Virus record (IMG/VR): IMGVR_UViG_2713896780_000028
DNA: 6,062 bases
Reading direction: 5' to 3' (one strand)
Origin: a virus
Taxonomy: Duplodnaviria; Heunggongvirae; Uroviricota; Caudoviricetes
Both the position numbers and the translations under genes were made by a program. Positions 1 through 6,062 of this stretch are shown in pieces (positions within the stretch are counted from its first letter, which is position 1; each line of letters starts with the position of its first letter). Below the pieces are notes generated by a model. That model did no database searches. It saw only the letters and a program-made list of their open reading frames with translations, and was not told the DNA's origin.

Positions 1-71
1 GACCACTGCCTGGTAACTCGAAGTATTGCCCTGCATTCTGTGGGGCGGGGTGGGTTGGTATGAAAAGAAGG

Positions 72-110
72 ATACCCATAGGTATTTAAAAAGTAAATAC
101 CCATGGGTAA
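72..110. promoter_or_regulatory. Pair of palindromic operator-like 12-mers downstream of the repressor gene (putative OL-like sites)
   Basis: TACCCATAGGTA at 73-84 (one central mismatch from perfect dyad) and TACCCATGGGTA at 98-109 (perfect palindrome), centres 25 bp apart. The same core ACCnnTGGGTA recurs twice in the repressor/cro intergenic region. Confidence 0.4.
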
Positions 111-151
111 ATTTTTGCGGTGTCTTAACTGGTGACTAGTTGTTTGGTGAG

Positions 152-571
152 CTATGATGCGTTTTGTGCTTTCTTTTTACGGATTTCTTCGTAGATCATA
201 TTGTAATACTGTTTTTTCTCTTCAAGAGTTTTTAATAATTTATCCGCTTCACTTTCTGGCAGTTCGTCTAAGAGATCTAAAAAAATACGTTGTCGTGGCG
301 TTAGAACCCTTGTTTCATAACTGGAGGCTGTGTTCGTTGATGATGAAACGATACCATCCATCCATCCCCGGGGTAACCCAAAGGACTCTTCGATAATCTC
401 CACCATATCATCAGCGATCCGTTTTTTTCCCTTTTTCCCCTCTGGGTACAACATTCTTGATACATAAGAAGGCTCGCGCCCGATCTTTCTGGCCACGTTA
501 ACCGCTTTACCATCGCATTTCTCATCACGAATTTTGATGAGTTGCTGTCGTCTAAATTCATATTTGTCCAT
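152..571 (-). CDS. Prophage CI-like repressor, HTH DNA-binding protein (139 aa), no LexA/S24 peptidase domain
   Basis: ORF MDKYEFRRQQLIKIRDEKCDGKAVNVARKIGREPSYVSRML... with an HTH-like segment (AVNVARKIGREPSYVSRML). It is divergent from a Cro-like gene and flanked by repeated palindromic sites. The C-terminus is charged/helical (EADKLLKTLEEKKQYY) rather than a peptidase domain. Confidence 0.7.
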   Translation of the reverse strand: MDKYEFRRQQLIKIRDEKCDGKAVNVARKIGREPSYVSRMLYPEGKKGKKRIADDMVEIIEESFGLPRGWMDGIVSSSTNTASSYETRVLTPRQRIFLDLLDELPESEADKLLKTLEEKKQYYNMIYEEIRKKKAQNAS

Positions 572-606
572 AGGTAAATAATAGATGCGATTACCGCAAG
601 GTAAAC

Positions 607-646
607 AACCTGTGGGTATTGACTTTTGTTTACCTGTGGGTATTCT
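607..646. promoter_or_regulatory. Divergent promoter/operator region between repressor and cro-like gene (putative OR with PR-like promoter)
   Basis: AACCTGTGGGTA (607-618) and TACCTGTGGGTA (631-642), 24 bp apart, related to the 73-84 and 98-109 palindromes. A -35-like TTGACT (619-624) and -10-like TATTCT (641-646) are interleaved with these sites and face the cro-like gene. An AAGGAG Shine-Dalgarno at 661-666 precedes the ATG at 672. Confidence 0.45.
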
Positions 647-671
647 TTGCTGTGTTTACTAAGGAGTAGCT

Positions 672-953
672 ATGGAAGAATTAAGAATATTTCTCAATTC
701 TCTTTCGTCAGATGAACAGCGTATGTTTGCATGCGAGTGTGGTACCAGCATCGGTTATCTAAGAAAGGCATTGAGTAAAGGTCAAGTGTTAGGGGCATCG
801 TTATGTGTCCTTATTGAGCGAGCCAGTAATGGTGAAGTTACACGTCAGCAACTAAGGCCTTTTGATTGGATGAATATTTGGCCCGAGCTGGAAGATACCA
901 AAACGTTAACACAACCACTTTCTAGGAGCTTGATTCATGAAAATCAAGCATGA
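672..953 (+). CDS. Cro-like HTH protein, YdaS family (93 aa)
   Basis: Strong SD AAGGAG 5 nt upstream. Translation contains GTSIGYLRKALSKGQ...IERASNGEVTRQQLRPFDW, resembling the Cro/YdaS-type HTH pattern. It is the first gene of the rightward operon, divergent from the repressor. Confidence 0.7.
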   Translation: MEELRIFLNSLSSDEQRMFACECGTSIGYLRKALSKGQVLGASLCVLIERASNGEVTRQQLRPFDWMNIWPELEDTKTLTQPLSRSLIHENQA

Positions 954-1328
954 ACACATCCGCATGGCGATGAATGCCTGGGCNNNNNNNNNNNNNNNNN
1001 NNNNNNNNNNNNNNNNNNNNNNNNNNNNNNNNNCGACAGCCATCCGGAAGCCCTGGCTCGCAATACCCAGAAAATTTTCCGCTGGGTAGAGAAAGACACC
1101 CCTGATGCTGTTGAAAAAATGCAGGCTCTGTTACCGGCGATCGAAAAGGCGATGCCGCCTTTGCTGGTGGCCCGTATGCGCAGCCACAGTTCTGAATATT
1201 ACCGTGAGATCGTCGAACGGAGGGATCGGCTGGTGAAGGATGTCGATGATTTTGTTGCGTCAGCGGTTGTTTTGTATGACCAGATGAATCGCGGCGGCCC
1301 GGCAGGGAATGCTGTGGTGATGCACTAA
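937..1328 (+). CDS. YdaT-like prophage protein (putative toxin/cell-division inhibitor family), interrupted by an assembly gap
   Basis: ATG at 937 overlaps the stop of the upstream gene by 17 nt (MKIKHEHIRMAMNAW...). After the N-run an open frame from 1035 reads DSHPEALARNTQKIFRWVEKDTPDAVEKMQALLPAIEKAMPPLLVARMRSHSSEYYREIVERRDRLVKDVDDFVASAVVLYDQMNRGGPAGNAVVMH and stops at 1326-1328. The two pieces are in different frames only because the gap length is arbitrary. Confidence 0.55.
984..1033. other. Assembly gap (50 N)
   Basis: Run of exactly 50 N inside the YdaT-like ORF. Confidence 0.95.
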
Positions 1329-1350
1329 AAGCACGGTGTTCGGGGGTTTT

Positions 1351-2319
1351 ATGAGCAGCAAGCTTCATGGTCTTGTCTGGGAAGGGTGCGCCTTCACCGG
1401 CATGATCTTATCCAGGGTGGCGGTTATGGCCCGTCTTGCAGACTACAGCAATGACGAGGGCGTGTCATGGCCTGCCATTGAAACTATCCGGCGTCAGATC
1501 GGTGCAAGAAGTGAATCCACAGTGAAATCGGCTATTGCAGAACTGGCGAAAGAGGGCTGGCTGACGAAGGAAGAGCGTAAGGTCGGTGGGCGTAATGTAA
1601 GCAATATCTATCGGCTTAATGTGGAAAAACTCGAAGCAGCTGCGGCGGCGGCGCGTGAGTCATATAAACCGAAAAGAAAAATTAGCCCGGCAAAAAATGA
1701 CCCGTTAACAGTTGACCCGTCAAATATTGACCCCTCAACGGTTGACCCGTCAAATTTTGATGGATCAACTGTTGATAAAAAACTGCCGATTAGGGGGGCG
1801 ATGATTGACCCCGATCCGTCAGTATTAAAACCTGATCCGTCAGATAAAAGATCTTCTTGTCCGGACGTTTCACTGCCGGACGAAAAACAAGCATCACCGG
1901 TCGAGCGATTTCTGGAGAAACACCCGGATGCGCATACCTGGAATGTACCAAAGCGACAGTGGGGAACCCGGGAGGATTTGACGTGTGCACAGTGGATCTG
2001 GGGACGGGTTGTTGCGTTGTATGAACAGGCCGCCAGTGATGATGGGGAGGTATCACGCCCCAGAGAGCCTAACTGGACGACCTGGGCGAATGATGTGCGC
2101 ATGATGCGTATGCTGGATGGACGTAGTCACCGACAGATTTGTGAAATGTTTGGGCGTGTTCAACGGGATTCGTTCTGGGTAAAAAACATCATGAGTCCGG
2201 CAAAACTCCGGGAAAAATGGGATGAACTGGTTATCCGCCTGGGGCGTTCGCCCGCGCAGCGTTGCGTGAATCATATTTCTGAACCGGATACCGAAATTCC
2301 GCCGGGTTTCAGGGGGTAG
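1351..2319 (+). CDS. Replication initiator, lambda O-like / YdaU-like (N-terminal HTH, iteron-encoded linker, C-terminal domain)
   Basis: ATG at 1351 is preceded by GGGGG (1342-1346); the ORF track's GTG at 1336 is less likely. N-terminus VMARLADYSNDEGVSWPAIETIRRQIGARSESTVKSAIAELAKEGWL is HTH-like. The middle carries a DPxxV peptide repeat encoded by DNA iterons. The stop at 2317-2319 lies 6 nt before the next gene's ATG. Confidence 0.75.
   Translation: MSSKLHGLVWEGCAFTGMILSRVAVMARLADYSNDEGVSWPAIETIRRQIGARSESTVKSAIAELAKEGWLTKEERKVGGRNVSNIYRLNVEKLEAAAAAARESYKPKRKISPAKNDPLTVDPSNIDPSTVDPSNFDGSTVDKKLPIRGAMIDPDPSVLKPDPSDKRSSCPDVSLPDEKQASPVERFLEKHPDAHTWNVPKRQWGTREDLTCAQWIWGRVVALYEQAASDDGEVSRPREPNWTTWANDVRMMRMLDGRSHRQICEMFGRVQRDSFWVKNIMSPAKLREKWDELVIRLGRSPAQRCVNHISEPDTEIPPGFRG
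1698..1775. repeat. Origin-like iteron array: five to six direct repeats with 15-bp period, each containing the dyad TTGACnnGTCAA
   Basis: Units of TGACCCGTTAACAGT / TGACCCGTCAAATAT / TGACCCCTCAACGGT / TGACCCGTCAAATTT / TGATGGATCAACTGT starting at 1698, 1713, 1728, 1743 and 1758, followed by an A-rich stretch (gataaaaaactg). They sit inside the O-like gene, as lambda ori sits inside O. Confidence 0.6.
1805..1850. repeat. Second short direct-repeat pair next to the iterons (GATCCGTCAG, 21 bp apart), each followed by an AT-rich segment
   Basis: gatccgtcagtattaaaa (1813-1830) and gatccgtcagataaaag (1834-1850); possibly part of the same origin. Confidence 0.35.
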
Positions 2320-2325
2320 CGCACC

Positions 2326-3066
2326 ATGAAAAACATTACGTCAGGTGGTGTTCTGGCAAGAGTCAGCAGATTTGTGCCGCAGGATGCAATCCCTCCGTAC
2401 CGTACGGTGGCGGAGTGGCGGGAATGGCAGCTTGCTGAAGGGCGTAAGCGAAGCGAGGAGGTTAATCGTCTGAATCATCAGACGCGGGTTGAAAAAATCA
2501 TTAACCGCTCCGGTATCCAGCCGCTTCACCGGAAGTGTACGTTCGGTAACTACCGGGTGCAGAACGATGGTCAGCGCCATGCCCTGAGTCAGGCGAAATC
2601 CATTGCGGCAGAGCTGGAAGGCGGCTGTACGAATTTTGTTTTCAGTGGCAGGCCTGGCACAGGAAAAAACCACCTGGCGGCGGCTATTGGCAACCACCTT
2701 CTGGCGAAAGGTCGCAGTGTGATTGTGATAACAGTGGCGGATGTGATGCTGGCGTTACATGGCAGCTACGACAACAAAAACTCGGGCGAAAAATTTTTGC
2801 AGGGATTGTGTGGCGTTGACCTGCTGGTACTGGATGAAATTGGCATGCAACGGGATACGCGTAATGAGCAGGTCACGCTGAATCAGATTGTTGACCGCAG
2901 AACGGCATCGTTACTCAGTGTGGGGATGCTGACAAATCTTAACCATGCAGCGATGAATACACTTCTCGGCGAGCGGGTGATGGACCGCATGTCCATGAAC
3001 GGTGGTCGCTGGGTGACGTTTAACTGGGAGAGCTGGCGTCCGAACGTCAGCCAGCACAGGAACTGA
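2326..3066 (+). CDS. DnaC-like helicase loader / phage replication protein (IstB-like AAA+ ATPase, 246 aa)
   Basis: Walker [16 protein letters not shown] and Walker [11 protein letters not shown]-like AGGGGG at 2311-2316. Tightly coupled to the upstream initiator gene. Length and motifs match the DnaC-like proteins of Rac-type prophages (YdaV-like). Confidence 0.9.
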
Positions 3067-3095
3067 GAAGTAATTTTTATCCGGAGGAAGTTTTA

Positions 3096-4026
3096 ATGGA
3101 AACCGTATTGCATGCACTGAAAGCGATGGGTAAAGCCAATTCTGTTGAACTGGCGGCGCGGCTTGATATCAGCCGTGAAGAAGTTCTCAACGAACTGTGG
3201 GAACTCAAAAAAAATGGCGTTGTTGATAAAACGGGTCACACCTGGTTTCTGGCTGGCGAAGGTGAATCCCGGGTAACCGAAGAGCNNNNNNNNNNNNNNN
3301 NNNNNNNNNNNNNNNNNNNNNNNNNNNNNNNNNNNCAACGGGGCGGCTGGCACGCGTTAATCAGAACGGTAAATTTCGTTACTGCATACCGGGCGCTGAT
3401 TTACCGGCAGAGCCGGAAGCTGCATCGGTAACGGAAACCGATAGTAAAGCCTTTCCTCAGCCAACAGGTGTTGCGTTACCAGTCCGGGAAGCGGAAACAC
3501 AGGAAGAAATAAAAACTGAAAGTGTGGCGGTCACAGTGCAGTCACAGCCGTCGTTCACCAGAAAGCATCNNNNNNNNNNNNNNNNNNNNNNNNNNNNNNN
3601 NNNNNNNNNNNNNNNNNNNCAACGGGGCGGCTGGCACGCGTTAATCAGAACGGTAAATTTCGTTACTGCATGCCGGGCGATAATTTACCAGCAGAGCCGA
3701 AAGCCGCGCTGGTAACGGAAAGTGATGGTAAGGCCTTTCCTCAGCCAGCAGGTGCTGCGTTACCAGTCCGGGAAGCCGCAACACAGGAAGAAATTAAAAC
3801 AGAAACTGTGGCGGACATTGTGCAGCCGTTGCCATCGTTTACCGAAACGCAAGCAGATGAGCTGATTTTTCCGTCCCTTCGCAGGGCAAACCTGGCGCTG
3901 CGCAGGGCGAAAAGTGATGTTCAGAAGTGGGAGCGAGTCTGCGCCGCGCTGCGGGAGCTGAACAAGCACCGGGATATTGTTCGACAGATTACTGATTCTT
4001 CCCGCCGTGTTGTATCGGAAAAGTGA
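3096..4026 (+). CDS. Prophage winged-helix protein with internal tandem repeats (recalled as DUF1627-like), interrupted by two assembly gaps
   Basis: SD GGAGG at 3083-3087. N-terminus [54 protein letters not shown] is wHTH-like. After each gap an open frame reads [16 protein letters not shown](I/M)[35 protein letters not shown]... (frame of 3338 and of 3622). The C-terminus ...[41 protein letters not shown] stops at 4024-4026. The frames are consistent with one ORF if each true gap length is a multiple of 3. Confidence 0.6.
3286..3335. other. Assembly gap (50 N)
   Basis: Exactly 50 N, followed by sequence identical to that after the next gap. Confidence 0.95.
3336..3569 (+). repeat. Tandem coding repeat, copy 1 (about 234 bp visible)
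   Basis: The first 52 nt are identical to 3620-3671, then about 85-90% identical through 3853, with a 6-nt indel near the end. Confidence 0.8.
3570..3619. other. Assembly gap (50 N)
   Basis: Exactly 50 N between the two repeat copies. Confidence 0.95.
3620..3853 (+). repeat. Tandem coding repeat, copy 2
   Basis: Begins with the same caacggggcggctggcacgcgttaatcagaacggtaaatttcgttactgcat as copy 1. Confidence 0.8.
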
Positions 4027-4041
4027 TTGCCGGAGGCGCTT

Positions 4042-4455
4042 ATGGCAAAAGTATTTACACAGGAAGAGCGGGAAAAAATTAAAGGGCAGGTTGTTGAGCT
4101 AGTACGCCGGAGTGGGCGCGAGACGTTACGGCAACTGGAAGCCAAGACAGGTGCGACAAGATATCTGATGAGCGTTCTTGCCAGAGAGCTGGTTGCCAGT
4201 GGCGATGTATACAACTCTGGTTACGGGTTATTCCCATCTGAACAGGCTCGTAAGGACTGGCAAAACGCCCGCAAAAAACTATCGAGGGCAAAACTGAAGA
4301 AACCGGTTGTGGTTGATCCTGACCTTATCTGGTCATTACCAGACGGAGAAATACGCCGCTATGACAGGCAATTGAACATAATTTGTAGTGAGTGCCGTAA
4401 CAGTGAAGTGATGCAGCGAGTTTTGATATTTTACACAGGAGTAATGATGGAATAG
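4042..4455 (+). CDS. Hypothetical prophage protein (137 aa), possible small winged-helix domain
   Basis: ATG at 4042 with SD GGAGG at 4032-4036; the ORF-track TTG start at 4027 is less likely. Translation MAKVFTQEEREKIKGQVVELVRRSGRETLRQLEAKTGATRYLMSVLARELVASGDVY... Stop at 4453-4455. Confidence 0.65.
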   Translation: MAKVFTQEEREKIKGQVVELVRRSGRETLRQLEAKTGATRYLMSVLARELVASGDVYNSGYGLFPSEQARKDWQNARKKLSRAKLKKPVVVDPDLIWSLPDGEIRRYDRQLNIICSECRNSEVMQRVLIFYTGVMME

Positions 4456-4806
4456 TGAAAATAACATGAAACCTTTGGATTCTGGTGTTTCAGTGGATGG
4501 GAAAAGAGCAGATACATAGAAAATGAATAGCAATAATTCACAGTCTGGATGTTGTTTGTATGCTTATAAAATGATCCTAGTATGCATTGCCGGAGTTGAA
4601 TCAGCTCCAATGAAGAAACTGAGAGGAGTATTTAGAAGATAGCTAAATGGATGTAATTATTAGTATCTAAAAAATAGTATTTTTGAAATGGGTCTAAGAA
4701 CACAACAATGTACAAATGAGAAGTTATCTTTTAATATGTTCAAAGACCCATTAGGATTGATATCAGTTATGTTAGCTAGATTGATAAAGTGATTACATAT
4801 TTTCTG

Positions 4807-5580
4807 TTATATGCTGAAATGAATAATGCTATTCCAGAGTGCAGCAGAGAAAGTCTCCTGATGATTGAGCTCTGGAAATTGTACAATAGAAAAATTACTG
4901 TATTTTTCTGTCAAAATATTTCTCAAAACAGATTCCGCTTTGATGGCTTCAGGATATAAAGATGCGGAGTAATCAAGGCTAAGATTTCCGTTAAGCAAGC
5001 ATATACTTTTAGTGTGCTTTGATTCTGATATATCATCTTTAATTATCTTGATGATTCTTTCATTCTGCCATAGAAGTGATGGTGCAGATATATAATAATA
5101 GTTAAAGCATGAATTATTTTTTAAGCAATCAAGCACAAAAATAGCACCTAGCGAGTGCCCCCATATACCGATTCTGGAACTGTTCGGAGCAATAGTACTA
5201 ACCCATGGCATGATCTGAGTTAGTAATAATTCTCGGAAAGACTGGCTTCCTCCACCAGTAAAGTAGATCCATGCTGGTTTAGAGTTATCAACAATAGCAT
5301 TTTCACCATCAGGAGTATAATCGTAAGCACGGCGATGAATGCTAAGGTTATTCCAAGATTCATAACCAAGTGTAACTAACACTGGTGGATTGGGTAGTGC
5401 ATCAATAACAGGCAGAATATCAGAAATGTAATTGTTGGCACTATTCCCATCAAGTATATAAAGAGTTGCATTATTTTTTTTAATGTTTTTTGGAGTAAAA
5501 ATACATATTTTATATTTGGTGTCATGGTTAATTGAGTTAAATATGCGTGTTTGACAATGAATGTCCATATGTTTAGTCAT
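4807..5580 (-). CDS. Alpha/beta hydrolase, putative esterase of the Fes/IroD/IroE type (257 aa), no signal peptide
   Basis: SD GGGGAGA 4 nt upstream of the ATG on the minus strand. Motifs: YILDGNS, RRAYDYTP, GGGSQSFRELLLTQIMPWV, nucleophile elbow GIWGHSLGAIFVLD (GxSxG), YYYISAPSL, FPELNHQETF (candidate catalytic His). N-terminus MTKHMDIHCQTRIFNSINHDTKYK has no hydrophobic signal or anchor. Very low GC. Confidence 0.75.
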   Translation of the reverse strand: MTKHMDIHCQTRIFNSINHDTKYKICIFTPKNIKKNNATLYILDGNSANNYISDILPVIDALPNPPVLVTLGYESWNNLSIHRRAYDYTPDGENAIVDNSKPAWIYFTGGGSQSFRELLLTQIMPWVSTIAPNSSRIGIWGHSLGAIFVLDCLKNNSCFNYYYISAPSLLWQNERIIKIIKDDISESKHTKSICLLNGNLSLDYSASLYPEAIKAESVLRNILTEKYSNFSIVQFPELNHQETFSAALWNSIIHFSI

Positions 5581-5591
5581 GCGTTCTCCCC

Positions 5592-5783
5592 ATGAGCATT
5601 AAAGGATGCTTAAGATATGCTATGTCACTGATAAAAAATTTGTTGTGTGTGTTTAGTTATTTTATCTACCTCCATTATGATTTAAGACTGATATATGTTA
5701 TCAGCAAAGGTACATCGTTATTATTTTACCTGTCAATACATTTGATATTGATTATCGTTTACATCGCTTGCTTAGGAAATTGA
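5592..5783 (+). CDS. Possible small hydrophobic protein (63 aa), divergent from the esterase gene; may be spurious
   Basis: ORF MSIKGCLRYAMSLIKNLLCVFSYFIYLHYDLRLIYVISKGTSLLFYLSIHLILIIVYIACLGN. It is an uninterrupted 63-codon frame in stop-rich AT DNA, but has no convincing SD and is low-complexity. Confidence 0.2.
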   Translation: MSIKGCLRYAMSLIKNLLCVFSYFIYLHYDLRLIYVISKGTSLLFYLSIHLILIIVYIACLGN

Positions 5784-6062
5784 AGGCAGGTAACTATCAT
5801 GTCAATGAACTAACCCACAGTCTAACGTACTTCTTTCCCCAATCACCAACAACCAAATTCCTGTTATCACCACTGGGATTTTGGCGCAACTTCATGGTGC
5901 AGAGGTAAATAGCATCAAGCAAAATCTCTTTTTCCGTTGTTGTCCTTATGGGACGTCTGTCTTTCTGACCGATTTCATATTGGCGAGGTAATGGGAAGTT
6001 AAGTAGAATAGCTGCGGGTGCTTGAGGCTATCTGCCTCGGGCATGAACACCAACGGCAGATA

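Follow-up and report, generated by a model that had tools for sequence, protein, structure and literature searches.

An AT-rich island between DUF977 and hok/sok

The window, that is, the whole 6,062-nt stretch of phage DNA analysed here, carries an AT-rich island with an esterase gene between the DUF977 gene and the leader of a hokD/sok type I toxin–antitoxin locus (Table 1). As the first-pass annotation had noticed, this is the only substantial gene of the island; it lies on the minus strand, convergent with the phage early operon that includes DUF977, and has a strong Shine–Dalgarno sequence of its own. It is also the sole long ORF of the island with any homologue. A 63-aa ORF at 5592–5783 gave no NCBIfam or PADLOC match, and neither did DUF977 or the DUF1627 gene.

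Table 1 Features of the esterase island and its flanks (positions in the window; a dot marks features without strand)
Feature	Position	Strand	Basis and remarks
DUF977 gene, conserved left flank	4027–4455	+	Pfam PF06163, E = 4e-27
Cargo island proper	4434–5833	.	34% GC; only in prophages with the esterase
Non-coding spacer between convergent DUF977 and esterase	4456–4806	.	351 nt, 31% GC
Extended stem-loop, possible 3′ end or terminator element	4687–4752	−	~55 nt past esterase stop; U6 run ~12 nt later
Leaderless IroE/PfeE/BesA-family serine esterase gene, 257 aa	4807–5580	−	phmmer, AF2, Foldseek
Shine–Dalgarno GGGGAG, 5 nt from ATG	5586–5591	−	Read from sequence; invariant in 9/9 allele copies
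Sigma-70-like promoter candidate: −35 ATAACA, 16-nt spacer, −10 CATAAT	5674–5701	−	Consensus scan
Fur-box-like palindrome TGATATATGTTATCA, overlaps candidate −35	5689–5703	.	3 mismatches to TGATAATNATTATCA
Second Fur-box-like site TGATATTGATTATCG	5743–5757	.	2 mismatches
Vestige, 5′ end of phage ORF6N/Ant antirepressor gene, directly beyond the island edge	5832–5925	+	blastn
Right flank start, leader of hokD/sok locus	5961–6062	+	Leaves the window

GC content is 33.3% over 4456–5800 versus 52.1% over 1101–4455, a deficit that by our own arithmetic amounts, for a stretch of 1345 nt, to about 14 standard deviations of the binomial. This bears out the low GC initially reported for the segment, with the figure of 27–30% holding as a local minimum only: 200-nt windows within the island gave values between 28.5% and 41.5%. 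The fall does occur near the DUF977 stop codon at 4455, though not exactly there as first stated, as it is gradual from ~4350–4400, within the last ~100 nt of DUF977. GC3 is 28% in the esterase gene versus 48–61% in the genes of the replication module, and among the cargoes found at this place in other prophages (see below; 38–48% GC) the esterase island is the lowest in GC.

The proposed segment, 4456–5800, was right in substance, with edges that lie slightly further out. On the left, homology to island-free prophages stops at 4421–4433, so that the variable junction takes in the DUF977 stop codon together with the last 6–9 codons; the C-terminal tails of DUF977 vary among prophages past ...QRVL.FY.G. 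On the right, the island's two alleles, which align from ~4400, diverge beyond ~5833, where the block common to both ends. The vestige that follows shows 76–82% identity (blastn) to annotated ORF6N/antirepressor Ant genes of other E. coli prophages and is annotated by PGAP as a partial pseudogene. Conservation of the hok/sok flank restarts at 5961–5997, and 5961–6062 is 88–94% identical in island-free prophages; a partial Rfam match to sok (6016–6062, E = 6e-5) is cut by the window end, and hokD is annotated ~125 nt further on in identical loci. We found no direct or inverted repeats bracketing the island and hence nothing to suggest insertion in the manner of a transposon or by an integrase. 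Rfam (E ≤ 1) had no match anywhere inside it, the spacer at 4456–4806 included.

We compared 15 related prophage loci with DUF1627–DUF977 and hokD–DUF968–rusA–Q flanks. The interval between the flanks measured 101–3841 bp and had at least eight different contents, among them nothing (BL21), QueH, arrays of small nin-like genes, Menshen (NsnABC), a deaminase/SIR2 set, and the esterase island. The DUF977–hok interval, bounded on the left by DUF977 as a gene of the replication module, is thus a recombination and cargo hotspot of Rac/Qin/Sp4-like lambdoid prophages; a cargo hotspot had been suspected from the window alone. The suggested equivalence to the position of trkG in Rac was mistaken: in K-12 Rac, trkG follows ydaW and the rzpR/rzoR lysis remnants on the plus strand. 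Related prophages with the same flanks lack the segment, speaking against a piece of conserved backbone, and the esterase gene, which stands by itself on the opposite strand, is not part of a transcription unit with a phage function. Alignment confirmed the variable presence expected of an indel but not a clean insertion, since other cargo is replaced; a backbone whose left part shows 100% identity has seven small plus-strand genes in the island's place.

These observations support a reading of the island as a moron-type cassette, cargo of a sort that is not unusual in phages. It resembles the phage morons and nin-region cargo of lambdoid prophages (PMC3594210, 'The moron comes of age') in its presence or absence between conserved flanks, deviant composition, orientation against the phage operon and candidate transcription signals of its own, and differs from them in taking the place of other cargo instead of just being added, and in its non-canonical candidate terminator. 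The slot had also been proposed to gather defence or lysogenic-conversion genes. Its other occupants lend weight to this: Menshen NsnABC at the same slot in locus L093 (PADLOC E about 1e-123) served as the positive control of our defence search, and the deaminase/SIR2 set lies there in other prophages. Such company, and the low GC, solitary state and reversed orientation of the esterase gene, could suggest that it is itself an anti-phage or superinfection-exclusion determinant. However, with defence-protein models (PADLOC-DB v2, E ≤ 0.1) neither the esterase nor its neighbours were matched, the island holds no partner gene, and fold and residues (see below) indicate hydrolysis of small-molecule esters, so that we consider a defence role very improbable.

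A leaderless member of a siderophore esterase family

Searched against the PDB with phmmer, the predicted protein matched IroE (E = 5e-26; residues 8–253, identity ~26–30%), BES (9e-13) and PfeE (1.5e-11). An alignment-based AlphaFold (AF2) model reached a pLDDT of 90 and was used for structural comparison; a single-sequence model (pLDDT 47) was discarded. The best 30 Foldseek matches in the PDB were all siderophore esterases (TM 0.69–0.81), with Fes and generic esterases ranking lower, the latter by ~8 orders of magnitude. Sequence and modelled fold together show the protein to belong to the IroE/PfeE/BesA family of siderophore-trilactone esterases. To judge by its sequence, it is a divergent, AT-biased member: it scores 17 bits with Pfam PF00756 (Esterase), under the gathering cut-off of 22 that 59 of the 60 aligned homologues pass, gave no NCBIfam match, and has no relative above ~36% identity outside E. 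coli prophages. There was no match to it in 50,697 phage records and no siderophore-esterase-like fold in BFVD, and an IMG/VR scan with the protein returned only its own 89–100% alleles.

In the phmmer alignment, Asp90, Arg130, Ser189 and His287 of IroE correspond to D44, R84, S143 and H240. Across 60 homologues, D44, R84 and G141 are invariant and H142, S143 and H240 nearly so (≥90%); the predicted catalytic Ser143 lies within a GHSLG motif, and His240 would be the catalytic histidine. The roles of Asp90 and Arg130 in IroE were reportedly addressed by Larsen et al. in 2006. The Ser189–His287 dyad of IroE has been confirmed (PMC10515146). Given that both the Ser–His dyad and the IroE Asp/Arg pair are kept, the protein most likely has serine esterase activity.

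Among solved structures, IroE (iroBCDEN; PDB 2GZR/2GZS), the salmochelin/enterobactin trilactone hydrolase, is the best sequence match, and it shares the single-domain alpha/beta hydrolase fold (TM 0.77–0.81) as well as the residues named above. The prophage gene differs in lying outside an iro cluster, in its 34% GC and in lacking an N-terminal membrane anchor or signal, and the compartment of its product would therefore differ from that of IroE. The bacillibactin esterase BesA (BES; Bacillus, PDB 2QM0) is the second-best sequence match in the PDB, at ~20% identity. BesA and IroD act in the cytoplasm; these two and Fes are leaderless, and cytoplasmic action is likewise predicted for the prophage esterase. 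Unlike the prophage esterase, Fes and IroD (about 400 aa) also possess an N-terminal lid domain (Foldseek target TM only 0.43–0.47). PfeE of Pseudomonas aeruginosa and Cee of Campylobacter share the family and the stand-alone, esterase-only architecture and are the best fold matches (PfeE, E about 3e-19), and a further likeness may lie in iron regulation, as which we read the Fur boxes of the prophage esterase's relatives (see below). PfeE and Cee are exported, periplasmic ferric-enterobactin esterases encoded beside a TonB-dependent receptor gene, while Fes is cytoplasmic (PMC8001512); the prophage esterase has neither leader nor receptor neighbour.

The first 45 residues contain no hydrophobic segment (maximum KD12 0.0), whereas such a segment is present at the N-terminus of 50 of the 57 aligned homologues from outside E. 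coli (KD12 1.4–3.7), together with 25–65 extra residues. We ruled out a truncated gene as the cause, for no leader remnant was found upstream of the ATG in any frame and the start is common to both alleles. With no signal peptide, the enzyme should act in the cytoplasm, as do Fes, IroD and BesA.

Since no characterised esterase shares more than ~20–30% identity with the protein, its substrate specificity is not secure. The enzyme could be active on another cytoplasmic ester or thioester, in detoxification or a phage-related role, as might be read from its low identity to any other protein (~20–36%), the sub-threshold PF00756 score, the loss of the leader—implying another compartment than that of its closest relatives—and neighbours unconnected with iron uptake (the phage genes DUF977 and hokD, with no siderophore transport or synthesis gene linked). 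In two close relatives, from Mixta and Acinetobacter, the gene is solitary too, with no siderophore cluster around it, so that context argues neither for nor against a siderophore function. Against a non-siderophore substrate stand the structural ranking, the conserved equivalents of the IroE-specific Asp90/Arg130 and the association of the surrounding clade with Fur boxes, and we hold it to be rather unlikely.

Distribution, selection and candidate control signals

The island was present in 471 of 5426 complete E. coli genomes, at ≥99% identity in 458 and as a ~86% allele in 13. The carriers listed belong almost all to the major EHEC/STEC serogroups (O157:H7, O145, O26, O103, O111, O121). A leaderless protein (no Sec signal) from low-GC prophage DNA that is common in LEE-positive EHEC might be thought a type III secreted effector. 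We give this idea hardly any credence, since some carriers are pig, fish or other isolates without an EHEC serogroup label, the locus is not the prophage-end position of effectors, the family has a bacterial Fur-type context, and family searches brought up no effector homology.

Between the two alleles, both intact, dN/dS is 0.17 at a dS of 0.31, and the full-length ORF and its start codon are preserved in all alleles compared; the esterase gene is under purifying selection. In O26:H11 11368 and related genomes it is disrupted by IS1203, arguing that it is dispensable there. AT-rich islands of E. coli are commonly silenced by H-NS. Both the disruption and likely H-NS binding would suit a passenger gene that is silent or in decay, carried along by the prophage and at present of no use to either phage or host. 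This we regard as improbable in view of the constraint on the coding sequence, an upstream region conserved beyond synonymous sites, and the near-identical copies spread over several serogroups.

Conservation of the esterase 5′ region between alleles is ~95% and clearly exceeds the neutral level and that of synonymous sites. The promoter candidate within this region has 9 of 12 consensus matches, sites of this kind being no commoner in the region than in shuffles; both hexamers are invariant across alleles, and the predicted 5′ UTR is ~90 nt. Of the two Fur-box-like sites, that at 5689–5703 is invariant in all alleles, while that at 5743–5757 carries one substitution in the alleles of 90% identity. 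Two such sites in 220 nt have a local shuffle P of about 0.008, for weak sites (2–3 mismatches) that were found post hoc, and the 19-bp Fur consensus had no match within 3 mismatches. They lie at −110 and −165 from the ATG, versus −45 to −65 in relatives. Among the 80 closest homologues from other genera, 36 have a Fur box (≤3 mismatches, ≤200 nt upstream) versus 3 of 77 control regions, and in 13 of the 80 it has at most one mismatch, a better box than the esterase's own. Taken together, these sequence comparisons suggest that the esterase is possibly under Fur/iron control.

The spacer downstream of the gene is ~75–80% identical between alleles, with indels, near the neutral level expected from the dS of 0.31. 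Its stem-loop (inverted repeat I6, 16 nt, 88% complementary) contributes to a region, 4650–4806 on the minus strand, with an RNA fold of z = −2.84 (2 of 200 shuffles equally stable); the second allele weakens the stem with no compensation. A canonical intrinsic terminator was not found downstream of the esterase.

A possible siderophore esterase of lysogens

We lean towards the reading that the island is a moron cassette with an autonomous cytoplasmic siderophore-trilactone esterase that opens catecholate siderophores, expressed from its own promoter and possibly Fur-controlled. In the lysogen, the gene would probably be transcribed from its conserved candidate promoter, possibly in response to Fur and iron, and its product would open, in the cytoplasm, the ester backbone of enterobactin-type trilactones, whether of the cell's own making or acquired from its neighbours. 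This would free iron or generate linear catecholates; IroE, for comparison, linearises apo-siderophores (PMC7403778). During lytic growth, antisense transcription of the early operon would run over the esterase gene.

More tentatively, as something possible rather than probable, Sp4/CP-933M-type EHEC prophages would carry the first recognised phage-borne siderophore esterase, a leaderless and Fur-responsive enzyme of the IroE family. Lysogens would thereby gain another cytoplasmic route, independent of Fes, for opening catecholate trilactones, a lysogenic conversion for gut fitness with respect to iron or oxidative stress. If so, the benefit to the lysogen could be piracy of xenosiderophores or the making of linear enterobactin trimers, which shield Salmonella from peroxide (PMC7403778), and the statement in the same paper that E. 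coli is without an IroE homologue would be contradicted. A working cytoplasmic siderophore esterase would be a phage-delivered addition to EHEC iron metabolism and would extend the list of phage moron functions. Independently of what the esterase does, the DUF977–hok interval is a compact, easily recognised cargo slot, and because it also houses defence systems it should be useful for mining new cargo.

Current annotation of the gene in EHEC/STEC genomes reads only 'alpha/beta hydrolase'. The enzyme is not known to have been characterised. Literature searches for the putative Sakai locus tags (ECs1076–ECs1078) or RefSeq WP_000160654 found no paper, and a match to 'Z1340' was to an unrelated strain name. 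A microarray entry, 'Z1341, unknown protein of CP-933M', which was induced together with exbB and chuU, was considered as the esterase and dropped: the gene count from Z1326 (dicB) to Z1344 (rusA) suggests that Z1341 is hokD and that the esterase is Z1340.

Layout and base composition of the prophage region

The window covers the early region of a Rac/Qin/Sp4-like lambdoid prophage. Its 3620–6062 part is 100% identical to the O157:H7 prophage adjoining yccA (CP-933M in EDL933, Sp4 in Sakai); the gene order in CP-933M is DUF1627, DUF977, the esterase (minus strand), a gene fragment, hokD, DUF968, rusA and Q. Positions 1–3285, by comparison, match one prophage of strain 2013C-4225 at 100% identity; this prophage lacks the island, the AT-rich cargo block around the esterase gene. 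The whole window was found in one piece in no complete genome. Because its two parts match different prophages and none holds the whole, two readings of the window are left: genuine recombination inside DUF1627, or an artefact of scaffolding (a mis-join) or of masking. The window contains three stretches of exactly 50 N (984–1033, 3286–3335, and 3570–3619); between the second and third lie 234 nt (3336–3569) that form an extra copy of DUF1627 segment 3620–3853 at 87% identity.

Features of the prophage early region, with candidate control sites of the esterase gene
Feature	Position	Strand	Remark
cI-like repressor	152–571	minus	
YdaS/Cro-like gene	672–953		
O-like HTH replication protein	1336–2319		
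DnaC/IstB-like ATPase	2326–3066		
DUF1627	3096–4026		
DUF977	4027–4455		
Esterase ORF	4807–5580	minus	
Sigma-70-like site	5701–5674		within conserved upstream block
Fur-box-like site 1	5689–5703		over candidate –35, conserved upstream block
Fur-box-like site 2	5743–5757		conserved upstream block
ORF6N/Ant antirepressor vestige	5832–5925	plus	5′ end of gene, roughly 95 nt
Terminator-like hairpin	5941–5955	plus	just upstream of hokD/sok leader
hokD/sok type I toxin-antitoxin leader	5961–6062	plus	partial Rfam sok match, cut by window end

GC content is 33.3% over 4456–5800 versus 52.1% in 1101–4455, by our own arithmetic a gap of some 14 binomial standard deviations at a length of 1345 nt, and GC3 is 28% in the esterase gene, the sole gene of that stretch, versus 48–61% in the replication genes. 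The low-GC block described in the first-pass annotation is real, but its figure of 27–30% is a local minimum (200-nt windows span 28.5–41.5%), and the drop that it placed exactly at the stop codon at 4455 already begins around 4350–4400. The substantial minus-strand ORF was called correctly and is convergent with DUF977; its Shine-Dalgarno sequence is a GGGGAG five nt from the ATG.

Family, fold, and predicted compartment of the esterase

The database label of the esterase is 'alpha/beta hydrolase' and nothing more, and its score against Pfam PF00756 falls under threshold. Among solved structures, its best sequence match is IroE (E=5e-26, residues 8–253), followed by Bacillus BES (9e-13), PfeE (1.5e-11), and then fungal siderophore esterases. 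The 30 best PDB matches of an AlphaFold model (alignment of 60 homologues; pLDDT 90, pTM 0.91) are all siderophore esterases (TM 0.69–0.81), with Fes and generic esterases trailing by about eight orders of magnitude. In the solved-structure sequence alignment, D44, R84, S143, and H240 of the query correspond to Asp90, Arg130, Ser189, and His287 of IroE; among homologues the first two are invariant and the last two nearly so (at least 90%). Larsen et al. reportedly established the importance of IroE Asp90 and Arg130 in 2006. Ser189/His287 is the IroE dyad (PMC10515146). Our most likely reading, adopted with fair confidence, is that the island is a moron for lysogenic conversion whose gene encodes a cytoplasmic esterase of catecholate trilactones and probably responds to iron; that the enzyme acts on another substrate is the less likely alternative that we take most seriously.

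Within its family the protein is an outlier. When representatives of ~15 billion proteins were scanned, the esterase's own E. coli cluster lay at 87% identity or more and the next relatives at roughly 30–40% over the matched stretches, with nothing in between; the best species-level relatives came from Mixta, Pantoea, and Acinetobacter (30–36%). Neither its place in this family nor the fact that it is leaderless and phage-borne seems to have been recognised so far; in one paper, E. coli is even said to lack an IroE homologue (PMC7403778).

In our alignment, 50 of 57 non-E. coli homologues have a hydrophobic N-terminal segment and 25–65 extra residues; the esterase itself starts just ahead of the first beta-strand. 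Since it contains no N-terminal hydrophobic segment, and no leader remnant was found upstream in any frame, it is a leaderless, presumably cytoplasmic member of its family, in contrast to its closest Gram-negative family members, which are exported. PfeE and Cee reside in the periplasm, and Fes in the cytoplasm (PMC8001512); IroE is periplasmic and works on apo-siderophores (PMC7403778).

Selection and candidate control elements

The frame of 257 codons is intact in both of two alleles that differ by ~10% (dN/dS 0.17, dS 0.31); next to this record, a silent passenger gene appears improbable. Upstream of the ATG, the alleles share ~95% identity over 250 nt, above synonymous-site conservation, and the 351-nt downstream spacer is ~75–80% identical, with indels. 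Two Fur-like sites per 220 nt, as in the conserved upstream block, arose in 0.8% of local dinucleotide shuffles, a post-hoc test on weak sites. Independent support comes from the family: Fur boxes (at most three mismatches, within 200 nt upstream) precede 36 of the 80 closest homologues from other genera versus 3 of 77 control regions, with 13 of the 36 having at most one mismatch and six being perfect, which makes the homologue clade iron-regulated, solitary genes included. In the comparison stretches L012–L091 (200 nt upstream each), a near-perfect Fur box very often lies about –45 to –65 from the start codon. The genes concerned are stand-alone, signal-peptide-bearing IroE-like esterases of Acinetobacter, Pantoea, Klebsiella, and other genera, which the boxes identify as a family of periplasmic esterases that are solitary and regulated by iron.

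A long hairpin (z=–2.8) follows the esterase stop codon, and no canonical terminator was found downstream of the gene. The early rightward transcript of lambdoid phages has to cross this region to get to Q and, judging from gene order, lytic transcription would pass antisense through the esterase gene.

A variable cargo slot and its occupants

Across 15 related prophage loci with the same flanks, homology to the window ends at 4421–4433, within the last 6–9 DUF977 codons, and returns at 5961–5997, in the hok/sok leader. The intervening slot (101–3841 bp) contains nothing in BL21 and, in other loci, QueH, arrays of small co-directional nin-like genes, two minus-strand hypothetical genes, a complete Menshen NsnABC defence system, a TetR/adenosine deaminase/NTP pyrophosphatase/SIR2 set, or the esterase island, whose 34% GC is the lowest among these cargoes (others 38–48%). 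These differing contents bear out the variable slot proposed at first pass, but not trkG in Rac as its equivalent: in K-12, Rac trkG sits on the plus strand after ydaW and the rzpR/rzoR lysis remnants. Morons that occupy a nin-region hotspot are a well-known kind of element, and this one's sequence is common in heavily studied genomes.

DUF977 proteins of different prophages are conserved up to ...QRVL.FY.G and then have unrelated tails of 5–9 residues, which places the recombination junction of the slot within the final codons of the gene. Neither direct nor inverted repeats were found bracketing the island, and at least three different immunity/replication modules precede it. We read this as cassette replacement, with illegitimate recombination at the edges coming first and homologous recombination in the flanks then spreading the cassette. 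The ORF6N/Ant vestige immediately to its right, before the hok/sok leader, is what an earlier turnover of cargo left behind.

In the Rac-like prophage of strain SL112 (L093 4979–8182), the slot harbors complete NsnA/B/C (PADLOC E 1e-90 to 1e-123). The slot in strain Br_178_kylling (L095 5021–8093) has, in this order, a TetR gene on the minus strand, adenosine deaminase (matching a PADLOC CARF-ADA model, E=3e-36), a non-canonical NTP pyrophosphatase, and a SIR2 gene with a frameshift, which may form a nucleotide-targeting defence set. The slot of an STEC prophage (L005 7637–8970, minus strand) has, just ahead of hok, two overlapping hypothetical genes of 153 and 294 aa, neither with a PADLOC match. 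The esterase, for all the defence genes found in its slot elsewhere, has no PADLOC match, and we consider a defence role quite unlikely.

The island is present in 471 of 5426 complete E. coli genomes, 458 times at 99% identity or more and 13 times, pig isolates included, as an allele ~86% identical. Among the matches listed, carriers are mostly O157:H7, O145, O26, O103, O111, and O121, along with a few pig, fish, and other isolates bearing no EHEC serogroup label; that the gene encodes a T3SS effector is the least probable of the readings considered. None of 50,697 phage records contains the island; in IMG/VR it occurs solely as 89–100% alleles on prophage contigs, and BFVD holds no siderophore-esterase-like viral protein structure. 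In O26:H11 11368 (L117 2008–4093), IS1203 splits the esterase gene, and such a two-piece match recurs in several O26 and other genomes.

Follow-up and report, generated by a model that had tools for sequence, protein, structure and literature searches.

The window, by which we mean the whole 6,062-nucleotide stretch of DNA that was analysed, carries in order a repressor gene, cro/cII-like, O-like and DnaC-like genes, a DUF1627 gene, a DUF977 (Ren-like) gene, an island of low GC content, and a sok/hok module; in full genomes DUF968, rusA and Q lie beyond sok/hok. The gene considered here is in the island (Table 1). In O157:H7 Sakai, where it is named ECs1077 and annotated as a 'hypothetical protein', its setting is the lambda-like prophage Sp4, which is integrated beside yccA. 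The GC content of the gene is 34.5% (28% at third codon positions) and that of its flanks within the island is 31–36%, compared with 48–54% in the phage neighbours, and the gene, on the other strand, runs antisense to the phage early(-right) operon. No terminal direct or inverted repeats that would mark the island as a transposable unit were found. Because phage HannyBb carries other cargo in the same place, this is a variable moron slot, and the esterase gene is a prophage moron that occupies the place in lambdoid prophages with the Ren-like gene on one side and sok/hok on the other; the Sp4-type context thus bears out the earlier proposal, made from the DNA letters, that it is prophage cargo. 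It has in common with other lambdoid-prophage morons its deviant GC content, its opposite orientation, promoter-like elements of its own, a variable slot and a patchy presence, and it differs from them in that the cargo is a homologue of siderophore esterases.

Table 1. Coordinates of the gene, its catalytic codons and the surrounding features in the window
Feature	Position	Strand	Remarks
CDS, 257 aa	4807–5580	minus	Leaderless IroE-family serine esterase, as assigned by sequence and structure comparison; ATG start
Shine-Dalgarno sequence GGGGAG	5586–5591	minus	5 nt 5′ of the ATG
Asp44 codon (LDGN)	5449–5451	minus	Equivalent of IroE Asp90; no variation among 133 relatives
Arg84 codon (RAYDYTP)	5329–5331	minus	Equivalent of IroE Arg130; no variation among 133 relatives
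Ser143 codon	5152–5154	minus	Predicted nucleophile in G141-H-S-L-G145; aligns with IroE Ser189
His240 codon	4861–4863	minus	Predicted second dyad member; aligns with IroE His287
Sigma-70-like promoter candidate (ATAACA, 16 nt, CATAAT)	5674–5701	minus	Overlapped by the palindrome at 5688–5704
Palindrome CTGATAACATATATCAG	5688–5704	minus	Overlaps the sigma-70-like candidate; identical in all 20 copies surveyed
Fur-box-like site GTAAACGATAATCAATATC	5744–5762	minus	Scores 15/19 against the consensus and 12/14 against the 7-1-7 core; 164–182 nt upstream of the ATG
Imperfect hairpin	4687–4752	minus	About 55 nt beyond the stop codon; arms of 16 nt with 88% complementarity, loop of 34 nt
DUF977/Ren-like gene	4027–4455		48% GC
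Low-GC cargo island	4456–5940	none	Between DUF977/Ren-like and sok/hok; no terminal repeats

In DNA of 31–36% GC, 257 consecutive codons would escape a stop by chance with a probability of about 9e-9, and the reading frame is therefore not a chance one. Its product is identical (100%) to RefSeq WP_000160654.1, an 'alpha/beta hydrolase', and in PHROGs it forms a family of its own, phrog_8493, of 'unknown function'. The sequence-only reading had listed a set of motifs for this protein, and all are found in the 257-residue translation: LDGN (L43–N46), RAYDYTP (R84–P90), the GGxxxFRxxL segment in the form GGSQSFRELL (G110–L119), GHSLG (G141–G145), the YYxSAPSL motif as YYISAPSL, and a C-terminal histidine, H240, within ELNHQETF. 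We found no paper on ECs1077, ECs_1077, NP_309104, WP_000160654 or A0A0D7C0A4, and nothing relevant in the literature on prophages together with siderophore esterases. Databases already label the protein 'alpha/beta hydrolase'; it is a known kind of enzyme in an unusual carrier.

The family assignment comes from comparison with IroE and its relatives together with the predicted structure, since generic profiles contribute little: Pfam PF00756 gives 17 bits over a partial stretch (residues 81–161), below its gathering threshold of 22, and no NCBIfam profile matches the protein. The earlier description of the protein as of the PF00756 type therefore holds in that a match exists and falls short in that the match is sub-threshold; the relatives P0020, P0023 and P0024 do have PF00756. 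A phmmer search of PDB sequences finds IroE first (2gzr, E=5e-26, query residues 8–253), followed by BES (9e-13), PfeE (1.5e-11) and the fungal EstA/EstB (1e-8 to 1e-3), with a Shewanella 'IroE-like serine hydrolase' also among the lower matches, while Fes is not matched in these sequences even at E<10. By BLASTP the protein is 29% identical over 254 residues to genuine plasmid-borne IroE, query residue 8 corresponding to IroE residue 52.

The AlphaFold2 (AF2) model, computed from a 133-sequence alignment, has a pLDDT of 91.0 and a pTM of 0.91 and consists of a single domain. Compared with the PDB by Foldseek, this model has as its best 30 matches only siderophore esterases or IroE-like hydrolases, among them IroE, PfeE, BES, EstA/EstB and 3gff, at TM-scores of 0.7–0.8; the match to IroE 2gzs has E=1.9e-19 and TM 0.79/0.81. 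Fes is reached only at about 1e-9, through its C-terminal hydrolase domain alone (TMt 0.45, 385-residue target). Sequence comparison and the predicted structure thus confirm membership of the IroE-like siderophore-esterase family with an alpha/beta-hydrolase fold, and on this central point, an IroE/Fes-like siderophore esterase fold, the earlier reading is upheld both by the phmmer match to IroE and by Foldseek matches to IroE, PfeE and BES at TM 0.75–0.82; the structure prediction that it had called for is confident, and its top matches are of the IroE type. Within the family the protein is an isolated branch. When 1.8 billion representatives were scanned exhaustively with HMMER, 998 relatives were returned at E<=1e-3, with no sequence between about 33% and about 87% identity, and identity to any relative from outside E. 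coli is at most 33%.

In the alignment of 133 relatives, D44, R84 and D87 never vary, and H142, S143 and H240 are each kept in 90% or more of the sequences. The catalytic importance in IroE of Asp90 and Arg130, to which Asp44 and Arg84 correspond, was reportedly established by Larsen et al. in 2006. The sequence-only reading had expected a Ser-His-Asp triad and would have taken its absence as evidence against an esterase; this does not apply, because IroE itself works with a Ser189/His287 dyad and no classical triad (PMC10515146), and both the dyad and the equivalents of Asp90 and Arg130 are kept here. Judging from the superposition at TM 0.8 of the model on the DFP-labelled IroE structure, the Ser143 and His240 side chains would lie at catalytic distance from each other.

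The amino-terminus sets the protein apart from IroE. IroE and its closest relatives (P0020 and P0023–P0026) have about 48 additional residues, in which a hydrophobic leader or anchor precedes a conserved PLGxNIADxGS segment; the alignment begins at about IroE residue 49–52, and the prophage protein starts just past PLGxNIADxGS. Its highest Kyte-Doolittle 19-mer score is 1.2 and its N-terminal windows are negative, with an N-terminal maximum over 15-residue windows of 0.29 as against 1.94 in the IroE leader. A hidden leader or upstream exon was not found, and a longer alternative start or a leader lost through a frameshift was ruled out, as stops close all three upstream frames. Because neither a signal peptide nor a membrane anchor can be recognised, the protein should stay in the cytoplasm. 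The earlier statements that a membrane anchor and a Fes-type N-terminal domain are both missing therefore stand, the latter since the 257 residues form one domain in the AF2 model. Its view of the protein as a leaderless minimal catalytic domain is correct as a description, and this architecture has precedent in the family: the 275 residues of BES (2qm0) include no extra domain at the N-terminus, and some other relatives are leaderless. A crude hydropathy survey of 136 full-length relatives gave 85 with a clearly hydrophobic N-terminus and a minority that clearly lack a leader. As far as can be judged from these sequences, a leaderless form is unusual in the neighbourhood of IroE and is not new for the family, BES being a solved example.

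Among characterised enzymes, IroE, the salmochelin/enterobactin trilactone hydrolase encoded in the iroBCDEN cluster (PDB 2gzr/2gzs), is the best match of the protein in both sequence and structure (TM about 0.8), and the two share a single lidless alpha/beta-hydrolase domain, the Ser/His dyad and the residues equivalent to Asp90 and Arg130; only IroE has the N-terminal segment and acts in the periplasm, and iroE lies in an iro cluster (iroBCDEN in locus L002), whereas the prophage gene stands alone. Because both the anchor and the iro cluster are absent, we prefer the name 'IroE-like esterase' to IroE. BES/BesA, a bacillibactin/enterobactin esterase of Bacillus (2qm0; Foldseek 1.6e-18, TM 0.75–0.79), has the same fold, is also leaderless and measures about 260–290 residues, but is only about 20% identical, is chromosomal, and belongs to a Gram-positive siderophore regulon with no prophage involved. 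BES/BesA presumably acts in the cytoplasm, and we propose it as the working model for a leaderless prophage esterase. In Bacillus, BesA hydrolyses ferric bacillibactin (PMC8891985). PfeE of Pseudomonas (Foldseek 1e-18, TM about 0.8) and Cee of Campylobacter likewise share fold and size, and release iron by hydrolysing ferric enterobactin in the periplasm (PMC8001512); they differ in having signal peptides and a periplasmic location, whereas the present protein has no leader and is borne on a prophage. PfeS/PfeR induce pfeE, which lies next to the gene for its receptor, pfeA (PMC8001512). Fes/IroD, which are enterobactin/salmochelin esterases, would share the compartment and the proposed job, but belong only distantly to the same hydrolase superfamily: Fes is cytoplasmic (PMC8891985), acts on imported siderophore in E. 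coli (PMC8001512), and uses a Ser-His-Glu triad and bears a further lid domain at its N-terminus (PMC10515146), and this lid domain is absent from the single-domain prophage protein. By analogy, then, the protein would work in the manner of cytoplasmic BesA and Fes while descending from the IroE/PfeE branch.

Of 5426 complete E. coli genomes, 471 carry the gene, with 458 of the copies at least 99% identical and 13 in a 90–95% band; among the matches listed, the carriers are largely O157:H7, O26, O103 and O145, with some animal commensals. Parts of a 4400–6062 query that includes the gene flanks match 2976 genomes. There is no real carrier among deposited phage genomes (50,697 records), in which the hok/sok flank alone was matched by megablast; four tblastn matches in the same records were rejected as iroE or misfiled bacterial contigs. 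No IroE-like viral structure was found in BFVD, and a scan with the single protein of representative genomes from 185,579 species revealed no close relative.

Whether a Fur box lies upstream of the gene was a question set before scanning. Within the 358 nt upstream of the gene, the Fur-like site listed in Table 1 scores highest; a score this good is reached in 0.3% of dinucleotide shuffles of that region, and in 1.6% for the whole island. In a control scan of the K-12 ent-fep-fes cluster and an iroBCDEN plasmid segment, all matches of at least 15/19 are in intergenic promoter regions and adjoin iron-uptake or colicin V export genes, including fepD-entS, fepB-entC, iroB and iroN, and the score of our site on the 7-1-7 core is that of the control sites. 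Across about 70 kb of O157 DNA, made up of two largely overlapping loci, the only matches at this level are this site and one at another Sp4 locus. Among alleles, two groups score 15/19 and a third 14/19, the latter value being found also in two near-identical copies, L017 and L025. The hexamers TTGACA (5731–5736) and TAAAAT (5723–5728) follow directly after the site, and since they adjoin it, Fur binding at 5744–5762 could occlude a promoter there. The palindrome at 5688–5704 was considered as a second Fur box and rejected, as it scores only 11/14 on the Fur core.

Two further observations bear on iron. The locus of one relative (P0020) includes EntA/EntB, TonB-receptor and FecCD genes; the best-scoring relative (P0023, of a Pantoea megaplasmid type) has AzlCD, DJ-1/PfpI and acyltransferase neighbours and none related to siderophores, and yet has a 15/19 Fur-like site upstream. 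Also, Z1341, an 'unknown protein of CP-933M' in EDL933, was found to be 2.5-fold up together with entD/E/F, fepC, exbB and the chu genes (PMC2654852). Counting the open reading frames that Sakai retains, from Z1324/Z1326 (exonuclease and dicB, equivalent to ECs1057/1059) to Z1344 (equivalent to rusA, ECs1083), the latter anchored as an endonuclease gene (PMC2907692), puts Z1341 exactly on ECs1077. Z1341 is thus probably the EDL933 equivalent of ECs1077, although, coming from gene order, this is a lead and not a proof.

We think it somewhat better than an even chance, with a rough probability of 0.55, that the gene encodes an iron-regulated, intracellular IroE-like siderophore esterase that is repressed by Fur and cuts imported catecholate trilactones. 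In the lysogen, the esterase would be expressed from its own promoter; because that promoter would be repressed by Fur, the enzyme would be made under iron limitation. It may then cut the ester bonds of catecholate trilactone siderophores in the cytoplasm, with likely substrates of the enterobactin type, either the host's own or pirated, brought in by the host Fep system (FepBCDG), and the prophage enzyme could add to or broaden the work of the host Fes. Several observations weigh on the other side. Nothing related to siderophores surrounds the best-scoring relative, P0023, and since identity to relatives outside E. coli is so low, specificity may have shifted; identity to any characterised protein is only about 30%. 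As O157:H7 has Fes and, to our knowledge, no iro cluster, it is not evident why a second enterobactin esterase would be needed. Ferric enterobactin is a poor substrate for IroE itself (PMC8891985). With regard to the Fur step, the candidate site is a consensus match at some distance from the ATG, and its score is 14/19 in some copies.

The same observations could be read as showing a cytoplasmic IroE-fold esterase that has been recruited to a non-siderophore ester, its likeness to siderophore esterases reflecting ancestry only; we regard this as unlikely. The isolated position of the protein at 33% identity or less from its non-E. coli relatives, the sub-threshold PF00756 score, the setting of the best-scoring P0023-type relatives beside AzlCD, DJ-1/PfpI and acyltransferase genes, and the presence of Fes in the host all fit such a recruitment. 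They have to be set against the retention of all of the family-specific active-site residues, the fact that every top structural neighbour is a siderophore esterase, the Fur-like site upstream of both this gene and the Pantoea-type relative, and the probable co-induction with iron-uptake genes.

A different substrate form of the same siderophore might also be involved. IroE, the closest characterised relative, is said to have been found by Lin et al. in 2005 to prefer apo substrates and to cut once. An enzyme with that preference would linearise newly made apo-enterobactin inside the cell and so change the secreted catecholates (linear DHBS oligomers) with no release of iron, which would accord with kcat/Km values for ferric enterobactin of 0.9 uM-1 min-1 for IroE and >90 uM-1 min-1 for Fes, a difference of about 100-fold (PMC8891985). 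At 29% identity to IroE, however, kinetic preferences are not transferable, and destruction by a cell of its own siderophore in the cytoplasm looks costly; we hold the chances of this scheme to be slim.

Comparison of alleles speaks to whether the gene has a function at all. Relative to a 91% identical allele, from a pig isolate with a different prophage backbone and the same slot, dN is 0.052 and dS 0.314, and the resulting dN/dS of 0.165 shows that the gene is functional; none of the 26 amino acid substitutions between the two is at a conserved site. In a survey of 20 independent copies (the IMG/VR loci and L004), 19 have an intact 257-residue reading frame with D44, R84, D87, S143 and H240 unchanged, and one is frameshifted. 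Identities among these copies fall to about 77% in the 3′ non-coding flank but are 91–93% in the gene and 88–98% in the upstream 250 nt, with 74–100% in the adjacent DUF977 gene. Purifying selection keeps both the protein and its upstream region, and the cassette is found in several phage backbones.

These data leave little room for a decaying remnant, in which an iroE-like gene lost its leader on capture and has since been passive cargo of a recently spread prophage. The near identity of most of the 471 copies could indeed mean recent spread and not selection, and there are insertions and defective variants (a frameshifted copy, L024, and a truncated one, P0017). But dN/dS is low at a dS of 0.31, 19 of 20 copies are intact with their key residues, drift is much faster in the 3′ flank than in the gene, and the gene has a strong Shine-Dalgarno sequence, a clean start and a confidently predicted fold; passive decay is poorly supported and very unlikely. 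The IS629/IS1203 insertions, which interrupt the gene or lie beside it in some strains, O26 among them, together with the rare truncations, indicate that some lineages can do without the gene.

In EHEC prophages, a low GC content is a typical mark of cargo that encodes type III effectors. Least probable of all, and likewise poorly supported, is that the protein serves the phage, in phage-host or phage-phage conflict as the sequence-only reading had suggested or as a secreted or translocated effector, for while the gene adjoins a Ren-like exclusion gene and a hok/sok module and has the low GC content generally associated with effectors, PADLOC returned no families at E<=1, so that the conflict idea has gained no support, no IroE-like protein occurs in BFVD or in deposited phage genomes, the gene is antisense to phage transcription, the protein has no secretion signal, and the nin-like region is not an effector locus.

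A bolder version of the siderophore-esterase reading would have a temperate phage bring into its EHEC host an intracellular siderophore esterase that is under Fur control and has a specificity unlike that of Fes, so that lysogeny directly alters iron piracy and gut fitness. Such a specificity might, for example, concern xenosiderophore trilactones or a reshaping of the pool of secreted catecholates. We consider this version doubtful; if it is true, the enzyme would be the first phage-borne siderophore-processing enzyme, and an unrecognised fitness factor of O157:H7 and the major EHEC serogroups. Prophages account for much of the difference between EHEC and harmless E. coli and most of their cargo genes are still 'hypothetical', and ECs1077 in Sp4 now has a specific, testable candidate role as an iron-regulated cytoplasmic siderophore esterase. 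If that role is correct, lysogenic-conversion functions would be extended to siderophore processing, and the purifying selection on the cassette in several prophage backbones of O157, O26, O103 and O145 would be explained; if the protein is instead a generic esterase, the gene remains an ordinary moron. As cargo, a siderophore esterase is worth a test at the bench and would be no conceptual surprise.

At the other end of the gene, a consensus scan detected no canonical intrinsic terminator, and we note with low confidence that the imperfect hairpin past the stop codon is a possible 3′ end or stabiliser of the transcript.

The repressor and O-like proteins encoded within window 152-3066 differ in length from those of Sakai prophage Sp4 (L006 7963-11739), with 139 versus 133 aa for the repressor and 327 versus 363 aa for the O-like protein. 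Despite these differences, DUF977 and the island bearing the esterase gene are identical within the group of 100% alleles, so that, judged from sequence comparison, the esterase cassette is carried on mosaic prophage backbones. The cassette and its neighbour are also targets of IS elements, as seen in the regions of other genomes corresponding to window 4400-6062 (H1-H6; L001 17468-19780); in strains that include O26:H11 11368, the esterase gene is interrupted or flanked by IS629/IS1203 (IS3 family), and the DUF977 gene is split by ISEc8 in O157:H7 PV15-279.

The palindrome upstream of the esterase gene is identical in all 20 surveyed copies, even between alleles with 9% divergence, and matches the Fur core at only 11 of 14 positions; the downstream hairpin is situated in the fast-evolving 3′ flank. 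At the far end of the window, the start of sok/hok is 95–100% conserved, even beside differing island sequence, and it adjoins a junction rich in indels (5834-5967).

Features in and beyond the window
Feature	Location	Strand	Remarks
Palindrome CTGATAACATATATCAG	window 5688-5704	minus	upstream of esterase gene, overlapping promoter-like -35/-10 pair
Imperfect hairpin (16-nt arms, 34-nt loop)	window 4687-4752		~55 nt downstream of esterase stop codon
sok/hok type I toxin-antitoxin module, start only	window 5968-6062		partial Rfam sok match (33.9 bits) ending at window edge
Masked N run, 50 nt	window 984-1033		
Masked N run, 50 nt	window 3286-3335		
Masked N run, 50 nt	window 3570-3619		
Predicted Fur core TGATAATTATTATCA, perfect (14/14)	L006 (Sakai, NC_002695) 26876-26900		between holin ECs_1100 and ECs_1101, prophage Sp4
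Fur-like site (15/19)	L026 (P0023 locus) 3670-3688		~150 nt upstream of P0023 start

Two Fur-like sites lie outside the window. The Sp4 site matches the long Fur consensus at 15–16 of 19 positions and is absent from the corresponding region of PV15-279; the ECs_1100/ECs_1101 interval may constitute a second iron-regulated prophage locus. The other precedes the gene for P0023, a Pantoea-type protein that is the closest homologue outside E. coli and has no siderophore genes as neighbours. On HEp-2 cells, Z1787, a second functionally uncharacterised prophage gene (CP-933N), was co-induced with Z1341 and the genes for iron uptake (PMC2654852, Table 1); Z1341 is a CP-933M gene of EDL933 that, by gene order, is probably the esterase gene.

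Two of the three masked runs fall within the DUF1627 gene (window 3096-4026), which is why it is seen as two ORFs. Each of these masks is followed by one copy of a direct repeat (offset 284 nt, ~90% identity over at least 160 nt), which indicates an internal duplication in this gene.
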